The notes beneath the pieces are model-generated. The model worked only from the letters and a program-made list of their open reading frames with translations, did no database searches and was not told where the DNA came from. A DNA stretch of 64,000 nucleotides, from NCBI GenBank assembly GCA_964628445.1, contig CAZVOP010000001.1, positions 27,355-91,354 on the forward strand. The letters are read 5' to 3'. This document shows, piece after piece, positions 1 through 64,000 of the stretch (position 1 is its first letter; the number at the start of each line of letters is the position of its first letter). This DNA comes from an uncultured Pseudobdellovibrionaceae bacterium. Lineage in GTDB: Bacteria; Bdellovibrionota; Bdellovibrionia; Bdellovibrionales; UBA1609. Both the position numbers and the translations under genes were made by a program.

Positions 1-126
1 GGCGGGATAATCGGGCATGTAGCCCACGCCGCCGGCGATGCCCATCTCGATCAGTGGTTTGGTGAGCATGGTCTCGGCGAAAGCATAAGGTTGAAAAAAT
101 AGAATAAGCGCGAACAGAATCTTCAT
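1..126 (-). CDS. Secreted/envelope protein, N-terminal fragment (gene continues past window start); weak MipA/OmpV-like resemblance
   Basis: Own translation of the reverse complement from ATG at 126: MKILFALILFFQPYAFAETMLTKPLIEMGIAGGVGYMPDYPA. Hydrophobic signal-peptide-like N-terminus. Frame is open to position 1. Confidence 0.35.
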   Translation of the reverse strand, partial: MKILFALILFFQPYAFAETMLTKPLIEMGIAGGVGYMPDYPA

Positions 127-153
127 TGTGACGATCAGTTTGATCGGTGGAAT

Positions 154-489
154 TTAGATTGTCGAGAAATTACGAATCGCTTCGCGGTATTCCTGGAAGA
201 GCGACTGGAACCCGATGCCGACTTTGGCTTTTTCGTTGTGATTGCCCTCGATAAAGTAAAGCACCTTGCCGCGGGCGCGGATGTACGTGTCGTTGACTAC
301 GAAATGGATTGTGATGACTTCGCCGACGGACATCGGAAGTTTGGTGTAAACCAGCATTCCGCCTTCGCCGACTTGCAGGGTCTCGGAAACTTCAGCCTGC
401 AATTCATGAAAAAGCACCGTGCGTGCCGAGCATTTTTTGCGTGGATAGCGCCTACGGCTGTCTTGTTTTGAGTCGTCAGTATCCATCAT
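154..489 (-). CDS. PilZ domain protein (c-di-GMP receptor family)
   Basis: ORF 154..627 trimmed to the ATG at 489 (MMDTDDSKQ...). RRRYPRKK (RxxxR-type motif) is followed by a beta-rich domain with ...QVGEGGMLV..., as in PilZ domains. Confidence 0.55.
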   Translation of the reverse strand: MMDTDDSKQDSRRRYPRKKCSARTVLFHELQAEVSETLQVGEGGMLVYTKLPMSVGEVITIHFVVNDTYIRARGKVLYFIEGNHNEKAKVGIGFQSLFQEYREAIRNFSTI

Positions 490-614
490 GATTTTGGGAT
501 CCCCACATTTTTGTATCGGCAGGTTTGGGCCAGACTTTAGGAGGGTTCTCATATTGAGACATCGCGATTGACTCCGGCGTGCAAGAGTTGCATTAATTTC
601 ACCTGGAGGCGGAT

Positions 615-731
615 ATGATAAATACAAAAGGTAAAAAGAAGGCTGGCAAGAAGCGCCAGAAGAACAAGCACCATGCCAAGCGGTTGGCGAAGAAGCGTAA
701 GCTGCGTAAGCGTTTTAGCACGAAAAAGTAG
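615..731 (+). CDS. Small (38 aa) extremely basic Lys/Arg-rich protein
   Basis: Not in the ORF track (under 60 aa). ATG at 615 is preceded by GGAGG at 605-609 (5-nt spacer). Own translation: MINTKGKKKAGKKRQKNKHHAKRLAKKRKLRKRFSTKK, stop TAG 729-731. Confidence 0.5.
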   Translation: MINTKGKKKAGKKRQKNKHHAKRLAKKRKLRKRFSTKK

Positions 732-764
732 TCTTGCGGAGGGTCGCACTCTGGCATAAACAGA

Positions 765-2630
765 GTGGACATGAAGCGGATTGTTCAAATCAGTTTTGTT
801 TTAGGATTGGCCGTTTTCGCGGCGGCCATGCTCGCTTTCCAAATTCATGAAATTCCCACCGTTGCTAAAATTAAGAAGAGCTTTCTGCCCTCGGTGAGAA
901 TCGTCGTTGATCGTGACGGCCAAATCATCGATCAAGTCCAAGGCAGACAGAATCCCAAATATAGCCGGCTTCCTTGGATCGATCTCACGCAGGTTCCACC
1001 ACGGCTGCGCGACCTTTTACGAAAATCCGAAGGCCATCGGCTCGGCTATCGCACGAGTGCGTTGGTGCAAAAGGCCATCGGCCGCGGCAATAGTTGGCTG
1101 AAGACGCTGGCTTTGCAAATGGCTTGGAAGGATGAGCAAATTCTTGAGGCCTTCGTCAATCTTTCTGTTTTTAACGGGAATATGCAGGGGCTAAATGCCG
1201 CAAGCTTCGCGCTGTTTGATAAGCCCGCCTTGGAAATGGATCAGCCGGAAACGGCGCTGGTGGTGTCCCTTCTTCATCATCGGTTGGGCGACACCGAAGG
1301 CTTACGCAAAGAGGCTTGCCGGTTGTTAGGTGAGATCGGGTCGCAGGAAGCCTGCGCGCTGTTGAGCGCACAGCACTTAAACTATTTGGCGAAAAGTTTC
1401 AGCATTCAGCCTTACATGAAAATGGCACCGCATATCGCGCGCGAGCTTGCGGGCAGTGAGCAGTTGCGCGAGCAAGTGATTGTGCGTTCAACAATTGACC
1501 GCAATGCGCAGTGGTCGGCTTTGCACGCTTTGCAAAGCGGCAACCAAAACGGCGCGATCGTCGCGATGGAAAACAACACGGGTGATATTTTGGTTTACGT
1601 CGGCAATATCGGGGCGACGGCTAAAACTCCTTATGTCGATGGGACTATGGAGGCGCACCCCGCGGGTTCGATGCTGAAACCGTTCGCCTTCGCACAGGCG
1701 CTGGATGAACACATCGTGACATTGAACACGGGGCTTGAAACTTCACCCAGCGCTTCGGCGCCGAACATGGTGAGCGTGCGCAAAGCGCTGGCGGCCAATC
1801 TCAATGTGCCGTCGGTGAAGGTGTTGGAACTTGTCGGCGCGGATTCGTTCGTACGCTTGTTAAAACAATTGGGTTTTGCGCATCTTGAGCGCGCCGGCTT
1901 TTATGGTCCGTCGCTTGTACTGGGTTCGGCGGACGTGCGCTTGCTTGAACTCACCAATGCTTACCGTGCGCTGGCCAACTTTGGACAATGGTCGCCGGCC
2001 CGTTTGTCCCCGGACTTAATTTCGGAGCTGGCTCCGAAAAAGATTTTCTCTAAGGCCACGGCTTATCTGATCGGCGATATATTGAATAAAAATTCGCACA
2101 CGGGTTTCTGGTCGGCACGGCAATGCCTCGAGAACTGGTGCGTGGGGTATTCGGAGAAATTTACGGTTGGGGTTTGGAGCGAAGGCCGTGCGGCCGGGGA
2201 TATTTGGTCCACGGTGATGAATCATCTTCAGCAAAGCGAAAAGAGCGAAGCGCCCATGGCTCCGGCGGGTTTAACCCGGTTGGGTAATGAGTGGTTCATC
2301 AAGGGTACCGAGCCGGTGGTCGAAATGCCCGGCCGTCTGAAGCCGCTTGCATCTTACAAAAGCCGTATTTCTTTTCCGCTCGATCGCTCGCTGATCGCGG
2401 TCGGGCCCGACGTGAATAAAAAGAAATCGCCGATGTTTATTCAGGTGGTGGCGCCCCGCGCGGATCAAAATCTTTACCTCAATGGGCGCAGGCTCGGAAG
2501 GGCGCAAACTCTACAGCCATGGGAGCCCGAAAGCGGGCGTTATCGTTTGGAGCTGCGTGACTCTCAGGGTCAGGTGCTCGACAAGGTTCAATTTGTCGTC
2601 CGTGGCCGCCGTTTTGCGCAAAACCTTTGA
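765..2630 (+). CDS. Penicillin-binding protein 1C-like (PbpC family) with apparently degenerate catalytic motifs
   Basis: N-terminal TM anchor. GT51-like core (KDEQILEAFVNLSVFNGNMQGLNAASFALFDKP). Transpeptidase SxxK (GSMLKPF, nt 1668-1679). C-terminal PBP1C-type domain (ISFPLDRSLIAV...LYLNGRRLG...GRYRLELRDSQGQVLDKVQFVV). Start may be ATG at 771. Confidence 0.7.
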   Translation: MDMKRIVQISFVLGLAVFAAAMLAFQIHEIPTVAKIKKSFLPSVRIVVDRDGQIIDQVQGRQNPKYSRLPWIDLTQVPPRLRDLLRKSEGHRLGYRTSALVQKAIGRGNSWLKTLALQMAWKDEQILEAFVNLSVFNGNMQGLNAASFALFDKPALEMDQPETALVVSLLHHRLGDTEGLRKEACRLLGEIGSQEACALLSAQHLNYLAKSFSIQPYMKMAPHIARELAGSEQLREQVIVRSTIDRNAQWSALHALQSGNQNGAIVAMENNTGDILVYVGNIGATAKTPYVDGTMEAHPAGSMLKPFAFAQALDEHIVTLNTGLETSPSASAPNMVSVRKALAANLNVPSVKVLELVGADSFVRLLKQLGFAHLERAGFYGPSLVLGSADVRLLELTNAYRALANFGQWSPARLSPDLISELAPKKIFSKATAYLIGDILNKNSHTGFWSARQCLENWCVGYSEKFTVGVWSEGRAAGDIWSTVMNHLQQSEKSEAPMAPAGLTRLGNEWFIKGTEPVVEMPGRLKPLASYKSRISFPLDRSLIAVGPDVNKKKSPMFIQVVAPRADQNLYLNGRRLGRAQTLQPWEPESGRYRLELRDSQGQVLDKVQFVVRGRRFAQNL

Positions 2631-2661
2631 AAATTTCCATAAGTCGGCCTAACTACTCTCT

Positions 2662-3978
2662 ATGGCTAACAAAATTCAAAAACGCGTTCTTCCCTCTTAT
2701 GTTATCGACAATGTGCAAATTTGGACCGCCGAGCGCGGAGTGATTCCGAACTCACGTGTGTGGGTCGAGAACGGAAAGCTGAAGGCTTTTGGACCGGACG
2801 TGCAAGCCGAGGATGCGAAAATTAGAATCGACGGCGGCGGAAAAGTTTTGATGCCGGCTGGAGTGGATGCTCAGACCCATTTGCGCGTGCCGGGACAAAG
2901 CCACAAAGAAACGCCCGCGACCGGATTAACGGCGGCATTGAAGGGCGGATACTCCGCATTGCTCACGATGCCGAACACTCAGCCGACCATCGATTCGGTC
3001 GAGATCCTGAATAAAGGCAAAGCCGAAGTGAAACCTTTCGAGGACGATTTCGGTGTGCAAGTTTTTTGGTCGGCGGCGATCACTAAAAAATTAAATTCCG
3101 ACGAATGGACGGACTATCGTGAACTCGTCGACCAAGGGGTTCGTGCTTTTACCAATGACGGTTTAGGAGTCGCTTCCGATGAAGTGATGGATGAAGCGTT
3201 TAAGCGTTTGGAAAGTTTAAACGTTCCGCTACTCCAGCACGCGGAATTTTTGGGCCACGGCGGAAGTCTTGCGCCCGGACCCGTGCAAGAAAAAGTCGGC
3301 GCTTCGCCATACCCAAGCGAGCCGGAATGGAAGATGGTCGAGCGCGATATTCGTGAATTAAAAAAACATCCGCGCGCAAAGTATCATGTTTTGCATGTTT
3401 CCAGCCGTCACACTCTGGATTTTGTAAAACGCGCGCGCGCCGAGAAGTTGCAAGTCAGCGCCGAAGTGACGCCTCATCATTTGTTTTTCAATACCGAAAC
3501 GATTGATCCCGACAATATGGCTTTTAAAATGAATCCGCCGATCCGCGGACCAGAAGATCAAAAAGCGTTGTGGCAAGCTCTAGGGGACGGGACTTTGAAT
3601 TTCGTCGCGACCGATCATGCGCCACATGAAAATTTGATGAAGAACGGTTCATTCGACAAAGTCGCGTTCGGCACTTTGGGCTTAGAGACCACTATTCCTG
3701 TTTTGATATGGGGAATGCAGCAAGGTTATTTGGACGAAAAGCGGTTTGTGGAGGTCTTTGCGACGAAGCCCGCGGAATTTTTGAATTTGCCCGCCGGTTA
3801 CGGAAAATTCATGATCGATCAGCCTTTCCATGCAGTATGGGTGGATATCGGCCATCCGGCGGAGACCTATAAGCAAGCAGACATTGCCAGCCTTTCTAAA
3901 AATAGCTGCTTTGTCGGAGCTCAGTTACCTGGTAAAATTTTGGGAGCATTCCACGAGCAGCGCGCATTTACATTTTAG
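2662..3978 (+). CDS. pyrC: Dihydroorotase-like amidohydrolase (type I PyrC family)
   Basis: Motifs PAGVDAQTHLRVPGQ, MPNTQP, RAFTNDG, HVLHVSS and ATDHAPH are collinear with type I dihydroorotases. The first His of the HxH metal motif is Gln. Confidence 0.7.
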   Translation: MANKIQKRVLPSYVIDNVQIWTAERGVIPNSRVWVENGKLKAFGPDVQAEDAKIRIDGGGKVLMPAGVDAQTHLRVPGQSHKETPATGLTAALKGGYSALLTMPNTQPTIDSVEILNKGKAEVKPFEDDFGVQVFWSAAITKKLNSDEWTDYRELVDQGVRAFTNDGLGVASDEVMDEAFKRLESLNVPLLQHAEFLGHGGSLAPGPVQEKVGASPYPSEPEWKMVERDIRELKKHPRAKYHVLHVSSRHTLDFVKRARAEKLQVSAEVTPHHLFFNTETIDPDNMAFKMNPPIRGPEDQKALWQALGDGTLNFVATDHAPHENLMKNGSFDKVAFGTLGLETTIPVLIWGMQQGYLDEKRFVEVFATKPAEFLNLPAGYGKFMIDQPFHAVWVDIGHPAETYKQADIASLSKNSCFVGAQLPGKILGAFHEQRAFTF

Positions 3979-3992
3979 TTAGGAGCCGCCCA

Positions 3993-6020
3993 GTGAACCG
4001 ATTTTTGGCTTTAGCATTTCTTGCGGTTTTTTCTTTCCCGAGCCTTGCCGATAAAGATTTTTCCTCGTGGCGCAAGCATTCCAGCGGTGAGCTGATACAA
4101 GAGACGACGGCACTGGCGGGCGGAAGCCAAGGCACCATCGGCTTGCTTATTCATCTCAAAGACAATTGGCATACCTACTGGGTAAATCCCGGCGATTCAG
4201 GCACGGCGATTCGCTTAAGTTTTAAGAATTCCCACGGTGTAAAGGTGAAACAGATTTTGCACCCGCTTCCCCACCGCATTGTGGCTGGTCCGTTGGTTTC
4301 ATTCGGTTACTCCGAAGACGTGCTGCTTCCCATCGAAGTGGAACTCGCGGACACTTTGCGCCCCGGTGACAAAGTGGATTTTGAGGTCGAGGCCGAATGG
4401 TTGGTTTGTGAAGATGTTTGCATCCCGGCCTTTGACACCTTCAAGCTCAGTGTGCCGGTGGCGGCGCTTGACGACGTGAAGCCCTCGAATCATTTCGCAC
4501 TCTTTCAAAAGACACGCGCCGAATTGCCCAAAGTTCAGTCGTCGTTCCCGCATCTTGCGGCCGGCGATTCGACCGTTGAGCTCAAGGTGGGCGAGGCTAA
4601 GAACCTCGAGTTCGTCGATTTCTTTCCGTTTCGGAATTCCGGCGTCACCAATGCCAAAGCCGAAGTCATGGGCAAAGATCCGCTCCATCTGCGTTTTGAG
4701 AAGTCGTCGGTGGCTCAAGTCAATGCGGATCGGGTCGGCGTGCTTGTGCTGCGCGATCCCGCTTCCGGAAAAACGGAAAGTTGGCAGTTGGGCGATTCGG
4801 GTTGGACCTTTGAGGAGGCGGGAAGTGCTCCGAAGCACAGTCTTTGGTGGATGCTATTGTCGGCATTCCTTGGCGGCTTGATTTTAAATCTCATGCCTTG
4901 CGTGTTTCCGATTTTGTCGTTGAAATTTTTAAGTCTGATGAAGCTTACCGATTCGCAAAGCGGGGAAGTGCGCCGGCAGAATTTCGCCTACGTGGCGGGT
5001 GTATTGCTGTCCTTCCTTTTGGTCGCTTCGCTGCTTTCAGCCTTGAGGTCCGCGGGCCAATTTATCGGCTGGGGATTTCAGCTTCAGTCGCCGGTTTTTA
5101 TCAGTTTGCTCAGCTGGTTGTTTTTTGTTCTGTCGCTGAATTTGCTCGGGCTTTTTGAAATTGATTTTTTGAATACGAATTTAGGGAACCGTCTGACCCG
5201 CGCGGGCGGCCTTACCGGATCGTTCTTTACCGGTGTCCTTGCGGTAGTGGTGGCTTCGCCGTGCACGGCACCGTTTATGGGTGTGGCGCTGGGATTTGGG
5301 CTTACGCAATCGAATTGGATTTTACTCACTATATTTTTGACCTTGGGACTTGGACTGGCCTTTCCTTATTTGTTATTCGCGATTTTTCCGCATGCTATCC
5401 GCATTTTGCCTAAGCCGGGCAAGTGGATGAATACTTTGAAACAGGTCATGGCGTTCCCGCTTTTGCTGACGACTTTGTGGCTGATTTGGGTGCTTGGCCA
5501 AGTGCGCGGAATGAATGCGGTGATGGTTGTGCTGGGCGGATGCCTCACGCTTGCTTTTGCGATTTGGTTTGCGAAAAAAGAGCGGAAGTTCTCCAAAGTG
5601 GTCACCGCTCTGATTCTTTTGGGTGGACTGGTGTTTATTTACCGCTCGGAACAACAAGTGAACACGCTGATTGAGAGCGACGTTTGGAAACCTTATTCCG
5701 AGGCGACGATGGAGAGCATTAAAGGAAAAAATATTTTCGTCAATATGACCGCGGATTGGTGCCTGACCTGCAAGGTGAATGAGCGTTTGGTTTTCAATGA
5801 CAAAGATGTGATGGCGCTGCTTGAGGCTAAAGGCGTTATCCTGGTTAAGGGCGATTGGACGCAGCGAAATGAACAAATCACACGCTTCTTAAGCCGCTTT
5901 GATCGGGTAGGGGTTCCTTTTTATGTGCTTTATTCACCTCAGCATCCGCAAGGTCAGATATTGCCTGAAGTCCTAACCAAAAGTACCTTTATGGAGTTGA
6001 TACAAAAAGAGTATCCTTAA
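3993..6020 (+). CDS. dsbD: Thiol:disulfide interchange protein, DsbD family (N-terminal periplasmic domain, CcdA-like TM core, C-terminal thioredoxin)
   Basis: Signal peptide. TM-core Cys motifs LNLMPCVFPILSLK and VASPCTAPF. C-terminal TADWCLTCK (CxxC). AGGAG precedes the GTG start. Confidence 0.8.
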   Translation: MNRFLALAFLAVFSFPSLADKDFSSWRKHSSGELIQETTALAGGSQGTIGLLIHLKDNWHTYWVNPGDSGTAIRLSFKNSHGVKVKQILHPLPHRIVAGPLVSFGYSEDVLLPIEVELADTLRPGDKVDFEVEAEWLVCEDVCIPAFDTFKLSVPVAALDDVKPSNHFALFQKTRAELPKVQSSFPHLAAGDSTVELKVGEAKNLEFVDFFPFRNSGVTNAKAEVMGKDPLHLRFEKSSVAQVNADRVGVLVLRDPASGKTESWQLGDSGWTFEEAGSAPKHSLWWMLLSAFLGGLILNLMPCVFPILSLKFLSLMKLTDSQSGEVRRQNFAYVAGVLLSFLLVASLLSALRSAGQFIGWGFQLQSPVFISLLSWLFFVLSLNLLGLFEIDFLNTNLGNRLTRAGGLTGSFFTGVLAVVVASPCTAPFMGVALGFGLTQSNWILLTIFLTLGLGLAFPYLLFAIFPHAIRILPKPGKWMNTLKQVMAFPLLLTTLWLIWVLGQVRGMNAVMVVLGGCLTLAFAIWFAKKERKFSKVVTALILLGGLVFIYRSEQQVNTLIESDVWKPYSEATMESIKGKNIFVNMTADWCLTCKVNERLVFNDKDVMALLEAKGVILVKGDWTQRNEQITRFLSRFDRVGVPFYVLYSPQHPQGQILPEVLTKSTFMELIQKEYP

Positions 6021-6050
6021 CCGGATATTCTTAATATCCAGGAGGTTTTT

Positions 6051-6647
6051 ATGGTCCGTCATCTGTTGATCGCTTTCAGTCTGATTCTATGCGTACCGGC
6101 CTTCGCGGCGCCGAAAAACAATGAGCCGGCTCCTGATTTCAGCGCGAAGGGTGCGGACGGCAAAGACTATAAACTCAGTCAGTTTAAAGGAAAGACCGTC
6201 GTTCTTGAGTGGTTCAATAAGGATTGCCCTTATGTGCGCAAACACTATGACTCAAAAAATATGCAGAAGCTGCAAGAGCAAGCCAAGGCTAAAGGCACAG
6301 TTTGGTTGACGATCATTTCCTCGGCTGCCGGCAAAGAAGGTCATATGGATCCCGCGGCCGCGCAAAAAGTTTATACGGCGAAGGGGATGAGCAGCACGGC
6401 GCTTTTGCTTGATGACAAAGGTTTGATCGCAACCGCTTATGCCGCAAAAACAACTCCGCATATGTTCGTGATCGATAAGACCGGTAAACTTGTTTATCAA
6501 GGTGCAATCGATGACCGGCCAAGCGCTTCGGAGAAGAGCTTGGCGGGTGCGCAGAATTACGTGAGCCAAGCCTTAGCGGCTCTCGATGCGGGTGCCGTGC
6601 CTAAGCCGGACAGCACCGCTCCGTATGGATGCTCGGTTAAATACTGA
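6051..6647 (+). CDS. Periplasmic thioredoxin-fold (redoxin/AhpC-TSA-like) protein
   Basis: Signal peptide (CVPAFAAP). KTVVLEWFNKDCPYVRKHY sits at the position of a Trx-fold active site but carries only one Cys (CPYV). AGGAGG RBS. Lies immediately after the dsbD-like gene. Confidence 0.6.
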   Translation: MVRHLLIAFSLILCVPAFAAPKNNEPAPDFSAKGADGKDYKLSQFKGKTVVLEWFNKDCPYVRKHYDSKNMQKLQEQAKAKGTVWLTIISSAAGKEGHMDPAAAQKVYTAKGMSSTALLLDDKGLIATAYAAKTTPHMFVIDKTGKLVYQGAIDDRPSASEKSLAGAQNYVSQALAALDAGAVPKPDSTAPYGCSVKY

Positions 6648-6652
6648 TTGCA

Positions 6653-7096
6653 GTGAAACTTCGCTCACTGAGTCACTATTTGGGGATGGGTTATTTTATT
6701 CATCCCGTGCCGCTCTTCGCGGTTTTTATTTTGATACTGAACGATCATTATTTGAAAAGTCATTATCCCTCGGTGGTCACCGGTAAGCTTAGCGACCTGG
6801 CCGGCTTATTTTTCTTTCCCTTATTTCTATGCGCGCTGGTTTGTTTGGGCCGAAATTTGATCAGTCCAAGGCGCGAAGGGATTTATTGGCTGACCAAGCC
6901 ATTATTGCTGTCGATGATTGCCGTTACCGTGGCGGTTTTTGCATTGGTGAAGATGGTGCCCGTTGTGACCGATATCTATTTGTTGGTGCTGGGGAAGGTG
7001 GGGCTGCCCTCACGCGTGGTGAGGGATCCTTCTGACTTGGGGGCGCTTTTGGTTTTGCCGTTCACTTATCTATTTGGGAGCAAATTTATTGAATAG
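6653..7096 (+). CDS. Integral membrane protein, unknown function
   Basis: 147-aa ORF with 4 hydrophobic segments. Start (GTG 6653) is uncertain. Confidence 0.4.
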   Translation: MKLRSLSHYLGMGYFIHPVPLFAVFILILNDHYLKSHYPSVVTGKLSDLAGLFFFPLFLCALVCLGRNLISPRREGIYWLTKPLLLSMIAVTVAVFALVKMVPVVTDIYLLVLGKVGLPSRVVRDPSDLGALLVLPFTYLFGSKFIE

Positions 7097-7457
7097 CGAT
7101 TGTGCAGTTGGCGACTCCATTGTCATAGCAGGAGTAGATATAGGCATGCTCATCTTCATCCGAATAGGTCGGAAGGCATATCCTTTGGATCGCTCCGACC
7201 GTGCCGACGACTTCGCTTGTGCCGTTAACGATGGGCGATGGAAAGCCGAAATCGGTGTATGAGGTCGCGGTGCCGCCGATGACTTGGAAGTTGGCGACGA
7301 TCACATCTCCCTGCCGCACGGGGGTCACGCAATCGGAGCTCACCTTGTAGGTGCCGTTGTCTAAGGTGCGGGTTCCACCATTGGAGGTCGCGACGACCGC
7401 CCAAAGAGTCGAAAGCAGGGCTGCGACAGAGAAAATATTCTTTAAATTAAAGTCCAT
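7086..7457 (-). CDS. Small secreted protein, unknown function
   Basis: 123 aa with a signal-peptide-like N-terminus (FSVAALLSTLWAVVATS). Overlaps the upstream OMP gene by 11 nt. Confidence 0.45.
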   Translation of the reverse strand: MDFNLKNIFSVAALLSTLWAVVATSNGGTRTLDNGTYKVSSDCVTPVRQGDVIVANFQVIGGTATSYTDFGFPSPIVNGTSEVVGTVGAIQRICLPTYSDEDEHAYIYSCYDNGVANCTIAIQ

Positions 7458-8082
7458 AGTTGATCCCCACGGTGACGATGTTGGCCGTGCGGTTTTCGTA
7501 AGTCACACAGCCGGACCATTCCCAAAAGAAATCGTAACAAACACTTAAGCCGCCATAAAGCCCGTTGCCGATGCCGTTAAAAAACGACGGTGTTTTGTCT
7601 TTGAACGAGCGGTTGTAGCCTATGCCGCCGACATCCGTGGATTGCTGACCCCAGGGGCTTAAGCCCAAGAAGCCCGAGAAGTACCAGTCGGTCTGAAGCA
7701 CGGCCGGGCGCCATGTCACGCCGCCGGTGAGCCAGGTTTGCATGTAGGTGGTCGAGACCGTGGAGGTGCGTCCTGCAGCGGAGATATATTCCTCGTTGTC
7801 CATGTATGAGAATTCAGGGCCGGCATAAAAATAAAACTCACGCCATTTTTCGGGGAAGGTTCGGTAAATGCCGACCGACATAAGAAAGGAGTTAAAGGTG
7901 TCGTGCTCCCACTTCTTCTCGATGTTTGAGTCGGCCGTATCGAAAAGAAATCCGCCGCGGTAATTGATAAAATGGTTGGGTCGTACAGAAGTGTCTATCG
8001 CCTGCGCTTGCGGAATGGCGAAAGTGAATGCGGCCAAACAGAACCCGACAGAAATAATTAATGTTTGTATCCAATTCTTCAT
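7447..8082 (-). CDS. Outer-membrane beta-barrel protein, unknown function
   Basis: ORF trimmed to MKNWIQTLIISVGFCLAAFTFAIPQAQA (signal peptide). Aromatic/Gly-rich alternating strands. Confidence 0.5.
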   Translation of the reverse strand: MKNWIQTLIISVGFCLAAFTFAIPQAQAIDTSVRPNHFINYRGGFLFDTADSNIEKKWEHDTFNSFLMSVGIYRTFPEKWREFYFYAGPEFSYMDNEEYISAAGRTSTVSTTYMQTWLTGGVTWRPAVLQTDWYFSGFLGLSPWGQQSTDVGGIGYNRSFKDKTPSFFNGIGNGLYGGLSVCYDFFWEWSGCVTYENRTANIVTVGINYGL

Positions 8083-8208
8083 AACAATAGCTTTACGAAG
8101 GTCGTTGCTTCTGTCACGCAATATCCTTAGGCTATTGAAAAGGTACGCCGTTCCGGATCCGCTCGAAAGCCGGGTGGACTTTCGAGGCGTACTTCAGGGG
8201 GATCTTCT

Positions 8209-9243
8209 ATGATTTTGTCATTCTTGTTCGCTTCGTTGACGGTCCATGCCGCACCTCTTAAGAAAATTGAACTTACGCCTCGGCAAAGTGCGGCCATCAA
8301 AGAATACAACCGCAAGTTAAGCCAGCAGCCGTCGACATTTGCTGCACGGCCTGCACCGCTGAAACCTTTTTCGGAAGTGGAAGAGGCCGGCTATCTGTTT
8401 TTCAGCGCCGACACCAATTTCGATTCGGGGCCGGGCAAAAAGATCATGGCGAGGAATCTTCCTGACGGCGTAACGATCGTCATTTTCGCGGAAACCGGCG
8501 ACGATATCGCGGAAATTCGCCGTCAATATCAAGGACTCATCGATACGGCGCGCCTAAAGATTGTCGAGATCAGCGGTGCCAGCCGTGGATTTTGGGCGCG
8601 CGACGGGCTTCCCGTTCCGGTATGGGGCGCCGATAATGGAATGGAATTGGTGGACGCCCGATACTATCACCGCTTTGAGCCCGACGACACGATGGCCAAT
8701 TGGTTTCACAGTTTTTTGCGCAAGCATCAGTTCTATTTCGAGGGCGGAAACTTCATGACCAACGATAAAGGCGATTGCATCACGGTCGACAATGACCGCA
8801 GTAGCGAGATCCCCGAATCCTTGTTCCGCGAGCAATACGGATGCAAGCGGGTCATTCGTTTGCCCTTTGAAAAAGGCATCGGCCATGTCGACGAATCGGT
8901 CCGCTTCTTAAGTTCAAATGTGGTCGTGACCGATAGTCCTACTTATGCGCAGACATTAAAGGGTCTGGGCTTTGACGTGCGCATGCTTCCGCGGCCCGAC
9001 AATCCATACGAAACTTACGTGAACGCTTTGTTGGTCAACGGGACGGTTTTTGTGCCGGTATTTAACGAGCGCAATGACCAAAAGGCTTTGGACGTTTACC
9101 GTGCTGCGGGTCTAAAGGTGTTCGCGATTGAATCCTCGAGCCTTTCCAATGACGGCTTGGGATCCATTCATTGCATCACGATGACCTATCCGAAGGTGCC
9201 CTTCCAACAACTGATGGAATCCTTAGGCGGCCGCGAGCTTTGA
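8209..9243 (+). CDS. Secreted agmatine deiminase / Porphyromonas-type peptidylarginine deiminase family enzyme
   Basis: Signal peptide. Motifs WARDGLP, FEGGNFMTN, GHVDE, YVNALLVNGTVFVP and the catalytic-Cys motif GSIHCITM. Confidence 0.7.
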   Translation: MILSFLFASLTVHAAPLKKIELTPRQSAAIKEYNRKLSQQPSTFAARPAPLKPFSEVEEAGYLFFSADTNFDSGPGKKIMARNLPDGVTIVIFAETGDDIAEIRRQYQGLIDTARLKIVEISGASRGFWARDGLPVPVWGADNGMELVDARYYHRFEPDDTMANWFHSFLRKHQFYFEGGNFMTNDKGDCITVDNDRSSEIPESLFREQYGCKRVIRLPFEKGIGHVDESVRFLSSNVVVTDSPTYAQTLKGLGFDVRMLPRPDNPYETYVNALLVNGTVFVPVFNERNDQKALDVYRAAGLKVFAIESSSLSNDGLGSIHCITMTYPKVPFQQLMESLGGREL

Positions 9244-9251
9244 GCTCCGGT

Positions 9252-10145
9252 CTAGTGCAGTTTTGTTGAATTTGGTTTTGAGGTATCGCCCGCTTGCAGG
9301 GCAATGAGCTCCGGCAGCCAATCCTTGATCGCACGGGTTTTAAATCCCAGAGAATGAAGCCGATTCACATTCAAGGACATATCTTCCGCTACGCCATAGG
9401 GCGAGCGGCTCACGTCCGAATCGGTCTTCAGTAGGATCGGTGCTTTGCGCACCACTTTTTCGATCATCTTGAGTAATGTTTTAACTTGAAGGGGATCGGG
9501 GCTGGCCACATTGATAGGGCCGGTAAAAGTCTGAGTGAGACTGCGCAATAAAAATTCGGCGGCGTCCTCGGCGTGAATCATTCCGATGTGGGCTTCCGCA
9601 TTCGGCATATAAATCGGTTGCCCCTTCGCCATCCGCTCAATATGAAATTCGAGCCGGCGGGTGTAGTCATCCGGCCCCAAAATAAAAGGAAAGCGAATCA
9701 TCGTGACGGGAAACTTGGCTTCCTGGGCGAAGACGGCTTCGGCCTGGCGTTTACCGAATTGGTAGCTGGATTTTTGTTCTTCGGTTGGGGAGTCTTGTAT
9801 GTCCCATGTGGCTGGAGCGAAATATTCTTCTTTGAGGTCTATCCCGCCGTCATACACCGAGGCCGTGGAAATAAAAATATAGCGGCCCACCTGAGAGAAA
9901 AACTCAACCGCATTTCGTGCATCGGCGGCGTTAAAGCCGGCGAAATCCAAAACGACATCCCAGTCGCGATCGAGATGAGCGCTCTCCAAAGAGCTTCGGT
10001 TGCCTTTGTGTACGACTGCGTTTGCCGTGTGCGCCACTTGCCCGGTGCGATTCAAGACGTGAAGCTCAACATCTTCGCGGGCGTCCAGCGCAACACTCAG
10101 TCGCAAACCGACGAAGCGATTGCCGCCGATGATTAAAACCTTCAT
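9252..10145 (-). CDS. NAD(P)-dependent epimerase/dehydratase (extended SDR family)
   Basis: N-terminal Rossmann motif MKVLIIGGNRFVG. ATGA overlap with the upstream hydrolase gene. Confidence 0.65.
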   Translation of the reverse strand: MKVLIIGGNRFVGLRLSVALDAREDVELHVLNRTGQVAHTANAVVHKGNRSSLESAHLDRDWDVVLDFAGFNAADARNAVEFFSQVGRYIFISTASVYDGGIDLKEEYFAPATWDIQDSPTEEQKSSYQFGKRQAEAVFAQEAKFPVTMIRFPFILGPDDYTRRLEFHIERMAKGQPIYMPNAEAHIGMIHAEDAAEFLLRSLTQTFTGPINVASPDPLQVKTLLKMIEKVVRKAPILLKTDSDVSRSPYGVAEDMSLNVNRLHSLGFKTRAIKDWLPELIALQAGDTSKPNSTKLH

Positions 10146-10807
10146 GTCTGGTCGTCCTTGAGGTGTTCGAGAGCAAAGGCGCGCACGAGCGGTTCAACCG
10201 ATGGGTGGACGCGATGTTCAAGATCGGGGATCTCATGAAACGCTCCGGTGAAACCTTGTGCAGTTAGCGCCGCGTATTCTTTTTTTGATTTTTCAATAGC
10301 GATCCGGTCATCTTTGGCGCCGTGAATAGCGAGTACGGGCAGTGGGTTGAGGTTTTCGAAGGCCTCTTCGTTAAACCCACACCCTAGCCCGGCGATACCT
10401 TTAACCTTATCCGAGTGTGCCGCGACATAAGGCGCGAGATACCCCCCTTGTGAGAAGCCGAAAAAAACTTTGCGCGTGTTTTCGAGTTGTAAATCGCGAA
10501 ACAGTTGTGCGATGCGCTCGGCTGTGGTGTTGGGCTCCACAATCGTCAGGCCATAATCGCGGTCGCGGAAATACCACGCATAGGCTTCCTTAAAACCATC
10601 CTTATTCCATACCGGTACGGGGAAGGGCGCATTGATCGCCAAAATTTGAAAAGGCAGTTCGGCGTCCAGCCAACCGATGCGTTTAAGCATCGAGTGTGCG
10701 GTGTCCTGATAACCGTGCAAAAGAATGACCAGGCCATTGCCTTTGGGCTCGCTCAAAAAATAGCGCACGGGAAGCGGGAAGGAATAATTCACCTCTTGCA
10801 TAATCAT
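10142..10807 (-). CDS. Alpha/beta hydrolase (phospholipase/carboxylesterase-like)
   Basis: GFSQGG nucleophile elbow, later GAKDD and His. Overlaps oxyR by 4 nt. Confidence 0.65.
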   Translation of the reverse strand: MIMQEVNYSFPLPVRYFLSEPKGNGLVILLHGYQDTAHSMLKRIGWLDAELPFQILAINAPFPVPVWNKDGFKEAYAWYFRDRDYGLTIVEPNTTAERIAQLFRDLQLENTRKVFFGFSQGGYLAPYVAAHSDKVKGIAGLGCGFNEEAFENLNPLPVLAIHGAKDDRIAIEKSKKEYAALTAQGFTGAFHEIPDLEHRVHPSVEPLVRAFALEHLKDDQT

Positions 10808-11757
10808 ATGGGCAGGATCTCCATCTGTTTCAAGTTATGCTTTTTTAATTGCTCGGGAAGTCCTTCACGGATGCTTTCTTCGAGCGCGTTCAGCACGTCG
10901 CTCTTCCATTGATCGCGGCGATAAACCAAGCTCACTTCGCGGGTCGGAATGGGCTTTTCAAATTCGCGCACATAGTCCTTTTTTTCCGGCTCGGAAAGCG
11001 TTTCGACAAAAAGTCTGGGGACCAGCGTGTACCCTTGCGATTTGCGGATAAGATTGCGGAGCGTGTCGATGTTGCCTCCCTCAAATTGCACGTTAGGGAA
11101 AACACCTTCTTCGTTCTTAAGCGAACAGTAGCGCACGATCTGATTGCGAACGCAATGGCCGTCCGCCAGCAGCCACATCTCGTCGCCATTGAGATCTTCT
11201 TCGCGAATGCGTTTGCGGGAGTTCAACGGATGCTTTTTACCGACGTAAAGTGAAAACGGCTCATAAAATATCGGACGTTCTTTGATCCCCGGTTCATGCA
11301 GGGGCGTCGCCACAATCCCGGCGTCGAGCTGGTCCTCTTTGAGCATGCTCAAAATGGTTTCGGTTTTTAGCTCATCGATAATCAGCTGAATTTTAGGAAA
11401 GTCTTTAGAGAATTTGGCAATGAATAACGGAAGTAAATAGGGCGCGATCGTCGGGATAATTCCCAGGCGCAAATCGCCGCTGACTTCAGTCCCCTGATGG
11501 CGCGACAGATCCATAAGCTTGTGATGTTCAAAAAGAAGAACTTTGGCCTGGGTAATAAATTTTTGCCCTTTGGCGGTGGGCTTGATGGGCTTTTTGAGAC
11601 GGTCGAAAAGAGGGTAGCCGATTTCCTCTTCGACCTTCTGAATCTGCATGCTGAGCGTCGGCTGCGTCACATGGCATTGCCCGGCCGCTTTGCCGAAATG
11701 ACGATGCTTGTCGACGGCCACGATATACTCTAATTGATTCAGGGACGGCATATTCAC
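10804..11757 (-). CDS. oxyR: LysR-family peroxide-sensing regulator OxyR
   Basis: LysR HTH (FGKAAGQCHVTQPTLSMQIQKVEEEIG). Redox Cys pair in LLADGHCVRNQIVRYC, matching the OxyR C199/C208 context. Divergent from ahpC. Confidence 0.8.
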   Translation of the reverse strand: MNMPSLNQLEYIVAVDKHRHFGKAAGQCHVTQPTLSMQIQKVEEEIGYPLFDRLKKPIKPTAKGQKFITQAKVLLFEHHKLMDLSRHQGTEVSGDLRLGIIPTIAPYLLPLFIAKFSKDFPKIQLIIDELKTETILSMLKEDQLDAGIVATPLHEPGIKERPIFYEPFSLYVGKKHPLNSRKRIREEDLNGDEMWLLADGHCVRNQIVRYCSLKNEEGVFPNVQFEGGNIDTLRNLIRKSQGYTLVPRLFVETLSEPEKKDYVREFEKPIPTREVSLVYRRDQWKSDVLNALEESIREGLPEQLKKHNLKQMEILPI

Positions 11758-11865
11758 CTCACAGATTCATCGCAATAGACAATATCAATCACTACATTTT
11801 TTTAATCGATTTTACTTATAAAGGCAATAGGCCGATTCTAGGTGAAGCCAATAAGGAGGCATTCT

Positions 11866-12402
11866 ATGTTAGGTGTAGGTAAACCGTTTCCGCAGTTCGA
11901 TCTTAAAGCCGTGGTCAGCAACGATCCCAAGACGGCATTTAAGGACGTCACCAACGCGACCTATAAAGGTAAATGGATGGTCATGTTTTTTTACCCTAAG
12001 GATTTTACGTTCGTTTGTCCGACGGAAATCAAAGGCTTTGACGATTTAAACGGCCAATTCAAAGAGCGTGATGCCGTGGTGATCGCCGGCAGCACCGATT
12101 CGGAGTTCGTGCATTTGGCTTGGCGCCAGCATGAAGAGAAACTGAAAGGTCTTTCGCTTCCGATGGTGTCGGATATTAAGCGCGAGTTAACGTCGGCTTT
12201 GGGAATTTTGGATGAGAAAGAGGGCGTTGCTCAGCGCGCGACCTTTATCGTCGATCCCGATGGAATTATTCGTTTCGTTTACGTTACGGATTTAAGCGTG
12301 GGCCGCAATCCCAAAGAAGTTTTGCGCGTGCTTGACGGTTTGCAGACCGACGAACTTTGCCCGTGCAATTGGGAAAAAGGGCAGGAGACACTGGGCGCTT
12401 AA
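11866..12402 (+). CDS. ahpC: Peroxiredoxin AhpC (2-Cys)
   Basis: FTFVCPTE peroxidatic Cys and C-terminal ELCPCNW. Start moved to ATG 11866, preceded by AGGAGG (11854-11859). Confidence 0.85.
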   Translation: MLGVGKPFPQFDLKAVVSNDPKTAFKDVTNATYKGKWMVMFFYPKDFTFVCPTEIKGFDDLNGQFKERDAVVIAGSTDSEFVHLAWRQHEEKLKGLSLPMVSDIKRELTSALGILDEKEGVAQRATFIVDPDGIIRFVYVTDLSVGRNPKEVLRVLDGLQTDELCPCNWEKGQETLGA

Positions 12403-12438
12403 GCGCCCAGCAAGGCTGCCTAAGCGCAGGAGGATTTT

Positions 12439-12978
12439 ATGACTCTCGAAGAACTTAAGAATAGGATTCCCGACTACGGCCGGGACATCCGCTTAAATTT
12501 AGATGCGGTGCTTTCGGAAGAAGGCTCCGCCGGTTTAACCAAAACTCAGATTTGGGGAACGGCATTGTCCGCGGCATATGCGCTGGAATCGCGCGAACTC
12601 GTGGAAATGATCAAGACCCAAGCGGCTTCCGAAATCAACGACTCCGTCATCGAAGCCAGCAAGGCCGCGGCAACGATCATGGCAATGAACAACGTTTATT
12701 ACCGCTCCATGCATTTGCTGGAAGACGCCGAGCTTAAGAAATTGCCAGTGCGTCTGCGCATGAACGTTATCGGCAAGCCGGGAATCGAAAAGGCGGATTT
12801 CGAATTGATGTCGTTTGCGATTTCCTCGTTGGCCGGTTGCGGACAATGCTTGACCGCCCATTTGCACGAGTTGCGTAAGGTGAATGTGAGCAATGAAGGC
12901 ATTCAGGCGAGCATAAAGATCGCATCGGTCATGCAAGCGGCTTCGCGCGCTCTGCGCATCGGCAATTTAGAGAGCTGA
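12439..12978 (+). CDS. ahpD: Alkyl hydroperoxide reductase AhpD (carboxymuconolactone decarboxylase family)
   Basis: LAGCGQCLTAH CxxC motif. AGGAGG RBS. Directly downstream of ahpC. Confidence 0.8.
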   Translation: MTLEELKNRIPDYGRDIRLNLDAVLSEEGSAGLTKTQIWGTALSAAYALESRELVEMIKTQAASEINDSVIEASKAAATIMAMNNVYYRSMHLLEDAELKKLPVRLRMNVIGKPGIEKADFELMSFAISSLAGCGQCLTAHLHELRKVNVSNEGIQASIKIASVMQAASRALRIGNLES

Positions 12979-12992
12979 GTTCACGCGCTACC

Positions 12993-13022
12993 CAAAGCTT
13001 CTTGTCCAGACAAGAGGCTTTG
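12993..13022. repeat. Palindromic element, copy A (12-bp stem, 6-nt loop) at the ahpD/cytochrome convergent junction
   Basis: caaagcttcttg-tccaga-caagaggctttg. Nearly identical to 58882-58911. One T-G pair, which is a wobble only in plus-strand RNA. Confidence 0.6.
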
Positions 13023-13024
13023 CA

Positions 13025-13945
13025 TTATCGGCTGAACGAGAAATAAATCGCGAGTGCGGAGATATCTCGATCGCTTAGCGTGCGCGCGAACTCATTCATC
13101 AATTCGTTTTGCCGCTCACGTTTCCGGTAATAGAGCAGTTGATTGATTAGATACTGTTCCGATTGGCCGGCAAGGGCCGGCAAGACCGGGTCGGCGGCGG
13201 AGGGATCCATGTGGCATGAAACGCAATTCAATTGGGTTTTCATGGCCAATAATTTTCCCTGCTCAAACAATAACTGCTCAATGATCGTCATCGTCTTGGG
13301 CGCCTCATCGGGCGCCAAGCCTTTTTGTGCGGCAAAGTAGCGGGCCGTTTCTTCAAGCTCCTCGTCGGTTAAGTCGGAAACTATATCGTTCATTTGATCG
13401 GTGGGATCGATTCTTCTTCTCCACTTGAAAGCTTGCAGCTGATTCACTAAATAGCCGTAATTTTGGCCGTTAATCCTGGGGATCTTCGGCTGCGCTTGCG
13501 CCGTGGGACCTTGCGGTCCATGGCACTGGATACATCGCTGCACCAGAAGTTCGGTTTTAGAAACGAGGGTGGACGTCGGCGCCGAGGCCACGGATTTCTC
13601 CGGTGCGCCCGATTGGGCCCAGGCGGCAAGGAGTTCGCGGTCCGAGTCGGTGATCGCCGCGGCTTGCGGGCTTCCCGGAGGAGGCATCGACTTTTCTTCG
13701 TAAACCTTGCGCTCCAAAGTCCCGTTGAGAGCGTAGTTACGCGCTTGCGAGAAATCCAGCCAGTCCGGACCGGAGCGCGAGGGATGGCAGGCGGCGCAAT
13801 TTTTAGCGAACACCGGGCGCGCTTGCTCGTAACTAACGCGCCCCAGTTTCGTCCGCGCGCCGTCGGCCGGCCGGTGAGGCCCATTAAAAGAGCATGATGT
13901 GAGCGTAGTCATAAATAAAATAAGTATATTACGGAACATTTTCAC
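13025..13945 (-). CDS. Triheme c-type cytochrome lipoprotein (N-terminal monoheme domain plus c4-like diheme)
   Basis: Lipobox LTSC. Three CXXCH (CAACH, CIQCH, CVSCH). c4-like motifs PRINGQNYGYLVNQLQAF and PALAGQSEQYLINQLLYY. Confidence 0.75.
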   Translation of the reverse strand: MKMFRNILILFMTTLTSCSFNGPHRPADGARTKLGRVSYEQARPVFAKNCAACHPSRSGPDWLDFSQARNYALNGTLERKVYEEKSMPPPGSPQAAAITDSDRELLAAWAQSGAPEKSVASAPTSTLVSKTELLVQRCIQCHGPQGPTAQAQPKIPRINGQNYGYLVNQLQAFKWRRRIDPTDQMNDIVSDLTDEELEETARYFAAQKGLAPDEAPKTMTIIEQLLFEQGKLLAMKTQLNCVSCHMDPSAADPVLPALAGQSEQYLINQLLYYRKRERQNELMNEFARTLSDRDISALAIYFSFSR

Positions 13946-14801
13946 CGCTCCTGATCGCGGGTAGTGACATCATATAGCTGACCAGTGCCGCGCGGTCGTC
14001 CGGCGTCAGCGAAGAGGTATTGTTGATCACTTGCGCCATCTCGGCGGAAGGATATTTTCCTTGCGGATTACGACCGCTCAGAAGAAAGCGTTCCCAGTCT
14101 TTGCCGCTCCAGCTTCCACGCCCTGTGATCACGTCGCGAGTGAGGTTTGGGGCGAGACGCCCATTGATGGGGACTGCCGATCCGGCCATCCATTTTGAAA
14201 GTTCAAGCGCGCCCGTCCATGCATTGCGCGGGGTATGGCATTCGGCGCAATGGGCAAGGGCTTCGGCGATGTAGGCGCCGCGGTTCCACTCGGCCGACTT
14301 TGTAGGGTCGGAAATGGCGGGCCCTTCTTGTAAGAAAATGCCCTGCCAAATAAAAAGTCCCCAGCGCTGGTTGTAGGGATAGCTGAGTTGTTGCGGGTGA
14401 TTTTCTTTATATACGGGTCGTTGAGAAACCAGGTATGCCCATATTTTTTCAAGATCCGGATCGGTGATTTTGGTGTAAGACCGGTAGGGGAAAGCGGGGT
14501 AATAATATTGCCCTCCAGGCGAAACGCCATCGCGCATGGCGCGTTGAAATTTTGGAAAGTCCCATCGCCCGATGCCGGTATCGCCGTCGGGGGTGATGTT
14601 CGGCGTATAGAATGCGCCGAAGGGAGTGACTAACTTTAGGCCCCCGCCGAAGGGCGCATCGGAATGCGGCGAGCGGCAATCGGCGCAGCCCGCGATCTTC
14701 ACCAAATAAGCGCCTTCATCAAGATCGTCAGCGGCGGAAAAATGCGTCGGCGCGGCGGCGATCAAAAACATAAAAATGAAAAGATGGCCGGGTCTGATCA
14801 T
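13929..14801 (-). CDS. Dehydrogenase-type diheme-like cytochrome c; first haem motif is CXXCR
   Basis: Signal peptide. GCADCRSPH (no His after the second Cys). FYTPNITPDGDTGIGRW. Second motif CAECHTP is intact. ATGA overlap with the upstream gene. Confidence 0.7.
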   Translation of the reverse strand: MIRPGHLFIFMFLIAAAPTHFSAADDLDEGAYLVKIAGCADCRSPHSDAPFGGGLKLVTPFGAFYTPNITPDGDTGIGRWDFPKFQRAMRDGVSPGGQYYYPAFPYRSYTKITDPDLEKIWAYLVSQRPVYKENHPQQLSYPYNQRWGLFIWQGIFLQEGPAISDPTKSAEWNRGAYIAEALAHCAECHTPRNAWTGALELSKWMAGSAVPINGRLAPNLTRDVITGRGSWSGKDWERFLLSGRNPQGKYPSAEMAQVINNTSSLTPDDRAALVSYMMSLPAIRSGENVP

Positions 14802-15094
14802 TTAGTCTTGCCCATTTGAGAATAGTGTACGGCAAGATCTTCGATATCTTGCGTGGACAACATTTTCGACACCGGCGTCATGAGCGGGTCGATGCGAACG
14901 CCGTCGCGAAAGGCTATAAGTTGTTTCACCAGGTAATCATGTTTTTGGCCGGCCAAATTGGGCCATAATTCGTTGGGACTGATGCCTGCTTCCCCGTGGC
15001 AAGCGTTGCATGTGACCGACTTTTGCTTTGCCGATGTCTCATCCGCGAAGGCCGCATGAGGAGCGAAGGTCAGGATAACAAAAATGAATTTCAT
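14798..15094 (-). CDS. Monoheme cytochrome c (c552/c553 class I)
   Basis: Signal peptide, CNACHG, and PNLAGQKHDYLVKQLIAFRDG, typical of c4-half/c55x cytochromes. Confidence 0.8.
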   Translation of the reverse strand: MKFIFVILTFAPHAAFADETSAKQKSVTCNACHGEAGISPNELWPNLAGQKHDYLVKQLIAFRDGVRIDPLMTPVSKMLSTQDIEDLAVHYSQMGKTK

Positions 15095-15106
15095 GCACTC
15101 GTCCTT

Positions 15107-16303
15107 TCAAAAAGTAACCTGCAAAAATCCGAAGCTTGCATTTTGCGCGGCCTCCGAATGGCGCGCGGCTTCCGTCGGATGCGTCGCTCGGGCGAGTTCG
15201 GTGCGCGCTTGTATAACGGTATTAGGGCCAATGTACCAACGGATGCCTAAGCCATGCCGGTCATAAATATCGGCGGGATAATCCCGGTCCGGCCGGAGAA
15301 AATCATATTTATACAGCAAAATAAATTTCGAGGTAAATGCATACTCCAACCAGGCCAGCCATGTGGACGATTCGGCGGTCCTTATTGAACTCACATAACT
15401 TTGATCCGCGGCAAAGCCTTGTCCCAAGTGATCGTTCCAATTGCGTGCCCTGACCGTTTCGACTTTGATGGAAAGAGGAAGATTGTCATCGGTCCAGCGC
15501 GCCAGTGAAGCGACCGCATAGAGCGAGAGAGCTTGGCGCGACTCTTTCGACGGCCTGCGGTCATAGTGGCTTAGAGAAGTTCCAAGCATTATCGGGCCCA
15601 ACATGTAGCGCAGATTAAGGGTCGCGCCGAAGCGTTCGGCATTTCCATTATTCAAATTCGCTCCGCTATGCCGGTCGCCATTCACTAGTGCAAGATCGTA
15701 ATGCAGGTCTTCAGAGGGTTGGCCTGAAAGCATCGCGCCCGTGTCGAAACTAAACCATTCGGTTTGTGTTTGTATCCGGGTGTAGGTGCGATGCTCGTCG
15801 GTGACGATGCCGAAAGGCGTTCGGAAGCGGCCGACGAGCAGCGATTCGAACCAGTGCGGCCGCTCATCGCGATTATGAAATTGAAATAGCGCATAGGTAT
15901 CGCGATAGGGGCCGGCGGAAAAACCGGCGATGTTGTGCTCAAGAACCAAGTGGATGCGCTGGGCTTCGTCGACCGCCACATGACCAAAGACGGAGCCTGA
16001 CATGATGCCGGCGCCGTCTTTGCTCGATCCCGCTTTCTCGGGATAATAAAAGAGCGCGCGGAAGTCCGCACCGACGTAATCTTGCGCTAAGAGCGGATTG
16101 ATTTTGAATCCATGCGCCCCGAACAATTTGCCGTATGTGTTTCGCGGGCCGCCGCCAGCGGGACTGAGATGGCAAGCCGTGCATCGGATGATGTTGTAGC
16201 GTGCTGAATATTCGGGATAAGCCCATGCAGAAAGGGGCCTTAGAGTTGCGAGACAAAACAATAGGGTAAACAACCATATTCGCGTCACTGATGTGCTGTA
16301 CAC
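15107..16303 (-). CDS. Fused monoheme cytochrome c / outer-membrane beta-barrel (Cyc2-like architecture)
   Basis: Signal peptide (...LRPLSAWA). Single CXXCH (RCTACH, nt 16169-16183) near the mature N-terminus. About 350 aa of aromatic/Gly-rich alternating strands ending ...FGFLQVTF (OMP C-terminal Phe). Confidence 0.6.
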   Translation of the reverse strand: MYSTSVTRIWLFTLLFCLATLRPLSAWAYPEYSARYNIIRCTACHLSPAGGGPRNTYGKLFGAHGFKINPLLAQDYVGADFRALFYYPEKAGSSKDGAGIMSGSVFGHVAVDEAQRIHLVLEHNIAGFSAGPYRDTYALFQFHNRDERPHWFESLLVGRFRTPFGIVTDEHRTYTRIQTQTEWFSFDTGAMLSGQPSEDLHYDLALVNGDRHSGANLNNGNAERFGATLNLRYMLGPIMLGTSLSHYDRRPSKESRQALSLYAVASLARWTDDNLPLSIKVETVRARNWNDHLGQGFAADQSYVSSIRTAESSTWLAWLEYAFTSKFILLYKYDFLRPDRDYPADIYDRHGLGIRWYIGPNTVIQARTELARATHPTEAARHSEAAQNASFGFLQVTF

Positions 16304-16397
16304 CCGTTGGCAAGCGGGGCCAAGAGGTGCCGAAATGGGGCTGTAGATCTTACTGAAGAATTGTCACGTCGCCAATAAACGTAATTCGTTTGTCATT

Positions 16398-16877
16398 TTA
16401 ATTGAATAGAGCACTGATGGCTTCGATGGTTTGCTCTATACGCTTTGAAGAAACGGGCGCCACAAAAATGGTGTCGTCGCCTGCAATCGTTCCTAAAATT
16501 CCTTCTGGCTTCGTTTGGTCCAATTGTCTGGCCACTAACGAGGCTGACCCCGGAGTGGTGTTGATCACGATCAGGGAGCCATTGTGCTGAATGTTCACAA
16601 GTAAGCCGCCGAAGCTATTGCCGGGCAGAATGGCCGGCAAAGACATTTCGTCAGGGAGGCGGTAAACGATGCGGCCGGTGGCATCTTGCCCCTTAACTGC
16701 GCCAAGCCTGCGTAGATCGCGTGAGATCGTGCTTTGCGTGACTCTGAATTTTTGCCGTCCAAGCTCTTCGACCAACTCTTCCTGAGTTGATGTTAAGCCC
16801 GCGCTCAAAAGCTTTCGCAAGGAGTTCAGGCGTTCACTGGCGAGCGACGGTGATCTAGATGACATGCGAATACTCAA
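16398..16877 (-). CDS. argR: Arginine repressor ArgR
   Basis: Winged-helix region QEELVEELGRQKFRVTQSTISRDLRRLG. C-terminal oligomerisation/arginine motif GTIAGDDTIFV. Confidence 0.85.
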   Translation of the reverse strand: MSIRMSSRSPSLASERLNSLRKLLSAGLTSTQEELVEELGRQKFRVTQSTISRDLRRLGAVKGQDATGRIVYRLPDEMSLPAILPGNSFGGLLVNIQHNGSLIVINTTPGSASLVARQLDQTKPEGILGTIAGDDTIFVAPVSSKRIEQTIEAISALFN

Positions 16878-17820
16878 GCTCCTTCACTTTCATTGCCTGT
16901 GAGCGGAACAATCCGATCATCAAAGCCTTTTGCGCGTGCAGGCGGTTTTCCGATTGTTGAAAGATCGCCGAATTCGGATGCTCGACCATTTCCGCGGTGA
17001 TCTCTTGCTCCTTTATCATTGGGAGACAATGCATGACGATGGCGTTGGGGGCGGCATGTGAATACAGTTCACGATTGATCTGATAGCCGCTGAACGCCGC
17101 AAGGCGCACTTCATTTTCTTTTTCAAAACCCATGCTGGTCCATACGTCCGTGTATAGGACGTGCGCGCCACGCGCGGCAAGCTGCGGAGTTTTAAATTTG
17201 CGGATTTTCGCGCCCGTCTTCATGGCACGCAAACGGGCCCGCTGCAGAATATCTTCATCGGGTTGAAAACCCTCGGGACAGGCATAGTGCACGTCGACGC
17301 CTGCATAGGGCGCAAGCAGCAACAGCGAATGCAAAACATTGTTGCCGTCGCCGATATAGCACAGCTTCAACCCTTCCAGTTTTCCGAAGCGCTGATACAC
17401 GGTGAGCAAGTCGGCGATGGCTTGGCAGGGGTGATGAGAGTCCGAGAGTCCGTTGATCACCGGGATTGTCGCCTTGCTCACCATACGCTCTAAAGTTTCG
17501 TGCGCGAAGGTTCGGACCATCAGGCCGTGTACCATGCCTTGCAAAACGCGAATGCTGTCTTCGGGATCCTCGGTTTTCTTCTGCGAGCCGAGCAGTTCGA
17601 AAACATGGCCGCCTAATTCCTGTACGCCGACGGTAAAACTGACTCGCGTGCGTAAAGAAGGCTTGTCGAACATCAACGCCATCGTTTTGCCGTTTAAATA
17701 ATTGGTCACGGCCTCACCGCGGTGCTTACGCAGGTTTTCAGCGCCCTTGATCAAGGCCAGCAATTCGTTTTGCGAAAGCTCCTCACCGGTGAGGAAGTGC
17801 ATCGATTTAAATTGAAGCAT
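16855..17820 (-). CDS. argF: Ornithine carbamoyltransferase
   Basis: Motifs SLRTRVSF, DSHHPCQ, DVWTSMG and HCLP. Start could be the downstream Met (17802). Confidence 0.85.
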   Translation of the reverse strand: MLQFKSMHFLTGEELSQNELLALIKGAENLRKHRGEAVTNYLNGKTMALMFDKPSLRTRVSFTVGVQELGGHVFELLGSQKKTEDPEDSIRVLQGMVHGLMVRTFAHETLERMVSKATIPVINGLSDSHHPCQAIADLLTVYQRFGKLEGLKLCYIGDGNNVLHSLLLLAPYAGVDVHYACPEGFQPDEDILQRARLRAMKTGAKIRKFKTPQLAARGAHVLYTDVWTSMGFEKENEVRLAAFSGYQINRELYSHAAPNAIVMHCLPMIKEQEITAEMVEHPNSAIFQQSENRLHAQKALMIGLFRSQAMKVKELEYSHVI

Positions 17821-18640
17821 CTTCGAACACCTTCATTCTCGACGGCTCCACAAAAACCGGCGGCGCTGCGCACACCGTACCGATGGATTCGTCGTTAACC
17901 GCTTGCAGGGCATCGCCGCCGTTCATCACACGCACCAAAGGAATGCCGTGTTTGCGCGCATGCAAAATGGATCTCGCCTTGGTCATCATTCCGCCTTGGA
18001 TCGTACCGTCTTCGATAAGCGCCTGCAGTTCTACGGTCGAGATTTCCGAGATCAAATTTTTCTTGGCGTCCAAGATTCCCTTTTGATCGGTAAGAAAAAT
18101 CAACTGCTGAACGTTCAATGCGCCGGCCAAGCGGGTCGCCGCCCAGTCGGCGTTGATATTGAACGCTTCGCCGTTATGGCCGATGCCGATCGGGGCCATG
18201 ATTGGGATCGGCGCCGACGGTAAGCGCATCAGCACTTCAACCCAAGCGCAATTCACGGCTTGGATCTCCCCAACTTGGCCGAGTTCTTCGGAGGCCCGCG
18301 CGCACATCAAAGTGTGATTGTCGGTTCCCGAAAATCCCACCACGGGCAGTCCCGATCCACCCATATGGCGCACCAATTTGCGATTCACTTCGCCGCACAA
18401 AGTGGATTCGATGACGTCCATCATCGCGGGCGTGGTGACTCTTTGGCCGTCGATAAAATTCCAAGTCAGACCTTGGCGGGTCAAGGCCGCATTGATCGCG
18501 GGCCCGCCGCCGTGAACGACGATCACTTTGTGCCCGTTCCTGCGGAAACGCTGAATGCTTTGGGTTACCGTTTCCAGCACCGATTCGTCCTTGAGAGCGG
18601 CGCCGCCTAATTTGATCAGTACACGTTGTTGGTTGTTCAT
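17807..18640 (-). CDS. argB: Acetylglutamate kinase
   Basis: Motifs VLIKLGGAAL and VVHGGGP. ORF trimmed to ATG 18640, which overlaps the argJ stop (ATGA). Confidence 0.85.
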   Translation of the reverse strand: MNNQQRVLIKLGGAALKDESVLETVTQSIQRFRRNGHKVIVVHGGGPAINAALTRQGLTWNFIDGQRVTTPAMMDVIESTLCGEVNRKLVRHMGGSGLPVVGFSGTDNHTLMCARASEELGQVGEIQAVNCAWVEVLMRLPSAPIPIMAPIGIGHNGEAFNINADWAATRLAGALNVQQLIFLTDQKGILDAKKNLISEISTVELQALIEDGTIQGGMMTKARSILHARKHGIPLVRVMNGGDALQAVNDESIGTVCAAPPVFVEPSRMKVFEDASI

Positions 18641-19836
18641 GAGTACTCCGTATTGATGTCGACGTATTTCCTTGAGAGATCGCAGCCCCATGCTGTCGCA
18701 CTCTCCACACCGGACTTCAAATCGATTTCGATCTTCACTCTGTTTTGTTTTAGCTTCTGCCTGACTTCATCGCGGTCAAACTTTAGGGGTGCCCCGTTGT
18801 CGAACAGCAAAACGCCTTGCAGCTTGAGCGACATTTTCGCCAGACATGCCGCCGGCACTTGTTCTTGGCCAAGACGAGAGAGGATCCGGCCCCAGTTGGG
18901 ATCTTCACCGTGCATCGCGGTCTTAATCAACGGGCTCATGGTCACGCCGCGCGCGGCCCGTCTGGCCAAGGTCAAAGCGGGGCTTCCGGTCAGCGAAACT
19001 TCCAACAGCTTGGTTGCACCTTCCCCGTCGGCGGCGATGGCTTGCGCGAGCACTTGCGCCACTTGGGTTAACGCTTCTTTAAATGTTTGATAATCGTCGT
19101 CGCTCACCAACTCGACACCGGCCGCGCCACTGGCCATCAAGAACGCACAATCGTTGGTCGATGAATCGCCGTCGACGCTGATCATGTTGAAGCTGACGTC
19201 GGTGGCTTTTGTGATCAATTCTTGCGCGACGCCGGGGGTAAGCTTGAGATCGGTGAGCAAATAGCCGAGCATCGTTGCCATATTGGGATGGATCATGCCC
19301 GAGCCCTTGCAGATGCCGGTGATGCGAACGCTTCCTTGCGACAGTTTCACTTCCGTCGAGACGGTTTTGGGAACTAAGTCGGTGGTGAGAATCGCGGTCG
19401 CGAAACTTTCCGCCACGTCGGTTTGCGCCCTTTGCACAAGATCGGGAATTGCGGGCAAGATCTTTTCAACGTCAAGATGCACGCCGATCACGCCGGTGCT
19501 CGCGACCAAAACTTGGCTCATGTCGACGCCGAGTTCTTTGGCCACGGCATGGACCATGAGATTGTTGTTCTCAATCCCGAGCGCTCCGGTCGCGGCGTTG
19601 GCTTGGCCGGAATTGGTGACGATCGCGCGCACCTTATCGCTTGGCAAATGATGGCGCGAGTGCATGACCGGCGCGGCCTTGGCTTCGTTCAATGTGAAAA
19701 CGCCGGCGGCGACGCAATCCTTCTCGGTAAAAATAAGGCCGAGGTCGGGACGGTATCTGCGCACGCCGCAGTTCACGCCGCTTGCGAAAAATCCCAAAGG
19801 CAAAGGAGTCCTATTGAGTCCTGGTCCGGGTGCCAT
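18637..19836 (-). CDS. argJ: Bifunctional ornithine acetyltransferase / N-acetylglutamate synthase
   Basis: Autoprocessing motif HPNMATMLGYLLTD. Full-length ArgJ collinearity. Confidence 0.85.
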   Translation of the reverse strand: MAPGPGLNRTPLPLGFFASGVNCGVRRYRPDLGLIFTEKDCVAAGVFTLNEAKAAPVMHSRHHLPSDKVRAIVTNSGQANAATGALGIENNNLMVHAVAKELGVDMSQVLVASTGVIGVHLDVEKILPAIPDLVQRAQTDVAESFATAILTTDLVPKTVSTEVKLSQGSVRITGICKGSGMIHPNMATMLGYLLTDLKLTPGVAQELITKATDVSFNMISVDGDSSTNDCAFLMASGAAGVELVSDDDYQTFKEALTQVAQVLAQAIAADGEGATKLLEVSLTGSPALTLARRAARGVTMSPLIKTAMHGEDPNWGRILSRLGQEQVPAACLAKMSLKLQGVLLFDNGAPLKFDRDEVRQKLKQNRVKIEIDLKSGVESATAWGCDLSRKYVDINTEYS

Positions 19837-19841
19837 CTTGG

Positions 19842-20912
19842 TTACCCTTTCTCGTCTGTTGTCAGACTGAAGCTCGCGGGCAGATCCAGCATGCGGTTTA
19901 AATTCTCCACCGCTTGGCTGGCCGCCCCCTTGAGCAGGTTATCAATGACGCTGAACACGTAGAGCTTGTTCCCCACGAGTTCATAAGAGATGTGAGTGAA
20001 AGGCGTGTTCACCACACCGGTGAGGCGAGCGTATTTGCTCGCGTCACGGCCGTGGCGGACCAAGGGATAGTTTTTATATTCTTTCGTGAAGGCGTTTTCG
20101 ATCTGGTCAAGCGACGTCGCCGTCGACGTGGCAAAGATAGCCACTTCGATGCCGCGCTTGATGGGCAACAAATGAGTCACGAAATGCGGATCAACGACGG
20201 CGCCGCTGGCCGCTTCCACCGCTTCGATAATTTCGGGAAGGTGTTGATGCTTGCCCACTTTATAGGGGGGGCAATCGCCGTCGACTTCCGAAAAGAGCAA
20301 ATTCTCATTCGCTCTTTTGCCCGCGCCGGTCGTGCCCGATTTTGCATCGATGGCGATATTTTTGGGGTCGATCAAATTGTTTTTCAATAAAGGAATCAGC
20401 GCGAGGCTTATGGCCGTCGCGTAACAACCGGGGTTCGCGATGAGTCGCGTCGAACGGCTCAGCGGACCGCAAAACGGGACCAATCCGTACTCGGCTTCGG
20501 CTGCATATTGGGGCGCGGTTTGCATAAAACCGTACCACCGATTCATATCGTTTTTCTTTAACCTGAAAGCCCCGGAAAGATCGATGACCTTTTTGCCCGC
20601 CGCCAAAATTTGCGGTGCGAGCTTCATAGAAACTTCCGCCGGCGTGGCCAGGAAAACAACGTCGGTCAAATTTGTCATCAAGGCAGATTCCGCCAAACAC
20701 TGAACGGCAGCGGCTTTGCGCTCAAATGTAAAATCCGAAAGCTTGAATTCTTGCGTGGCGAAACAATGCGTAAGGTTCACGCTCGGGTGCTTTATCAACA
20801 GCTGCGCCAGCTCCATGCCGCTGTAACCGCGTGCTCCAACGATGGAAACGGAAGGGGTATCAGTTGGCGAACTGTTCGAATAATTATGCACCATATATGC
20901 ATATTTAGGCAT
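19842..20912 (-). CDS. argC: N-acetyl-gamma-glutamyl-phosphate reductase
   Basis: Rossmann N-terminus VSIVGARGYSG. Catalytic ANPGCYAT. Confidence 0.85.
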   Translation of the reverse strand: MPKYAYMVHNYSNSSPTDTPSVSIVGARGYSGMELAQLLIKHPSVNLTHCFATQEFKLSDFTFERKAAAVQCLAESALMTNLTDVVFLATPAEVSMKLAPQILAAGKKVIDLSGAFRLKKNDMNRWYGFMQTAPQYAAEAEYGLVPFCGPLSRSTRLIANPGCYATAISLALIPLLKNNLIDPKNIAIDAKSGTTGAGKRANENLLFSEVDGDCPPYKVGKHQHLPEIIEAVEAASGAVVDPHFVTHLLPIKRGIEVAIFATSTATSLDQIENAFTKEYKNYPLVRHGRDASKYARLTGVVNTPFTHISYELVGNKLYVFSVIDNLLKGAASQAVENLNRMLDLPASFSLTTDEKG

Positions 20913-20939
20913 GCCTCCTTACATGTCAATAATAATTTG

Positions 20940-20977
20940 ACTGCATAATTATTCCCATGCATGAATCGAAGAATCAC
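20940..20977. promoter_or_regulatory. Candidate tandem ARG boxes (ArgR operator) in the argC/argG divergent region
   Basis: TGCAT-AATT-ATTCC (20942-20955) matches TGAAT-wwww-ATTCA at 8/10 conserved positions. A second, weaker box TGAAT-cgaag-AATCA starts 20 bp later (20962-20976). Confidence 0.35.
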
Positions 20978-20988
20978 TGGAGGGGAAC

Positions 20989-22212
20989 TTGAAAGACCAA
21001 AAAGCACAAAACGATAAAGTGTTGCTCGTGTACAGCGGAGGCTTGGACACTTCCGTTTGCATTCCGCTGATGCGCGAAGAGTATGGCTACAAAGAAGTGA
21101 TCACGGTCACGGTCGACGTTGGTCAAGAAACGAGCGACATCGCTCAAGCCGAAGAAAAAGCAAAAATATTAAAGACCACGCACTTCACGGTCGACGCCAA
21201 AGAAGAATTTGTCGAGAAATTCTGCTGGCCGTCGGTCCAAGCCAACGGCGATTACCAAGGCTATCCGATGTCGACTTCGATCGCGCGTCCGCTGATCGCG
21301 GCGAAAGCGGTTGAGGTCGCGCAAAAACTGGGCGTAACCTCGTTCGCGCACGGCTGCACCGGCAAAGGCAACGATCAATATAGAATTGAATTCGGAATTC
21401 GCTCGCTGATGCCCGAAGCCACGATTCACGCGCCCGTCCGCGAGCGCAACATGACCCGCAGTTGGGAAATCGAATACGCGAAGGCGAAGAACATCCCGGT
21501 TCAGCAATCGATCACCAAGATTTGGTCCATCGATGAAAATCTTTGGGGCCGGTCCATCGAGGGCGGCCGTTTGGAAGAGCCCGACTTCGCTCCGCCCGAA
21601 GAGATTTTCCAATGGACGAAGTCCATCGATCAGACCGCGGCCAGCGCGGATACGGTCACGATCCGGTTTAAAAACGGCGTGCCGGTGGCCTTGAACGACA
21701 AAACCGCTTCGCCGGCCTCGCTCGTGATTCAACTGAATGCCTTGGCCGGTAAGCATGGCATCGGCCGCGTGGACATTATGGAAGACCGCATGATGGGACT
21801 TAAAGTTCGCGAGAACTACGAGTGCCCCGGGTCGACCGTATTTTTGAAAGCGCACAAAGCGCTCGAAAATTTAGTTCTTACGCGCGATGAAATCCGTTTC
21901 AAATCTTTGGTGGATCAAGAGTGGTCGAAACTCGCTTACGAGGGTTTGTGGTGGGATCCCTATAAAGAAGATCTCGAGGCCTTTATCCAGTCGACGCAAA
22001 AGCGCGTGACCGGCGACGTAAATTTGAAACTTTATAAAGGCCAAGTGACGGTGACGGGACGCAAATCGACTTGGGCTTTGTACTCGGAAGATCTCGCCTC
22101 GTTCGACACGACCACATTCGATCAGCGTGAGAGTACCGGCTCGGTAAAAAATTTCGGTATGCAGGCGCGCATGTTCGGCCAGCTGCTTAAAAAGCATCAG
22201 AAGGATTTGTAA
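20989..22212 (+). CDS. argG: Argininosuccinate synthase
   Basis: VYSGGLDTS ATP-pyrophosphatase motif. TTG start preceded by GGAGGGG. Confidence 0.9.
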   Translation: MKDQKAQNDKVLLVYSGGLDTSVCIPLMREEYGYKEVITVTVDVGQETSDIAQAEEKAKILKTTHFTVDAKEEFVEKFCWPSVQANGDYQGYPMSTSIARPLIAAKAVEVAQKLGVTSFAHGCTGKGNDQYRIEFGIRSLMPEATIHAPVRERNMTRSWEIEYAKAKNIPVQQSITKIWSIDENLWGRSIEGGRLEEPDFAPPEEIFQWTKSIDQTAASADTVTIRFKNGVPVALNDKTASPASLVIQLNALAGKHGIGRVDIMEDRMMGLKVRENYECPGSTVFLKAHKALENLVLTRDEIRFKSLVDQEWSKLAYEGLWWDPYKEDLEAFIQSTQKRVTGDVNLKLYKGQVTVTGRKSTWALYSEDLASFDTTTFDQRESTGSVKNFGMQARMFGQLLKKHQKDL

Positions 22213-22214
22213 CC

Positions 22215-23591
22215 ATGGCACTTTGGGGCGGCCGCTTTGAGAAAGAAACCGATGACGCCGTGAAGGCCTTTTCTTCATCGATTGCGACCGACTCCCAGTT
22301 ATGGGCCACGGATATTCGTGGCTCCATGGCCCATGCGAGCATGCTTTTTAAGCGGGGCATTTTAAAAAAAGAAGATAATGAGGCCATCCAGCGCGGGCTG
22401 CACGCCATCTTTGAGGAAATCAAAAGCGGCGCTTGGACCTTTGATCCCGAAGCCGAAGACGTGCATGGCGAGATCGAGCAGCGTTTGTTCGAGAAGATCG
22501 GCGATGCGGCTAAGCGCATGCACACCGCAAGATCGAGAAACGATCAGGTGGGGACCAGCACTCGGCTGTTCACAGCCGAGCAACTCCAGAGTTTAAAGAT
22601 CGAACTGAAAGACCTGCAAAAGGAATTATTCCGGCAAGCCGAAAAGCACACACAAACTATTTTGCCGGGCATGACTCATCTGCAACATGCACAGCCGGTT
22701 TCACTCGCTCATCATTTGCTGGCGTATTTTTGGATGTTTCAAAGAGACGTCGAACGCATCGAACAGAGTTTACCGCGCGTTTTGTCGCTGCCGTTGGGAT
22801 CCGCCGCCTTAGCGGGAACGGGTTTTCCTATCGATCGCGAAGCGACCAAAGCCGAACTCGGCTTTCATAAAGTGAGCGAAAATTCCTTGGACGCGGTTTC
22901 CGACCGCGATTATGTCATCGAATTTTTATCCGACGCCTCCATGATCATGATGCACCTTTCGCGTTTCGCCGAAGAATTGATTTTATGGAGCACGCCGGAA
23001 TTCGGCTTCGTCGAATTGGGTGATGAGGTCACCACCGGCTCATCCATCATGCCGCAGAAAAAAAATCCCGACGTCGCCGAACTGATCCGCGGCCGGGTCG
23101 GCCGCGTGTACGGCGCACTGATGGGGGCGCTTACGATGATGAAGGGGCTGCCGCTCTCCTACAACCGCGACATGCAAGAGGACAAAATCCATTTATTCGA
23201 AGGCTTGCGGACCACGCGTTCATGTGTGCGCTTGATGAACTTGATGTTGACCAAGGCGAATTGGCAAACACCGCGGATGGAAGCGGCCTTAAAGGGCGAT
23301 TTCTCCAACGCGACGGATGTGGCCGACGATCTCGTGGAAAAAGGCCTCCCGTTTCGCGAGGCGCATGAGGTGGTGGGGCATTTGGTTCAGTGGTGCATTA
23401 AGAATAAAAAGCATCTTGAGGACCTGTCGGTCGCGGAGTTGAAGAAGCAGCATCCTTTGCTCGATGAGCGGACTCGCCAGAAGCTTCCGCACCGGGCGGT
23501 GATGGAGGCGCGTAAATCCGCGGGTGGCGCTTCGCCGGAGGCTGTTCGTGTTCAGCTGAGCCAAGCTGAAGCAGCGTTGGCCCATTTTTAA
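22215..23591 (+). CDS. argH: Argininosuccinate lyase
   Basis: Fumarate-lyase signature GSSIMPQKKNPD. N-terminal LWGGRF. Confidence 0.9.
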   Translation: MALWGGRFEKETDDAVKAFSSSIATDSQLWATDIRGSMAHASMLFKRGILKKEDNEAIQRGLHAIFEEIKSGAWTFDPEAEDVHGEIEQRLFEKIGDAAKRMHTARSRNDQVGTSTRLFTAEQLQSLKIELKDLQKELFRQAEKHTQTILPGMTHLQHAQPVSLAHHLLAYFWMFQRDVERIEQSLPRVLSLPLGSAALAGTGFPIDREATKAELGFHKVSENSLDAVSDRDYVIEFLSDASMIMMHLSRFAEELILWSTPEFGFVELGDEVTTGSSIMPQKKNPDVAELIRGRVGRVYGALMGALTMMKGLPLSYNRDMQEDKIHLFEGLRTTRSCVRLMNLMLTKANWQTPRMEAALKGDFSNATDVADDLVEKGLPFREAHEVVGHLVQWCIKNKKHLEDLSVAELKKQHPLLDERTRQKLPHRAVMEARKSAGGASPEAVRVQLSQAEAALAHF

Positions 23592-23797
23592 TTAGTCATA
23601 TTATTTCATGCACTTAACGCAGGGTTTCGATCCCAGCATAGAGTCGCTGCGTTAACTTCCGTGTGCTGGCTCCGAAGATGGTGCACCACTTGAAATATAT
23701 AAATTTAATTTACGTGCCCATTGCTCAAACCACATCTTCTCTTCAAAACCCACCGCCCACGCTTGCAAAACCGGCGTCCGATCTCTAAAGTACCGCC

Positions 23798-25429
23798 ATG
23801 ATCAACATCGCTAACGTCTCCAAGCACTACGGCAACAAAGTGCTCTACAAAAACGCGTCCTTTCAGCTCAACCCCGGCGAAAAAGCCGGCCTGGTGGGCC
23901 CCAATGGCGCCGGCAAAACCACCATCTTTCGCATCATCACCGGTGAAGAGGGTTGCGATGAGGGACAAGTCGCCAAGCCCGAGAAAACCGTCATCGGATA
24001 TTTTTCGCAGAATATCGAAGCGATGAAAGGCATGAGCGTTCTTGATGAAGTGAAGAGCGCCGCGGGCCCGTTGGTCGACATTCAAAAGAAATTGTTGGTG
24101 CTCGAGCAAAAGTTGGCCGAACCGATGGATGACGATGTCATGGCGAAAGTGCTCGAAGAGTACGGCGAATTGCAAGGCGACTTTGAGCGCCTCGGCGGCT
24201 ATGACCTCGACGCCCGCGCGGCTGAAATTATCACGGGCCTTGGCTTTCATCCCGACGATCATCAGCGCGATACCGGAACGTTCAGCGGCGGTTGGAAGAT
24301 GCGCATCGCACTTGCCAAAATTTTAATTTTAAATCCCGACGTTTTGCTGATGGATGAGCCGACCAATCACTTGGATTTGGAAAGCATCGTGTGGCTGGAG
24401 AGCTGGCTTGCCAATTACAAGGGCGCGCTCCTGATGACGTCTCATGATCGCGATTTTATGAACCGTTTGGTCGGCAAAATCGTCGAGGTGGCCAACAAGC
24501 AGATCACGGTTTACGGCGGAAATTACGATTTCTATGAGCGCGAAAAAGAAGTTCGCAAAGACCAATTGATCGCCGCGGCCAAACGCCAAGACGACATGCT
24601 GGCCAAGGAAGAGGAATTCATCGCCCGCTTCGCCGCGCGCGCGTCGCATGCGGCACAGGTGCAATCGCGAGTGAAGAAGCTCGACAAGATCGACCGTATT
24701 GAAATTCCTCCGGATGAAAAGGCCATTCACTTCGAGTGGCCGGTCCCCCCGCGCGGCGGCGATGAAGTCGTGAAGCTCGAAAATTTAAGTAAGACCTGGG
24801 AGACATCCGATGGCCGTAAGGTTGATGTTTTTCAAGGTGCCAATGCGCTTGTAAAACGCTTGGACCGTGTGGCGGTCGTCGGCGTGAACGGAGCCGGTAA
24901 ATCCACCTTATTAAAAATCATCAGCGGGCAAACGGATGCGACGAGCGGCAAAGCGATCGTCGGCGCCAGCGTCGATGTCGGTTACTTCAGCCAGAACTCA
25001 CTCGACGTATTGGACCCCAAAAGCACGGTGCTTGAAGAAGTGCATTCGCGCATTCCCACAGAGTCGATCGGCTTCGTGCGCAATCTTTTGGGCGCCTTCA
25101 AATTTTCGGGCGACGAGGTCGACAAAAGAATTTCCATTCTTTCGGGTGGAGAAAAAAGCCGCGTGGTTTTGGCGACCATTCTGTGTAAGCCGGTCAATTT
25201 ATTGATTTTAGATGAGCCGACGAACCATTTGGACATTCAATCGCGCGAAGTCTTGCTTGAGGCAGTGACCAATTTCCCAGGCACAGTCATGATCGTAAGC
25301 CACGATCGCCATTTTTTACGTAAAATGACGACCCGGGTATTCCGCCTGGATCGCCATGAGCTGACGGTCTATGACGGCACGTGGGATTACTATTTACAAA
25401 AAACCCACGCGCTCGATCCGCACACCTAA
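23798..25429 (+). CDS. ABC-F family ATPase (two ABC cassettes, no TM domain)
   Basis: Two Walker A motifs (GPNGAGKTT, GVNGAGKST). Two signature motifs (FSGGWKMR, LSGGEKSR). Charged inter-domain linker. Confidence 0.85.
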   Translation: MINIANVSKHYGNKVLYKNASFQLNPGEKAGLVGPNGAGKTTIFRIITGEEGCDEGQVAKPEKTVIGYFSQNIEAMKGMSVLDEVKSAAGPLVDIQKKLLVLEQKLAEPMDDDVMAKVLEEYGELQGDFERLGGYDLDARAAEIITGLGFHPDDHQRDTGTFSGGWKMRIALAKILILNPDVLLMDEPTNHLDLESIVWLESWLANYKGALLMTSHDRDFMNRLVGKIVEVANKQITVYGGNYDFYEREKEVRKDQLIAAAKRQDDMLAKEEEFIARFAARASHAAQVQSRVKKLDKIDRIEIPPDEKAIHFEWPVPPRGGDEVVKLENLSKTWETSDGRKVDVFQGANALVKRLDRVAVVGVNGAGKSTLLKIISGQTDATSGKAIVGASVDVGYFSQNSLDVLDPKSTVLEEVHSRIPTESIGFVRNLLGAFKFSGDEVDKRISILSGGEKSRVVLATILCKPVNLLILDEPTNHLDIQSREVLLEAVTNFPGTVMIVSHDRHFLRKMTTRVFRLDRHELTVYDGTWDYYLQKTHALDPHT

Positions 25430-25822
25430 CTAGTTCATCAGCGTTTTGAGCTTGTACGTCGCTTTGCTGGTACAAACTTTTTGGCCGACTTCGCCTCCGC
25501 ACGAGGCGGATCCGCAGTTGGTGTTCAGAACTTTGTTCTCTTTGTCGTCTTTGTATTGCTCGCGGAATTCCTTCTTCCACTCGCTGCATTTCTTCACCCA
25601 TTCGGCCTTCGCTTCTTTGGCGGTGGCCGCGCTGTCACCTTCGACGTCGGCGGTGCCGTCTTGCACTTCCCAGCGTTTTTCGTTGGTGATGGCCTTTTTG
25701 TTTTTGGTGATTTCAATGGTCGTCGAGCCTTCTTGGCTGGCATCGATGTCTTTCACTTGCGCGGTTTGCGCATAAGCGGAGCCCGATAAAACCAACGCAA
25801 AAATCAAAGTGATCGTTTTCAT
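25430..25822 (-). CDS. Small secreted Lys/Glu-rich protein with 4 Cys, unknown function
   Basis: Signal peptide MKTITLIFALVLSGSAYA. Its stop abuts the stop of the convergent ABC-F gene. Confidence 0.5.
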   Translation of the reverse strand: MKTITLIFALVLSGSAYAQTAQVKDIDASQEGSTTIEITKNKKAITNEKRWEVQDGTADVEGDSAATAKEAKAEWVKKCSEWKKEFREQYKDDKENKVLNTNCGSASCGGEVGQKVCTSKATYKLKTLMN

Positions 25823-25938
25823 TCCCGTTCCTCCCGGTGGATTGAGGCCGTATCATCCCTGGTGGCCGCCGATTTCTCAAGCGCCCGATCGATGGGAATT
25901 CGCGTCACGCATTCAGATCTGTTATATTGGGCGAGTTT

Positions 25939-27033
25939 ATGAAGGAATTCCGCAAGAACATCACCGGACGCGGCACAAACGGCAACACCGTCAATCGCTT
26001 TGATTCTCAACATCTCGTGCTGGAACCCTTCGACGGCGAAGAATACCAGGAGGGTGAAAAGCCATTGCTGCGCACGGAATTTTTGCGTGATGCTTCAAAA
26101 TCCATCGTCAGCGAAAATGACAGCCCGGATATTCCATTTACCTATTCCATCAACCCTTACCGCGGATGCGAGCATGGCTGTGCTTATTGTTATGCGCGAC
26201 CGACGCATGAATATCTTGGTCATTCGGCGGGTCTTGATTTTGAGTCGAAGATTTACGTCAAACAGGAAGCCGCGAAGCTTTTGCGCGATAAATTGATGTC
26301 GCGTTCGTGGAAGGGCGAGCAAATCACGATTAGCGGCAATACCGATTGTTATCAGCCGATCGAGCGGCGTCTCCAAATCACGCGCGGATGCCTTGAGGTT
26401 ATGCGGCAATTTCGCAATCCCGTCAGCATGATCACCAAGAACGCGCTCATCACTCGCGATCTGGACATCTTGAGTGAGATGGCCAAGTGGGACGGTGCCA
26501 TGATTTTTATTTCAGTGACCACGCTCGACAATGATTTGTGCGCAGTTTTGGAGCCGCGCACTTCGCGTCCGCAAGCGCGACTGGCGGCGATTCGCCAACT
26601 GACGGACGCCGGGATTCCAGTCGGCGTGAACGTCGCGCCGGTGATTCCTGGACTGACCGATCATGAGATGCCTTCGATTATGAAGGCTGCAGCGGAAGCC
26701 GGGGCCGTCATGGCTGGATACACGGCCGTTCGCTTGCCGCTTGCGGTAACACCCTTGTTCACCGCTTGGCTTGAGGAGCATCGCCCTTTGCGTAAGCAGA
26801 AGGTGCTCGAAAATATCCGCAATATGCGCGAGGGTAAAACCAACGACGCCCATTTCGGCTCGCGTATGCGCGGTAAGGGCGCCATCGCTGAAAACATGCG
26901 TCAGATGTTTCAGATTTCCTTACGTAAAAACGGCCTCAATAAGAAAAGGATTGAGCTGGACTCCTCTCACTTCCGCCGGCCAGGAGATCAGCTTGATTTG
27001 CTCGATCTTCTGGATGACAAAGGAGACCTATGA
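25939..27033 (+). CDS. Radical SAM protein (SplB/COG1533-like, PA0069-type)
   Basis: CEHGCAYCYA (CxxxCxxC). N-terminal GRGTNGNTVNRF. ATG at 25939 preferred over the upstream TTG at 25927. Confidence 0.65.
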   Translation: MKEFRKNITGRGTNGNTVNRFDSQHLVLEPFDGEEYQEGEKPLLRTEFLRDASKSIVSENDSPDIPFTYSINPYRGCEHGCAYCYARPTHEYLGHSAGLDFESKIYVKQEAAKLLRDKLMSRSWKGEQITISGNTDCYQPIERRLQITRGCLEVMRQFRNPVSMITKNALITRDLDILSEMAKWDGAMIFISVTTLDNDLCAVLEPRTSRPQARLAAIRQLTDAGIPVGVNVAPVIPGLTDHEMPSIMKAAAEAGAVMAGYTAVRLPLAVTPLFTAWLEEHRPLRKQKVLENIRNMREGKTNDAHFGSRMRGKGAIAENMRQMFQISLRKNGLNKKRIELDSSHFRRPGDQLDLLDLLDDKGDL

Positions 27034-27977
27034 AAAAATCAATTCTCGTCTTGGTGTTGTTAATGCCCTCTCTCTCTTTCGCTTGGGGCCGCCGTGGTCA
27101 CCAAACGGTCGGTGAAGCCGCGGCCCAGCTCGCGAGCGAAGATCCCAGCGCGCCGTTTTTGAAATCGCGCAGCTATGATTTCGGCTACTACGCCAATGTT
27201 CCGGATTTCATTTGGAAGAAGCCCGCGACTTATGCTTTTGAAAAGCCGCAGCACTTTATGGATATGGAAATTTATGAGCGTGAGTTCAAAAAGCATCCGG
27301 AGATCAAAGATCCCTTCTCGCTCTCGCGTAAGGAATTCGAAGCCGCCTTTCCGCAGATTAAAGATAACGCCGGTCGCGCCTTTTGGCGCATCCGTGAGTT
27401 GAATGATCAGTTGAGTTCGTACACCAAAAGATTACGTGAATTGCCGGTGAAAGACGAAACCAAGGCGGAGCGCCGTTTGCTTCAAGAGAACTGGTTTCTT
27501 ACCGCGGGCGTAATGGCTCACTATTTCGGCGATCTTGCGCAACCGTTGCACGTCAGCGAAAATTATGACGGCGAATTGACCGGGCAAAAGGGCATTCACG
27601 GTTATTTCGAAGACGATATGGTCGACGAACTCTATCCGCAAGTTCGGGTGAGCGTGCAAAAGCAGGCGGCGAAGCTGTGGCCGGAATTTAAAAAGAGAAA
27701 TGCGAATAAGTCCGTGCTGGATATTTTGAAAGAGCTGGCCGTTAAATCGAACAAGAGAATTAATCCTCTCTTGGCCATTGATAAAAAGGAAAACCGCGAA
27801 GCTCGAGCGAAGAATGCTAAAACTTACGAAAAAATGATCGTCGATTGCTTAACGGATGGAAGCTTGGCCCTGGCCGAAATTTACCGCCGCCAGTTGGGCT
27901 GGAAGTATGACGGCCATCGTTTCTTCTTTTTCGCGGGCGAGCCGGCGTACATGATGCCGGGTGAGCCGTCAAAATAG
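27030..27977 (+). CDS. Secreted S1/P1-type zinc nuclease
   Basis: Signal peptide ending ...SFA directly before WGRRGHQTVGEAAA (N-terminal Trp Zn ligand of P1 nuclease). AHYFGDLAQPLHV. ATGA overlap with the radical SAM gene. Confidence 0.6.
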   Translation: MKKSILVLVLLMPSLSFAWGRRGHQTVGEAAAQLASEDPSAPFLKSRSYDFGYYANVPDFIWKKPATYAFEKPQHFMDMEIYEREFKKHPEIKDPFSLSRKEFEAAFPQIKDNAGRAFWRIRELNDQLSSYTKRLRELPVKDETKAERRLLQENWFLTAGVMAHYFGDLAQPLHVSENYDGELTGQKGIHGYFEDDMVDELYPQVRVSVQKQAAKLWPEFKKRNANKSVLDILKELAVKSNKRINPLLAIDKKENREARAKNAKTYEKMIVDCLTDGSLALAEIYRRQLGWKYDGHRFFFFAGEPAYMMPGEPSK

Positions 27978-28019
27978 AGGCATATCGCGCGTAGGATGTG
28001 GTTTTCGATACAGGCAGAA

Positions 28020-28277
28020 TTAGATTTTCTCTAGAAATTGCAGTATCGGCACGCTTCCGCGCAAGATTTGCTGACCCACGATCAACACCGGTGTCTCAAC
28101 GGCGCCAATCAAAGCTCGCAGTTTCCCTTGCGCGCCTTCATACGCGATATTCAAAAATTGAATGTGCTCGGTCAGCTGATGCTCAACCAAATACTTGCGC
28201 ACCCGCGCGCTGTCTTCGCCGCCGCTACCGATCTGATGAAAGAGAATCCATTTTTCTGCGGACATATTTAAAGCCAT
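28020..28277 (-). CDS. Small glutaredoxin/GST-N-like thioredoxin-fold protein lacking a CxxC
   Basis: 85 aa. WILFHQIGSGG...ETPVLIV pattern resembles a Grx fold with Ser in place of Cys. Low confidence. Confidence 0.35.
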   Translation of the reverse strand: MALNMSAEKWILFHQIGSGGEDSARVRKYLVEHQLTEHIQFLNIAYEGAQGKLRALIGAVETPVLIVGQQILRGSVPILQFLEKI

Positions 28278-28344
28278 GAGTTACTTAAGCCCGATATCGC
28301 CACCGAGTCCATAGTTATCAAGTTATTTCATACACTTGAGATGA

Positions 28345-28382
28345 AACTAAGTTCTTAGTTGCAATCAACTAAGAACTTAGTT
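28345..28382. promoter_or_regulatory. Two tandem 16-bp palindromes (candidate BlaI-family operators)
   Basis: AACTAAG-TT-CTTAGTT (28345-28360) and AACTAAG-AA-CTTAGTT (28367-28382), centres 22 bp apart, 28 nt upstream of the blaI-like ATG. Together they also form a 15-bp perfect inverted repeat (28347-28361 / 28366-28380). Confidence 0.5.
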
Positions 28383-28409
28383 ACTGTAGTTTTAAGCGGA
28401 GGTTCGCCC

Positions 28410-28802
28410 ATGAAGAAGAAAACGAATGAGCAGAAGCTGCTCACGGAAGTTGAGCTCGAGTTTATGAATGTGATTTGGGCTTTGGGCGAAGCTTCCGTCG
28501 CGGAGGTGATCGAAAATCTTCCTGAAGATCGCAAAGTCGCTTACACCTCGGTCTCGACGATCTTAAGAATCTTGCAGCAAAAGAATGTGCTGAGCGCGCG
28601 CAAAGAAGGGCGGGGTCATGTTTACATTCCGTTGCTGCAGAAGTCGGACTACGAGTCGCGGTCGGTTTTACATATGGTGGATAAAGTTTTTGACGGCACC
28701 CCTCTGGCTTTGGTGAAGCAGCTGTTGGGGTCAGTGAAAATGAAACCCGAAGAGCTGTCGGAATTGAAAGACATGCTGGCGCAATTGGAGAAGAGGAAAT
28801 GA
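28410..28802 (+). CDS. BlaI/MecI/CopY-family transcriptional repressor
   Basis: Winged-helix N-terminus LTEVELEFMNVIWALGEASVAEVIENLP...YTSVSTILRILQQK and a C-terminal dimerisation helix. GGAGG RBS before ATG 28410. Confidence 0.8.
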   Translation: MKKKTNEQKLLTEVELEFMNVIWALGEASVAEVIENLPEDRKVAYTSVSTILRILQQKNVLSARKEGRGHVYIPLLQKSDYESRSVLHMVDKVFDGTPLALVKQLLGSVKMKPEELSELKDMLAQLEKRK

Positions 28803-30376
28803 TCACATCTTTTTTTAGCGCTTATTTGAGCTTAAATGTGGTGATTGCGGCGGCGGTGATGGCTTTATTTTTGATTGCGCCGTGGATAGGAAAGCTCAAT
28901 GCGTCCGCGCAGCTGAAACTGCACTACGCGATTCTAGGTTTTGTGATGGTGTCGCCGTTGTTGCTTTCGATTTACAGGCCTCCGAGTCTTTTTCGGCCGG
29001 TGATGAAAGTGTGGAATTCTTCGCCTTCGGCAGTGGCTAGCGTAACGGCGAATTCACGCGGTGTTTTGGTTTTATCCGACCATGTTTCGGTGAGCGCGGA
29101 TTATCTGTTTTTGTTTGTTATTGGGTTGTGTTTGGGCTCGTTGCTTTTTGGTTTGTGCTATGTGGCTTACGGGCAATGGCAAGTGCGTCAGATTTTGCGC
29201 GCGAGCTTTCTTTATAAGCGCATTCGCTTCGCGAATGTGTTGATCAGTGAAGAATGCCTGATCCCGTTTTCATACCGGGGTTTGTGCAAGGCTTACGTGG
29301 TGCTGCCTTCTTATTTATTAAATCAGCCGGAAAATTTTAAAATGTCGGTCGCGCACGAGCTGCAGCATCACCGGCAGGGCGATACGGCATGGGCTTACGC
29401 CCGCCTGCTTTTGGGCGCCGTATGTTTTTTGAATCCTCTTATTTATTTTTGGAATCGATGGATCGATGAAGTTCAAGAATTTGCCTGCGATGAGAAATTG
29501 GTTGGCCGCCAAGATCTCGTGGCGCGGGCCTATGCCCGCTGTCTGATTCAGGTGGCGGAAACGGCTTGGGTTCAGGCGAAAGTTCCGGTCGGCGCAACCG
29601 GGATGATTCTTTTGAGCCGAGGCCAACTACTTAACAGGAGAATAAAGTCTATGTTCGAGGCAAAGAAAATTCAGGGAAGATTTGTTTGGCTTGCGCCATT
29701 CATGCTGGTCGCGGCGGTTGTCACTTCGGCCGCTTTCGCGGCTAAGGGAATGGTGCAGGATCGCCGCATCACCATGGCGCAAGCCCAATCCTTTGTGCAA
29801 ACGAGCGCCAGGGACTCGGAAATCCCGCTGCGCGTGAATGAGGAGGTGCTTGTCTGGTTGAACTATTACGTGGGCACTCCGGCGGGACGACTACAAATGA
29901 AAGAAGCGCTACGCAGGATGGAGGCATATCGCTCGATGATCGGCGATAAGATCTTGGCTTACCATGTGCCCTCGGAACTCATAGCGATCCCGCTCATCGA
30001 ATCGGGTTATCAAAATCTTCCCGAGAGCAATAAAGCGGGCGTCGGCGCCGGATTATGGATGTTCATCGCGAGCACCGCGCGTCACTTCGGATTGAAAGTC
30101 GATAAGGCGCAAGATCAGCGTTTGCATGAAGAAAAAGAAACCGAAGCCGCGATGAGATATTTGCTCGGCAACAAACTCCGTTTCGACGATTGGGAGCTCT
30201 CGATCATTGCCTACAACGCCGGCGAAGCTTTTGTGCAAAAAGAGATCGACCGTTTAGGAACACGTGACGCTTGGGAATTGCTCAGCAAGGGCGGCTTCCG
30301 CCGCGAGACGCGTGAATATTTGCCAAAGCTGAATGCCGCCATATTAATTATGAAGAGCCCTTCGCTGATCGAATAG
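28799..30376 (+). CDS. BlaR1-like M56 membrane metalloprotease fused to a C-terminal MltD-like lytic transglycosylase (SLT) domain
   Basis: Four N-terminal TM segments. HEXXH (VAHELQHHRQGD). A further TM (FVWLAPFMLVAAVVTSAAF). Then IPLIESGYQN...GAGLWMFIASTARHFGL...IIAYNAGE...ETREYLPKLNAA (SLT/MltD motifs). ATGA overlap with the blaI-like gene. Confidence 0.75.
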   Translation: MITSFFSAYLSLNVVIAAAVMALFLIAPWIGKLNASAQLKLHYAILGFVMVSPLLLSIYRPPSLFRPVMKVWNSSPSAVASVTANSRGVLVLSDHVSVSADYLFLFVIGLCLGSLLFGLCYVAYGQWQVRQILRASFLYKRIRFANVLISEECLIPFSYRGLCKAYVVLPSYLLNQPENFKMSVAHELQHHRQGDTAWAYARLLLGAVCFLNPLIYFWNRWIDEVQEFACDEKLVGRQDLVARAYARCLIQVAETAWVQAKVPVGATGMILLSRGQLLNRRIKSMFEAKKIQGRFVWLAPFMLVAAVVTSAAFAAKGMVQDRRITMAQAQSFVQTSARDSEIPLRVNEEVLVWLNYYVGTPAGRLQMKEALRRMEAYRSMIGDKILAYHVPSELIAIPLIESGYQNLPESNKAGVGAGLWMFIASTARHFGLKVDKAQDQRLHEEKETEAAMRYLLGNKLRFDDWELSIIAYNAGEAFVQKEIDRLGTRDAWELLSKGGFRRETREYLPKLNAAILIMKSPSLIE

Positions 30377-30394
30377 CGCAGCTGCTCACGAGTC

Positions 30395-30427
30395 GCGGGA
30401 GTTCTCTTGGACTCCCGCTTTTTATTT
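30395..30427 (+). terminator. Rho-independent terminator
   Basis: GCGGGAGT-ttctcttgg-ACTCCCGC followed by TTTTTATTT, 19 nt after the blaR1-like stop. Confidence 0.75.
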
Positions 30428-30441
30428 GTTATCCATGCCTA

Positions 30442-30801
30442 ATGACTATTCATCCTGACTCTTGGATTGGTTGGCTGCTTTACTGGATTGTTTCGGGCGC
30501 GGCACTCGCGATCACCGCCGGGATCGTTCCGGGTTTTCGCTTGAAGAGTTTCAAGTCGGCGCTTGTGGCTTCGTTGGTTATCGGTTTAGCCAATATTTTT
30601 ATTCGGCCGGTGCTGATTCTCCTTACGTTTCCTCTGACAATACTGACTTTAGGCCTGTTTATTTTTGTGGTGGATGCGATTGTTTTGCGCTTAAGCGCGG
30701 CGATGCTCGAGGATTTCGAGATCAGCAACTGGTTCTCGGCAATCATCGGCGCGGTGATCTTGGCGATCATGTCGAGCGTCTTGCATCTCCTCATCATTTA
30801 G
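30442..30801 (+). CDS. Small membrane protein, phage holin 4_2 / DUF360 (YvlD-like) family
   Basis: 119 aa with 3-4 TM helices. GIVPGFRL...ALVASLVIGLANIFIRPVLILLTFPLTILTLGLF, typical of this family. Confidence 0.6.
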   Translation: MTIHPDSWIGWLLYWIVSGAALAITAGIVPGFRLKSFKSALVASLVIGLANIFIRPVLILLTFPLTILTLGLFIFVVDAIVLRLSAAMLEDFEISNWFSAIIGAVILAIMSSVLHLLII

Positions 30802-30814
30802 TTAGACTTAAAGC

Positions 30815-32155
30815 ATGAATAAGCTAAAAGCGGTCCTGCGTAACCCGAACCTCCTGGTCGTGTTTTTAATGGGATTCTCGTCAGGACTTCCGCTGGTTCT
30901 GATCGGCGGAACGCTGAAAGCCTGGATGAGGGAATCCAATGTCGATCTTAAAACGATCGGCTTCTTCTCGGTCGTCTCGCTGCCTTACACCTGGAAATTT
31001 ATTTGGTCGCCGCTGATGGACCGTTACGTGCTGCCGCTGGGCCGGCGGCGTGGTTGGTTGATCGTTTCGCAAATTGGTTTGTTCGCATCGATATTGGGTC
31101 TTTCGACCGCCGATCCGGCCACGCAAACCGCGATGCTCGGCGTATGGGCTTTTATTGTGGCGTTCTTCGCCGCCAGCCAAGACATCGTGGTCGATGCTTA
31201 CCGCCGCGAAATTTTGCCCGATGAGCAACTCGGTCTTGGCTCGTCATTTTATGTTTTTGCTTACCGCTTAGCGATGTTGCTGGCGGGTGCGGGGGCCTTT
31301 TCGTTTTCGAAGCGCATTCCGTGGAGCGAAGTCTACATCATCATGGCATTCTTCATGGTGGTGGGGGTGATCACGACATTACTCTCCAAAGAACCCAAGA
31401 CCGAGGTGCCGCCGCCGAAAACTTTAAAAGAATCGGTGATCGGGCCGCTGAAAGAATTCTTTACGCGCGATTCGGCGATATTGATCTTAATTTTCGTTTT
31501 GCTCTACAAGCTCGGCGAGTCGATGGCCAGCGACATGTTCAATCCGCTCTACATCGATTTGCGCATCGATAAAGACGCGGTCGCCGGCGTCTCCAAATTT
31601 TTCGGCTTTTGGGCGATGGTCGGTGGCGGAATGGTCGGCGGTTTTGTGATCATTCAGCTGCGCCTTTATCGTTCGCTCTGGATATTCGGGATTTTGCAGG
31701 CCGTTGGTCTGCTCGCTTTTTCGGCATTGGCTCATTATGGGCGCATCTTGGTCGAAGCGAATGCCGCTTTATTTTTGAGCGACCCCAAAGCCACGATTCC
31801 AACGGCGGATATTCTTCCCATTCTGGCCACGGCGGTGGGAGTGGAAAATTTCACGAGTGGTATGGCGACGGCCGCTTTCGTGGCTTTCATGGCAATCCAA
31901 ACCAATAAGCGCTTCACCGCGACTCAATATGCTTTGCTCACCAGCTTGATGCAGGTGCCGCGTACGGTCTTCGGCATGTCGATGGGGATTTTGGCGGAAA
32001 GCTTGGGCTGGGAATGGTACTTCGCGGCCTGCGCGCTTTTTGCCATTCCCGGGCTAATCACGCTGTTCTGGATTAAAAAGTTATTGCATGAGCCTGAGGC
32101 ACCGTCCAGCCGCAAGCCATCTTCCACGCAAACAGCGGCTGCGGCTCAGTCTTAA
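30815..32155 (+). CDS. ampG: AmpG-family muropeptide MFS permease
   Basis: FLMGFSSGLPLVLIGGTLKAWM...FFSVVSLPYTWKFIWSPLMDRY. Multiple hydrophobic (TM) segments along its length. Confidence 0.8.
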   Translation: MNKLKAVLRNPNLLVVFLMGFSSGLPLVLIGGTLKAWMRESNVDLKTIGFFSVVSLPYTWKFIWSPLMDRYVLPLGRRRGWLIVSQIGLFASILGLSTADPATQTAMLGVWAFIVAFFAASQDIVVDAYRREILPDEQLGLGSSFYVFAYRLAMLLAGAGAFSFSKRIPWSEVYIIMAFFMVVGVITTLLSKEPKTEVPPPKTLKESVIGPLKEFFTRDSAILILIFVLLYKLGESMASDMFNPLYIDLRIDKDAVAGVSKFFGFWAMVGGGMVGGFVIIQLRLYRSLWIFGILQAVGLLAFSALAHYGRILVEANAALFLSDPKATIPTADILPILATAVGVENFTSGMATAAFVAFMAIQTNKRFTATQYALLTSLMQVPRTVFGMSMGILAESLGWEWYFAACALFAIPGLITLFWIKKLLHEPEAPSSRKPSSTQTAAAAQS

Positions 32156-32553
32156 TCCCAATTCTTCTTGCGCAGCTTCTTAATTTCGCCGCGATGTGAT
32201 TTCGCATCGATGCGTTTTCTGACCGACGATTTCGTCGGTTTAGTCGCCTTGCGTTTCTTCGGCACAAACAAAGCTTTGCTGACTAAGTCGGCCAATTTCT
32301 CCAGACAGCGGGTTTTGTTGCGCTCTAGATCGCGGAACTCATCGGCACGAAATTGGATGTAGCCGTCATTGGTCATCAATGGTGCCAGCCGAACGCGCAG
32401 CCGGGCTTTTTGCTCGGGCGTAAAAAGCAGCGAGTGCTCCAGGTCCCAATTTACCTGCGCGGCTGAGGAGACCTTGTTGACGTTTTGTCCACCAGGCCCG
32501 CGGCTGCGCACGGCTTTAAAAATAACTTCGCGGCGAAAATATTCGGGTGCCAC
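32152..32553 (-). CDS. arfB: Alternative ribosome-rescue factor ArfB (peptidyl-tRNA hydrolase, YaeJ family)
   Basis: GPGGQNVNKVSSA (GGQ motif) and a basic C-terminal tail. Confidence 0.85.
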   Translation of the reverse strand: MAPEYFRREVIFKAVRSRGPGGQNVNKVSSAAQVNWDLEHSLLFTPEQKARLRVRLAPLMTNDGYIQFRADEFRDLERNKTRCLEKLADLVSKALFVPKKRKATKPTKSSVRKRIDAKSHRGEIKKLRKKNWD

Positions 32554-32558
32554 GGCGT

Positions 32559-34253
32559 TTAACTTCGAACCATCATTTCTTGGATCTTACTGAGCAAATC
32601 GCGCGTCGAGAAGGGTTTACTCAAAAACATCGTCGATTCCAGGTTGATTCCATGACGGACAAGTTCATCCGAGGAATAGCCCGAGAGAAAAAGAACTTTC
32701 GGCTCCAAGCCTTCCCGTTTGAGCTCCTCGACGAACGCGGGCCCCGTTTTTTCCGGCATGATGACGTCGGCGATAATCATGGATATCTTCTTGGGATGGC
32801 TTTTCATGATCGCGCAGGCCTCGTTGCCATTGCGGGCTTCGAGCACCTCGAAGCCCTTACGGCGCAAAAACGAGGCGGTGATCGTGCGCAACTCATCCTC
32901 ATCTTCCACGAAAAGTAAGGTCTGCGTTGAGAGCTGCGCGACCACTGGGCTGGGGGCCGCGTGAGTACTGGCTTCCTCTTCGCACGCGGGAATGTAAATG
33001 TGGAATTGCGAGCCTTCGCCGAGCTCGGATTTGACTTCGATTTCGCCGCCCGCTTGTTTGACGATACCGAACACCGTGGGCAGCCCGAGTCCCGTCCCTT
33101 TGCCGACTTCCTTAGTGGTGAAGAACGGTTCGAAAATATGCGCTTTGGTTTTTTCGTCCATGCCTGTGCCGGTATCAGCCACGGTGATGCGCAGAAAAGA
33201 GCCGCCCCGGCCCGCCGCGAACTCACTCCGCCCGGCGCTCACCGTCAGCGTGCCCCCGAAGGGCATTGCATCGCGCGCGTTGACCACAAGATTCATGAGG
33301 ATTTGTTCCATATGCGTTTGATCCGCGCGCACGTTCGGGATGTCTTGGGTCAAGTCCATCTCCAGGCGAATGTTTTCGCTCAGCAGGCGCCTGAACAGCT
33401 GTTTCATGTCGCTCAATAAAAGTTTGGTGTCGAGCACGCACGAATCCATCACTTGGTTGCGACTGAAGGCCAAGAGTTGCTTGGTCAGACGCGTGGCCTT
33501 TTCGGCGGCACTTTGAATACTGACGATGCATTCCCTAAGATTTTCGTCTTTCAGGTCCTCGAGAAGGAATTCGACGTTGAGATGGATCAAACTCAGAATG
33601 TTATTGAAGTCATGCGCAATGCCCCCGGCCAGTTGCCCGATGGCCTCCATCTTTTGTGCTTGGCGCAGTTGCTGCTCGAGCTGCTTGAGATTCGTCAAAT
33701 CAAGCGTGAAACACAAGATGTCTTGATCGTTTGAGAGCCTCGTGCCGCCGATCATGACCGGCACACGGCCCCCGCTCTTGCGCAGAAATTCTTTTTCGAA
33801 TGTCGGGCAGATACCCGTCGTACGCAACGCTTCCATCCCGCGTTTGTTCACATCCCAATATTCGAGCGGCACGCCGGTGGTCCAATTCACTTTTCCGTTT
33901 TTAATATCTTCTTTGGTGTAGCCGATGATTTTCAAGAAAGCCGCGTTGGCCTCGGAGATCCTGCCTTCAAGGTTGACGATAAAGAGGCCCAATAAATCCG
34001 AATCCATCAACCGGTCCACGCGCCCTTCGCTTACCGCCAGCCTTTCACTGGTCAGCAATTCCTGGGTGACGTCGCGGTACATAAAGCCGATGAAGTCGAC
34101 TTCTTGTTTTTCATTCAGAATGGGAAAGGCCGTGCAGTCCATGCCCAGGCGGAGGCTTGGGCCGACTTGAATATTGCCGGCACTTGGCGCGTCGAACCAC
34201 AGAGAAGGAATCGTCGCCATTTTTCCGGCTAACGCTTCCCTAAAACCATCCAT
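32559..34253 (-). CDS. Hybrid sensor histidine kinase (PAS-PAS-HisKA-HATPase-receiver); true N-terminus probably upstream of 34253
   Basis: H-box [12 protein letters not shown]. Motifs DTGTGMD and GTGLGL. C-terminal receiver (LLFVEDEDE...IADVIMP). Coordinates run from the first ATG, but the PAS-coding frame stays open to 34499. Confidence 0.8.
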
Positions 34254-34665
34254 CGCACCGTTTTTTTGTGCCAGAGGATCGTCGATAATCTTGTAATCGG
34301 GCGGAGGGGCGGAGCCGAACAGATTCAGAAATGTCGGATTGACGAGGATCGATTTTCCTTCGCGATCGAAGATTTGAAAACCGATCGGCGAATACGCGAA
34401 GAATCCTTTTAAAAAAGATATCGGATCAGAGACCGTTTCAAGATGAGTGTTAAGTTGCTTAAGGCGTTCTATTCGCCGCTCCCTAGTGTCATGACTTAAT
34501 TAGGTTGCCGGGTCGTTTTTCATTAAACAAGTTAACTTTAAAATTTCCGGCCTCAGGGACAAATGAGGGTTCCGCCCTGTAAAACCCCATTTAAATTGAG
34601 CTGACGCAGAATTGGCGCCGTTTTAAGAGTTTAAAACGCGGTGCGCCTCATGTATTATCTCGCCC

Positions 34666-35652
34666 ATGCCACAATCCTCCCGCATTTCCGGAACGGGCTC
34701 CTACTTACCCGAGCGAATATTGACGAATCACGACCTTGAGAAAATGGTCGACACCTCGGATGCATGGATTCGCGAGCGCACTGGAATCGAAACCCGTCAC
34801 ATCGCCGCGCCCGGTGAGATGACCACTGATATGGCCTATAACGCCGCCAAGCGCGCGCTCCAATCGGCTAAGCTTCAGCCGTCCGACATCGAAGGCATTA
34901 TCTTTGCCACGGTAACTCCGGATCAAACGATGCCGAGTGCGGCCTGCATGCTGCAAACAAAATTGGGCTGCCCCGCGAATTTCGCCTTCGATATTTCGGC
35001 GGCTTGTTCGGGTTTTATTTTCGCTTTGAACCTGGGCGACAGTCTGTTGCGCACGAGCGGGATGAAGAATATTTTGGTTATCGGAGCGGAATCGCTTTCA
35101 CGCATAGTGAACTTCAAGGATCGTGAGACCTGTATCCTGTTCGGTGACGGCGCCGGCGCGGTGGTCCTTACGGCGACCGGCGATGAACAATCCCGCTTCC
35201 TGGGATTTCATGTGCGTTCGAACGGCACCTTCGGGGAATTGCTCACTCTAAAGAGCGGACGTCCGGTTGACCCGTTGAATCCCCTGGCAGAAGCCGTCGA
35301 AATGCCTTTCGTGCACATGAAGGGCCGCGAGGTTTTTAAGGCGGCGGTGCGGGCGATGAGCGAAAGCTGCGAAGCCGTTTTAACGGCGAATCAGCTGACT
35401 CACAAAGACGTGGATTGGTTTATTCCTCACCAGGCGAATGTGCGCATTATCCAATCCGTCGGAAATTCGCTCGGCATTTCACCTGAAAAGGTGATTATGA
35501 ATATTCGCGAGACCGGTAATACGTCTTCAGCGACCATTCCCGTCGCCTTCGATCAAGCGGTGCGGGACGGGCGTATTCAGCGCGGCCAAACCGTTTTATT
35601 CGCGGCCTTCGGCGGTGGCCTCACTTACGGAGCCACCGTTTTCAAGTTTTAA
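34666..35652 (+). CDS. fabH: Beta-ketoacyl-ACP synthase III
   Basis: Catalytic triad motifs AACSGF, HQANVRI and GNTSSATIP. Confidence 0.9.
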   Translation: MPQSSRISGTGSYLPERILTNHDLEKMVDTSDAWIRERTGIETRHIAAPGEMTTDMAYNAAKRALQSAKLQPSDIEGIIFATVTPDQTMPSAACMLQTKLGCPANFAFDISAACSGFIFALNLGDSLLRTSGMKNILVIGAESLSRIVNFKDRETCILFGDGAGAVVLTATGDEQSRFLGFHVRSNGTFGELLTLKSGRPVDPLNPLAEAVEMPFVHMKGREVFKAAVRAMSESCEAVLTANQLTHKDVDWFIPHQANVRIIQSVGNSLGISPEKVIMNIRETGNTSSATIPVAFDQAVRDGRIQRGQTVLFAAFGGGLTYGATVFKF

Positions 35653-35658
35653 GAATTT

Positions 35659-36036
35659 TTAGTATTCGCGATGAGCTTTACGCATCCGCGTGAAAGATTC
35701 CAGCTGACGTATCGCTTTATTGAAGGCGTCCTTTACCGCAAGAGAAATATCCGTGTGTGAATCGGTCACTTCAGGATCGCGGCTGACGGCAATGCGCTTG
35801 CCGGGCACAGCGAGTTGGATATTGATATGAAACTGTTTTAGCCCTCCCTTATGCGGTATGCGCACAACCACTTTGCAATCCTGAACGCGGTCGTAGACAC
35901 GCGACAGTCTTAAAAGTTGTTCCTCTATCTGTAGCCGCGTGGCCGGCGACGATTCGCTATCCGCAAACGAAATGTCGTAAGAAAATGGAATAGCAGGTGC
36001 CTTAGCGCTTGCTTCTGACAGGCTGACTTCTTTCAC
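35659..36036 (-). CDS. HPF/RaiA-family ribosome-associated protein (sigma-54 modulation protein-like)
   Basis: Beta-alpha-beta-beta-beta-alpha pattern: ...RLQIEEQLLRLSRVYDRVQDCKVVVRIPH...FHINIQLAVPGKRIAV...DISLAVKDAFNKAIRQLESF. AGGAGG before the GTG start. Confidence 0.55.
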   Translation of the reverse strand: MKEVSLSEASAKAPAIPFSYDISFADSESSPATRLQIEEQLLRLSRVYDRVQDCKVVVRIPHKGGLKQFHINIQLAVPGKRIAVSRDPEVTDSHTDISLAVKDAFNKAIRQLESFTRMRKAHREY

Positions 36037-36227
36037 TTAAAACCTCCTTGGATAATCTATTTTTTGAGCAAGGCTCGTACCATGGAGGGCACGTCCGAGG
36101 GGGATTTGGGGAGAAGCAAAACTGCGGGTAGTCCCTTGTTGGGACATGGCACAGGAACGGTTGGACCTTGGGCCAGAGACAAGACGTAAATATTTAAAAT
36201 GGCAAAAGCAATTCCGATACGTAACTA

Positions 36228-37382
36228 GTGACGGAGTTATTTTTGCGATCAATTTTTCTTATCCTAATTTTTCCGTTAATTTTCTCGGGAAATCTTTTTG
36301 CGCAAGGTGCCGCGATGGACGAGCTGAATTGCTCGCCCGCTCCTGAGACCGGCGTATTTAAGTGCAAGGGCGGCCCGTTGGATGGCCGCGAATTTATTTC
36401 GGAAGATGACGCGCGCGATGCTTTAGGTGCCATGGAAAAGAAAAAGGCCAGCGATAAGGCCGAAGAAGTTTTGCCTTCCACGCCGCTTTCCGTTCAGATT
36501 CTCGCATGGGACTTCAGCACCATCGGCACGACCCGCAATGAATACGACCGCGTGGTGCAAGTATTGGGCGACGCCGACATCGCGATTCTTCAGGAAGTGG
36601 AATTCAACAGCACCGGTGAAACCGGCCTGACGGCGATCGCCAACTTACTCGGCCGCCATCTGAACGAACGGATTTGCAAAGGTTGGTTCAAAAGCAAAAC
36701 CGGCGAGCGCGCAAGGCATGCTTTCGTGTGGCGCGACAGGGTGATTAGTTTTGTTGAGAAGTCGGGTGTGATCAAAGAGCGCTGCTCCGATGCGCCGATG
36801 GTGATACGCATCGACGAAAGTAAATTGGATTCCAATGAGCTTTACAGCGCGACGTTTTTTTATAAGCCGAAAAACCAAATGTTCACGCTGGCCTCGGTGC
36901 ACTGGGATAAGAAGCCGAAGAAGGGCGCCGACAAAGAAGTGAACAAGATCTTTAATAAGCTGAACGCCATGCCGTGGCCGCTCATTCTGGCCGGAGATTT
37001 TAAAATGAGCGGCAAGAACAAGGCCTTTAAAGAATCCGACAAGCTCGATTTCAAGACCGCGCTACCCAAAGGCGCCGAGCAAAATATATGGATTAAGAAT
37101 ATGAGCATGATCCGTTCCGGGGTTGTTGATTTCGAGGAACGCTTTCCCGAGCTGGACAGCAAAGAGCGCGAAGCGATCGCAAGCGCGCCTCCGATCGGCA
37201 TAGAGATCTCTTTTTCACGCGAAGAAGCCGACACTCTGAAGATGCAGTTACTTAAGAAGAAGCCGGCACGTGACAAGGCTTCCGTGAAGCCGGCGGTCAA
37301 AGCGCGTATTCGTAAAGCGGTAAAGCAGCTGGACCTGAACGATGATCTAGAACGCGAAGCCGCGCAAACCGAAACGCATTAA
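36228..37382 (+). CDS. Secreted endonuclease/exonuclease/phosphatase (DNase I-like) family protein with a Lys-rich C-terminal tail
   Basis: Hydrophobic N-terminus. VQILAWDFSTIG...ADIAILQEVEF...LILAGDFKMS resembles EEP core motifs. C-terminal KKKPARDKASVKPAVKARIRKAVK. Confidence 0.5.
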   Translation: MTELFLRSIFLILIFPLIFSGNLFAQGAAMDELNCSPAPETGVFKCKGGPLDGREFISEDDARDALGAMEKKKASDKAEEVLPSTPLSVQILAWDFSTIGTTRNEYDRVVQVLGDADIAILQEVEFNSTGETGLTAIANLLGRHLNERICKGWFKSKTGERARHAFVWRDRVISFVEKSGVIKERCSDAPMVIRIDESKLDSNELYSATFFYKPKNQMFTLASVHWDKKPKKGADKEVNKIFNKLNAMPWPLILAGDFKMSGKNKAFKESDKLDFKTALPKGAEQNIWIKNMSMIRSGVVDFEERFPELDSKEREAIASAPPIGIEISFSREEADTLKMQLLKKKPARDKASVKPAVKARIRKAVKQLDLNDDLEREAAQTETH

Positions 37383-37401
37383 TTCGCTTATCATTAGAAT
37401 C

Positions 37402-38082
37402 ATGAAACAAAAAATCGCCGTCTGCGCTTTTATGGCGCTGGCATCGCCATTGGCTTGGGGTTTGATCGGCGGCAAGGTGTCCGATATGTTTCCCGAGGTC
37501 GTGCGCTTGCAAGCCGGCAAGAAAGTTTGCACCGGCACCATCGTCGGTCCGCGCGCAGTTCTCTCCGCCGCCCATTGCGTAACGGCGAGTGCGGACGATC
37601 CGCACTTTGTCTATAACGGGAAAACATATCGCGTGACCTATTTTGCGAGTCCCGAAAGTTCGAAGGGCCACGATATTGCTCTTGCGATCACCAATGAGAA
37701 AATCAAAAATGCGCGGTTCGCGCATTTCGGTAACGGCATTAAGCATGGAATGAAGATCACGATGGCCGGCTTTGGCTGCACGAAGAAGGGCGGAGTGCCG
37801 GGGTTACTGCATATCGGAAGCTCGTTGGTCATCGGGATGGACCAAGATCACATTCTTTCGGCCTTGCCCGGCGGCGGTGTCTTGTGCGAGGGGGACTCGG
37901 GCGGGCCGTCGTTCGCGAACGAGGGAAATGAGCGGCGCCTGGTGGCGGTAAGTTCGCTCAGCGATATCGCGAAAATCAATATCAATGTGCGCACCGACTC
38001 GGCTCTGAGTTACGCGTTCTTCAAGGCCGCCTCCATTGCGAAGCAAATTGAGATCTGCGGGATCAATGCCGAGTGCAATTAG
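37402..38082 (+). CDS. Secreted trypsin-like serine protease (S1 family)
   Basis: Signal peptide. Catalytic triad contexts LSAAHCV, HDIALA and GDSGGPSF. Confidence 0.8.
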   Translation: MKQKIAVCAFMALASPLAWGLIGGKVSDMFPEVVRLQAGKKVCTGTIVGPRAVLSAAHCVTASADDPHFVYNGKTYRVTYFASPESSKGHDIALAITNEKIKNARFAHFGNGIKHGMKITMAGFGCTKKGGVPGLLHIGSSLVIGMDQDHILSALPGGGVLCEGDSGGPSFANEGNERRLVAVSSLSDIAKININVRTDSALSYAFFKAASIAKQIEICGINAECN

Positions 38083-38135
38083 GCAAGATCCGGGCACACT
38101 CCTTGCTCAAATGAACATGATCTCTATAAAATGAA

Positions 38136-38648
38136 TTGGGTGTGTGGTTAATGCGGGTTGGGGAAAAGTCATTCGCGTGGCGCTTCGACAGAGGTGAAAT
38201 TCTTATAGCCGGTGCGGCTTCGCTGCTGTTGCTCTCGCTCGGGCTGTGGACGGGCAAGGCCGGCGCCGTAAACGCCGACGGCATCAACTCGCTCCTGCGC
38301 CAAGATCAGATCTTGGAACTTGCTCCGCAGAAGTTTCGCCATCGGCTTCCGGTGCGGATCGAGCAGGCCCGAGGGCTGTTCCTGGTGGACACGGCGGCGG
38401 GTGAATTGGTCTTGAGCCGGGAGTTTGTCGCTGGAAATAACCTTTGGGATTATCATTTTATCCGCGAGGTGGGCGGCGGTGACTTAGTGGAATTTAAAGC
38501 GGTCAAGGTGGGGGCGTGGACCCTTAACGACGTGCAGGCCGTGATTTGCGATGAGTGCGACATGATCGCCGGCCAAAGCGTATTAAATCAATTCCATTTG
38601 GAAAATGTCGAGCGTGACGGCGTCGAATACCTCACGCTGCAACGCTAG
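38136..38648 (+). CDS. Membrane-anchored retropepsin-like (clan AA) aspartic protease homologue, DTA variant
   Basis: N-terminal TM. LFLVDTAAGELVLSREFV sits where the family has DTGA. C-terminal ...MIAGQSVLNQFHLE... pattern. Start uncertain. Confidence 0.35.
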   Translation: MGVWLMRVGEKSFAWRFDRGEILIAGAASLLLLSLGLWTGKAGAVNADGINSLLRQDQILELAPQKFRHRLPVRIEQARGLFLVDTAAGELVLSREFVAGNNLWDYHFIREVGGGDLVEFKAVKVGAWTLNDVQAVICDECDMIAGQSVLNQFHLENVERDGVEYLTLQR

Positions 38649-39022
38649 ATCGTCGGCGCTTTACGCTTATCGACCGCACGCAAAGCGGCCTCACAGATAA
38701 CAAAGGACACATTGTCGCCAACCGCGGCTCCGCAACCTTCGAAATTCTTTTCTTCTAAGACTTTAAGCATGGCTTCGGGCGCGCTCCAGCCGTCCACATT
38801 TTCTGGACCGACGAACGCGAACCATTGATTGTTTTCGATCGGGAGCAGAGACACTTTCATTTTTTCGGCGACGATCCATGCCCATTCGATTTCACGCGTG
38901 TAGTTGCGCAAAGGGCGTTCACCGCTGGCTGGATTTTCAAACAGAACTTTGCCGCGGGCCCAAACTTTATGACCGAAAATCTCGGTCGCGATCTTGGTGT
39001 CGAGTTCACGTCCTGGACGCAT
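38645..39022 (-). CDS. Hypothetical protein, phage ABA-sandwich-domain-like
   Basis: Trimmed to MRPGRELDTKIATEIFGHKVW..., an N-terminal pattern I associate with phage-derived ABA sandwich proteins. Low confidence. Confidence 0.35.
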   Translation of the reverse strand: MRPGRELDTKIATEIFGHKVWARGKVLFENPASGERPLRNYTREIEWAWIVAEKMKVSLLPIENNQWFAFVGPENVDGWSAPEAMLKVLEEKNFEGCGAAVGDNVSFVICEAALRAVDKRKAPTI

Positions 39023-39144
39023 AAAACCTCCGCTAAAGGCCCCGAGAGTTAACAAACAAATTTGTCCTTGTCATAGATTATTTGACGCAAAGCGCGCGCT
39101 TCTACTGAGAATGAATATTGCTCTGTAATTCGATGAGGTGAAAT

Positions 39145-39585
39145 ATGCAAAATCGATGGATCGCGATTGTGAACAGGACTGACGCCCGCATTTTCAGTGA
39201 ACGGCCTTTTAAGCGCGTTAGCCAGCTTAAGAACTTACTTGGCCGCACCAAGAATAGGGAAATGACGAAGGATAAGCCCTCACTCAATCGCGCACCGTTC
39301 GGCGGGGTGAAGGGGATTCACGGCACGAGAGGGGAAAAAAATCCCCACGAGGACGTGGCGGTGGCTTTTGCAAAACAAGTGAGTGAATACCTGCGCAAAG
39401 CTCACGCTGAAAATCAATTCGATTCATTACTGGTCGTGGCCGAGCCGAAAATGCTTGGCCGGGTAAAATCTGAGTTTAATAAGACGGTGAAAGGTTGCAC
39501 CGAATGGCTCGGTAAAGATTTTGGTCACTCGAGCAGTGTGGAGCTGCCCAAGCTATTGGGCCTGGAAAAATCAGCGCGCGTATAA
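39145..39585 (+). CDS. Host-attachment protein family (bacterial eRF1-like, baeRF-type) protein
   Basis: WIAIVNRTDARIF...HEDVAVAFAKQVSEYLRKAHAENQFDSLLVVAEPKMLGRVKSEF matches my recollection of the Host_attach layout. GAGGTG RBS. Confidence 0.5.
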   Translation: MQNRWIAIVNRTDARIFSERPFKRVSQLKNLLGRTKNREMTKDKPSLNRAPFGGVKGIHGTRGEKNPHEDVAVAFAKQVSEYLRKAHAENQFDSLLVVAEPKMLGRVKSEFNKTVKGCTEWLGKDFGHSSSVELPKLLGLEKSARV

Positions 39586-40533
39586 CATTTGTAAGCGCAG
39601 AAGATCTTCGGGGCTCAGGCCCTGACGAGCGGGCTCGATCAAAGCGCCGGTGCGTGATTCAAGCGTGGCCTCGCCCCGTTGTTTGGCAAAGTCCGTGGGA
39701 CCGTAAATCATGACGGATTGGTAATCGAAGGGGCGGCCCTTGTACGGATCGGCCAGCGAGAGAGGAGCGGATTCAAACTGACTTTGTTTATCCTCCTCGA
39801 TATTGTCCCAATTCACTTTCACATAATTGTCACGATCGGGCCGTGAGTGTTCATGGATAAAGCCGAGCGCATGCATAAGTTCGTGGGTAATCTCTTTGTC
39901 GCCGCAGCGGTCGTCCAGGTAGATCGGCTGATGCCCGCCGATCCGGCCGACATAAGACAAACAGAGCGGAACGGTGGACGGAGCGAAGACGATCGAGTCG
40001 GTCTGGTTGGTGTAGGGAACAAAACGTACGGGTGAGAATTCATTAAAGTAAGCAATGACTCTCATCACGCGCTCGGGATTATTGAGCTGCGGGTGAAACG
40101 AATAAGCGATTTCGCCCTTCGGCCACGTGTGTAGTGCCGGCGCTTCGATAAAGCCTTGCTCCGGAAAATCGGGGCGCGTGGGCTTGCCGAGCAAGATATC
40201 GCCGAAGGCCACGACCAGCCCGTCATGCACTTCAAAGGGAATCGCGCCCTTAGGCGGCTTGGGCCGGCCGCCGTCGATGGGCTTTTCGGCAACGAGTGCT
40301 TGTCCAAGCTTGGGCGTAGTTTGTTGGGGCGTGGCAGGGGCCGGTGCGGGCATTTGAATATTTACCGGCTTCTTTATCGGCGGTGTAGGACGGATTGCCG
40401 CGGATCGACCGGTCACTTCAGCCGGGCGGTTCGCGAACTCGCGATAGACGAGAAAAACCAAAAATAAAATCAGAATCGGGAGCAAGAGTTTCTTAGATGA
40501 CATCCACTTTACCGGCATTGGCCGCACGTACAC
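39571..40533 (-). CDS. Secreted astacin-like (M12A) zinc metalloprotease
   Basis: ITHELMHALGFIHEHSRPDRD (HExxHxxGxxHE) and Met-turn SVMIY. TM/signal segment LLLPILILFLVFLV. Start may be ATG 40503. Confidence 0.8.
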   Translation of the reverse strand: MYVRPMPVKWMSSKKLLLPILILFLVFLVYREFANRPAEVTGRSAAIRPTPPIKKPVNIQMPAPAPATPQQTTPKLGQALVAEKPIDGGRPKPPKGAIPFEVHDGLVVAFGDILLGKPTRPDFPEQGFIEAPALHTWPKGEIAYSFHPQLNNPERVMRVIAYFNEFSPVRFVPYTNQTDSIVFAPSTVPLCLSYVGRIGGHQPIYLDDRCGDKEITHELMHALGFIHEHSRPDRDNYVKVNWDNIEEDKQSQFESAPLSLADPYKGRPFDYQSVMIYGPTDFAKQRGEATLESRTGALIEPARQGLSPEDLLRLQMLYAR

Positions 40534-41260
40534 GTTTGGCGAGTGTTAACATCAGCGCTTTCGACCAGGAAGGCCTTTTGAATAAAACTTTATCGAATTT
40601 GCCAAGGGGAACTTCGATCAGCTCACAATTCGACACGGCCCGAACATGCGCACTTCGCGGCTGGCCGTTGATGTACGCCATTTCGCCGACAAATTCACCG
40701 TACTCAATCAGACCAAGCAAAACTTCTTTTTCACCGGCTAACTTGTAGGCTTGCAGTTGGCCCTTTCTCACAAAGTAAACGAAGTCGGCTTTGTCGCCTT
40801 CTTTGAGCAGCACATCGCCGGGCGCGAGGAAACGCAAATAAAATTCGGCACGGTTCGATTGCGAGGAAAAATTTAAGCCCTTCACCAGACATTGCAGGAA
40901 TTCATTGCCGTCATTTTCCGCCGTAAAATACTGAACCTTGCCGGTCACCAATTCATCGAGGTGATGGCCTTCGGGCGGGGGGCCCGAGGAAATGATGATC
41001 GCCATACCCTCCGCATCCTTCGCCACAAGCGCGTGATCGATCAATTTTAAGCCCGGCATTTTCGGTAGATCCAGATCCGTAATAAAAATATGCGGGGTTG
41101 CGTTTTGCAATTTACTCAGTGCCGTTAAGCCGTCGTGGGCTTTATATATGACGGCCTTTGAGACATGTTTTAAGATGGCTTCTTCAAGCCAAGCCGCTTT
41201 GCTTTTCGAACCCGAGGCGATCAGAAATATTTTTTTGTCTTCAAGACGGGCGGCATTCAC
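40493..41260 (-). CDS. Atypical receiver domain fused to a cyclic-nucleotide-binding domain
   Basis: ORF trimmed to GTG 41260, which overlaps the upstream stop (TAGTG). Receiver-like IFITDLDLPKMPG, but IASG replaces the acidic DD pair. cNMP-binding FVGEMAYINGQPRSAHVRA. Confidence 0.6.
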   Translation of the reverse strand: MNAARLEDKKIFLIASGSKSKAAWLEEAILKHVSKAVIYKAHDGLTALSKLQNATPHIFITDLDLPKMPGLKLIDHALVAKDAEGMAIIISSGPPPEGHHLDELVTGKVQYFTAENDGNEFLQCLVKGLNFSSQSNRAEFYLRFLAPGDVLLKEGDKADFVYFVRKGQLQAYKLAGEKEVLLGLIEYGEFVGEMAYINGQPRSAHVRAVSNCELIEVPLGKFDKVLFKRPSWSKALMLTLAKRVRAANAGKVDVI

Positions 41261-41619
41261 TAGCGTACTCCTTGGGCTGACACGCTGACGTAGCCGCTGC
41301 CGTGCGTACCCATGATTTGGATGGAGCAGTTTTGGTAACCTTCGCGGCGTGGGCTGAATTGCACTTCGATCGAACAAGATTGGTTGGGACCCAAGCTCAA
41401 GGTGCACCAATTGCCGATATTGAAATCGCCGTAACAGGAATTGAGCACACTGATTTGTTCGTTCTCCGGGCCGAAATTTTGCACGTTGATGCGTTGACTC
41501 GGGCCGAATGATCCGATCTTGACGTTATAAAAATTGATTGAAGCCGGATAGACATTGATGGCGGCTTGGGCTGTAAAGCTCATCAGCACCAAGGTCAAGA
41601 GCGCGAGTGCATTTTGCAT
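41260..41619 (-). CDS. Small secreted Ig-like protein (choice-of-anchor D / ASPM-SPD2-Hydin-like)
   Basis: Signal peptide MQNALALLTLVLMSFTAQA. FYNVKIGSFGPSQRINVQNFG...C...C...LGPNQSCSIEVQFSP pattern. Confidence 0.45.
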   Translation of the reverse strand: MQNALALLTLVLMSFTAQAAINVYPASINFYNVKIGSFGPSQRINVQNFGPENEQISVLNSCYGDFNIGNWCTLSLGPNQSCSIEVQFSPRREGYQNCSIQIMGTHGSGYVSVSAQGVR

Positions 41620-41741
41620 AAATCCCCCTCTTAAAATCGTCCTCTGGATCGCCTTAACTAGAAAGGAATTGTGCGTCGTGACGGGCTGCGTGTAGTCGCT
41701 TAAAAAATGCCTCGTATCTCATTGAAACAGAGGAGTCCCCA

Positions 41742-44063
41742 ATGACGGCTTTTTCGAAGCTCGCCATGTTTGCGCTTGTATTGACTGTGAGTTCCGTTCA
41801 TGCGGCGCCGGCAGCTCATAGTGATGCCAAAATGAACGCCTTTATCTCCAAGCTTATGGCGAAAATGACGCTCAATGAGAAGATTGGGCAATTGAACCAA
41901 TACACCGCCGAAATGGCGATCACCGGTTCGACTTTGAATGCGAATTACAAAGAGGACATTAAAAAAGGCAAAGTCGGCAGCATCTTGAATGCTTTCGGTC
42001 CCGATACTACGCGCGAAATGCAAAAGCTTGCCGTGGAAAATACCCGCTTGAAAATTCCGATCTTGTTCGGCCATGACGTGATTCACGGCCACCGCACGAT
42101 TTTTCCGATTCCGCTCGGAGAAAGCGCGACTTGGGATCTTCCTTTGATCGAAAAATCCGCGCGCCTTGCCGCACGGGAAGCGGCCGCCGACGGCCTGCAC
42201 TGGACTTTCGCGCCGATGGTCGATGTCGCGCGCGATCCGCGCTGGGGCCGCGTGTCTGAAGGTGCCGGCGAAGACACATGGTTGGGCGCCAAGATTGCCG
42301 AGGCCCGCGTGCACGGCTTTCAAGGCAAAGATCCGCATGCCACCGATAGCATTTATGCCTGCGTAAAGCATTTCGCCGCTTACGGCGCGCCGATCGCCGG
42401 ACGCGATTACAACACGGTCGACATGAGCGAGCGTGAGCTTTTTGAAAATTACTTGCCTCCCTACGAAGCGGCCGTCAAGGCGGGAGCCGCGACCGTCATG
42501 ACTTCATTCAATGAAATCGACGGCGTTCCGTCGACCGGCAATGAATGGCTTTTGACGAAGTTGTTGCGCGACAAATGGAAATTCAAAGGTTTTGTGGTGA
42601 CCGATTACACCGCCATTAACGAAATGGTCTTCCACGGCTTCGCTGAAAACGATCGTGTCGCCGGACGTTTGGCTTTCAATGCGGGTTCCGATATGGATAT
42701 GCAATCCGACGCGTACATCAAGTACATGGCGGACGACGTGAAGGCCGGAAAAATTAAGATGTCCAAGATCGACAAGTCCGTGCGTCTGATTTTGGAAGCG
42801 AAATACCGCAAAGGTTTGTTCGAGAATCCTTACCGCTACAGCGACACTGAGCGCGCCAAGAAAGTGATCATGTCGCCCGAGATCGTCGCGCACGCACGCG
42901 ACGTCGGCCGCCGTTCGATTGTCTTGCTGAAAAATGACAAGAACGTTTTGCCTTTGAAGCGCGAAGGCACCATCGCCCTGATCGGCCCGATGGCGGAAAA
43001 CAAACGCGATCAAATCGGCAACTGGTCGTCGGCCGGCGACTGGAAGCAGGCGGTGAATTTGGTTGAAGGCATGACTGCGGGCGCGCAGGGAAAGGTGAAG
43101 ATCATCACCTCACCCGGCACCAATATCTTGGAAGACGGCAAAATGCGCGATTTCTTGAACACCCACGGCGGGGAAATCGATAAAAACCCGCGTCCCTTGG
43201 AAGCGATGATGGACGATGCCGTACGCGCGGCGAAAAAGGCCGACGTCGTGGTCATGGCCTTAGGTGAAGCGCAGATCATGAGCGGTGAGGCCGCCTCGCG
43301 CGCGTACATCCGCATTCCCGACGCGCAACTGGCTTTATTGAAGCGGGTGAAAGAGGAGGCCAAGAAGCCGATCGTGTTGGTCGTTTACAGCGGCCGTCCT
43401 TTGGTTTTGGAAGTCGAAAACGGAATCGCCGACGCAATCGTGCAGGCTTGGTTCTTGGGCACGCAAGCCGGGAACTCCATCGCCGACGTTCTTTACGGCG
43501 ATTACAATCCGTCGGGAAAATTGACGTCTTCTTTTCCGCGCACCGAAGGCCAGATCCCGGTTTATTACAACGCCAAGAACACTGGGCGCCCAGACGATCC
43601 CGCGCACAAGTATCGCTCCAAATATATCGATTTGCCGAACGATCCTTTGTTCCCGTTCGGCTTCGGCTTGAGCTACACGAAATTCGATATTTCGGCGCCC
43701 AAGTTGAGTGCGGCAAAGCTTAAGCCCAATCAGAAATTGAAAATTGAAGTGATGGTGAAGAACATAGGCGAACGCGACGGTGAAGAAACCGTTCAGCTTT
43801 ATATCCGCGACATGGTCGGTTCAGTGACCCGCCCGGTGAAGCAATTGCGCGGCTTTCAAAAACTATTTTTGAAGAAAGGCGAGTCGCGTGAGATCGCGAT
43901 GGAACTGGGGATCGAAGATCTTAAGTTTTATAATCGCGCGATGAAATGGACTTATGAGCCTGGTGACTTCAAAGTGATGGTCGGGCCGAACTCGCGCGAC
44001 GTCAAAGAGGCGATGTTCACATTGGTGAAGGCTTCGGCGGAAGGTAAGCTGGTTTCGCGCTAA
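41742..44063 (+). CDS. bglX: Periplasmic beta-glucosidase, glycoside hydrolase family 3 (BglX-like)
   Basis: Signal peptide. KHFAAYGA and GFVVTDY (nucleophile region). C-terminal Fn3-like domain. GAGGAG RBS. Confidence 0.85.
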   Translation: MTAFSKLAMFALVLTVSSVHAAPAAHSDAKMNAFISKLMAKMTLNEKIGQLNQYTAEMAITGSTLNANYKEDIKKGKVGSILNAFGPDTTREMQKLAVENTRLKIPILFGHDVIHGHRTIFPIPLGESATWDLPLIEKSARLAAREAAADGLHWTFAPMVDVARDPRWGRVSEGAGEDTWLGAKIAEARVHGFQGKDPHATDSIYACVKHFAAYGAPIAGRDYNTVDMSERELFENYLPPYEAAVKAGAATVMTSFNEIDGVPSTGNEWLLTKLLRDKWKFKGFVVTDYTAINEMVFHGFAENDRVAGRLAFNAGSDMDMQSDAYIKYMADDVKAGKIKMSKIDKSVRLILEAKYRKGLFENPYRYSDTERAKKVIMSPEIVAHARDVGRRSIVLLKNDKNVLPLKREGTIALIGPMAENKRDQIGNWSSAGDWKQAVNLVEGMTAGAQGKVKIITSPGTNILEDGKMRDFLNTHGGEIDKNPRPLEAMMDDAVRAAKKADVVVMALGEAQIMSGEAASRAYIRIPDAQLALLKRVKEEAKKPIVLVVYSGRPLVLEVENGIADAIVQAWFLGTQAGNSIADVLYGDYNPSGKLTSSFPRTEGQIPVYYNAKNTGRPDDPAHKYRSKYIDLPNDPLFPFGFGLSYTKFDISAPKLSAAKLKPNQKLKIEVMVKNIGERDGEETVQLYIRDMVGSVTRPVKQLRGFQKLFLKKGESREIAMELGIEDLKFYNRAMKWTYEPGDFKVMVGPNSRDVKEAMFTLVKASAEGKLVSR

Positions 44064-44122
44064 GCGGCCGGTCACGTCCAACACGCCTTCGGCGCCGAAG
44101 GTGGAAAACACATTGTTTTCCT

Positions 44123-45115
44123 TCAGGGCGCGATAATTCCGATCGCATCGTACACTTTTTTCATCGTCGCGCGGGCCCGAATACGGGCGGCATCGGCACC
44201 CTTCTTCATCAACGCTTCCAATTCCCCGCGGTCCTTCATGAGATCCGCGTGGCGCGCCTGAATCGGCTTTAGGGTCTCGATCACCACTTCGGCCACAGCC
44301 GCCTTCAAATGACCATACATCTTCCCCTCAAACTCTTTTTCAATCTCGGGGTAAGCTTTGCCGGTCAAAACGGAATAGATCGTCATCAAGTTGGCGATAC
44401 CGGCGTTATCTTCATCATAAGCCACACGTGATCCAGAGTCGGTGACGGCCCGTTTGATTTTTTTCTCCAAAGTTTTTGGATCGTCCAAAATCGCGATCAT
44501 TCCGTTTTTATCGGGATCCGATTTGGACATCTTCTTGGAAGGATCCGCCAACGACATGATTTTGGCGCCTTTGAGCGGGATCATAGGAGCGGGCTCCTTA
44601 AACGTCTCGCCGAACTTATTGTTGAAATACTTCACCATGTCCCGGCACAGCTCCAAATGTTGCTTTTGATCTTGGCCGACGGGCACGAAATCCGCTTGGT
44701 ACAGCAAGATATCCGCGGCCATAAGGACCGGGTACATCAGCAGACCTGCAAGAATCTGCTTTTGATCCCCGCTCTTGTCCTTAAATTGAGTCATGCGCTG
44801 CAACTGTCCGAGAGGCGTGATGCAGGTCAAAGCCCAAGTGAGTTCGGTGTGTTCGGGCACCTGCGACTGCAAAAACAAGGTGCACTTCGAAGGATCGAGT
44901 CCGACGGCGATATATTGCGCGAAAAAGCTCAACGTCCTCTCGCGCAGCTCGGCTGGATTCTGGTATTCGGTTAAAGAGTGAAGATTTGCGACCATGAAGA
45001 ACGCATCGTACTCTTCGATCATCTTGGTCCACTGGCTTAAGGCGCCGATGTAGTTGCCAAGAGTCAGACCGCCGGTTGTTGTCGAGCCACTTAAGACTGT
45101 CCCTTTTTTAGCCAT
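44123..45115 (-). CDS. trpS: Tryptophan--tRNA ligase
   Basis: GGLTLGNYIGAL (HIGH-equivalent) and KMSKS. Trimmed to MAKKG. Confidence 0.9.
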   Translation of the reverse strand: MAKKGTVLSGSTTTGGLTLGNYIGALSQWTKMIEEYDAFFMVANLHSLTEYQNPAELRERTLSFFAQYIAVGLDPSKCTLFLQSQVPEHTELTWALTCITPLGQLQRMTQFKDKSGDQKQILAGLLMYPVLMAADILLYQADFVPVGQDQKQHLELCRDMVKYFNNKFGETFKEPAPMIPLKGAKIMSLADPSKKMSKSDPDKNGMIAILDDPKTLEKKIKRAVTDSGSRVAYDEDNAGIANLMTIYSVLTGKAYPEIEKEFEGKMYGHLKAAVAEVVIETLKPIQARHADLMKDRGELEALMKKGADAARIRARATMKKVYDAIGIIAP

Positions 45116-45228
45116 GGAACAGACCATATCATAGAGATTATTTGTCTCAAAGCCTCACGCCGAGACACATGCACGTCTCATTGTGAAAAAGGTGTCAAAG
45201 ACCCAGACAAAAGTGCCGAGATATTCTT

Positions 45229-46299
45229 ATGCGCGCTGTGACGATGGTTTGTCTCAGTTTAGGCCTTTTCACGACCGGCTGTGCCGGCCCGATGACTCCG
45301 TTTGGGGCCGTTCAAAGTTTGGGAAGTAAGGCCTCTCATCTTATGGACAAGATCCTTCCCGCGCGCAGCTCATTGTCGCGGCTAAGGTTTCATCCCGCAC
45401 GCCAGGTGCTGCATACCTCGACTCCATTCAGCATTGTTATCGAAGACGCGAACGGAGTGCCTGAGGATTTCGAGCTCACTCTGATTTATGACGGCGAAGA
45501 CGTGAGTCGCCAATTCCTTGCGCAAGCCGAACGCACCTATCTTGATCCGCTGGGCCGGCAGCTGAAATTGAGCACCAAATACTTGCGCCTGCAGGCGGGC
45601 AAAGAGAACAACGTGCTGGCGATTTATCAAAGGGGTCCTGGGGCGGAAAAAATTGTCGCCCAATATTTGCCGCCCAGCTGCTCCGCTTTTGAGAGTGCCA
45701 GGGAACTCGCAAGTGTGCCTGATTTCGATCCGTCGACTGCGATCATCCGCACGATCAATAAGGCCTCGTCGCAAAAGCATTTGAATCCTTATTTCGTGGC
45801 CGGATTGATTGCGCAAGAGTCGGGGTTTGACCCTTTGGCGATCAGCGGGCGTAAAGCTTTGGGCCTTACGCAAATCACCTCTGCCAGTGAGAGTGAAATC
45901 GTCAAAGGCAACGACAGTTGGCCGCGCCATCCGGCCTTAAAAGAGATGTCCTTGCCCTCGCTGCGGTTCGCGATTCTGCGCGGCAAGATTCATTCGGGCA
46001 ATGAATGGCGCCTGAATCCCGAGCTTTCGATCATCGGCGGCGTCGAGTATCTCAATTACATTTCCGAGTATTGGCATAGACCTGATAAACAAATATTATT
46101 AAGCAAGGACCTTATTGCTTCAGATGTGGCCTTCAGCGAAATCATGCTGGCGAGTTACAATTCAGGCCCTGCGCGGGTTTCGGATGCGGTCAGCCGGCGC
46201 GGGCCGGATTGGCTGAACGACGCTGGATTGAAAGAGGCAAAAAAATATGTTCGCCGCGTGAGCAGTTATTGCGACCATTTCGAAAACAGGGAGGATTGA
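45229..46299 (+). CDS. Lytic transglycosylase lipoprotein (SLT domain)
   Basis: Lipobox LFTTGC. Motifs AGLIAQESGFDP, GLTQIT and SYNSGPARV. Confidence 0.75.
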   Translation: MRAVTMVCLSLGLFTTGCAGPMTPFGAVQSLGSKASHLMDKILPARSSLSRLRFHPARQVLHTSTPFSIVIEDANGVPEDFELTLIYDGEDVSRQFLAQAERTYLDPLGRQLKLSTKYLRLQAGKENNVLAIYQRGPGAEKIVAQYLPPSCSAFESARELASVPDFDPSTAIIRTINKASSQKHLNPYFVAGLIAQESGFDPLAISGRKALGLTQITSASESEIVKGNDSWPRHPALKEMSLPSLRFAILRGKIHSGNEWRLNPELSIIGGVEYLNYISEYWHRPDKQILLSKDLIASDVAFSEIMLASYNSGPARVSDAVSRRGPDWLNDAGLKEAKKYVRRVSSYCDHFENRED

Positions 46300-46302
46300 T
46301 CC

Positions 46303-47013
46303 ATGCGCAGCCGGCCAAAACCTCTGATCTATTTGATGCTCGCTCTTTTTGCCGTAGCGATTTCTTTTCCGCTGCAGATCATGTGGCTTTACGGTCATCC
46401 TTGGGCTGAAATTTCGGCTGTATGGCCGAAACTGACTTGGCTCAATTGGGTGGTGATGGGCGGCTCGGTTTTGACCGGAGTGATGCTTTACCGGGCCGTG
46501 CCGGGCGCTCAGAGAATGATGTATGCCTTGATCGGCGCGGTGGCTGTGAACAATTTTTTTGTCGGCTATTATGCGACGGATTTTTCACCTTGGACGGCGG
46601 GTTTTGCGACTTTGGCTTTTGGCGCATTGAGTTTGCCGCTGCGTAATTCAGAGGTACGTGAACTCCTGAACCATCCCGAGCGCCGCTGGTGGCGGGCCTC
46701 ATCGCGAAAGCGTTTAAATGTGCCGATCTTCCTTGGTGGATCGCGCAAAACCATATTGCGCTCGGAAACTTTCGACATTTCGGAGTCGGGCGCCTTTATC
46801 CCCGTTGAGGCGCCGCTTAAAATCGAAGAGCGGGTGAGCATTTGTTTAACGCTCAACACCTTTCAGCAGATCCGTTGCGATGGAAAAGTGGTGCGCATCA
46901 CTGAAGCCTGCGGTTGTTACCCGGCGGGCTTCGGCATTGAGTTTTGCAACTTGGATTGGTCTCAGCGGCGTGAACTGCGCAGATTTCTCCACAACAAAAC
47001 TTCGCAGCTTTGA
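46303..47013 (+). CDS. Membrane-anchored PilZ domain protein
   Basis: Several N-terminal TM helices. RRWWRASSRKR (RxxxR) and DISESGAFI (DxSxxG). GGAGGA RBS. Confidence 0.65.
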   Translation: MRSRPKPLIYLMLALFAVAISFPLQIMWLYGHPWAEISAVWPKLTWLNWVVMGGSVLTGVMLYRAVPGAQRMMYALIGAVAVNNFFVGYYATDFSPWTAGFATLAFGALSLPLRNSEVRELLNHPERRWWRASSRKRLNVPIFLGGSRKTILRSETFDISESGAFIPVEAPLKIEERVSICLTLNTFQQIRCDGKVVRITEACGCYPAGFGIEFCNLDWSQRRELRRFLHNKTSQL

Positions 47014-47654
47014 TTTTGATTGCGCGGATTGGTTTCTAAATAGGCCGCGAGGTTCTGGGCTTCATCCAGAAGCCTTTCCTTTTCGGGCGGAGGCAATTGT
47101 TCGATTCGCGCGTCCAGCGAGCCGTACTCCTTCGGGCGGCGCTCGGCTTTGAGAAGGGCGACGACCATGGAACTTCGGATTTTCCGCGTGAAACCGCGCG
47201 CGTCGAGTTCGTCGTAGAGCTTAATTTCGGTTTTGATGTCGCTGAATTTCTTTGTGCCTTTATCACTGATGAATTGAATGAGCGCGAGAAAGATACTTTG
47301 GTCCAAGCGATCCGATTTTCCACGACGTTCCAAGCGTTGAAAATGTGTGCGTAGCATCGAAAGAACTTCTTCTTGAATTTCGTCATAAGGGGCGAGAGGG
47401 CCGAGATGGCTTAAGTTTTTCACCAGCATCTCGGCATCGAGTTCCGCCTCGTGAACATCATGCTTTGCAACTGCCAAACGATAGTTAAAATGCAGACTGC
47501 GAAGCGCTTCAAGAACGGCGGCGGCGCGGATCAAGGGACGGACAGTCAATTCACTTTCAGAGCTACGCAGCAAGGAGGCCTCGCCACGTGCCGGGGTCAG
47601 CGTAACAGCTAAAACAATTAGACAGACAGACACAAAATACAGAGTACGCAGCAT
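46962..47654 (-). CDS. Secreted helical protein, unknown function
   Basis: Signal peptide MLRTLYFVSVCLIVLAVTL. 52-nt convergent overlap with the PilZ gene. Confidence 0.45.
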   Translation of the reverse strand: MLRTLYFVSVCLIVLAVTLTPARGEASLLRSSESELTVRPLIRAAAVLEALRSLHFNYRLAVAKHDVHEAELDAEMLVKNLSHLGPLAPYDEIQEEVLSMLRTHFQRLERRGKSDRLDQSIFLALIQFISDKGTKKFSDIKTEIKLYDELDARGFTRKIRSSMVVALLKAERRPKEYGSLDARIEQLPPPEKERLLDEAQNLAAYLETNPRNQNQSCEVLLWRNLRSSRR

Positions 47655-47683
47655 GATTCGGCCCTTACTTTCGCTTTGAGTTT

Positions 47684-47714
47684 CGGGAACTTAACATTGC
47701 AAGATAAGTTCCCG
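47684..47714. other. Perfect 10-bp stem / 11-nt loop hairpin in a divergent promoter region
   Basis: CGGGAACTTA-acattgcaaga-TAAGTTCCCG, 44 nt upstream of the ilvE ATG. Confidence 0.3.
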
Positions 47715-47757
47715 ATTCGTGTTTGACCCTCTGCGGGCCTTCCATTAAACCCTCTTT

Positions 47758-48831
47758 ATGATCACAATCGAAAGACGTCTCTCTTTGAGCCCTAAAAATC
47801 TTCCCGATTCAAATCAGCTCGGCTTCGGGCAGCACTTTTCTGATCACTGGTTTTACAGTAAATACAGCAAGGGTAAAGGTTGGTTTGAGTCCGCGGTCGC
47901 TCCCTATAAAGCGATCGAACTTGATCCGGCGGCCTCGGTTCTGCATTACGGCCAGGCTCTTTTTGAAGGCATGAAAGCCTTTCGTCAACCGGATGGACGT
48001 GTCGCGCTCTTTCGTCCCGAATTCAATATCCGCCGCATGCAAGAGGGCGCCGCACGTTTGTGTTTGGAAGCCCCGCCCGCCGATCTTTTTTTGCAAGGGC
48101 TCGAAGAGTTAATCGCGGTCGATTCGCGCTGGGTCCCCAATGCTGAAAATTGCGCGCTCTATATCCGTCCGACATTGATCGGGACCGAGGCTTTCTTGGG
48201 TGTTCGACCGTCGCGTGAAGTTCTGTTTTATATTATTCTTTCTCCGGTGGGTTCTTACTACAGCAAGGGCACGGCACCGGTGCGGATCTGGGTCGAGGAC
48301 AAAGCTGTGCGGGCCGCGCCCGGCGGCCTCGGCGCCACCAAAGCGGCGGCGAATTATGCGGCTGGTTTGCAAGCCGGAATGATGGCCAAAGAAAAAGGCT
48401 TCGATCAAGTTTTGTGGCTTGATGTCGAGCATGAAGGTATTGAAGAAGTCGGCACGATGAACGTATTTTTTGTTTTGAAAGATGAAATCGTCACACCCGC
48501 TTTGGATGGCAGCATTCTTGGGGGATGCGTGCGCGATTCGGTGTTGCAGTTGCTGCGGCACAAAGGCGTGAAGGTCAGTGAAAGAAGGATCACGATCGGT
48601 GAATTGATCGAGCGCCATAACGCGGGCGAATTGCTCGAAGCTTTCGGCACAGGCACCGCCGCGGTTATTTCACCGATCGGCGAAATTGCCTTTAAAGGCA
48701 AAAGCTATGCGATCAACAAAGGCGAGGCCGGGCCGGTCAGCCGCGAACTTTTCCAAACCATCGCCGGAATCCAACGTGGAGCCCTTCCCGACAAACTCGG
48801 CTGGCTCCACCCGGTTAAAATGCGCGATTAA
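47758..48831 (+). CDS. ilvE: Branched-chain amino acid aminotransferase (class IV)
   Basis: 357 aa, collinear with IlvE. Motifs YIRPTL and EEVGTMNVFFV, and the PLP-Lys context GGLGATKAAANYA. Confidence 0.85.
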   Translation: MITIERRLSLSPKNLPDSNQLGFGQHFSDHWFYSKYSKGKGWFESAVAPYKAIELDPAASVLHYGQALFEGMKAFRQPDGRVALFRPEFNIRRMQEGAARLCLEAPPADLFLQGLEELIAVDSRWVPNAENCALYIRPTLIGTEAFLGVRPSREVLFYIILSPVGSYYSKGTAPVRIWVEDKAVRAAPGGLGATKAAANYAAGLQAGMMAKEKGFDQVLWLDVEHEGIEEVGTMNVFFVLKDEIVTPALDGSILGGCVRDSVLQLLRHKGVKVSERRITIGELIERHNAGELLEAFGTGTAAVISPIGEIAFKGKSYAINKGEAGPVSRELFQTIAGIQRGALPDKLGWLHPVKMRD

Positions 48832-49317
48832 TTAATTATGATGATGTCCGCCCGGGCCATGCACATGGCCGTGGGCGAGTTCTTCTTCGGTCGCCTTGCG
48901 CACATCGGTCACCTCGACATCGAAGTGCAAAGTCTGTCCCGCAAGCGGTGAATTTCCATCGACAACAACCTCAGTGTCTTTCAACTCGACGACGGTAAGA
49001 ACCATCGGCCCGCCTTGCGAATTGATTTGAAATTGCATGCCGACCTTCATGCCGTCGGCGTTCTGAAATTGATTTTTTGGAATCGATTGCACCAAACGCT
49101 CGTCGCGTTCGCCATAACCTTTTTCAGGAGGCAGGGTGACCTGCAATTTGTCTCCGGCTTTTTTGCCGGCTAAGGCTTCTTCGAGGCCGGGGATAATATT
49201 GCCCGAGCCTTGCAGGTAAACTAACGGCTCGCCACCCGATGAACTATCGAGCACAGTGCCCTTGTCGTCCTTCAGGGTGTAGTGCATGGAAACTACGGAT
49301 TCGTCGGCGATAGTCAT
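48832..49317 (-). CDS. slyD: FKBP-type peptidyl-prolyl isomerase SlyD-like with a His-rich tail
   Basis: Trimmed to MTIADESVVSMHYTLKDDKG. IF-domain insertion. C-terminal HGHVHGPGGHHHN. Confidence 0.8.
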   Translation of the reverse strand: MTIADESVVSMHYTLKDDKGTVLDSSSGGEPLVYLQGSGNIIPGLEEALAGKKAGDKLQVTLPPEKGYGERDERLVQSIPKNQFQNADGMKVGMQFQINSQGGPMVLTVVELKDTEVVVDGNSPLAGQTLHFDVEVTDVRKATEEELAHGHVHGPGGHHHN

Positions 49318-49378
49318 CTTTTCTCCCTTTTTTAAAAAAAGGAAGATGACACCCTTTTCCCGGCTTTTCAAGCCTACT

Positions 49379-50917
49379 TCAGCATTGGCCCAATTCTCGT
49401 AAAATTTCGTTTCCGAACAATTCAATCTTGGCCGGGCCTAGGCCATAAACTTTTTCCAGATCAATGAGTGAGCGCGGATTGCGCGAGGCCAAGTCGCGCA
49501 GCGTGCGGTCGCTGAACACGATGAAGGCGGGGACATCCCGTTCTTTGGCAAAGCGTTTGCGCCAATCGCGCAAAACCAGTGCGCGGGCTTCGCTGTCGGA
49601 ATCCAAAATTTCGCTGACCCGTTCGCGTTTCGCCTTCGCTTTGCGCGTGGTGGTTTTTGCGGCCTTAACGGCTTCGGCCGGACGCAGGGTGCGGCGGTCA
49701 GAAAGCGGTAAGCACACATCGCAGTGGCCGCATTTCTCGATACGATCGGCATCGCGGAAGTAAGTCAGAATCCCGGCGTGTCGGCATTCGGCGCTCTCGA
49801 CGAATTGTGTGATGGCCTCAAGCGAGCGCCAGCGCTGGCTGATCACCGAAGGCGGCGCTTTGGATTGATTGATGAAGAACGAGTGCAGCCCGCGATCTTT
49901 TTTTGAATAAAGCAGCATGCAGGTTGAATTCTTGCCGTCACGTCCGGCGCGTCCCATCTCTTGATATAAGGATTCGATGTTGGCGGGCATTTGCACATGC
50001 ACGACCAGGCGCACATCCGGATAATCGATGCCCATTCCAAAAGCATTGGTCGCAACTACGATACGCAGTTCACCGCGGTCCAAGCGCTCTTGCACGTCTT
50101 TGCGCTCTTGAGTGCCCATGCCGGCGTGATAAAAGCCGACGCGCTCGAACTCATGTCCCAAAGAAGCGGCCAAATCCTCGCACGAGTTGCGAGTGCCGGC
50201 ATAAATTAAAATACGGCCGGTGGGATTATTTTGAATCGCCGCGCGCAGAATTTGAAACTTTACGCCGTCATCCGGGCAAACTTCGATTTGGTAATAGAGA
50301 TTCGGCCGGTAAAATCCGTAAACGTGGCGCTTTTGCTGGCGAACACGCAATTGCTTTTCGATATCGCTAAGGACCCTTGGTGTCGCGGTCGCGGTCAAAG
50401 CGAGGATCGGGACGTCGGGCTTTATTTCGCGCAGCAAAGCCAGCTTGCCGTAGTCTTCGCGGAAGTCGTGGCCCCATTGCGAAACGCAGTGCGCTTCATC
50501 GATCGCGAACAACACCACATTCTGGCTTTTCAGCCACTCGGCGAAGGCCGGATTCTGGGTGCGCTCCGGCGACAAATACAAAACGAAAGCGCCGCCTTTG
50601 TTGAGCTCGCGGAACACTTCGCGTTTTTCGTCGGTGGTTTGTCCGGAATGCAAACATCCGGCTCCCAGCCCGTAAACTTTCAGAAGCCGGACCTGATCCT
50701 TCATCAAGGCGATGAGCGGCGAAATCACGATCACCAGTCCTTCGAAGTAAACCGACGGAAGCTGATAGCACAAGGATTTGCCGCCGCCGGTAGGCATCAC
50801 GGCCAGCGTGTCCTTCCGTTCGACCACGGATTCAAGAACCGCGAGTTGGCCTTTGCGGAATTCGGATAAGCCGAAACGGGAATTGAGAAGATCGTAGAGG
50901 CGTGCTTTTTGTTCCAT
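49379..50917 (-). CDS. recQ: ATP-dependent DNA helicase RecQ
   Basis: Motifs PTGGGKS and DEAHCVSQWGHDFR, a Zn-binding Cys cluster (C..C..C), and a C-terminal HRDC-like domain. Confidence 0.85.
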   Translation of the reverse strand: MEQKARLYDLLNSRFGLSEFRKGQLAVLESVVERKDTLAVMPTGGGKSLCYQLPSVYFEGLVIVISPLIALMKDQVRLLKVYGLGAGCLHSGQTTDEKREVFRELNKGGAFVLYLSPERTQNPAFAEWLKSQNVVLFAIDEAHCVSQWGHDFREDYGKLALLREIKPDVPILALTATATPRVLSDIEKQLRVRQQKRHVYGFYRPNLYYQIEVCPDDGVKFQILRAAIQNNPTGRILIYAGTRNSCEDLAASLGHEFERVGFYHAGMGTQERKDVQERLDRGELRIVVATNAFGMGIDYPDVRLVVHVQMPANIESLYQEMGRAGRDGKNSTCMLLYSKKDRGLHSFFINQSKAPPSVISQRWRSLEAITQFVESAECRHAGILTYFRDADRIEKCGHCDVCLPLSDRRTLRPAEAVKAAKTTTRKAKAKRERVSEILDSDSEARALVLRDWRKRFAKERDVPAFIVFSDRTLRDLASRNPRSLIDLEKVYGLGPAKIELFGNEILRELGQC

Positions 50918-51009
50918 GTGGGATCCTTGAGATTAAACTTTTTGTCCGCCTTGAATGCAAGGCGATACGTGACTTTAACCGTTCAAAATCCCTGCCGGAC
51001 TGGATATTG

Positions 51010-51033
51010 AGTGGTCCACGCGGGTGGACCACT
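51010..51033 (-). terminator. Stem-loop downstream of the S1 protease gene (no U-tract)
   Basis: AGTGGTCCAC-gcgg-GTGGACCACT, a perfect 10-bp stem 11 nt past the stop at 51044. No T/U run follows, so terminator function is uncertain. Confidence 0.3.
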
Positions 51034-51043
51034 GGATATGAAG

Positions 51044-51823
51044 CTAGTGAGCGTTCTGGTTGATCCAATCGATCACGGAGTTCACTTTCGAGTACACGCC
51101 GTACATATTCGATCGTGCACAGCCCTCACCCCAGCTCACGACACCGATCAGTTTCGCTGCGCCGTTCGCATCGCGAGCAATCAGCGGTCCGCCGCTGTCG
51201 CCGTAGCAGGCATCTTTGCCTCCTTGCGTAAGGCCGGCGCAGATCATGCGATCGGTGATCGTGCCTTTGTAGCTCTCATTGCATGCTTTTGCTGAGACGA
51301 GCGGAACGTCGACCTTTTGTAAGAGCGAAGGCGATTTCATCATGCGGAAGCTGGGCGACATTTCACCCCAGCCCGCGACAGTTGTTATGATCTGTGCAGG
51401 TGCATCGGGGATTTGAATTTCCATGTCGTTAAGAACTACGGGTGGATAAGCGGAGTTCCCGCTCAGTTCGATAAGCGCGAAATCGTAATCCATGGTTCGA
51501 GTGTCATAGCTTGGATGCTGAATCACGCGCTTAATGGTGAAGCTTTCGGCATGCGAGCGATCGGTTTGGTCATGCAGTCCAATCAAAATTTTGCTGACCT
51601 CGCCATCTTCCACGCAGTGGCTTGCGGTCAAAACCCAATTGGGACGGATCAAAGAGCCTCCGCAATAATGGCCCATGCCCCCGGCCTGCAGCGAAACGAT
51701 AAATGGAAATTCGTTTTGCAAAGCCTCCGAACCTCCGACGATTAACGGTTGAACTTGTGCGGCCATTGCCGAAGTCACGAACGGGAACGCGAACGCAAGC
51801 GCGAGCTTAGACAAACGATTCAT
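51044..51823 (-). CDS. Secreted trypsin-like serine protease (S1 family)
   Basis: Signal peptide. Motifs IVGGSEA, TASHCV, DFALIE and GDSGGPL. Confidence 0.85.
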   Translation of the reverse strand: MNRLSKLALAFAFPFVTSAMAAQVQPLIVGGSEALQNEFPFIVSLQAGGMGHYCGGSLIRPNWVLTASHCVEDGEVSKILIGLHDQTDRSHAESFTIKRVIQHPSYDTRTMDYDFALIELSGNSAYPPVVLNDMEIQIPDAPAQIITTVAGWGEMSPSFRMMKSPSLLQKVDVPLVSAKACNESYKGTITDRMICAGLTQGGKDACYGDSGGPLIARDANGAAKLIGVVSWGEGCARSNMYGVYSKVNSVIDWINQNAH

Positions 51824-51925
51824 AAATTCCCCCTGTATGGCTCGAGTTTAATCGCGACCACCGGACGCACTCACGAAGCAAGAATTAAACTGGACAAACA
51901 GCCAGTGATTGAAGTGGGCGTTTCG

Positions 51926-52029
51926 CAAAGGCGCCGAACTCGGCAAAACCGATGCCCTTTGGAATTTATGTGAGATGGAATGGCAAGAGACTCCTTGCTA
52001 CCCAGGTTTTGCTGAGTTCGGCGCCTTTG
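51926..52029. repeat. Long inverted repeat (25-bp arms, 54-nt spacer) in a 236-nt intergenic region
   Basis: Left arm 51926-51950 (caaaggcgccgaactcggcaaaacc) pairs with right arm 52005-52029 (ggttttgctgagttcggcgcctttg). The single non-Watson-Crick pair is G-T, a wobble only in plus-strand RNA. Confidence 0.6.
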
Positions 52030-52059
52030 GGACTGTCGCCCCATGCTCGTCCAATTTTA

Positions 52060-52797
52060 TTAGCCCAAGATTAAACGCACAATGAGTAGGGTGGAAATCA
52101 CGGCAAGTGCAATACGCGCAATCGGTCCTGAGTTCTTGGTGGCAAGGCTGACACCCAAAATGGCTCCGAACCCGACCCCTGCGGCCATAGTGGATCCCGT
52201 CGGCCAATCAATGTGACCGGCGAAGGAAAAAATAACGAGAGCCACAGTGGCCGAGCTGAGGTTGGCGATTTTCGCCGTAGCCATGGAGGTGAGTAAAGGA
52301 AGCTTGGCGAGAGTGAAGAGCGAGAGAAACATCAAGGTCCCGCCGCCGGGCCCGGCGATGCCGTCATAGAATCCGCAGGCCACACCGGCCGTCCATAAAA
52401 TGTATTTATGTGGATGCGTGTGATCTTCTTTGATCGCCGCTTTAACCCACAGGTCTTTTCGAAAAATAATCCAGATCACGACCGGCGCGATAGCGGCAAT
52501 GATCCAGTTGTAAGCGACGGGTGAAATAAAACCCGAACAGCCTGCACCAAGCACGGCCCCCAGGCCGACGGTAAAGGCGAAAGTAAAATTCCCGCGCAGT
52601 TTGACGTGGCCGCGGTAGCGGTAAACAAAAAGTGCGACTCCGGTTGAGACGACGCCCACAATCTTATTGGTGCCGATGGCCATGACCCCCGGGCCGATCA
52701 GCAAACTAAAAACAGGAACGGAGATCAGGCCTCCACCGCCTGCGATCGAGTCGACAAATCCGGTGATCAAACCGACCCCGACAAGGATCAGATTCAT
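52060..52797 (-). CDS. TauE/SafE-family anion exporter membrane protein
   Basis: 245 aa, 7-8 TM, Gly-rich repeats (SIAGGGGLISVP, GIAGPGGGTLMF). Confidence 0.7.
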   Translation of the reverse strand: MNLILVGVGLITGFVDSIAGGGGLISVPVFSLLIGPGVMAIGTNKIVGVVSTGVALFVYRYRGHVKLRGNFTFAFTVGLGAVLGAGCSGFISPVAYNWIIAAIAPVVIWIIFRKDLWVKAAIKEDHTHPHKYILWTAGVACGFYDGIAGPGGGTLMFLSLFTLAKLPLLTSMATAKIANLSSATVALVIFSFAGHIDWPTGSTMAAGVGFGAILGVSLATKNSGPIARIALAVISTLLIVRLILG

Positions 52798-53240
52798 TAA
52801 ACTTTGTTCGATAAAAACTCTTTAACTCTTTTCATCCATTCGCGGTCGACGGTGGCGTCAAAGGCGCGGCCTTGCGGCCAATCGTAAGCTTGCCGCGGCG
52901 TTTGCACCCTTAGGCCGTCGGGCTCATTCAAAAAACGTGGAACGATATGAGTGTGCAGCGCGGGATCAAGATTTCCCCAGGTTTCATAGTTAATGCGGTA
53001 GGCGCCGCGAACTTTGATCAGTGCGTCGCCCACGTAACTCATGTCGAGGCTGTATTGCGCGCGGGCTTTATCACTGAGCGAGTTGAGATCGGGCGCCACC
53101 GGATCGCACATCAGGATGCAATATCCTTGCAGCGGCTGAACGTCGCCCGCGACGACCCACCCGGACTTAAGTTTAATAATAGCGGTCGGGAGTTGCCCGG
53201 CTTCAGCCAGGCGGATTTTTTTGTGAATTGAGGTTGGCAT
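52797..53240 (-). CDS. HIT-family nucleotide hydrolase/transferase
   Basis: Histidine triad LHTHIVPRF. Confidence 0.65.
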   Translation of the reverse strand: MPTSIHKKIRLAEAGQLPTAIIKLKSGWVVAGDVQPLQGYCILMCDPVAPDLNSLSDKARAQYSLDMSYVGDALIKVRGAYRINYETWGNLDPALHTHIVPRFLNEPDGLRVQTPRQAYDWPQGRAFDATVDREWMKRVKEFLSNKV

Positions 53241-53840
53241 TTAAAACCCGAAGTTAATCACCGGCGAAACCGCGAATAGGCCGGTGTGATTGAAATTCAG
53301 CAGGCCTATTTGCAGCCCGTGCAGATTGTTGACGACGTTCACTACGCCGATCTGAAATCCATAAACTTTGTCGGCCACGTTGTAAGCGCCGACTTGGAAG
53401 CCGCGAACCGTGGTGTGGGAGGCCATATTCACTAACGCCAGTTGCAAGCCGTTCACGCTGGATTCGGCTTCGACTATGTTCGCACCGAGAGCGACTTGCA
53501 CACCGAACACGTTGGTCTTTTGCGTACTCCAATTCACGGCTCCAGCGGCCTGCAAACCTAAGATCGTTGTCATACCGCGATTGATGTTGAAGAGTCCTGA
53601 AGCCGCGGCACCCGTGAATGTTTGATTGGTGGTATTGCCGAGTACGCCGAAATCGAAACCGTAGACATCACGCTGGCGTCCGTAAAGCAACGAAAGCCGT
53701 AAACCCGTGATCGAAAAATCTTCCGCTGGGAATTGCACCGGAGGCACAATGGAAACCCCGATTGGAGAAAACGCAGCCCAAGCTTGGGTGGAAATTAACG
53801 TGGATAAAGCGCAGAGGAATAACGAGATTGATTTCTTCAT
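53241..53840 (-). CDS. Secreted/outer-membrane repeat protein with about 9 copies of a G-[LF]-Q-x-[GA]-x-x-N unit
   Basis: Signal peptide (AWA). Repeats such as FGVQVALGAN, NGLQLALVNM, RGFQVGAYNV, YGFQIGVVNV and HGLQIGLLNF. Terminal ...INFGF. Confidence 0.55.
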   Translation of the reverse strand: MKKSISLFLCALSTLISTQAWAAFSPIGVSIVPPVQFPAEDFSITGLRLSLLYGRQRDVYGFDFGVLGNTTNQTFTGAAASGLFNINRGMTTILGLQAAGAVNWSTQKTNVFGVQVALGANIVEAESSVNGLQLALVNMASHTTVRGFQVGAYNVADKVYGFQIGVVNVVNNLHGLQIGLLNFNHTGLFAVSPVINFGF

Positions 53841-53894
53841 GCCTTATTGTAGTGAGAATATCGGTTTCGGCCAAGGATTGAACCATTTGATTCA

Positions 53895-56024
53895 TTGCAG
53901 GACTGCGCCTATATTGCCCATGTGAAAGATATAGTGCCGGATTCGAAGCTTCACGTTGTTTCTATGATCATGGGCGTCGTGGCATTAATCCCCAGCCTTT
54001 GGCTTTTGGGCCTTTGGCTCGTGGGCGATCAAGGATCGCTAAACTGGGTCAGCTGGAACTTAAAGCAGAATGCCGCGGTCGCGCTTGTGGTCTTATCCTG
54101 CGCGATTATTTTTTACTCCCTTAAAAATAGGCCGAAGGTTGGGCAGCTCGCAGGAAGGATTTGCGGTCTCATCGCGTTGCTTATCGGGGCGCTCACCTTA
54201 GCCGAGTACGCATTGGACGTAAATTTACACATTGATCAGTTGATCGCGAGCGATCCCGCGCAAGATGAAAGTGCACTTTATCCCGCGCGCATGGCGCCCA
54301 ACATGGCGTTCGCGATTACGATCTTCGGTTTAGGTATCTATTTAATCGATTGGCGCACGTTTCGCGGGCGTCATGTTGCGGACGCTTTATTTGCGATTGT
54401 CGCCGTCCTGGCGGGGGTTGCCGTGATCGGGTATGCCTATCAGTCGGCGGCGTTTTACCAGGTTTCGCGGTCCATTCGAATGTCCGAGTTCGCTTCGGTT
54501 TTGTTGATCGTTCTGGTGCTTGCGGCCTTTATCTCACGCCCCGAACACGCGACGGCGAAGTTGTTTTTTAACGGCGGACCGGAAGGTGTATTGATTCGCA
54601 AAATGTTTCCGGCGGCGATCTTTATTCCCCTAATCATATTGGGCATCACGATGGGGTTGCGCGAGGTCGGTATCTTGAGCCGGCCGACCGGCTACACGTT
54701 GGCGGCATCGGCATTGGTGATTATTTTTTCGATCCTTGCTTGGCATAGCGCCCGCGCTGTTTCCATAAGTGAGAGCGAACGTCGGCGTCTTTTTGATCAA
54801 GAACGTACGGCATGGGCGACGCTCAACGAGATTGGGCAATCCCTTGTCGCCGAATTGAACCAAGAAAAACTTGTTCAGGCGGTGACGGATGCGGCGACCA
54901 GGCTTTCGGGTGCGCAATTCGGTGCGTTTTTTTATTCCGTGAAGAATGACCGCGGGGAAAGCTTTCAGCTCTATACGATTTCGGGCGTGCCGCGCGAGAT
55001 GTTTTCCAAATTCCCGATGCCGCGTTCGACAAATGTTTTTGCTCCCACCTTTCTCGCCACCGGTAATGTGCGTTCGGATGATATAACTAAGGATCCACGT
55101 TACGGACACAACACGCCTTACCGGGGGATGCCGGCGGGGAATTTGCCGGTGCGAAGTTACCTGGCGGTGCCGGTGGTCTCACGCGGAGGCCGCCCGGTCG
55201 GGGGTTTATTTTTTGGCCACGAAAAACCGGGCATTTTTAACGCGCAAACGGAAACCATGGTCGAAGGTTTAGCCGCGCAGGCGGCGGTGGCCATGGACAA
55301 CGCGAACCTTTATCAGAAACTCGAGGACTCGGTTCGCGTGCGCGATGAGTTTTTATCGATCGCCAGCCACGAATTGAAAACTCCGCTGACCACATTGAAG
55401 CTGCAGTCGCAAATCCGCGAAAGGTTTTTGGCCAAAGGCGACTTTGCTAAATTTTCGGCTGAAAATTTGAATAAAATGATCCGTTCCGACAGCAATCAAA
55501 TCAATCGCATCGTAAGATTGGTTGACGATATGCTTGATATTGGGCGCATCAACAGCGGAAAGCTGACTCTGCATTTAGAGAGTTTCGATCTGGGTCAAAT
55601 GGCTCTTGAAGTCACCGAGCGCATGCGTCCCCAGTTCGCGGCGGCAAGGGTCGAATTGCGCTTCCACGCGCCACAGCCGGTAAAGGTGTTGGCGGATGGT
55701 CAGCGCATCGATCAAGTCATGGTCAATCTTTTGTCGAACGCGCTTAAATACGGTGACGGCAAGCCGGTCAGCGCCCGGGTCCTTGAGCGGGGTGGCCGTG
55801 CGGTGCTCGAAGTGTCCGATCACGGGATCGGCATAGCCCAGGCGAATCATGAACTCATTTTCGGACGCTTCGAGCGTGCCGCCTCCGGCAGCGGGATCAG
55901 CGGTCTGGGACTAGGGCTTTTTATCGTCAAACAGATTTTGGATCTTCATCAAGGCCATATCCGGGTCGAGAGCAAATTGGGCTATGGTTCAACCTTCGTC
56001 GTCGATTTGCCTCTTGAGAGTTAA
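53895..56024 (+). CDS. Sensor histidine kinase with a multi-TM N-terminal sensor, GAF domain, HisKA and HATPase
   Basis: About 7 TM helices. GAF-like region (LVQAVTDAATRLSGAQFGAFF...SYLAVPV). H-box FLSIASHELKTPLT. Motifs DHGIGI and GLGLGLFIV. Start uncertain (TTG at 53895). Confidence 0.75.
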   Translation: MQDCAYIAHVKDIVPDSKLHVVSMIMGVVALIPSLWLLGLWLVGDQGSLNWVSWNLKQNAAVALVVLSCAIIFYSLKNRPKVGQLAGRICGLIALLIGALTLAEYALDVNLHIDQLIASDPAQDESALYPARMAPNMAFAITIFGLGIYLIDWRTFRGRHVADALFAIVAVLAGVAVIGYAYQSAAFYQVSRSIRMSEFASVLLIVLVLAAFISRPEHATAKLFFNGGPEGVLIRKMFPAAIFIPLIILGITMGLREVGILSRPTGYTLAASALVIIFSILAWHSARAVSISESERRRLFDQERTAWATLNEIGQSLVAELNQEKLVQAVTDAATRLSGAQFGAFFYSVKNDRGESFQLYTISGVPREMFSKFPMPRSTNVFAPTFLATGNVRSDDITKDPRYGHNTPYRGMPAGNLPVRSYLAVPVVSRGGRPVGGLFFGHEKPGIFNAQTETMVEGLAAQAAVAMDNANLYQKLEDSVRVRDEFLSIASHELKTPLTTLKLQSQIRERFLAKGDFAKFSAENLNKMIRSDSNQINRIVRLVDDMLDIGRINSGKLTLHLESFDLGQMALEVTERMRPQFAAARVELRFHAPQPVKVLADGQRIDQVMVNLLSNALKYGDGKPVSARVLERGGRAVLEVSDHGIGIAQANHELIFGRFERAASGSGISGLGLGLFIVKQILDLHQGHIRVESKLGYGSTFVVDLPLES

Positions 56025-56026
56025 TC

Positions 56027-56299
56027 ATGGACACGAATCTCAGCGGATATTTTAATAATCTGATTAAAAAGATCGAAGCCTCCGATTTGAATAACGGCGG
56101 CAAAGATAAAGATGGATTCTATAAACCGACACGCGAACTCGTGCTGCGGCATTTGAATCTGTTGCGCGATCTTCATCAAAAGCCTTTGGCCAAGGCGATG
56201 GTCAAAGAATCGTGGAAGTTCGTAACCGAAAATGTTCCGCCCGAATTTTTAATTTTAAGCAGCGAAGAGCGTTTGAAGCTTAAAGAGATTTTGAAGTAG
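56027..56299 (+). CDS. Small hypothetical protein (90 aa)
   Basis: ORF lies between the kinase stop (56024) and the dinB start. I recognise no motif. Confidence 0.35.
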   Translation: MDTNLSGYFNNLIKKIEASDLNNGGKDKDGFYKPTRELVLRHLNLLRDLHQKPLAKAMVKESWKFVTENVPPEFLILSSEERLKLKEILK

Positions 56300-56308
56300 G
56301 ATACGGAA

Positions 56309-57370
56309 GTGAAGAAGATTATTCATGTAGACATGGATTGTTTCTATGCCGCGGTCGAGGCCAAGCACCGGCCTGAGCTGAAGGGGAAACCCTTGGGCGT
56401 CGGCGGCCCGCCCAATTCGCGGGCCGTGCTCACAACCGCCAGTTACGAAGCGCGCAAGTTCGGCGTGCGTTCGGCGATGCCGTCCAGCCAAGCCGTGCGC
56501 CTATGCCCGCATCTGATCATCGTTCCGCCTAATTTTTCGCTGTATAAAAAAGAGAGCCGGGCGGTGCGCGAAATCTTTCACCGCTACACTCATCTGGTTC
56601 AGCCGCTTTCTTTGGATGAGGCTTACTTGGATGTCACGGACGCGGCCCATTGTTCGGGCAGCGCCACCTTGATCGCTAAAGAGATCCGCACGGCGATTCA
56701 AAGTGAATTGCATCTCAACGCTTCGGCAGGTATTGCGCCCAATAAGTTTTTGGCCAAAATCGCCAGCGATTGGAATAAACCGAACGGTCAATTCGTGATC
56801 AGGCCTGAGGATATCGACGACTTTATGCCTCCTCTGAAGGTGGAAAAAATTTTCGGCGTCGGAAAAGTCACGGCCAAGAAGATGCACGATTTGGGACTCT
56901 ACACCTGCGCCGATATCCAGAAGAAATCCCTTCCCGAGTTGGCGCGCTGGTTCGGCTCCCGCGCTCAGGAGCTCTTCGATCTTTCACGCGGAATCGACCA
57001 CCGCAGCGTGAACTCGCATCAAGAGCGTAAATCTCTGACCGTCGAAGAAACGCTTGAGGAAGATTTGACCGAGATCGGAGACTGCGTAAAACGCTTGCCC
57101 GCGCTTTATGAAGATTGGGAGCAAAGGATGTTGCGTACCAATGACCGCGAGAAAATCCGCGGCTTCACGGTGAAATTGAAATTTCACGATTTCAAAACCA
57201 CCACGCATGAGACTTCCTCGCGCTCATGGCCCGTACTCAGCGATTTTGAACGGCTGTTGACGCACGCGTTTGAGCGGCGAGGCGAGCCGGTGCGCCTGAT
57301 CGGTATTGGTGTGCGCCTGGCCGGCGACGACATGCCCGAAGAAACCGACCAGTTGAGTTTTTCCCTTTAG
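56309..57370 (+). CDS. dinB: DNA polymerase IV
   Basis: GTG-start MKKIIHVDMDCFYAAVE and SLDEAYLDVT, collinear with DinB. Confidence 0.9.
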   Translation: MKKIIHVDMDCFYAAVEAKHRPELKGKPLGVGGPPNSRAVLTTASYEARKFGVRSAMPSSQAVRLCPHLIIVPPNFSLYKKESRAVREIFHRYTHLVQPLSLDEAYLDVTDAAHCSGSATLIAKEIRTAIQSELHLNASAGIAPNKFLAKIASDWNKPNGQFVIRPEDIDDFMPPLKVEKIFGVGKVTAKKMHDLGLYTCADIQKKSLPELARWFGSRAQELFDLSRGIDHRSVNSHQERKSLTVEETLEEDLTEIGDCVKRLPALYEDWEQRMLRTNDREKIRGFTVKLKFHDFKTTTHETSSRSWPVLSDFERLLTHAFERRGEPVRLIGIGVRLAGDDMPEETDQLSFSL

Positions 57371-57407
57371 ATTTGCCCCGCTCTCATCGGGTGGATAGTA
57401 TTGGGGA

Positions 57408-58898
57408 ATGAAGCCGATCCCTAAGCTCCTCAGTAAATCCAAAATTATGCGCGGCTACCGCTGCACTAAAGCGATTTACCTCACGATTCAAAACCCGGAG
57501 CTTGAAACCAAGCCCGATGCCGCGACCCAAGCCGTCTTTGACCAAGGCAATGAAATCGGCGAGCTTGCCCGCACATATTATCCCGGCGGAACTTTAGTCG
57601 ATCATAAGCCGTGGGAATTCGTGCAAAGCCTCAAGACCACGCGCGAGTTGTTGAAGTCCGGTACTGAATTTATTTATGAGCCGGCTTTCGAATACAAGGG
57701 CTGTTATGCCCGCGCCGATATTTTAAAATACAACAAAGCCACCAGCCGCTGGACCCTAATGGAAGTCAAATCGGGGACCAAGATCAAAGCTGAATACTTG
57801 GAAGACGTGGGCTTACAGGCATGGATTATCGCCAACAGCGGGATCGCGCTTGAGAAAATATGCATTGTGCATCTGAACCCTGAGTGCCGCGCGCCGAATT
57901 TAAAGAATCTTTTTATTGAGGTCGATGTGACGGATCAACTGCGCGAAATATATAAGGACATCACGCCGCGCTTGAATAAGATTTTCTCCGCGATCCGCGG
58001 CCAAAAAGTTCCCGATATCGATATCGGGCCGCAGTGCTCGCAAAATCGCGATTGTGAATTTAAGACGGCGTGCTGGAGCGAGCATAAAATTCCCGCACTC
58101 AGCGTTTTCAATATTCCCGCGATCAGGGACAAAGCTTGGGAATTTTATAAGAAGGGCCAGCTCGAGTTAAAAGATATCGACGCGTCTGATTTAAGTGAGG
58201 CGCAGCAGCGCATGGTCGCTTCGCACGTGAGCGGCGAACGTTATATTGACCGTGAGAAGATTCAAGGGGCCATGAAGGACTGGAAATATCCTCTGGTCTA
58301 TTTGGATTTCGAAACGATCAATCCCGCGGTGCCGGTCTACCCGGGGACTGGGCCGTATCAGCAAGTTCCATTTCAGTTCAGCGTGCATATCCAGAGCGAA
58401 CCGGATGGTGAGCTCGAACACTATGAATTCTTGCATGAGGATCGCTCTGATCCGCGCGAAAATTTAATCCCAGCGCTTATCGAAGCTTGCGGTCATGAGG
58501 GCTCGATCGTTTCTTATTTCGCCAAATTTGAGCAGGGTTGCATCGAGGCCATGGCCGATTTTTCTCCCGAGCATCGTGAAGAATTGCTTGCGCTGGTTGA
58601 ACGTTTAGTCGATCCGCTGCCGATCATGCGCGAGGCGGTTTACGACACCGGCTTCGGCGGCAGTTTCAGTTTAAAAAACGTCGCGCCCGCGCTGCTCGGC
58701 GAAGATTTATCATATAAAGGCATGGCGGTTCCCGACGGAACGGCCGCGCAACGCGCGTTTATGGAGCTGATCAACCCGGCAACCGATGAAGAGCGCAAGA
58801 TGGAACTTCAAGAAGATATGTTGGCCTATTGCAAGCAAGATACATTGGCGATGGTTGAATTGGTGAAGTGGCTGAATGCCGCAAAGCTTCTTGCCTAG
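57408..58898 (+). CDS. DUF2779-like protein (PD-(D/E)xK nuclease-like N-terminal half plus C-terminal domain)
   Basis: N-terminal LSKSKIMRGYRCTKAIYL and ...ARADILKY...LMEVKSGTK (D...E-x-K), consistent with my recollection of DUF2779. Confidence 0.5.
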   Translation: MKPIPKLLSKSKIMRGYRCTKAIYLTIQNPELETKPDAATQAVFDQGNEIGELARTYYPGGTLVDHKPWEFVQSLKTTRELLKSGTEFIYEPAFEYKGCYARADILKYNKATSRWTLMEVKSGTKIKAEYLEDVGLQAWIIANSGIALEKICIVHLNPECRAPNLKNLFIEVDVTDQLREIYKDITPRLNKIFSAIRGQKVPDIDIGPQCSQNRDCEFKTACWSEHKIPALSVFNIPAIRDKAWEFYKKGQLELKDIDASDLSEAQQRMVASHVSGERYIDREKIQGAMKDWKYPLVYLDFETINPAVPVYPGTGPYQQVPFQFSVHIQSEPDGELEHYEFLHEDRSDPRENLIPALIEACGHEGSIVSYFAKFEQGCIEAMADFSPEHREELLALVERLVDPLPIMREAVYDTGFGGSFSLKNVAPALLGEDLSYKGMAVPDGTAAQRAFMELINPATDEERKMELQEDMLAYCKQDTLAMVELVKWLNAAKLLA

Positions 58899-58912
58899 AC
58901 AAGAGGCTTTGC
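58881..58912. repeat. Palindromic element, copy B (13-bp stem, 6-nt loop) spanning two convergent stop codons
   Basis: gcaaagcttcttg-cctaga-caagaggctttgc. Same sequence as 12993-13022 apart from the loop. The loop CTAG carries TAG of the plus gene (58896-58898) and TAG of the minus gene (58895-58897). Confidence 0.6.
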
Positions 58913-59233
58913 GTCGATCTTGAACAAGTCTGCAATCAGCGCGGCGAACTTATCCGGCATCATCATGCCGACGTGAACCTTTACGATCGTACCATCCTTG
59001 ACGGCCAATAAAGTCGGAATGCTGCGCACTTCAAACTGATGCGCGAGTTCGGCTTGTGCCTCGGTGTCGACTTTGGCAAAGAGAATGTCGGGAAACTTTG
59101 CCGCTGCCGCTTCGAACACCGGCGCGAAGGCCTTACAGGGGGCGCACCACTCGGCCCAAAAATCGATAATGACAATGTCATGCCGCTCGGTTTCGGCGTC
59201 GAAGTTTTCGCTGGTCAAGTTCATCAACGGCAT
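58895..59233 (-). CDS. trxA: Thioredoxin
   Basis: WAEWCAPCK active site. ORF trimmed to ATG 59233, which overlaps the upstream stop (ATGA). Confidence 0.8.
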   Translation of the reverse strand: MPLMNLTSENFDAETERHDIVIIDFWAEWCAPCKAFAPVFEAAAAKFPDILFAKVDTEAQAELAHQFEVRSIPTLLAVKDGTIVKVHVGMMMPDKFAALIADLFKIDAKPLV

Positions 59234-59565
59234 CAGGCCCTCCGCAATAAAAGGTCGGCGGGCGTCGCCGAGGAATTCAGTTTTCGCAATTGCCAAAGCA
59301 TATAAACAGCCGTTGCTATGTTGCCGAGAATAATGATCGCCAACAACCAGTTGAAGCGGTTGAGCCAAGCCCGTTCCTTATAGAACACCCACGCATAAAA
59401 AGTCAGAAAGCCGAGATAGGTGTCAAACAGCGTGGCGATACCCCATGGTTCACGGAATAGTTTTTCGCTTCCCGCCATAACGCTTTCAAAGCTTCCAGCC
59501 CATATGGTGACGGCGATCATGGCGGCTAGAATGAGTGAAAAGATAATTTGCAAAATGATTTTCAT
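59233..59565 (-). CDS. Small membrane protein (possibly DUF1475-like)
   Basis: Trimmed to MKIILQIIFSLILAAMIAV. Three hydrophobic helices. Confidence 0.4.
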   Translation of the reverse strand: MKIILQIIFSLILAAMIAVTIWAGSFESVMAGSEKLFREPWGIATLFDTYLGFLTFYAWVFYKERAWLNRFNWLLAIIILGNIATAVYMLWQLRKLNSSATPADLLLRRA

Positions 59566-59614
59566 CACGCGACGTCCCCTCTTGATTTCATACCATATAT
59601 TGCGAGAATAACGT

Positions 59615-60055
59615 ATGGCCAAGATCATATGCAGTTCACTTGTCGCACTTATTTTTGCCGGCGGGATTTACGCTTTGTGGCCGCGCGGTGCGCACCATGT
59701 GGATGCTCGCGCGGGCGCGCTAAGCCGTCTCGACAAAGCGTCGGATAAGCCGTGGACGGCGGTGACCGATTCAGGGCGTTTGAAAACCTTGAAAGACGGC
59801 GTGCTTGAACTTTCTTCGACAACGCTTGAGGAAAAATCAGTGGAATTTTTGAGCCAGTCTTCAGCCGATCTTTTCGGCGTACCGTTTGACGATTTGAAAT
59901 TTGACCGCCTCATCAAAGGCGGCCGCAGCAAAGTCATTTACCGGCAGGAGATCGGCGGCGTCCCCGTCGAGGGAAGTACGGTGACCCTGGTTTTTGACGA
60001 CAACCGTTTGATGCGCATTGAGAGTGGTTTAAAACCGCTTATTCAACCCGAGTGA
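59615..60055 (+). CDS. Membrane-anchored hypothetical protein with a PepSY/FTP-propeptide-like C-terminus
   Basis: N-terminal TM. ...VIYRQEIGGVPVEGSTVTLVFDDNRLMRIESG resembles protease propeptide (FTP/PepSY) repeats. Low confidence. Confidence 0.35.
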   Translation: MAKIICSSLVALIFAGGIYALWPRGAHHVDARAGALSRLDKASDKPWTAVTDSGRLKTLKDGVLELSSTTLEEKSVEFLSQSSADLFGVPFDDLKFDRLIKGGRSKVIYRQEIGGVPVEGSTVTLVFDDNRLMRIESGLKPLIQPE

Positions 60056-60263
60056 AGCGCGGACCCTTATAACCATCCACGCTCACGTCCTCTAAAAACA
60101 TTTTTTTCGGACGAATCCAAAGTTGACCGAGATCGTTGGGATAAAGCGCTTCGTAAACCACCAGTTCCTCCAGCGTTTCGCTATGCCTGGCGACGCCGAT
60201 GACCCGGTACATTTTATTTTTATAGTGGCGGTAGAGATCGCCCGGCCGGGCCTCTTCGCTCAT
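60039..60263 (-). CDS. DUF1653 family protein
   Basis: Trimmed to MSEEARPGDLYRHYKNKMYRVIGVARHSETLEELVVYEALY...WIRPKKMF. ATGA overlap with the upstream VOC gene. Confidence 0.55.
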   Translation of the reverse strand: MSEEARPGDLYRHYKNKMYRVIGVARHSETLEELVVYEALYPNDLGQLWIRPKKMFLEDVSVDGYKGPRFTRVE

Positions 60264-60736
60264 CCTTCGTTGAAGCCGTATTGCTCGGCCGCGCGTTTCT
60301 TCGCTTCTTCCGGCGATACGTTTTCGATATGCGTGGCGATGGTCCATTGATAGCCGAAGGGATCGAGGAAAGTTCCGGTGCGATCGCCATAAAATTGATT
60401 GGCGATCTCTTGTTTCACCGTCATGCCGGCCTTGAGCGCCTGTTTTGCCGTGGCATCGACGTCTTTCACATAAATCATGAAGTTTACGGGTGAGCCATTG
60501 AGCGTTTGCGCGCTCAAGTAACCGAGGTGGGGATGCTCGTCGGCCAGCATGATTTTGGCGTCGCCGATTTGAATTTCAGCATGGCTGATTTTGCCGTCGC
60601 CGACGTCCATGCGGAAAATTTCTTCGGCGCCCAAAGCTTCTTTGTAGAACTCGATGGCCTTGCTTGCGCCTTTAAAAATCATATAAGGAGTAACGGTGGA
60701 ATAGCCTTCGGGAATCGGGGAGACTTTGCTCGCCAT
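60260..60736 (-). CDS. VOC (glyoxalase/bleomycin-resistance) family protein, PhnB-like
   Basis: IPEGYSTVTPYMIFKGASKAIEFYKEALGAEE...DPFGYQWTI pattern. Confidence 0.65.
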   Translation of the reverse strand: MASKVSPIPEGYSTVTPYMIFKGASKAIEFYKEALGAEEIFRMDVGDGKISHAEIQIGDAKIMLADEHPHLGYLSAQTLNGSPVNFMIYVKDVDATAKQALKAGMTVKQEIANQFYGDRTGTFLDPFGYQWTIATHIENVSPEEAKKRAAEQYGFNEG

Positions 60737-60784
60737 GAGGGAACCTCTCTTGTTGATTTCATCTTAGTAACGGGCGGGGCCAGG

Positions 60785-61669
60785 TCAAGCCTTCTGTACT
60801 TGGAAGCGTTCGATATAATTGCAGCGGCGGCAAAGCTCTTCGGTTAAGCGGCGCTCGCGAAACCCTTTAAGCATGCTTTGCGCGCGTTCGTTCGCCAGGA
60901 TTTCCAAAATGCTGTTGTCTTGGATGCGCCCAAGCGCGATCTTCCCCTCTTTATCCAGACAACACGGGACAACGGTGCCGTCGACCAAAATACCAAAGTG
61001 ATTTTTTAGGCCGTAACAGGTGCCGGTTGAGCCAAGTACGGGAAGATGCAAATCGGGCCACACGAATTCGGTGTCGAAGTGAAGGTACAATCTATTTTTT
61101 AGCTTAAAACTTTTCTGCGCGCGCACATCGATGCTCTGGGGCATTTCGACCTCGAAGTGCTCGCTGATCCTTTTCAACATATTGAGGTTATCGTGCGTGG
61201 ATCCGCGCACCTCCTGCAGGTTCCACAGACGGTAGTTGATGTAGAGATCGGGACGCTTCTTGAAGGCGTTTTCGGTAAAGTTAAAAATTCTAGCCAAGTA
61301 TTCTCCCGGATCGCGATCCGGGTAATTGTCATGAAAGCTATGCAGCGAAAAATTCACCTGCCGGAAGGCCGGATGAAGCAAAAGGGCGGTTTGTTTCTCT
61401 TTAAGCAAAACGCCGTTGGTGACAAAAAATATTTTGCTTTCATATTCGTGGCAAATCTCAACCAACTGCTCAAGCTTCGGATGGACCAATGGATCACCCA
61501 TCAAGTGAAAGGCCACTTGTTCGGTAAGTGGCGCGACTTGGCGGACGATCTCACGGAACAAATCGACGTCGATCAGCTTCTTCGCGCGGATGACTTCCGG
61601 GCAGAAACTGCACTGCAGATTGCAGATATTCGAGATCTCGATGTGGACCTTGGCAAACTTTTTTGGCAT
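60785..61669 (-). CDS. Radical SAM protein with a C-terminal SPASM/twitch-like Cys cluster
   Basis: NICNLQCSFCP (CxxxCxxC). C-terminal GTCYG...DGTVVPCCLD...CRRCNY. Confidence 0.7.
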   Translation of the reverse strand: MPKKFAKVHIEISNICNLQCSFCPEVIRAKKLIDVDLFREIVRQVAPLTEQVAFHLMGDPLVHPKLEQLVEICHEYESKIFFVTNGVLLKEKQTALLLHPAFRQVNFSLHSFHDNYPDRDPGEYLARIFNFTENAFKKRPDLYINYRLWNLQEVRGSTHDNLNMLKRISEHFEVEMPQSIDVRAQKSFKLKNRLYLHFDTEFVWPDLHLPVLGSTGTCYGLKNHFGILVDGTVVPCCLDKEGKIALGRIQDNSILEILANERAQSMLKGFRERRLTEELCRRCNYIERFQVQKA

Positions 61670-61805
61670 GGGGGCCCGAGACTAGCATGGATAAAGGCGA
61701 TTACAAGGTTTACGGCTTTGGTCCAGGCATGGCTTGCGTCTCAATTTGAGACGGCCCCACCAAATAGGCTTTTGACTTCAATACGAGGTCTTTTATCATT
61801 ATGAG

Positions 61806-62684
61806 ATGAGACTAAGAAACGCCGTTTTGCTGTCCTTAAGCCTCCTTTTCACCCAAACCTTATGCGCCGAAATTCTGTTTGAAGGATTTTACCGCATCGA
61901 GCGGAAGAAACAGCATGTGGGCTACGTGATGCAACGGATGTCCACCGACGCCAAGGCGCGAACCAAAACGCTGACGACTTATATGCGCGTCGTGCAAGAC
62001 GGACAAGAACTCTTCGAGAGTACGAAATCGGTGGCAAGACTTGGAACGGGTGCCCCGGTCAGCAGCAGTTACACGACAAACACCTTGGGCAACCCGGTGA
62101 CGATCGTCACCCAATACAACGGGGCAAAGGGGAAGGCTTCGTTCTATTCGGGAAACAAACGCACACTTGAGCGCGCCGAGACTTTAAAGCCGGTGGCGCA
62201 TGCGAGTTCGTTCATTTTCTATTTGGCCGACTTAAGCAAAATGACGGCGGGGAAGAACTATGAATACAACGCACTCACCGAAGAGCGCGGGCGAATCGGT
62301 GTTGGCATTTTGAACTTTGTTACGGCGAAGAATGCCGAAGGCATTAAAGTGGTTCATTTGGTCGACGACTTCTTGGGGCAACCCAGCGAGAACTTTGTTT
62401 CCGAAAGCGGCGAACCTCTTGGTTCACGCTCGCCCTTTGAGGACGTGATCGTCTACTGGGTGCCGAATAAAAAAGAAGCGATGGGTGATATGCAATTTCC
62501 CACGTCTGAAATGACTTCGTTGTTCGGCGATTTGCCGGAAGGCAAAAAGAATCCGTGGTTCAAACTTCCCAATTTTAAAGCTGACGATTTCATCCGCTCA
62601 TTTCCGTCCAATCCGGGCGCACGTGCGGTGAGTTCCGAGAAAATCGTTAAAGTTCGCACGCCGATGCCGGAGAGAAAAATATGA
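61806..62684 (+). CDS. Secreted hypothetical protein
   Basis: Signal peptide (LLSLSLLFTQTLCA). 292 aa. ATGA overlap with the next gene. Confidence 0.45.
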   Translation: MRLRNAVLLSLSLLFTQTLCAEILFEGFYRIERKKQHVGYVMQRMSTDAKARTKTLTTYMRVVQDGQELFESTKSVARLGTGAPVSSSYTTNTLGNPVTIVTQYNGAKGKASFYSGNKRTLERAETLKPVAHASSFIFYLADLSKMTAGKNYEYNALTEERGRIGVGILNFVTAKNAEGIKVVHLVDDFLGQPSENFVSESGEPLGSRSPFEDVIVYWVPNKKEAMGDMQFPTSEMTSLFGDLPEGKKNPWFKLPNFKADDFIRSFPSNPGARAVSSEKIVKVRTPMPERKI

Positions 62685-63616
62685 AGATCATTTTCACCGC
62701 TGTAGCTGTGGCTCTACTTTATTCTTCCTCGGTATTCGCGGCGGCCGGTGTCAGTTGGGCGGCTAAAGAGGATTATAAAAACCCTAAGAACGAAATGGGT
62801 TTATGTACTGAAGCCAGCAGTAAGCAGCTGTTTATGAAGACAGGCTATTGCCAGTCGATCATGGAGATCTTGACGAACGAGAACTATTGCCCGAAAGGCT
62901 GCGATCCCAAGGAATGCCCCGCCGCCAAATTTAAGGAAATTAAGGAGCGGTTTCTTCAGGATCGAGCGGGAACTACGGGCACCGCAAAAGCTAAATACAC
63001 TAAGGCTGTAACTATTGATTACACGTGCGACAACAAAAAGGAAAATGCCACAAAATATCTTGAGGATCTCGCGAAAGACAAAGATACCACGAAGTTCACC
63101 AATGTGATGGCGCAGTTTTTTGCCATGGTTGCGATAGAAACCTCGGATTGGGATAGCCAAGCGAAAGGAAACGGCGGAGGGGAAGGTTTGTTTGGTCTCA
63201 CCCGTAAGGACATGGAGGATCCCAAGTACCGTTGCGGTTGCGAATTGGCTAATCCTCCCGATCCATTACCGGGTCCTGAAGACGGGCACCACAGCTTAAC
63301 GTGTGGCACTTATATGGCACTCGTGAATATCTCGAAGGACGGAACATTGTTTGGTGGCAAGAATAAGACGACGCCTGCGCAGAACGGCACACGCGCAACC
63401 GCCACGAGTTCAAATGAAGAAAACAAAGATACTCGCGAAGGCGCCGCCAAGATTTTTAAAGTTTTGGAGGTCACCGACAAGAGCTACGAGCAAAACGGCA
63501 CATTGACTCGGATGAGCCATAAGATGGAATTTTTCTGTCAAAACTCCGCACACTCAAAAACCACCACATGGACGCCGACCCTCGACAAAATGATCGGCTC
63601 CGAGACCTTTAAATAA
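62681..63616 (+). CDS. Secreted Cys-rich protein with a possible divergent lysozyme-like/SLT core
   Basis: Signal peptide. 10 or more Cys. VAIETSDWDS...GEGLFGLT loosely resembles the SLT E-S ... G-L-x-Q-x pattern. Confidence 0.4.
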   Translation: MKIIFTAVAVALLYSSSVFAAAGVSWAAKEDYKNPKNEMGLCTEASSKQLFMKTGYCQSIMEILTNENYCPKGCDPKECPAAKFKEIKERFLQDRAGTTGTAKAKYTKAVTIDYTCDNKKENATKYLEDLAKDKDTTKFTNVMAQFFAMVAIETSDWDSQAKGNGGGEGLFGLTRKDMEDPKYRCGCELANPPDPLPGPEDGHHSLTCGTYMALVNISKDGTLFGGKNKTTPAQNGTRATATSSNEENKDTREGAAKIFKVLEVTDKSYEQNGTLTRMSHKMEFFCQNSAHSKTTTWTPTLDKMIGSETFK

Positions 63617-64000
63617 CCTTCTCGATCCGGCGATCGGGAATCAACCACACCATGGCGACAAGCGCGTACAGAAAGTACGCGCCAAGCGGCAGGTAAAACG
63701 ACAATCCGATCGCTACGGCGTACAGCAAAACTGAAAACTTACTTTTGTAGTCGTGACCGACCGCTTTGGCTAAAGTGGAACTCTCGCCATGTAGGCGCAG
63801 TAAGGCCATGGTCAGAATGGTGAATGCAAATCCCGAAGCCATCAGCACCACTCCGTAAATGGCGACGGGGAGCCCGTGGAACTCATGCTCGCCCATCCAT
63901 GCCGTCGCGAAAGGAATCAACGATAGCCAAAATAACAAATGCAAATTGGCCCACAAGACCGCGCCGTCGACCTTTTGCACGACCTGCAACAGATGATGGT
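63609..64000 (-). CDS. TMEM175/DUF1211-like membrane protein (C-terminal part; gene start lies beyond the window end)
   Basis: Frame is open to position 64000. WANLHLLFWLSLIPFATAWMGE plus further TM helices. Confidence 0.5.
   Translation of the reverse strand, partial: HHLLQVVQKVDGAVLWANLHLLFWLSLIPFATAWMGEHEFHGLPVAIYGVVLMASGFAFTILTMALLRLHGESSTLAKAVGHDYKSKFSVLLYAVAIGLSFYLPLGAYFLYALVAMVWLIPDRRIEKVI

Follow-up and report, generated by a model that had tools for sequence, protein, structure and literature searches.

A putative fused cytochrome-porin of uncultured Bdellovibrionota, encoded with three c-type cytochromes, resembles Cyc2 in architecture and carries a signature of its own

Introduction

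Fused cytochrome-porins are the main genetic marker from which neutrophilic iron oxidation is inferred in metagenomes, and the Bdellovibrionota are regarded as obligate predators. A gene for what appears to be such a protein in a bdellovibrionotan genome therefore raises the question of whether it is a Cyc2, or a porin that acquired a heme motif separately, and what role it might play. We addressed this question at a locus in 64,000 nucleotides of DNA from an uncultured Pseudobdellovibrionaceae bacterium (the whole stretch analyzed, here called the window), where a sequence-only reading had described a Cyc2-like module.

According to Keffer et al. 2021 (PMC8406198), the Cyc2 signature consists of AXPXFAR[Q/K][T/Y] before the CXXCH heme motif and PXL 4 residues after it. 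The same source models Cyc2 barrels on OprP and OprO templates, describes the porin domains as poorly conserved, and treats Cyc2 homologues outside cluster 1 as unsafe predictors of iron oxidation. Our literature search on Cyc2 and Bdellovibrio returned survey-level mentions only, and we found no dedicated study.

Results

Four tightly packed minus-strand open reading frames (ORFs) span positions 13025-16303 (Table 1). The porin gene is separated from the gene for a 98-amino-acid (aa) cytochrome by 12 nt, the latter shares an ATGA overlap with the gene for a 290-aa protein, and this in turn overlaps the gene for a 306-aa protein by 17 nt, so that both the coordinates and the spacings of the sequence-only reading hold. 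Among all window reading frames that reach 60 codons, six CXXCH motifs fall within these four ORFs, and the sole other frame bearing one is a 69-codon frame that looks spurious; the clustering of the motifs in four adjacent ORFs is far from chance. The source genome's own gene call for the porin (P0001) is a 339-aa truncation without the heme site.

Table 1. Features of the cytochrome-porin locus, in window positions
Feature	Position	Strand	Basis or remark
Fused cytochrome-porin gene	15107..16303	(-)	398-aa ORF; alternative GTG start at codon 6
Predicted signal peptide, aa 1-28, ending SAWA, then YPEY	16220..16303	(-)	Judged from the sequence by inspection
CTACH, single heme c attachment motif, aa 41-45	16169..16183	(-)	Sequence
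Family signature PFGIVTDEHRTYT, aa 163-175	15779..15817	(-)	91-sequence alignment
C-terminal strand, FGFLQVTF, similar to an outer-membrane beta-signal	15110..15133	(-)	Sequence; strand 16 (aa 389-397) of the model
Monoheme class I cytochrome c, 98 aa, CNACH, c552 or c4-half type; predicted periplasmic	14798..15094	(-)	PDB matches
Two-domain cytochrome c, 290 aa, relative of sugar/alcohol dehydrogenase cytochrome subunits	13929..14801	(-)	PDB matches
Heme site 1 of the 290-aa protein, degenerate CADCR	14673-14687	(-)	Sequence
Heme site 2 of the 290-aa protein, intact CAECH	14235-14249	(-)	Sequence
Triheme lipoprotein cytochrome c, 306 aa, lipobox LTSC	13025..13945	(-)	Sequence and PDB matches
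Spacer from argR stop to porin start, 94 nt	16304..16397	(-)	Place for any cluster promoter
Hairpin between convergent ahpD and the cytochrome operon, candidate shared terminator	12990..13025	(-)	Weak

The 398-aa protein begins with a hydrophobic stretch that aligns with the N-termini of its homologues and is predicted to be a signal peptide, and its one CXXCH lies 13 residues into the mature chain; both had been claimed, the motif at about 15 residues. Neither Pfam nor NCBIfam profile searches gave a match, and searching the PDB by sequence returned only noise. The structural model, by contrast, has high confidence: AlphaFold2 predicts 16 beta strands with a pLDDT of 90.8 and a pTM of 0.87, pLDDT falling below 50 only at aa 22-28, which agrees with the barrel of 16-18 strands that the structure check was to look for. 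The best Foldseek matches are 16-strand porins, including OprP (2o4v, E = 7.3e-11) and OprO (4rjw, 4.9e-10); among the top porin matches, which also take in OmpF/OmpC, PorB and chitoporin, the probability is 1.00 and the target-normalized TM-scores are 0.52-0.66. OprP/OprO and the general 16-strand porins differ from the window protein in having no heme motif, sequence identity is 9-15%, and the window protein matches no Pfam porin profile. The lengths of its loops and turns are those expected of a porin, and on this basis we place the N-terminus in the periplasm. The heme is probably attached at CTACH and may sit inside or under the barrel.

Conservation among relatives bears directly on the heme motif. 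The possibility had been raised that CXXCH would prove unconserved, and we found the opposite: all 197 full-length relatives keep exactly one, and the motif is invariant in a 91-sequence alignment. The last residue is likewise L, F, I, Y or M in 197/197. Strands 5 and 6 are joined by a long loop, which the DSSP strand list places at the position of porin loop L3 and which carries the signature PFGIVTDEHRTYT; in this signature G165 and H171 are invariant and F164, T168, D169, E170, R172, T173 and Y174 are each at least 90% conserved in the same alignment. This segment may serve as a constriction, a metal site or a heme ligand.

The family to which the protein belongs is unannotated and was found in uncultured Bdellovibrionota only. 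More than 110 homologues exist, every one named 'hypothetical'; all 62 species-level genomes with the porin gene are Bdellovibrionota metagenome-assembled genomes (MAGs) from many non-iron habitats, and the family was not detected in cultured isolates. There are also barrel relatives without a heme motif (P0238-P0244), which match the family barrel with an E-value of 4e-43, versus 1-8% for Cyc2 (hhalign). Even a heme-less relative is encoded close to a monoheme cytochrome that is a lipoprotein of its own (L187), an arrangement which suggests that the superfamily as a whole has a redox role.

The association with cytochromes, one of them a c4-type protein akin to that of Acidithiobacillus ferrooxidans, is kept in relatives as well: CXXCH-bearing c-type cytochrome genes lie within 3 kb of the porin gene in 55 of the 62 species-level loci, the usual partners being a monoheme protein of about 100 aa and a triheme protein, often a lipoprotein. 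In the window, the 98-aa protein looks like half of a cytochrome c4; its Pfam cytochrome matches are weak, its PDB sequence matches are cytochrome c4 (6q2u, 3.7e-20) and c552 (4o1w, 1.4e-18), and a homologue is present in 45 of 65 related loci. The 306-aa protein has the three heme motifs (CAACH, CIQCH and CVSCH), the lipobox and the c4-like last two domains that had been ascribed to it. Its aa 136-303, which carry CIQCH and CVSCH, match 1h1o, 6q2u, 1etp and 8uf3 (E-values from 5.5e-16 to 8.6e-13), the best being the A. ferrooxidans cytochrome c4 (1h1o_A, 5.5e-16). The same two domains resemble the diheme shuttle PdsA, whose NCBIfam profile scores 3.2e-13 and stays below its cut-off (50 versus 330 bits). 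Unlike c4 and PdsA, the protein has an extra N-terminal heme domain and a predicted lipoprotein anchor, which makes it a fusion that contains a c4, not a c4 alone. Three-heme proteins of about 300-375 aa, often with a lipobox, recur beside the porin gene in relatives.

The 290-aa protein is less widely shared, being found only in the 5 closest of the 65 related loci. It had been read as a diheme-like cytochrome of dehydrogenase type, and the type stands: it aligns with the first two heme domains of the triheme cytochrome c subunits of membrane-bound glucose, fructose and alcohol dehydrogenases (8hdd_B, 9.4e-56; 7w2j_C; 8gy2_B). It lacks their third domain, however, no dehydrogenase gene adjoins it, and only one of its heme motifs is intact; its degenerate site 1 is CxxCH in four orthologues.

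Outside the cluster, Pfam identifies a LysR (OxyR-like) gene, ahpC and ahpD on one side and arg genes upstream. The adjacency to oxyR-ahpCD is thus real in the window, but neither these genes nor the arg genes neighbor the porin gene in any of the 65 related loci, and we rejected a functional tie of either set to the cluster. Because the arg genes are not conserved neighbors, the four genes probably form a unit of their own. No promoter in the 94-nt spacer passed a consensus scan, and promoter and terminator scans gave fewer matches than shuffled sequence. The hairpin beyond the last cytochrome gene (-15.8 kcal/mol, z-score -1.55, no T-run) is not statistically unusual. Two genes of cytochrome c maturation, for DsbD and a redoxin, are located 7-10 kb from the cluster. 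Pfam searches and the CXXCH scan revealed no oxidase, cupredoxin, bc1 or multiheme MtrA-type gene in the 64-kb window, in line with the earlier statement that an oxidase, a rusticyanin or other cupredoxin and a multiheme partner are absent from it.

How close is this family to Cyc2? In architecture the two are alike. As in A. ferrooxidans Cyc2, Mariprofundus Cyc2PV-1 and Leptospirillum Cyt572, a signal peptide is followed by a single CXXCH about a dozen residues in, and then by a barrel of OprP/OprO-like fold, with 16 strands predicted here and a total of about 400 aa (398 aa in the window protein, against a Cyc2 minimum of at least 365 aa). The mature N-terminus AxPx(F/Y)A is common to both, as is the pattern N-x-x-G-[K/R]-x-[F/Y]-x-x-x-G-[F/Y] downstream. 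A c4-type cytochrome gene lies alongside, which recalls cyc2-cyc1, two genes that sit together in the rus operon.

The diagnostic motifs tell a different story, and the Cyc2 signature is absent. In place of PxFAR[Q/K][T/Y], the window protein has AYPEYSARY-NIIR-C, and ARPEYA[A/V]R(x5)C is the consensus across the family, so that no more than AxPx(Y/F)A of the upstream motif is shared; in an AxP-anchored alignment, 4 residues separate the N-terminal motif from the first Cys in the window protein and 3 in 83 Cyc2 proteins. The CH is followed by x-S-P-x-G-G-G-P-R-N, with Pro at +3 and +8 and no PxL at +5, so that SPxGGGPRN stands where Cyc2 has PxL. The family also differs from Cyc2 in its own loop motif, PFGxxTDEHRTYT, mostly at least 90% conserved, in its restriction to Bdellovibrionota MAGs, and in that neither an oxidase nor a rusticyanin gene adjoins the porin gene.

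Our Cyc2 reference set comprised 83 motif-defined proteins recovered by scanning metagenome contigs for DNA that fits a degenerate version of FAR[QK][TY]...CxxCH....PxL; it is limited to members with TTC-Phe codons and the strict motif, and it therefore under-samples Cyc2 diversity. A profile hidden Markov model (HMM) built from this set assigned 11 bits to the window protein and 23 bits to the highest-scoring family members. Comparing family and Cyc2 profiles, hhalign gave 95.8% at full length and 96.4% for a global alignment of the mature proteins, values that are inflated by CXXCH, from which alone an unrelated cytochrome scores 28. With CXXCH masked, the flanks were about 1.9 sd more similar to Cyc2 than shuffled sequences, and the barrel-only comparison was not significant (at most 6.5%). 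Pairwise scores against Cyc2 ranged from 5 to 54, compared to 11 +/- 6.5 for shuffled sequences and 60-130 between Cyc2 subtypes; these data serve as a score comparison only, as semi-global identities degenerated, with many 0% alignments. The weak matches that do occur fall partly in the N-terminal segment and partly in the C-terminal barrel, and both proteins have them in the same order. Searching plasmids by tblastn for Ralstonia or Burkholderia Cyc2 homologues returned noise only. Similarity this marginal does not establish Cyc2 membership, and hence does not establish iron oxidation. What stands of the Cyc2-like module is its architecture, its invariant heme motif and its cytochrome partners; what does not is membership in the Cyc2 family. 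None of the outcomes that the sequence-only reading had named as refuting it was seen. We file the 398-aa protein as a new clade-specific variant of fused cytochrome-porin, rather than as a proven member of Cyc2.

Discussion

We consider it about an even bet that the cluster encodes an outer-membrane electron path working like Cyc2, in which a porin with one heme c and periplasmic cytochromes carry electrons inward. The 398-aa protein would be a 16-strand outer-membrane porin whose N-terminal extension of about 48 residues binds one heme c. A small soluble reductant, with Fe(II) as the leading candidate, would enter the pore and reduce this heme, and electrons would then pass to the c552/c4-type carriers, namely the 98-aa monoheme protein and the triheme c4-like lipoprotein (joined, in the sub-clade of the source genome, by the dehydrogenase-type cytochrome), and would end at a terminal oxidase whose gene lies in another part of the genome. 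Carriers of the c4 and c552 types typically donate electrons to oxidases. In favor of this inward path we counted the OprP/OprO-like fold, the CXXCH in 197/197 relatives, the cytochromes flanking 55/62 loci, the 1H1O match, the weak same-order similarity to Cyc2, and DsbD and redoxin 7-10 kb away; against it we counted the missing Cyc2 signature, the 11-bit HMM score, the marginal masked and barrel-only similarity, the window without oxidase, cupredoxin or bc1, and the non-iron habitats of the host MAGs. Such a path would resemble MtrAB, MtoAB and PioAB in that a beta-barrel lets heme-borne electrons cross the outer membrane. It differs from those systems, in which a 26-strand barrel surrounds a separate decaheme protein (PMC8406198), in having one heme motif fused to a 16-strand barrel and no multiheme MtrA-type genes.

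Both the substrate and the direction of flow are read from these resemblances, and a pore with one heme is compatible with flow either way. The same conduit could run outward or protect the cell, handing electrons of respiratory or periplasmic origin to acceptors outside the cell or bound in the pore (Fe(III) chelates, quinones or humics, peroxide or other oxidants) instead of harvesting them. The 290-aa partner, homologous to cytochrome subunits that join periplasmic dehydrogenases to the quinone pool, and the LysR(OxyR-like)-ahpC-ahpD genes next to the cluster in the source genome would both suit this reading, as would a preprint survey reporting matches to oxidative and reductive extracellular-electron-transfer genes in Bdellovibrionia (10.1101/2022.03.26.485925). 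Yet the ahpCD neighborhood recurs in none of the 65 related loci and the 290-aa partner in only 5, the conserved partners are carriers of a kind that usually feeds oxidases, and no peroxidase-type domain was found with Pfam or NCBIfam; we regard an outward or protective role as unlikely. Less likely again is that the protein is mainly a solute porin with an N-terminal heme that plugs or gates the pore or senses redox state, or that the protein takes part in heme or iron uptake, with no electrons crossing the membrane. In fold the barrel is like any other 16-strand porin, and the heme-less relatives indicate that it can work without a fused heme, but the universal retention of CXXCH and the conserved cytochrome partners argue against such a role, and even a heme-less relative remains clustered with its own lipoprotein cytochrome.

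The origin of the fusion is a separate matter. It is possible, although we lean the other way, that a short heme-binding segment was fused independently to a Bdellovibrionota porin lineage and that the resemblance to Cyc2 is convergent. The barrel-only comparison, the closeness of the heme-less relatives to the family barrel rather than to Cyc2, pairwise scores near the shuffled level and below those between Cyc2 subtypes, and a masked-flank z of about 1.9 all point this way. Set against them are the AxPx[F/Y]A start and downstream pattern common to both families, the weak matches in the same order, the full-length hhalign values of 95-96%, and the poor conservation that Cyc2 porin domains show in any case.

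More broadly, uncultured Bdellovibrionota might hold a redox-porin superfamily independent of Cyc2, with monoheme-fused members, diheme members beside cytochrome P460, and heme-less members with a lipoprotein cytochrome, trading electrons with extracellular or prey-derived redox compounds. We think this somewhat doubtful; if true, the superfamily would be a lithotrophic or electron-scavenging supplement to predation. The family shares the architecture and partner type of Cyc2 yet falls outside the Cyc2 motif filter, and in the source genome its heme domain was lost in the automatic gene call, so surveys may miss or over-interpret it. Its D-E-H loop motif offers a concrete target for learning how a one-heme pore handles its substrate, and its presence in 62 species-level uncultured genomes suggests an unrecognized respiratory capability in the Bdellovibrionota.

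A four-gene cytochrome cluster headed by a porin-like protein

The sequence-only reading had described an operon of four cytochrome genes, and our scan of the reading frames found all four, consecutive and on the minus strand, at its coordinates and with its spacing: 12 nt between the first two genes, a 4-nt ATGA overlap at the next junction and a 17-nt overlap at the last. Across all frames of 60 or more codons in the 64-kb window, CXXCH motifs were confined to these four ORFs (6 motifs) and to one 69-codon frame that looks spurious. One correction concerns the 290-aa protein, which had been called diheme-like: its second heme site stands, but the first (nt 14673-14687, minus strand) reads CADCR here versus CxxCH in four orthologs. 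This one-base difference at nt 14674 (CGC versus CAC) could represent either a real loss of heme 1 or a sequencing or assembly error.

Of the partner proteins, the one of 98 aa is a c552/c4-half monoheme cytochrome, and the one of 290 aa matches the first two of the heme domains in cytochrome subunits from membrane-bound glucose/fructose/alcohol dehydrogenases (9.4e-56). The 306-aa protein has a lipobox and three heme sites, and its residues 136-303 match diheme c4 cytochromes, the best match being PDB 1H1O (5.5e-16), which we take to be the c4 of A. ferrooxidans, a cytochrome of the Cyc1 type from the rus operon.

Features of the cytochrome cluster and its surroundings
Feature	Coordinates	Strand	Basis or remarks
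398-aa ORF (porin)	15107-16303	-	reading-frame scan
98-aa ORF	14798-15094	-	reading-frame scan
290-aa ORF	13929-14801	-	reading-frame scan
306-aa ORF	13025-13945	-	reading-frame scan
DsbD (three domains), then thioredoxin-fold redoxin	3993-6647	+	domain content
Porphyromonas-type peptidyl-arginine / agmatine deiminase family protein	8209-9243	+	near arg genes
36-nt hairpin, -15.8 kcal/mol	12990-13025		between convergent ahpD and cytochrome genes; overlaps cytochrome stop codon
Arginine biosynthesis block, complete	16398-23591	- (argC-argJ-argB-argF-argR)	argG-argH divergent

In keeping with the earlier statement that the window lacks a terminal oxidase and rusticyanin, we found no oxidase, cupredoxin or bc1 gene within the 64 kb. 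The DsbD and redoxin pair, which supply reductant to cytochrome c maturation, lie 7-10 kb from the cytochrome cluster. The minus-strand arg genes immediately precede the porin gene, and because the spacer after argR is just 94 nt, transcriptional read-through from argR into the porin gene is possible. The hairpin at the other end of the cluster is without a T-run and is statistically not unusual. Farther away, positions 27030-52000 are dense in secreted-hydrolase genes, as suits the predatory habit of Bdellovibrionota. Among their products are an S1/P1 nuclease, an astacin, two trypsin-like proteases, a GH3 glycosidase, an M56 peptidase fused to SLT, and another SLT transglycosylase.

A heme segment fused to a predicted 16-strand barrel

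The 398-aa protein has a typical signal peptide ending in SAWA, a CTACH heme motif at aa 41-45 and the C-terminus FGFLQVTF, and it matched no Pfam or NCBIfam entry. As called in the source genome itself, the product (P0001) is 339 aa long and starts at an internal TTG (nt 16124-16126), thereby losing both the signal peptide and the heme site. Since homologs keep the 59 residues upstream of that start, we conclude that the long, 398-aa reading is correct. Pipelines that filter on a heme motif and on a length of 365 aa or more would pass over a porin called in this way.

An AlphaFold2 model built on a 91-sequence alignment (pLDDT 90.8, pTM 0.87) has 16 strands, whose connections are short on one side (2-10 residues) and long on the other (up to 26). 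This is the pattern of porins, and it would place the N-terminal heme segment on the periplasmic side. Foldseek matched the model to 16-strand porins in the PDB at probability 1.00, including OprP (2o4v) and OprO (4rjw), the proteins named by Keffer et al. as structural matches of Cyc2 (PMC8406198). The strand count and the porin matches agree with the proposed fusion of a cytochrome to a barrel, of which the barrel's closure and the placement of the heme segment are predicted features.

Comparison with Cyc2

Keffer et al. define Cyc2 as a 16-strand porin of 365 aa or more that has a signal peptide and a single CXXCH, preceded by the signature AXPXFAR[Q/K][T/Y] and followed, four residues on, by PXL (PMC8406198). 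The 398-aa protein has this architecture and a c4-type partner, and to that extent the Cyc2 layout suggested from sequence holds, but both signatures are absent from it. An HMM of 83 full-length Cyc2 proteins carrying both signatures, taken from metagenome contigs, matched it at a weak 11 bits, and the best members of its family reached 23 bits. These weak matches are collinear in the two proteins, one lying in the N-terminal segment and another in the C-terminal barrel.

Shared ancestry and convergence are competing explanations for this likeness. Profile comparison with hhalign gave 95.8% for the family against Cyc2 at full length (E 6.5e-9) and 96.4% when the mature proteins were aligned globally; with the FARKY subtype of Cyc2 (~400 aa) the figure was 95%, over 202 columns. 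These figures are weakened by the controls. The family of the 98-aa cytochrome, which is unrelated, already scored 28 (72.8%) against the heme segment from the CXXCH alone, and once the CXXCH columns were taken out, the flanks scored 12.4 versus 8.3 +/- 2.2 for column shuffles. Barrel-only comparisons of the family with Cyc2 gave 6.5% or less, and pairwise alignment scores against Cyc2 (5-54) were close to those of shuffled sequences (11 +/- 6.5) and lower than those among Cyc2 subtypes (60-130). At the level of sequence, common ancestry of the family with Cyc2 is weakly supported. The protein resembles Cyc2 in every other feature that was compared, but because of this weak support, and because the two Cyc2 signatures are lacking, we describe it as a Cyc2-like cytochrome-porin and place it in a family of its own, specific to Bdellovibrionota.

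Conservation and distribution of the family

A single-sequence search returned about 114 close cluster representatives, every one of them named 'hypothetical', and a profile search across 1.84 billion representatives returned 138 matches below 1e-30 and 1,783 below 1e-3. Each of the 197 full-length members collected carries exactly one CXXCH in its first 110 residues and ends in a hydrophobic or aromatic residue, and the consensus around the heme site is ARPEYA[A/V]R-x5-CTACH-x-SP-x-GGGPRN-xx-GK-x-[F/Y]G. Within the barrel, conservation is highest at PFGxxTDEHRTYT (aa 163-175; H171 is invariant), which in the model belongs to the long loop joining strands 5 and 6, the site of the porin constriction loop L3. 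We propose that its acidic/His cluster may be a substrate (metal) site or the source of a distal heme ligand; M101, H171 and H201 are candidates for the sixth ligand.

We scanned one genome per GTDB species with the pattern [PA]FG[IL]xTDEHR, which some family members do not carry, and obtained 62 loci, all in Bdellovibrionota MAGs (Bdellovibrionales, Pseudobdellovibrionaceae, Oligoflexia, Bacteriovoracaceae or Halobacteriovoraceae) and none in a cultured isolate. Complete MAG chromosomes such as OZ241967.1 and OZ244239.1 are among the carriers of the gene. Two MAGs, JANYDD01 (Bdellovibrio sp.) and JABJPQ01 (Halobacteriovoraceae bacterium), each have two cytochrome-porin copies on separate contigs (loci L026/L031 and L037/L063). 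For Bdellovibrionota, the literature searched gave only survey-level mentions of matches to iron and extracellular-electron-transfer genes, and no description of this porin family.

A putative outer-membrane electron conduit

Our preferred explanation is a Cyc2-like conduit in which a small soluble reductant would be oxidized at the pore and its electrons would move inward, from the pore heme through c552/c4-type carriers to the respiratory chain. We regard this full statement as evenly balanced, and within it we name Fe(II) as the donor only tentatively. That the protein is an outer-membrane electron conduit, whichever way the electrons run, we consider probable; this includes the rival reading of outward flow or a protective role.

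A further rival reading is a gated or sensor porin, against which the conserved cytochrome partners count. A gene of the 98-aa type was near the porin in 45 of 65 related loci, and a match of the 306-aa type in 48, some of these being cross-hits of the shared c552/c4-type domain; the 290-aa type appeared at the five closest loci only. By motif counting, one or more CXXCH genes lay within 3 kb at 55 of the 62 scanned loci, most commonly a pair consisting of a monoheme protein of ~100 aa and a triheme protein of 300-375 aa, often with a lipobox. What is conserved is therefore a module in which the porin is joined by one small class I cytochrome and one triheme (lipo)protein. Neither argR nor ahpCD was near the porin in any of the 65 loci, and we treat the oxyR-ahpCD and arg neighbors as incidental.

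More distant relatives vary in their heme content. Diheme proteins of ~393 aa (P0115-P0120) are clear homologs of the family (hhalign 99.7%, E 4e-25). One of these, P0116 (393 aa), has CTSCH as its second motif, and in its 5.8-Mb genome (locus L001, 5230-8345) it has a gene with a cytochrome P460 domain on one side and a gene for a 365-aa cytochrome on the other. This placement hints that the clade may be connected with hydroxylamine or nitrogen-oxide chemistry. Barrels without a heme site (P0238-P0244) are likewise clear homologs (E 4e-43), and one of them, P0239, is encoded two genes downstream from a lipoprotein monoheme cytochrome of 138 aa (CLKCH, PSCyt1-like; locus L187, 1477-3741), as if the fused cytochrome-porin had been split in two. 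The whole barrel lineage thus seems to be dedicated to redox partners, with the heme either fused to the barrel or provided by a separate protein.

Follow-up and report, generated by a model that had tools for sequence, protein, structure and literature searches.

The blaI–m56-slt locus and its putative operator

The locus lies in a window of 64 kb, the whole stretch of DNA that was analysed, and comprises two genes; all features given with coordinates are on the forward strand. The first gene (28410..28802) encodes a BlaI/MecI-family winged-helix repressor of 130 residues, which matches Pfam Penicillinase_R (4e-30) and was aligned over its full length with the structures of Staphylococcus aureus BlaI and MecI. 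The second gene (28799..30376) encodes a protein of 525 residues, M56-SLT, in which domain, homologue and structure matches identify an M56 protease fused to an SLT/MltD-type lytic transglycosylase (LT) domain. This architecture had been put forward in an original prediction made from the DNA alone; both Pfam matches are above their cut-offs and the HEXXH and SLT/MltD motifs that it quoted are all found in the 525-residue ORF. The translational coupling that it described is also present, the blaI stop codon (TGA, 28800–28802) sharing bases with the ATG of the fusion gene at 28799 in an ATGA overlap. ATG 28410 is the most likely start codon of the repressor gene: the ribosome-binding site GGAGG (28398–28402) lies ahead of it, and TTG 28359 was disfavoured in comparison.

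The cleavage dipeptide of S. aureus BlaI (N101-F102) pairs in the repressor alignment with Q-L of an ALVKQ-LL region that is kept in 70 orthologues. The best NCBIfam match of the repressor is CopY/TcrY (2e-16), which would suit a copper-responsive or other metal-responsive CopY-type module, but its score of 60 bits is below the equivalog cut-off of 122, and the repressor contains no cysteine and therefore lacks the CxCx4CxC metal-binding motif of CopY. A CopY/TcrY-type metal repressor was rejected on these grounds. Such a module, or a canonical β-lactam sensor with a cryptic site, is highly improbable, since profile searches of M56-SLT gave no transpeptidase or PBP domain (PF00905 or similar), no class D β-lactamase-like domain and no SxxK-type match, in keeping with the absence of a penicillin-binding sensor in the original prediction, and the C-terminal fold matches MltD in Foldseek.

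Two AACTAA-N4-TTAGTT dyads, 22 bp from each other, are located 5′ of blaI: dyad 1 (AACTAAGTTCTTAGTT, 28345..28360), a perfect palindrome that overlaps the −35 element, and dyad 2 (AACTAAGAACTTAGTT, 28367..28382), which occupies the promoter spacer and reaches the −10 element. The sigma-70-type promoter (28359..28387) would consist of a −35 element TTGCAA (28359–28364), a 17 bp spacer and a −10 element TACTGT (28382–28387). A generic sigma-70 promoter scan gave no match at the blaI promoter, and we therefore infer its position from conservation across loci, where the consensus (51 loci) is TTGaTA, 17 bp, TAnTnT, with the G of the −35 element present in 51/51 and the T, A and T of the −10 element in 51/51, 38/51 and 40/51, respectively. 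The dyads together span the −35 element, spacer and −10 element, and almost all of the 72 related loci examined keep the AACTAA-N4-TTAGTT pattern 5′ of blaI. We propose that this conserved double dyad, which is new in this analysis, is the putative operator of the blaI–m56-slt operon. The predicted intrinsic terminator that closes the two-gene operon (30395..30428) has a 10 bp stem with seven GC pairs followed by TTTTTATTTG and outranks every other terminator-like site in the region that was scanned. A divergent glutaredoxin-like ORF of 85 residues has the operator region in common with blaI and is not conserved elsewhere.

The search for further operator sites covered about 1.5 Mb of related DNA in total. 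The exact dyad is restricted to blaI promoters in 857 kb (the window and related loci), and a search of the 64 kb window with up to two mismatches returned only two weak, non-palindromic matches, at chance level. Scanning metagenomes for the double dyad gave 120 loci (∼0.69 Mb in total), 97 of which adjoin a BlaI homologue; the other 23 lie at contig ends or in AT-rich, Bacteroidota-like loci of a different system. Apart from the operon itself, the window, the 857 kb of related loci and the 120 metagenome loci yielded no regulated gene. The genes that follow the terminator, encoding a PF04020 small membrane protein (30442–30801) and an AmpG muropeptide permease (30815–32155), are given as context only. 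They were rejected as part of a conserved module: the terminator lies between, there is no operator upstream of them and the window has their order in common only with the two closest loci (L001 and L011), which agree with it in the upstream genes too, so that the arrangement is plain synteny.

The M56-SLT and BlaI gene pair, carried by relatives of predatory bacteria, is real and widespread. We found 118 full-length homologues with the same M56 and SLT architecture, and the family comprises 150 or more representative clusters (50% identity) with end-to-end matches, almost all of them from Bdellovibrionota metagenome-assembled genomes; an assembly artefact or chance fusion is thereby ruled out. 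The pairing with BlaI suggested by the window extends to 70 of 71 related loci, in which a repressor orthologue (45–76% identical) is encoded directly 5′ of the M56-SLT gene; no other conserved neighbour was found among these 71 loci. In the single locus without BlaI (L030), the M56-SLT gene is truncated at its N-terminal end and adjoins an unrelated transporter; this locus is probably a rearrangement or a chimeric contig. NCBI annotation already has a name for the M56-SLT architecture, and fusions of M56 to wall hydrolases of other kinds have been catalogued; no experimental study of any member of the family was found in the literature.

Protease half and predicted topology of M56-SLT

The N-terminal half of M56-SLT matches Pfam Peptidase_M56 (residues 146–269, E = 3e-17, 63.2 bits against a cut-off of 31) and NCBIfam blaR1_generic (residues 160–322), the latter with 38 bits against an equivalog cut-off of 400. 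Hydropathy places TM1 (residues 12–30), TM2 (residues 41–59) and TM3 (residues 104–122) at 28832..29164, with a predicted periplasmic loop, EL1 (residues 60–103), between TM2 and TM3. The cytoplasmic gluzincin protease domain (residues 123–290; 29165..29668), assigned from Pfam, conservation and Foldseek, contains the HEXXHxxxxD motif (HELQHHRQGD; 29354–29383), the EXXXD motif (29477–29491), a re-entrant hairpin (residues 197–217), Tyr245, an autocleavage-loop-like segment (residues 263–272) and the pair Arg280-Arg281. TM4 (residues 295–313; 29681..29740), assigned from hydropathy and conservation, ends in A312-F-A314 and continues into a periplasmic juxtamembrane linker (residues 314–342; 29738..29824). 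The linker has a mean length of 28.9 residues in the 118 homologues, and its D321-R322-R323 motif is invariant in a 31-sequence alignment and near-invariant in the 118 homologues.

M56-SLT is predicted to have four transmembrane segments and the re-entrant hairpin in an N-out/C-out arrangement, which makes the protease cytoplasmic and the LT domain periplasmic. This topology is based on hydropathy, charge bias (family means for Lys + Arg of 0.03 at the N-terminus versus 4.2 and 4.9 beside the protease domain), the AF2 model (pLDDT of 82.6) and Foldseek matches of that model to BlaR1 (8exp and 8exr). It agrees with the extracytoplasmic location that the original prediction gave to the SLT domain.

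The residues that are essential in S. aureus BlaR1, with roles taken from the cryo-EM paper (PMC9834060), have equivalents in M56-SLT. His201, Glu202 and His205 of BlaR1 correspond to His186, Glu187 and His190, Asp210 to Asp195, Glu242 and Asp246 to Glu227 and Asp231, Tyr261 to Tyr245, and Arg293 and Arg294 to Arg280 and Arg281, while the P1′ residue Phe284, located ten residues before Arg294, corresponds to Phe/Leu271 (PMC9834060). All of these equivalents, including the P1′ residue, are 97–100% conserved among the 118 homologues; His186, Glu187, His190, Asp195, Glu227, Asp231, Tyr245, Arg280 and Arg281 are each kept in 117–118 of them, which supports the earlier assignment of this half as a BlaR1-type transducer. 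EL1 carries the motif F65-x-P67-x-x-K70-x-W72, in which Trp72 is invariant (118/118) and Pro67, Phe65 and Lys70 are found in 114, 110 and 105 of the 118 homologues, respectively. An invariant tryptophan within a conserved motif would be expected if EL1 signals. At the periplasmic end of TM4, Ala312 is present in 105/118 homologues (otherwise Ser or Thr) and Ala314 in 117/118; by analogy with the shedding of the BlaR1 sensor (PMC9834060), A312-F-A314 could be a signal peptidase I site.

The lytic transglycosylase domain

The region following the linker (residues 343–525; 29825..30373) is identified as a family-1D (MltD-like) LT domain by the Pfam SLT match, the match to PDB entry 8rhe and Foldseek. 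The SLT match covers residues 389–493 (E = 8e-16, 58 bits against a cut-off of 21.3) and supports the SLT fold of the original prediction. Positions 95–245 of the NCBIfam MltD equivalog align with residues 368–519, with 67 bits against a cut-off of 508, and the sequence match to 8rhe (3e-16) covers residues 58–208 of that entry. Foldseek aligned the model with Pseudomonas aeruginosa MltD with an r.m.s.d. of 2.3 Å over 188 columns. The LT motif PLIESGYQN…GAGLWMF (29990–30064) includes the catalytic Glu401 (codon 29999–30001), identified by equivalence to MltD, and the AYNAGE and ETREYLPKL motifs are also present.

The structures of P. aeruginosa MltD (8RHE/8RHF/8RHI; PMC11327851) display the same catalytic fold, including the N-terminal extra helices, and Glu144, Thr167, Tyr195, Tyr214, Asn215 and Tyr249 of MltD correspond to Glu401, Thr426, Tyr454, Tyr472, Asn473 and Tyr507 of M56-SLT. 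The catalytic Glu-Ser, the GLW(Q)F, AYNxG and ExxxYxPK motifs and a flexible clamping loop past the catalytic glutamate are common to both proteins. Residues equivalent to those of MltD are 92–100% conserved among the 118 homologues: Glu401, Trp420, Phe422, Thr426 and Tyr507 are found in all 118, Asn473 in 117, Ser402 in 115 and Tyr472 in 113. Since the catalytic Glu401 is invariant, the enzymatic activity of the domain appears to be under selection.

M56-SLT differs from MltD in its membrane attachment and accessory domains. It lacks the lipoprotein signal and outer-membrane anchor of MltD (no lipobox is present at its N-terminus), and its LT domain is tethered instead to the inner membrane through the M56 part. 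The LysM domains of MltD are also absent; no LysM match was obtained in M56-SLT, which ends at residue 525, just past the catalytic domain, whereas packing of LysM1 on the catalytic domain is a hallmark of family 1D (PMC11327851). A further difference from MltD is the residue after GLW (position 421), which is Met in the window protein and in 44% of the family (52/118) and Gln in 66/118. The MltD equivalent makes a water-mediated contact at subsite −1, and LT activity of the Met421 subtype is therefore putative. Mutual-information analysis of position 421 against the rest of the protein showed covariation only with the adjacent clamping-loop positions 414–416; signals for coupling to EL1 were at background level. 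The clamping-loop region past the catalytic glutamate (residues 403–415) is longer than that of MltD and is of low confidence in the AF2 model.

The replacement of Gln by Met in 52 of the 118 homologues, the window protein among them, together with the longer, low-confidence clamping-loop region and the lack of a LysM domain, would be compatible with a non-catalytic pseudo-enzyme that acts as a receptor for soluble muropeptides or prey-derived wall fragments. We regard this as rather improbable: a pseudo-enzyme would not usually keep its catalytic Glu (118/118) and Ser (115/118) so well, the adjacent loop is the only place where the Met and Gln subtypes diverge, and the inner-membrane tether makes the domain face the periplasm of the cell itself and not prey walls.

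The invariance of Glu401 is at least as compatible with an enzyme as with a sensor. The residues that bind the substrate are invariant too, and the LT domain could instead be purely an effector, that is, an inducible LT that is anchored in the inner membrane or released by signal peptidase. M56 would then sense a membrane or cytoplasmic cue, or merely anchor and mature the enzyme, and BlaI would only set the expression level. The conserved AxA at the periplasmic end of TM4 could free a soluble LT, the operon is the only operator target detected and ampG lies downstream in the closest relatives. The EL1 motif, the autoinhibitory loop, the Arg pair and the gluzincin site are nevertheless as conserved as the enzyme, the input is the domain past TM4 in every BlaR studied, and a mere anchor would need neither an intact protease nor an obligate BlaI partner (70/71 loci). 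A purely effector role is thus unlikely in our estimation.

A proposed proteolytic switch and its relation to known systems

We favour, with moderate confidence, an autoregulated two-gene proteolytic switch of the BlaI/BlaR type in which the extracytoplasmic input is a catalytically competent MltD-like LT domain. The proposal is built on the domain assignments and the predicted topology, on two conserved active sites, on an obligate BlaI partner and on a conserved operator positioned over the promoter; we infer the ligand, the role of EL1 in the mechanism, the site at which the repressor is cut and the LT activity. It gives partial support to the switch of the original prediction, in which proteolytic derepression responds to glycan strands or muropeptides and not to β-lactams, and it does not depend on the many wall-degrading enzymes that were ascribed there to the organism. 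A BlaI-like dimer would bind the two AACTAA-N4-TTAGTT dyads over the −35 element, spacer and −10 element of its own promoter. The M56 protein would cross the inner membrane four times (N-out/C-out), with its zinc protease site in the cytoplasm and its LT domain held ∼29 residues from the outer face of the membrane. Since a tether of this length is probably too short for the mature sacculus, the LT domain would meet glycan strands that are nascent or uncross-linked, or else soluble fragments of glycan; the input to the switch is most likely to be peptidoglycan glycan strands. A strand in the LT groove would send a transmembrane signal via TM4 and the EL1–TM3 unit, as in BlaR1, and its engagement may displace the conserved EL1 loop, after which the protease site would be released from the autoinhibitory loop. 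The repressor would then be cut in the ALVKQ-LL region, with derepression of the operon and possibly also of unlinked targets. No target other than the operon was detected, so the LT domain would be at least one of the outputs of the switch.

More tentatively, the pair might form a self-contained detect-and-degrade circuit, in which the LT domain is both receptor and effector and strand engagement or turnover amplifies production of the same LT. Uncross-linked or nascent strands would build up near the inner membrane, for example on failure of transpeptidation, and their engagement or turnover in the groove would shift EL1, turn on the protease and lead to destruction of the BlaI-like repressor. 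An analogy is offered by two LTs that act on nascent or uncross-linked strands: MltG is an inner-membrane-anchored LT domain placed to meet nascent glycan strands, and Slt70 degrades the uncross-linked strands that accumulate when transpeptidation is blocked. The fold of MltG is YceG-like, unlike that of M56-SLT, and neither MltG nor Slt70 is coupled to a protease or a repressor.

The favoured switch can be compared with the BlaR1/BlaI and MecR1/MecI systems of S. aureus and Bacillus licheniformis, in which the protease and repressor genes likewise reside in one operon. M56-SLT resembles BlaR1 in its predicted four transmembrane segments and re-entrant hairpin (N-out/C-out), in the HEXXH…EXXXD gluzincin site and its auxiliary residues (Asp, Tyr and Arg-Arg), in an autoinhibitory loop whose hydrophobic P1′ residue precedes the Arg pair by ten positions, in the conserved extracellular loop between TM2 and TM3, and in the placement of the putative input domain after TM4. 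As with BlaI, two dyads lie over the promoter of the system itself, repressor binding being predicted for the M56-SLT system. The differences are that an MltD-like LT domain takes the place of the class D β-lactamase-like penicillin-binding domain, that the repressor gene comes first, that a divergent resistance gene (blaZ, mecA) is absent and that the host, unlike S. aureus and B. licheniformis, belongs to the Gram-negative (diderm) Bdellovibrionota. The operator half-site of BlaI/MecI is of the TACA/TGTA type, compared with AACTAA in the M56-SLT system.

Among non-canonical members of the BlaIR family, we considered CenIR of Clostridioides difficile (PMC13492132), PvmSR of P. aeruginosa (10.64898/2026.08.03.742534), mycobacterial BlaIR and cyanobacterial PetRP (10.1101/2020.07.31.226407). 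The extracytoplasmic domains of these sensors are short, disordered or absent; CenIR governs cell-envelope genes, one of which encodes a peptidoglycan hydrolase (PMC13492132). Unlike all of these sensors, M56-SLT has a large, well-folded and recognisable enzyme domain on this side of the membrane, which allows a concrete ligand hypothesis. In an InterPro survey, M56 fusions to M23 and Amidase_3 are among the architectures with at least 100 entries, a list that does not include SLT, and a penicillin sensor is found in only about 6% of the M56 proteins surveyed (PMC13492132).

Most BlaR-like proteins are without a penicillin sensor, and M56-SLT is among the few BlaR-like families whose putative input domain can be recognised as an enzyme of known substrate; its signal can therefore be guessed and directly tested. 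The conserved 16 bp dyad offers an immediate way to delineate the regulon in any complete genome in which the module is present. The detect-and-degrade circuit, if true, would be the first receptor to turn glycan binding or turnover by an enzyme domain into gene expression by transmembrane proteolysis, and would act as an indirect sensor of wall damage or β-lactams in a Gram-negative lineage, independent of AmpR/AmpG. What the gene pair reports is probably the condition of the cell wall itself; if this is true, it would show how a bacterium can read its own glycan strands from across the inner membrane, and would carry the BlaR1 mechanism beyond antibiotic sensing into surveillance of the cell wall.

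Domain organization, topology and predicted fold

The gene at 28799–30376 (+ strand) encodes a 525-residue protein (M56-SLT) in which Pfam identified a Peptidase_M56 domain (residues 146–269; 63 bits against a cut-off of 31) and an SLT domain (residues 389–493; 58 bits against a cut-off of 21.3), and no transpeptidase domain. In NCBIfam, positions 95–245 of the MltD model align with residues 368–519 and the generic BlaR1 model aligns with residues 160–322, both far under their equivalog cut-offs. An AlphaFold2 model calculated with 31 homologues as input (mean pLDDT of 82.6) resembles Pseudomonas aeruginosa MltD (8rhf) in its C-terminal part, with an r.m.s.d. of 2.3 Å over 188 columns and 31% identity, and matches the cryo-EM structures of Staphylococcus aureus BlaR1 (8exp and 8exr) in its N-terminal part. 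Thus, the original prediction of an M56 protease fused to an SLT/MltD-like lytic transglycosylase (LT) domain is correct, and the motifs that it quoted were verified by translation. The fusion is real, well delimited and conserved. Two stretches of the model have low confidence: residues 75–86, within the periplasmic loop EL1, and residues 403–415, the counterpart of the mobile clamping loop that comes after the catalytic glutamate in MltD (PMC11327851).

Hydropathy analysis places TM1 at residues 12–30, TM2 at 41–59, EL1 at 60–103, TM3 at 104–122, a re-entrant hairpin directly past HEXXH at 197–217 and TM4 at 295–313. Among 118 full-length homologues, the number of lysines and arginines is 0.03 at the N-terminus, 4.2 in the 15 residues past TM3 and 4.9 in the 15 residues ahead of TM4. 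This charge bias is the positive-inside pattern of a protein predicted to have its N-terminus outside, its protease inside and its C-terminus outside, like BlaR1 (PMC9834060).

Conservation of the active sites and extracytoplasmic elements

Every residue described as functionally important in BlaR1 (PMC9834060) has a counterpart in M56-SLT that is kept in 117–118 of the 118 homologues: His186, Glu187, His190 and Asp195 of HEXXHxxxxD, Glu227 and Asp231 of EXXXD, Tyr245 in the protease part and the pair Arg280–Arg281. In the conserved segment P263-x-C-A266-T-G268-L-x-F/L271-L272, a hydrophobic residue lies ten positions ahead of the arginine pair, which is the spacing between the autocleavage P1′ residue Phe284 and Arg294 in BlaR1. 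In the LT domain, Glu401, Trp420, Phe422, Thr426 and Tyr507 are invariant, and Ser402 (115/118), Tyr472 (113/118), Asn473 (117/118) and Tyr454 (109/118) are nearly so; the conserved residues align with Glu144, Thr167, Tyr195, Tyr214, Asn215 and Tyr249 of MltD. Judging from this conservation, both active sites are under selection. The position after GLW, which covaries with the adjacent loop only, is methionine in the window protein and 52 homologues and glutamine in 66. The resulting groove subtypes, G-[WV]-G-A-G-L-W-M-F (52 sequences, the window among them; nucleotides 30053–30064, residues 419–422) and x-K-A-A-G-L-W-Q-F (66 sequences), may represent different ligand or activity states.

Outside the enzyme fold, the EL1 motif F65-x-P67-x-x-K70-x-W72 is conserved, with Trp72 present in all 118 homologues, as is Asp321-Arg322-Arg323 directly past TM4. 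The periplasmic end of TM4 carries A312-x-A314 (29732–29740, + strand; Ala312 in 105 and Ala314 in 117 of 118), a candidate signal peptidase I site that could shed the LT domain, by analogy with the shedding of the sensor domain reported for BlaR1. TM4 and the LT fold are joined by a linker that has a mean length of 28.9 residues in the homologues and is partly helical in the model.

Repressor, operator and genomic context

The gene directly upstream encodes a Penicillinase_R (BlaI/MecI/CopY family) repressor (Pfam, 4e-30), and the stop codon of this gene (TGA) overlaps the start codon (ATG) of the M56-SLT gene, in agreement with the translational coupling proposed originally. Its start is most likely ATG 28410, preceded by GGAGG at 28398–28402, giving a 130-residue protein that aligns end to end with the solved structures of BlaI and MecI. 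The 132 bp region upstream of blaI contains two perfect 16 bp palindromes, AACTAAGTTCTTAGTT and AACTAAGAACTTAGTT, 22 bp apart. Of the 72 loci examined, nearly all have two copies of AACTAA-N4-TTAGTT, separated by a 6 bp gap, ahead of blaI, and no exact dyad was found away from blaI promoters in 857 kb. In the consensus of 51 loci, the −35 element (TTGaTA, with an invariant G) starts inside dyad 1, dyad 2 fills the 17 bp spacer and the final base of dyad 2 is the first of the −10 element (TAnTnT). Since the dyads overlie all three elements, repressor binding would occlude the promoter core. This arrangement of operator and promoter is new in this analysis, and constitutes strong comparative evidence for autoregulation of the operon through the putative operator.

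In a scan across metagenomes, the double dyad was found at 120 loci: 97 adjoin a BlaI homologue, and the others fall at the ends of contigs or in AT-rich regions belonging to a different system. None of them pointed to an additional target gene. On seven AT-rich contigs, probably from Bacteroidota (L084, L099, L115, L118, L137, L145 and L171), the double dyad, AACTAA-N4-TTAGTT(N6)AACTAA-N4-TTAGTT, lies between divergent genes for a secreted TPR protein of ∼385 residues and a 96-residue protein, with no detectable adjacent BlaI homologue. A BlaI-family repressor encoded at a distance may control this pair, in what would be a different phylum. Locus L187, with two inverted operator copies (85–122 and 3950–3987) and fragments of blaI and the M56-SLT gene, is probably a palindromic assembly artefact.

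A word-indexed search found 603 relatives, the best 120 of which all combine M56 and SLT (39–64% identity), their named sources being Bdellovibrionales, Pseudobdellovibrionaceae and Oligoflexia MAGs. Some relatives are titled 'M56 and MltD domain-containing protein' by NCBI, so that the architecture itself is already catalogued. When clusters at 50% identity were searched exhaustively with a profile, at least 150 of them matched over the full length at values below 1e-130. Species-representative genomes contain at least 208 loci coding for a relative; all of the best 80 come from MAGs, mainly of Bdellovibrionota, the closest being 52% identical. As to whether the fusion is always paired with BlaI, the repressor gene directly precedes the M56-SLT gene, in the same orientation, in 70 of the 71 loci with room for a repressor, the exception being a shortened gene. 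The first ∼40 codons of that gene (L030, 3503–5546) are missing, and a gene for an EamA-like transporter directly adjoins it; either the locus was rearranged or the contig is chimeric.

When all flanking ORFs were clustered, no other neighbour proved to be conserved. Directly past the strong terminator that closes the M56-SLT gene are genes for a small four-TM membrane protein (PF04020, Phage_holin_4_2; 30442–30801, +) and the muropeptide permease AmpG (30815–32155, +; TIGR00901, 1e-141), a linkage that recurs only in the two closest loci (L001 and L011). Anhydro-muropeptides made by LTs are imported by AmpG. A 4 nt overlap joins the ampG end to a convergent gene for a 133-residue RF-1-domain protein (ArfB-like peptidyl-tRNA hydrolase; 32152–32553, −); ahead of the latter is a gene for a hybrid PAS histidine kinase that includes a receiver domain (32559–34253, −). 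On the other side, an 85-residue glutaredoxin/GST_N-like ORF (28020–28277, −; Pfam matches below cut-offs, no CxxC motif) diverges from the operator-bearing region and is absent beside the module in the other loci compared. Genes for a radical SAM protein (25927–27033, +) and a secreted S1/P1-nuclease-like protein (27030–27977, +) overlap by 4 nt and are syntenic in the same two closest loci.

Proposed signalling mechanism and relation to known systems

M56-SLT shares the M56/BlaR features tested with BlaR1 except the defining penicillin-binding sensor, and it has the catalytic domain of family 1D LTs but neither their lipoprotein anchor nor their LysM domains. It is therefore an orthologue of neither BlaR1 nor MltD, and together with the repressor forms a system of the BlaIR family whose input domain is new. 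The simplest reading, and a plausible one, is a BlaR1-like switch with an LT domain in place of the penicillin sensor. In BlaR1, EL1 sits in the ligand groove of the sensor and is displaced by ligand; helix 3 relays its movement to the protease, and an autoinhibitory loop exits the active site, rendering BlaI cleavable (PMC9834060). Because all of the corresponding parts are conserved in the M56-SLT family, the same logic is plausible here, by analogy; the competing ligand that displaces EL1 from the LT groove would be a glycan strand. Given the length and partly helical character of the linker, the LT domain would be expected to encounter strands that are nascent, uncross-linked or soluble, and not the sacculus. 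Since the catalytic glutamate is invariant and the only operator detected is that of its own operon, the LT domain probably serves as both output and input. The sensing role originally proposed thus appears plausible, given that the BlaR1 signalling apparatus is conserved in its entirety, as is the operator.

Our literature searches found no paper on any M56-SLT protein. The majority of BlaIR systems are now recognized as non-canonical, with M56 fusions to the wall hydrolases M23 and Amidase_3 among the common architectures (PMC13492132), and M56–M23 fusions have been mentioned without known function (PMC9662197). With M56-SLT, the signal of a non-canonical BlaR protein can be framed as a hypothesis that is unusually amenable to testing.
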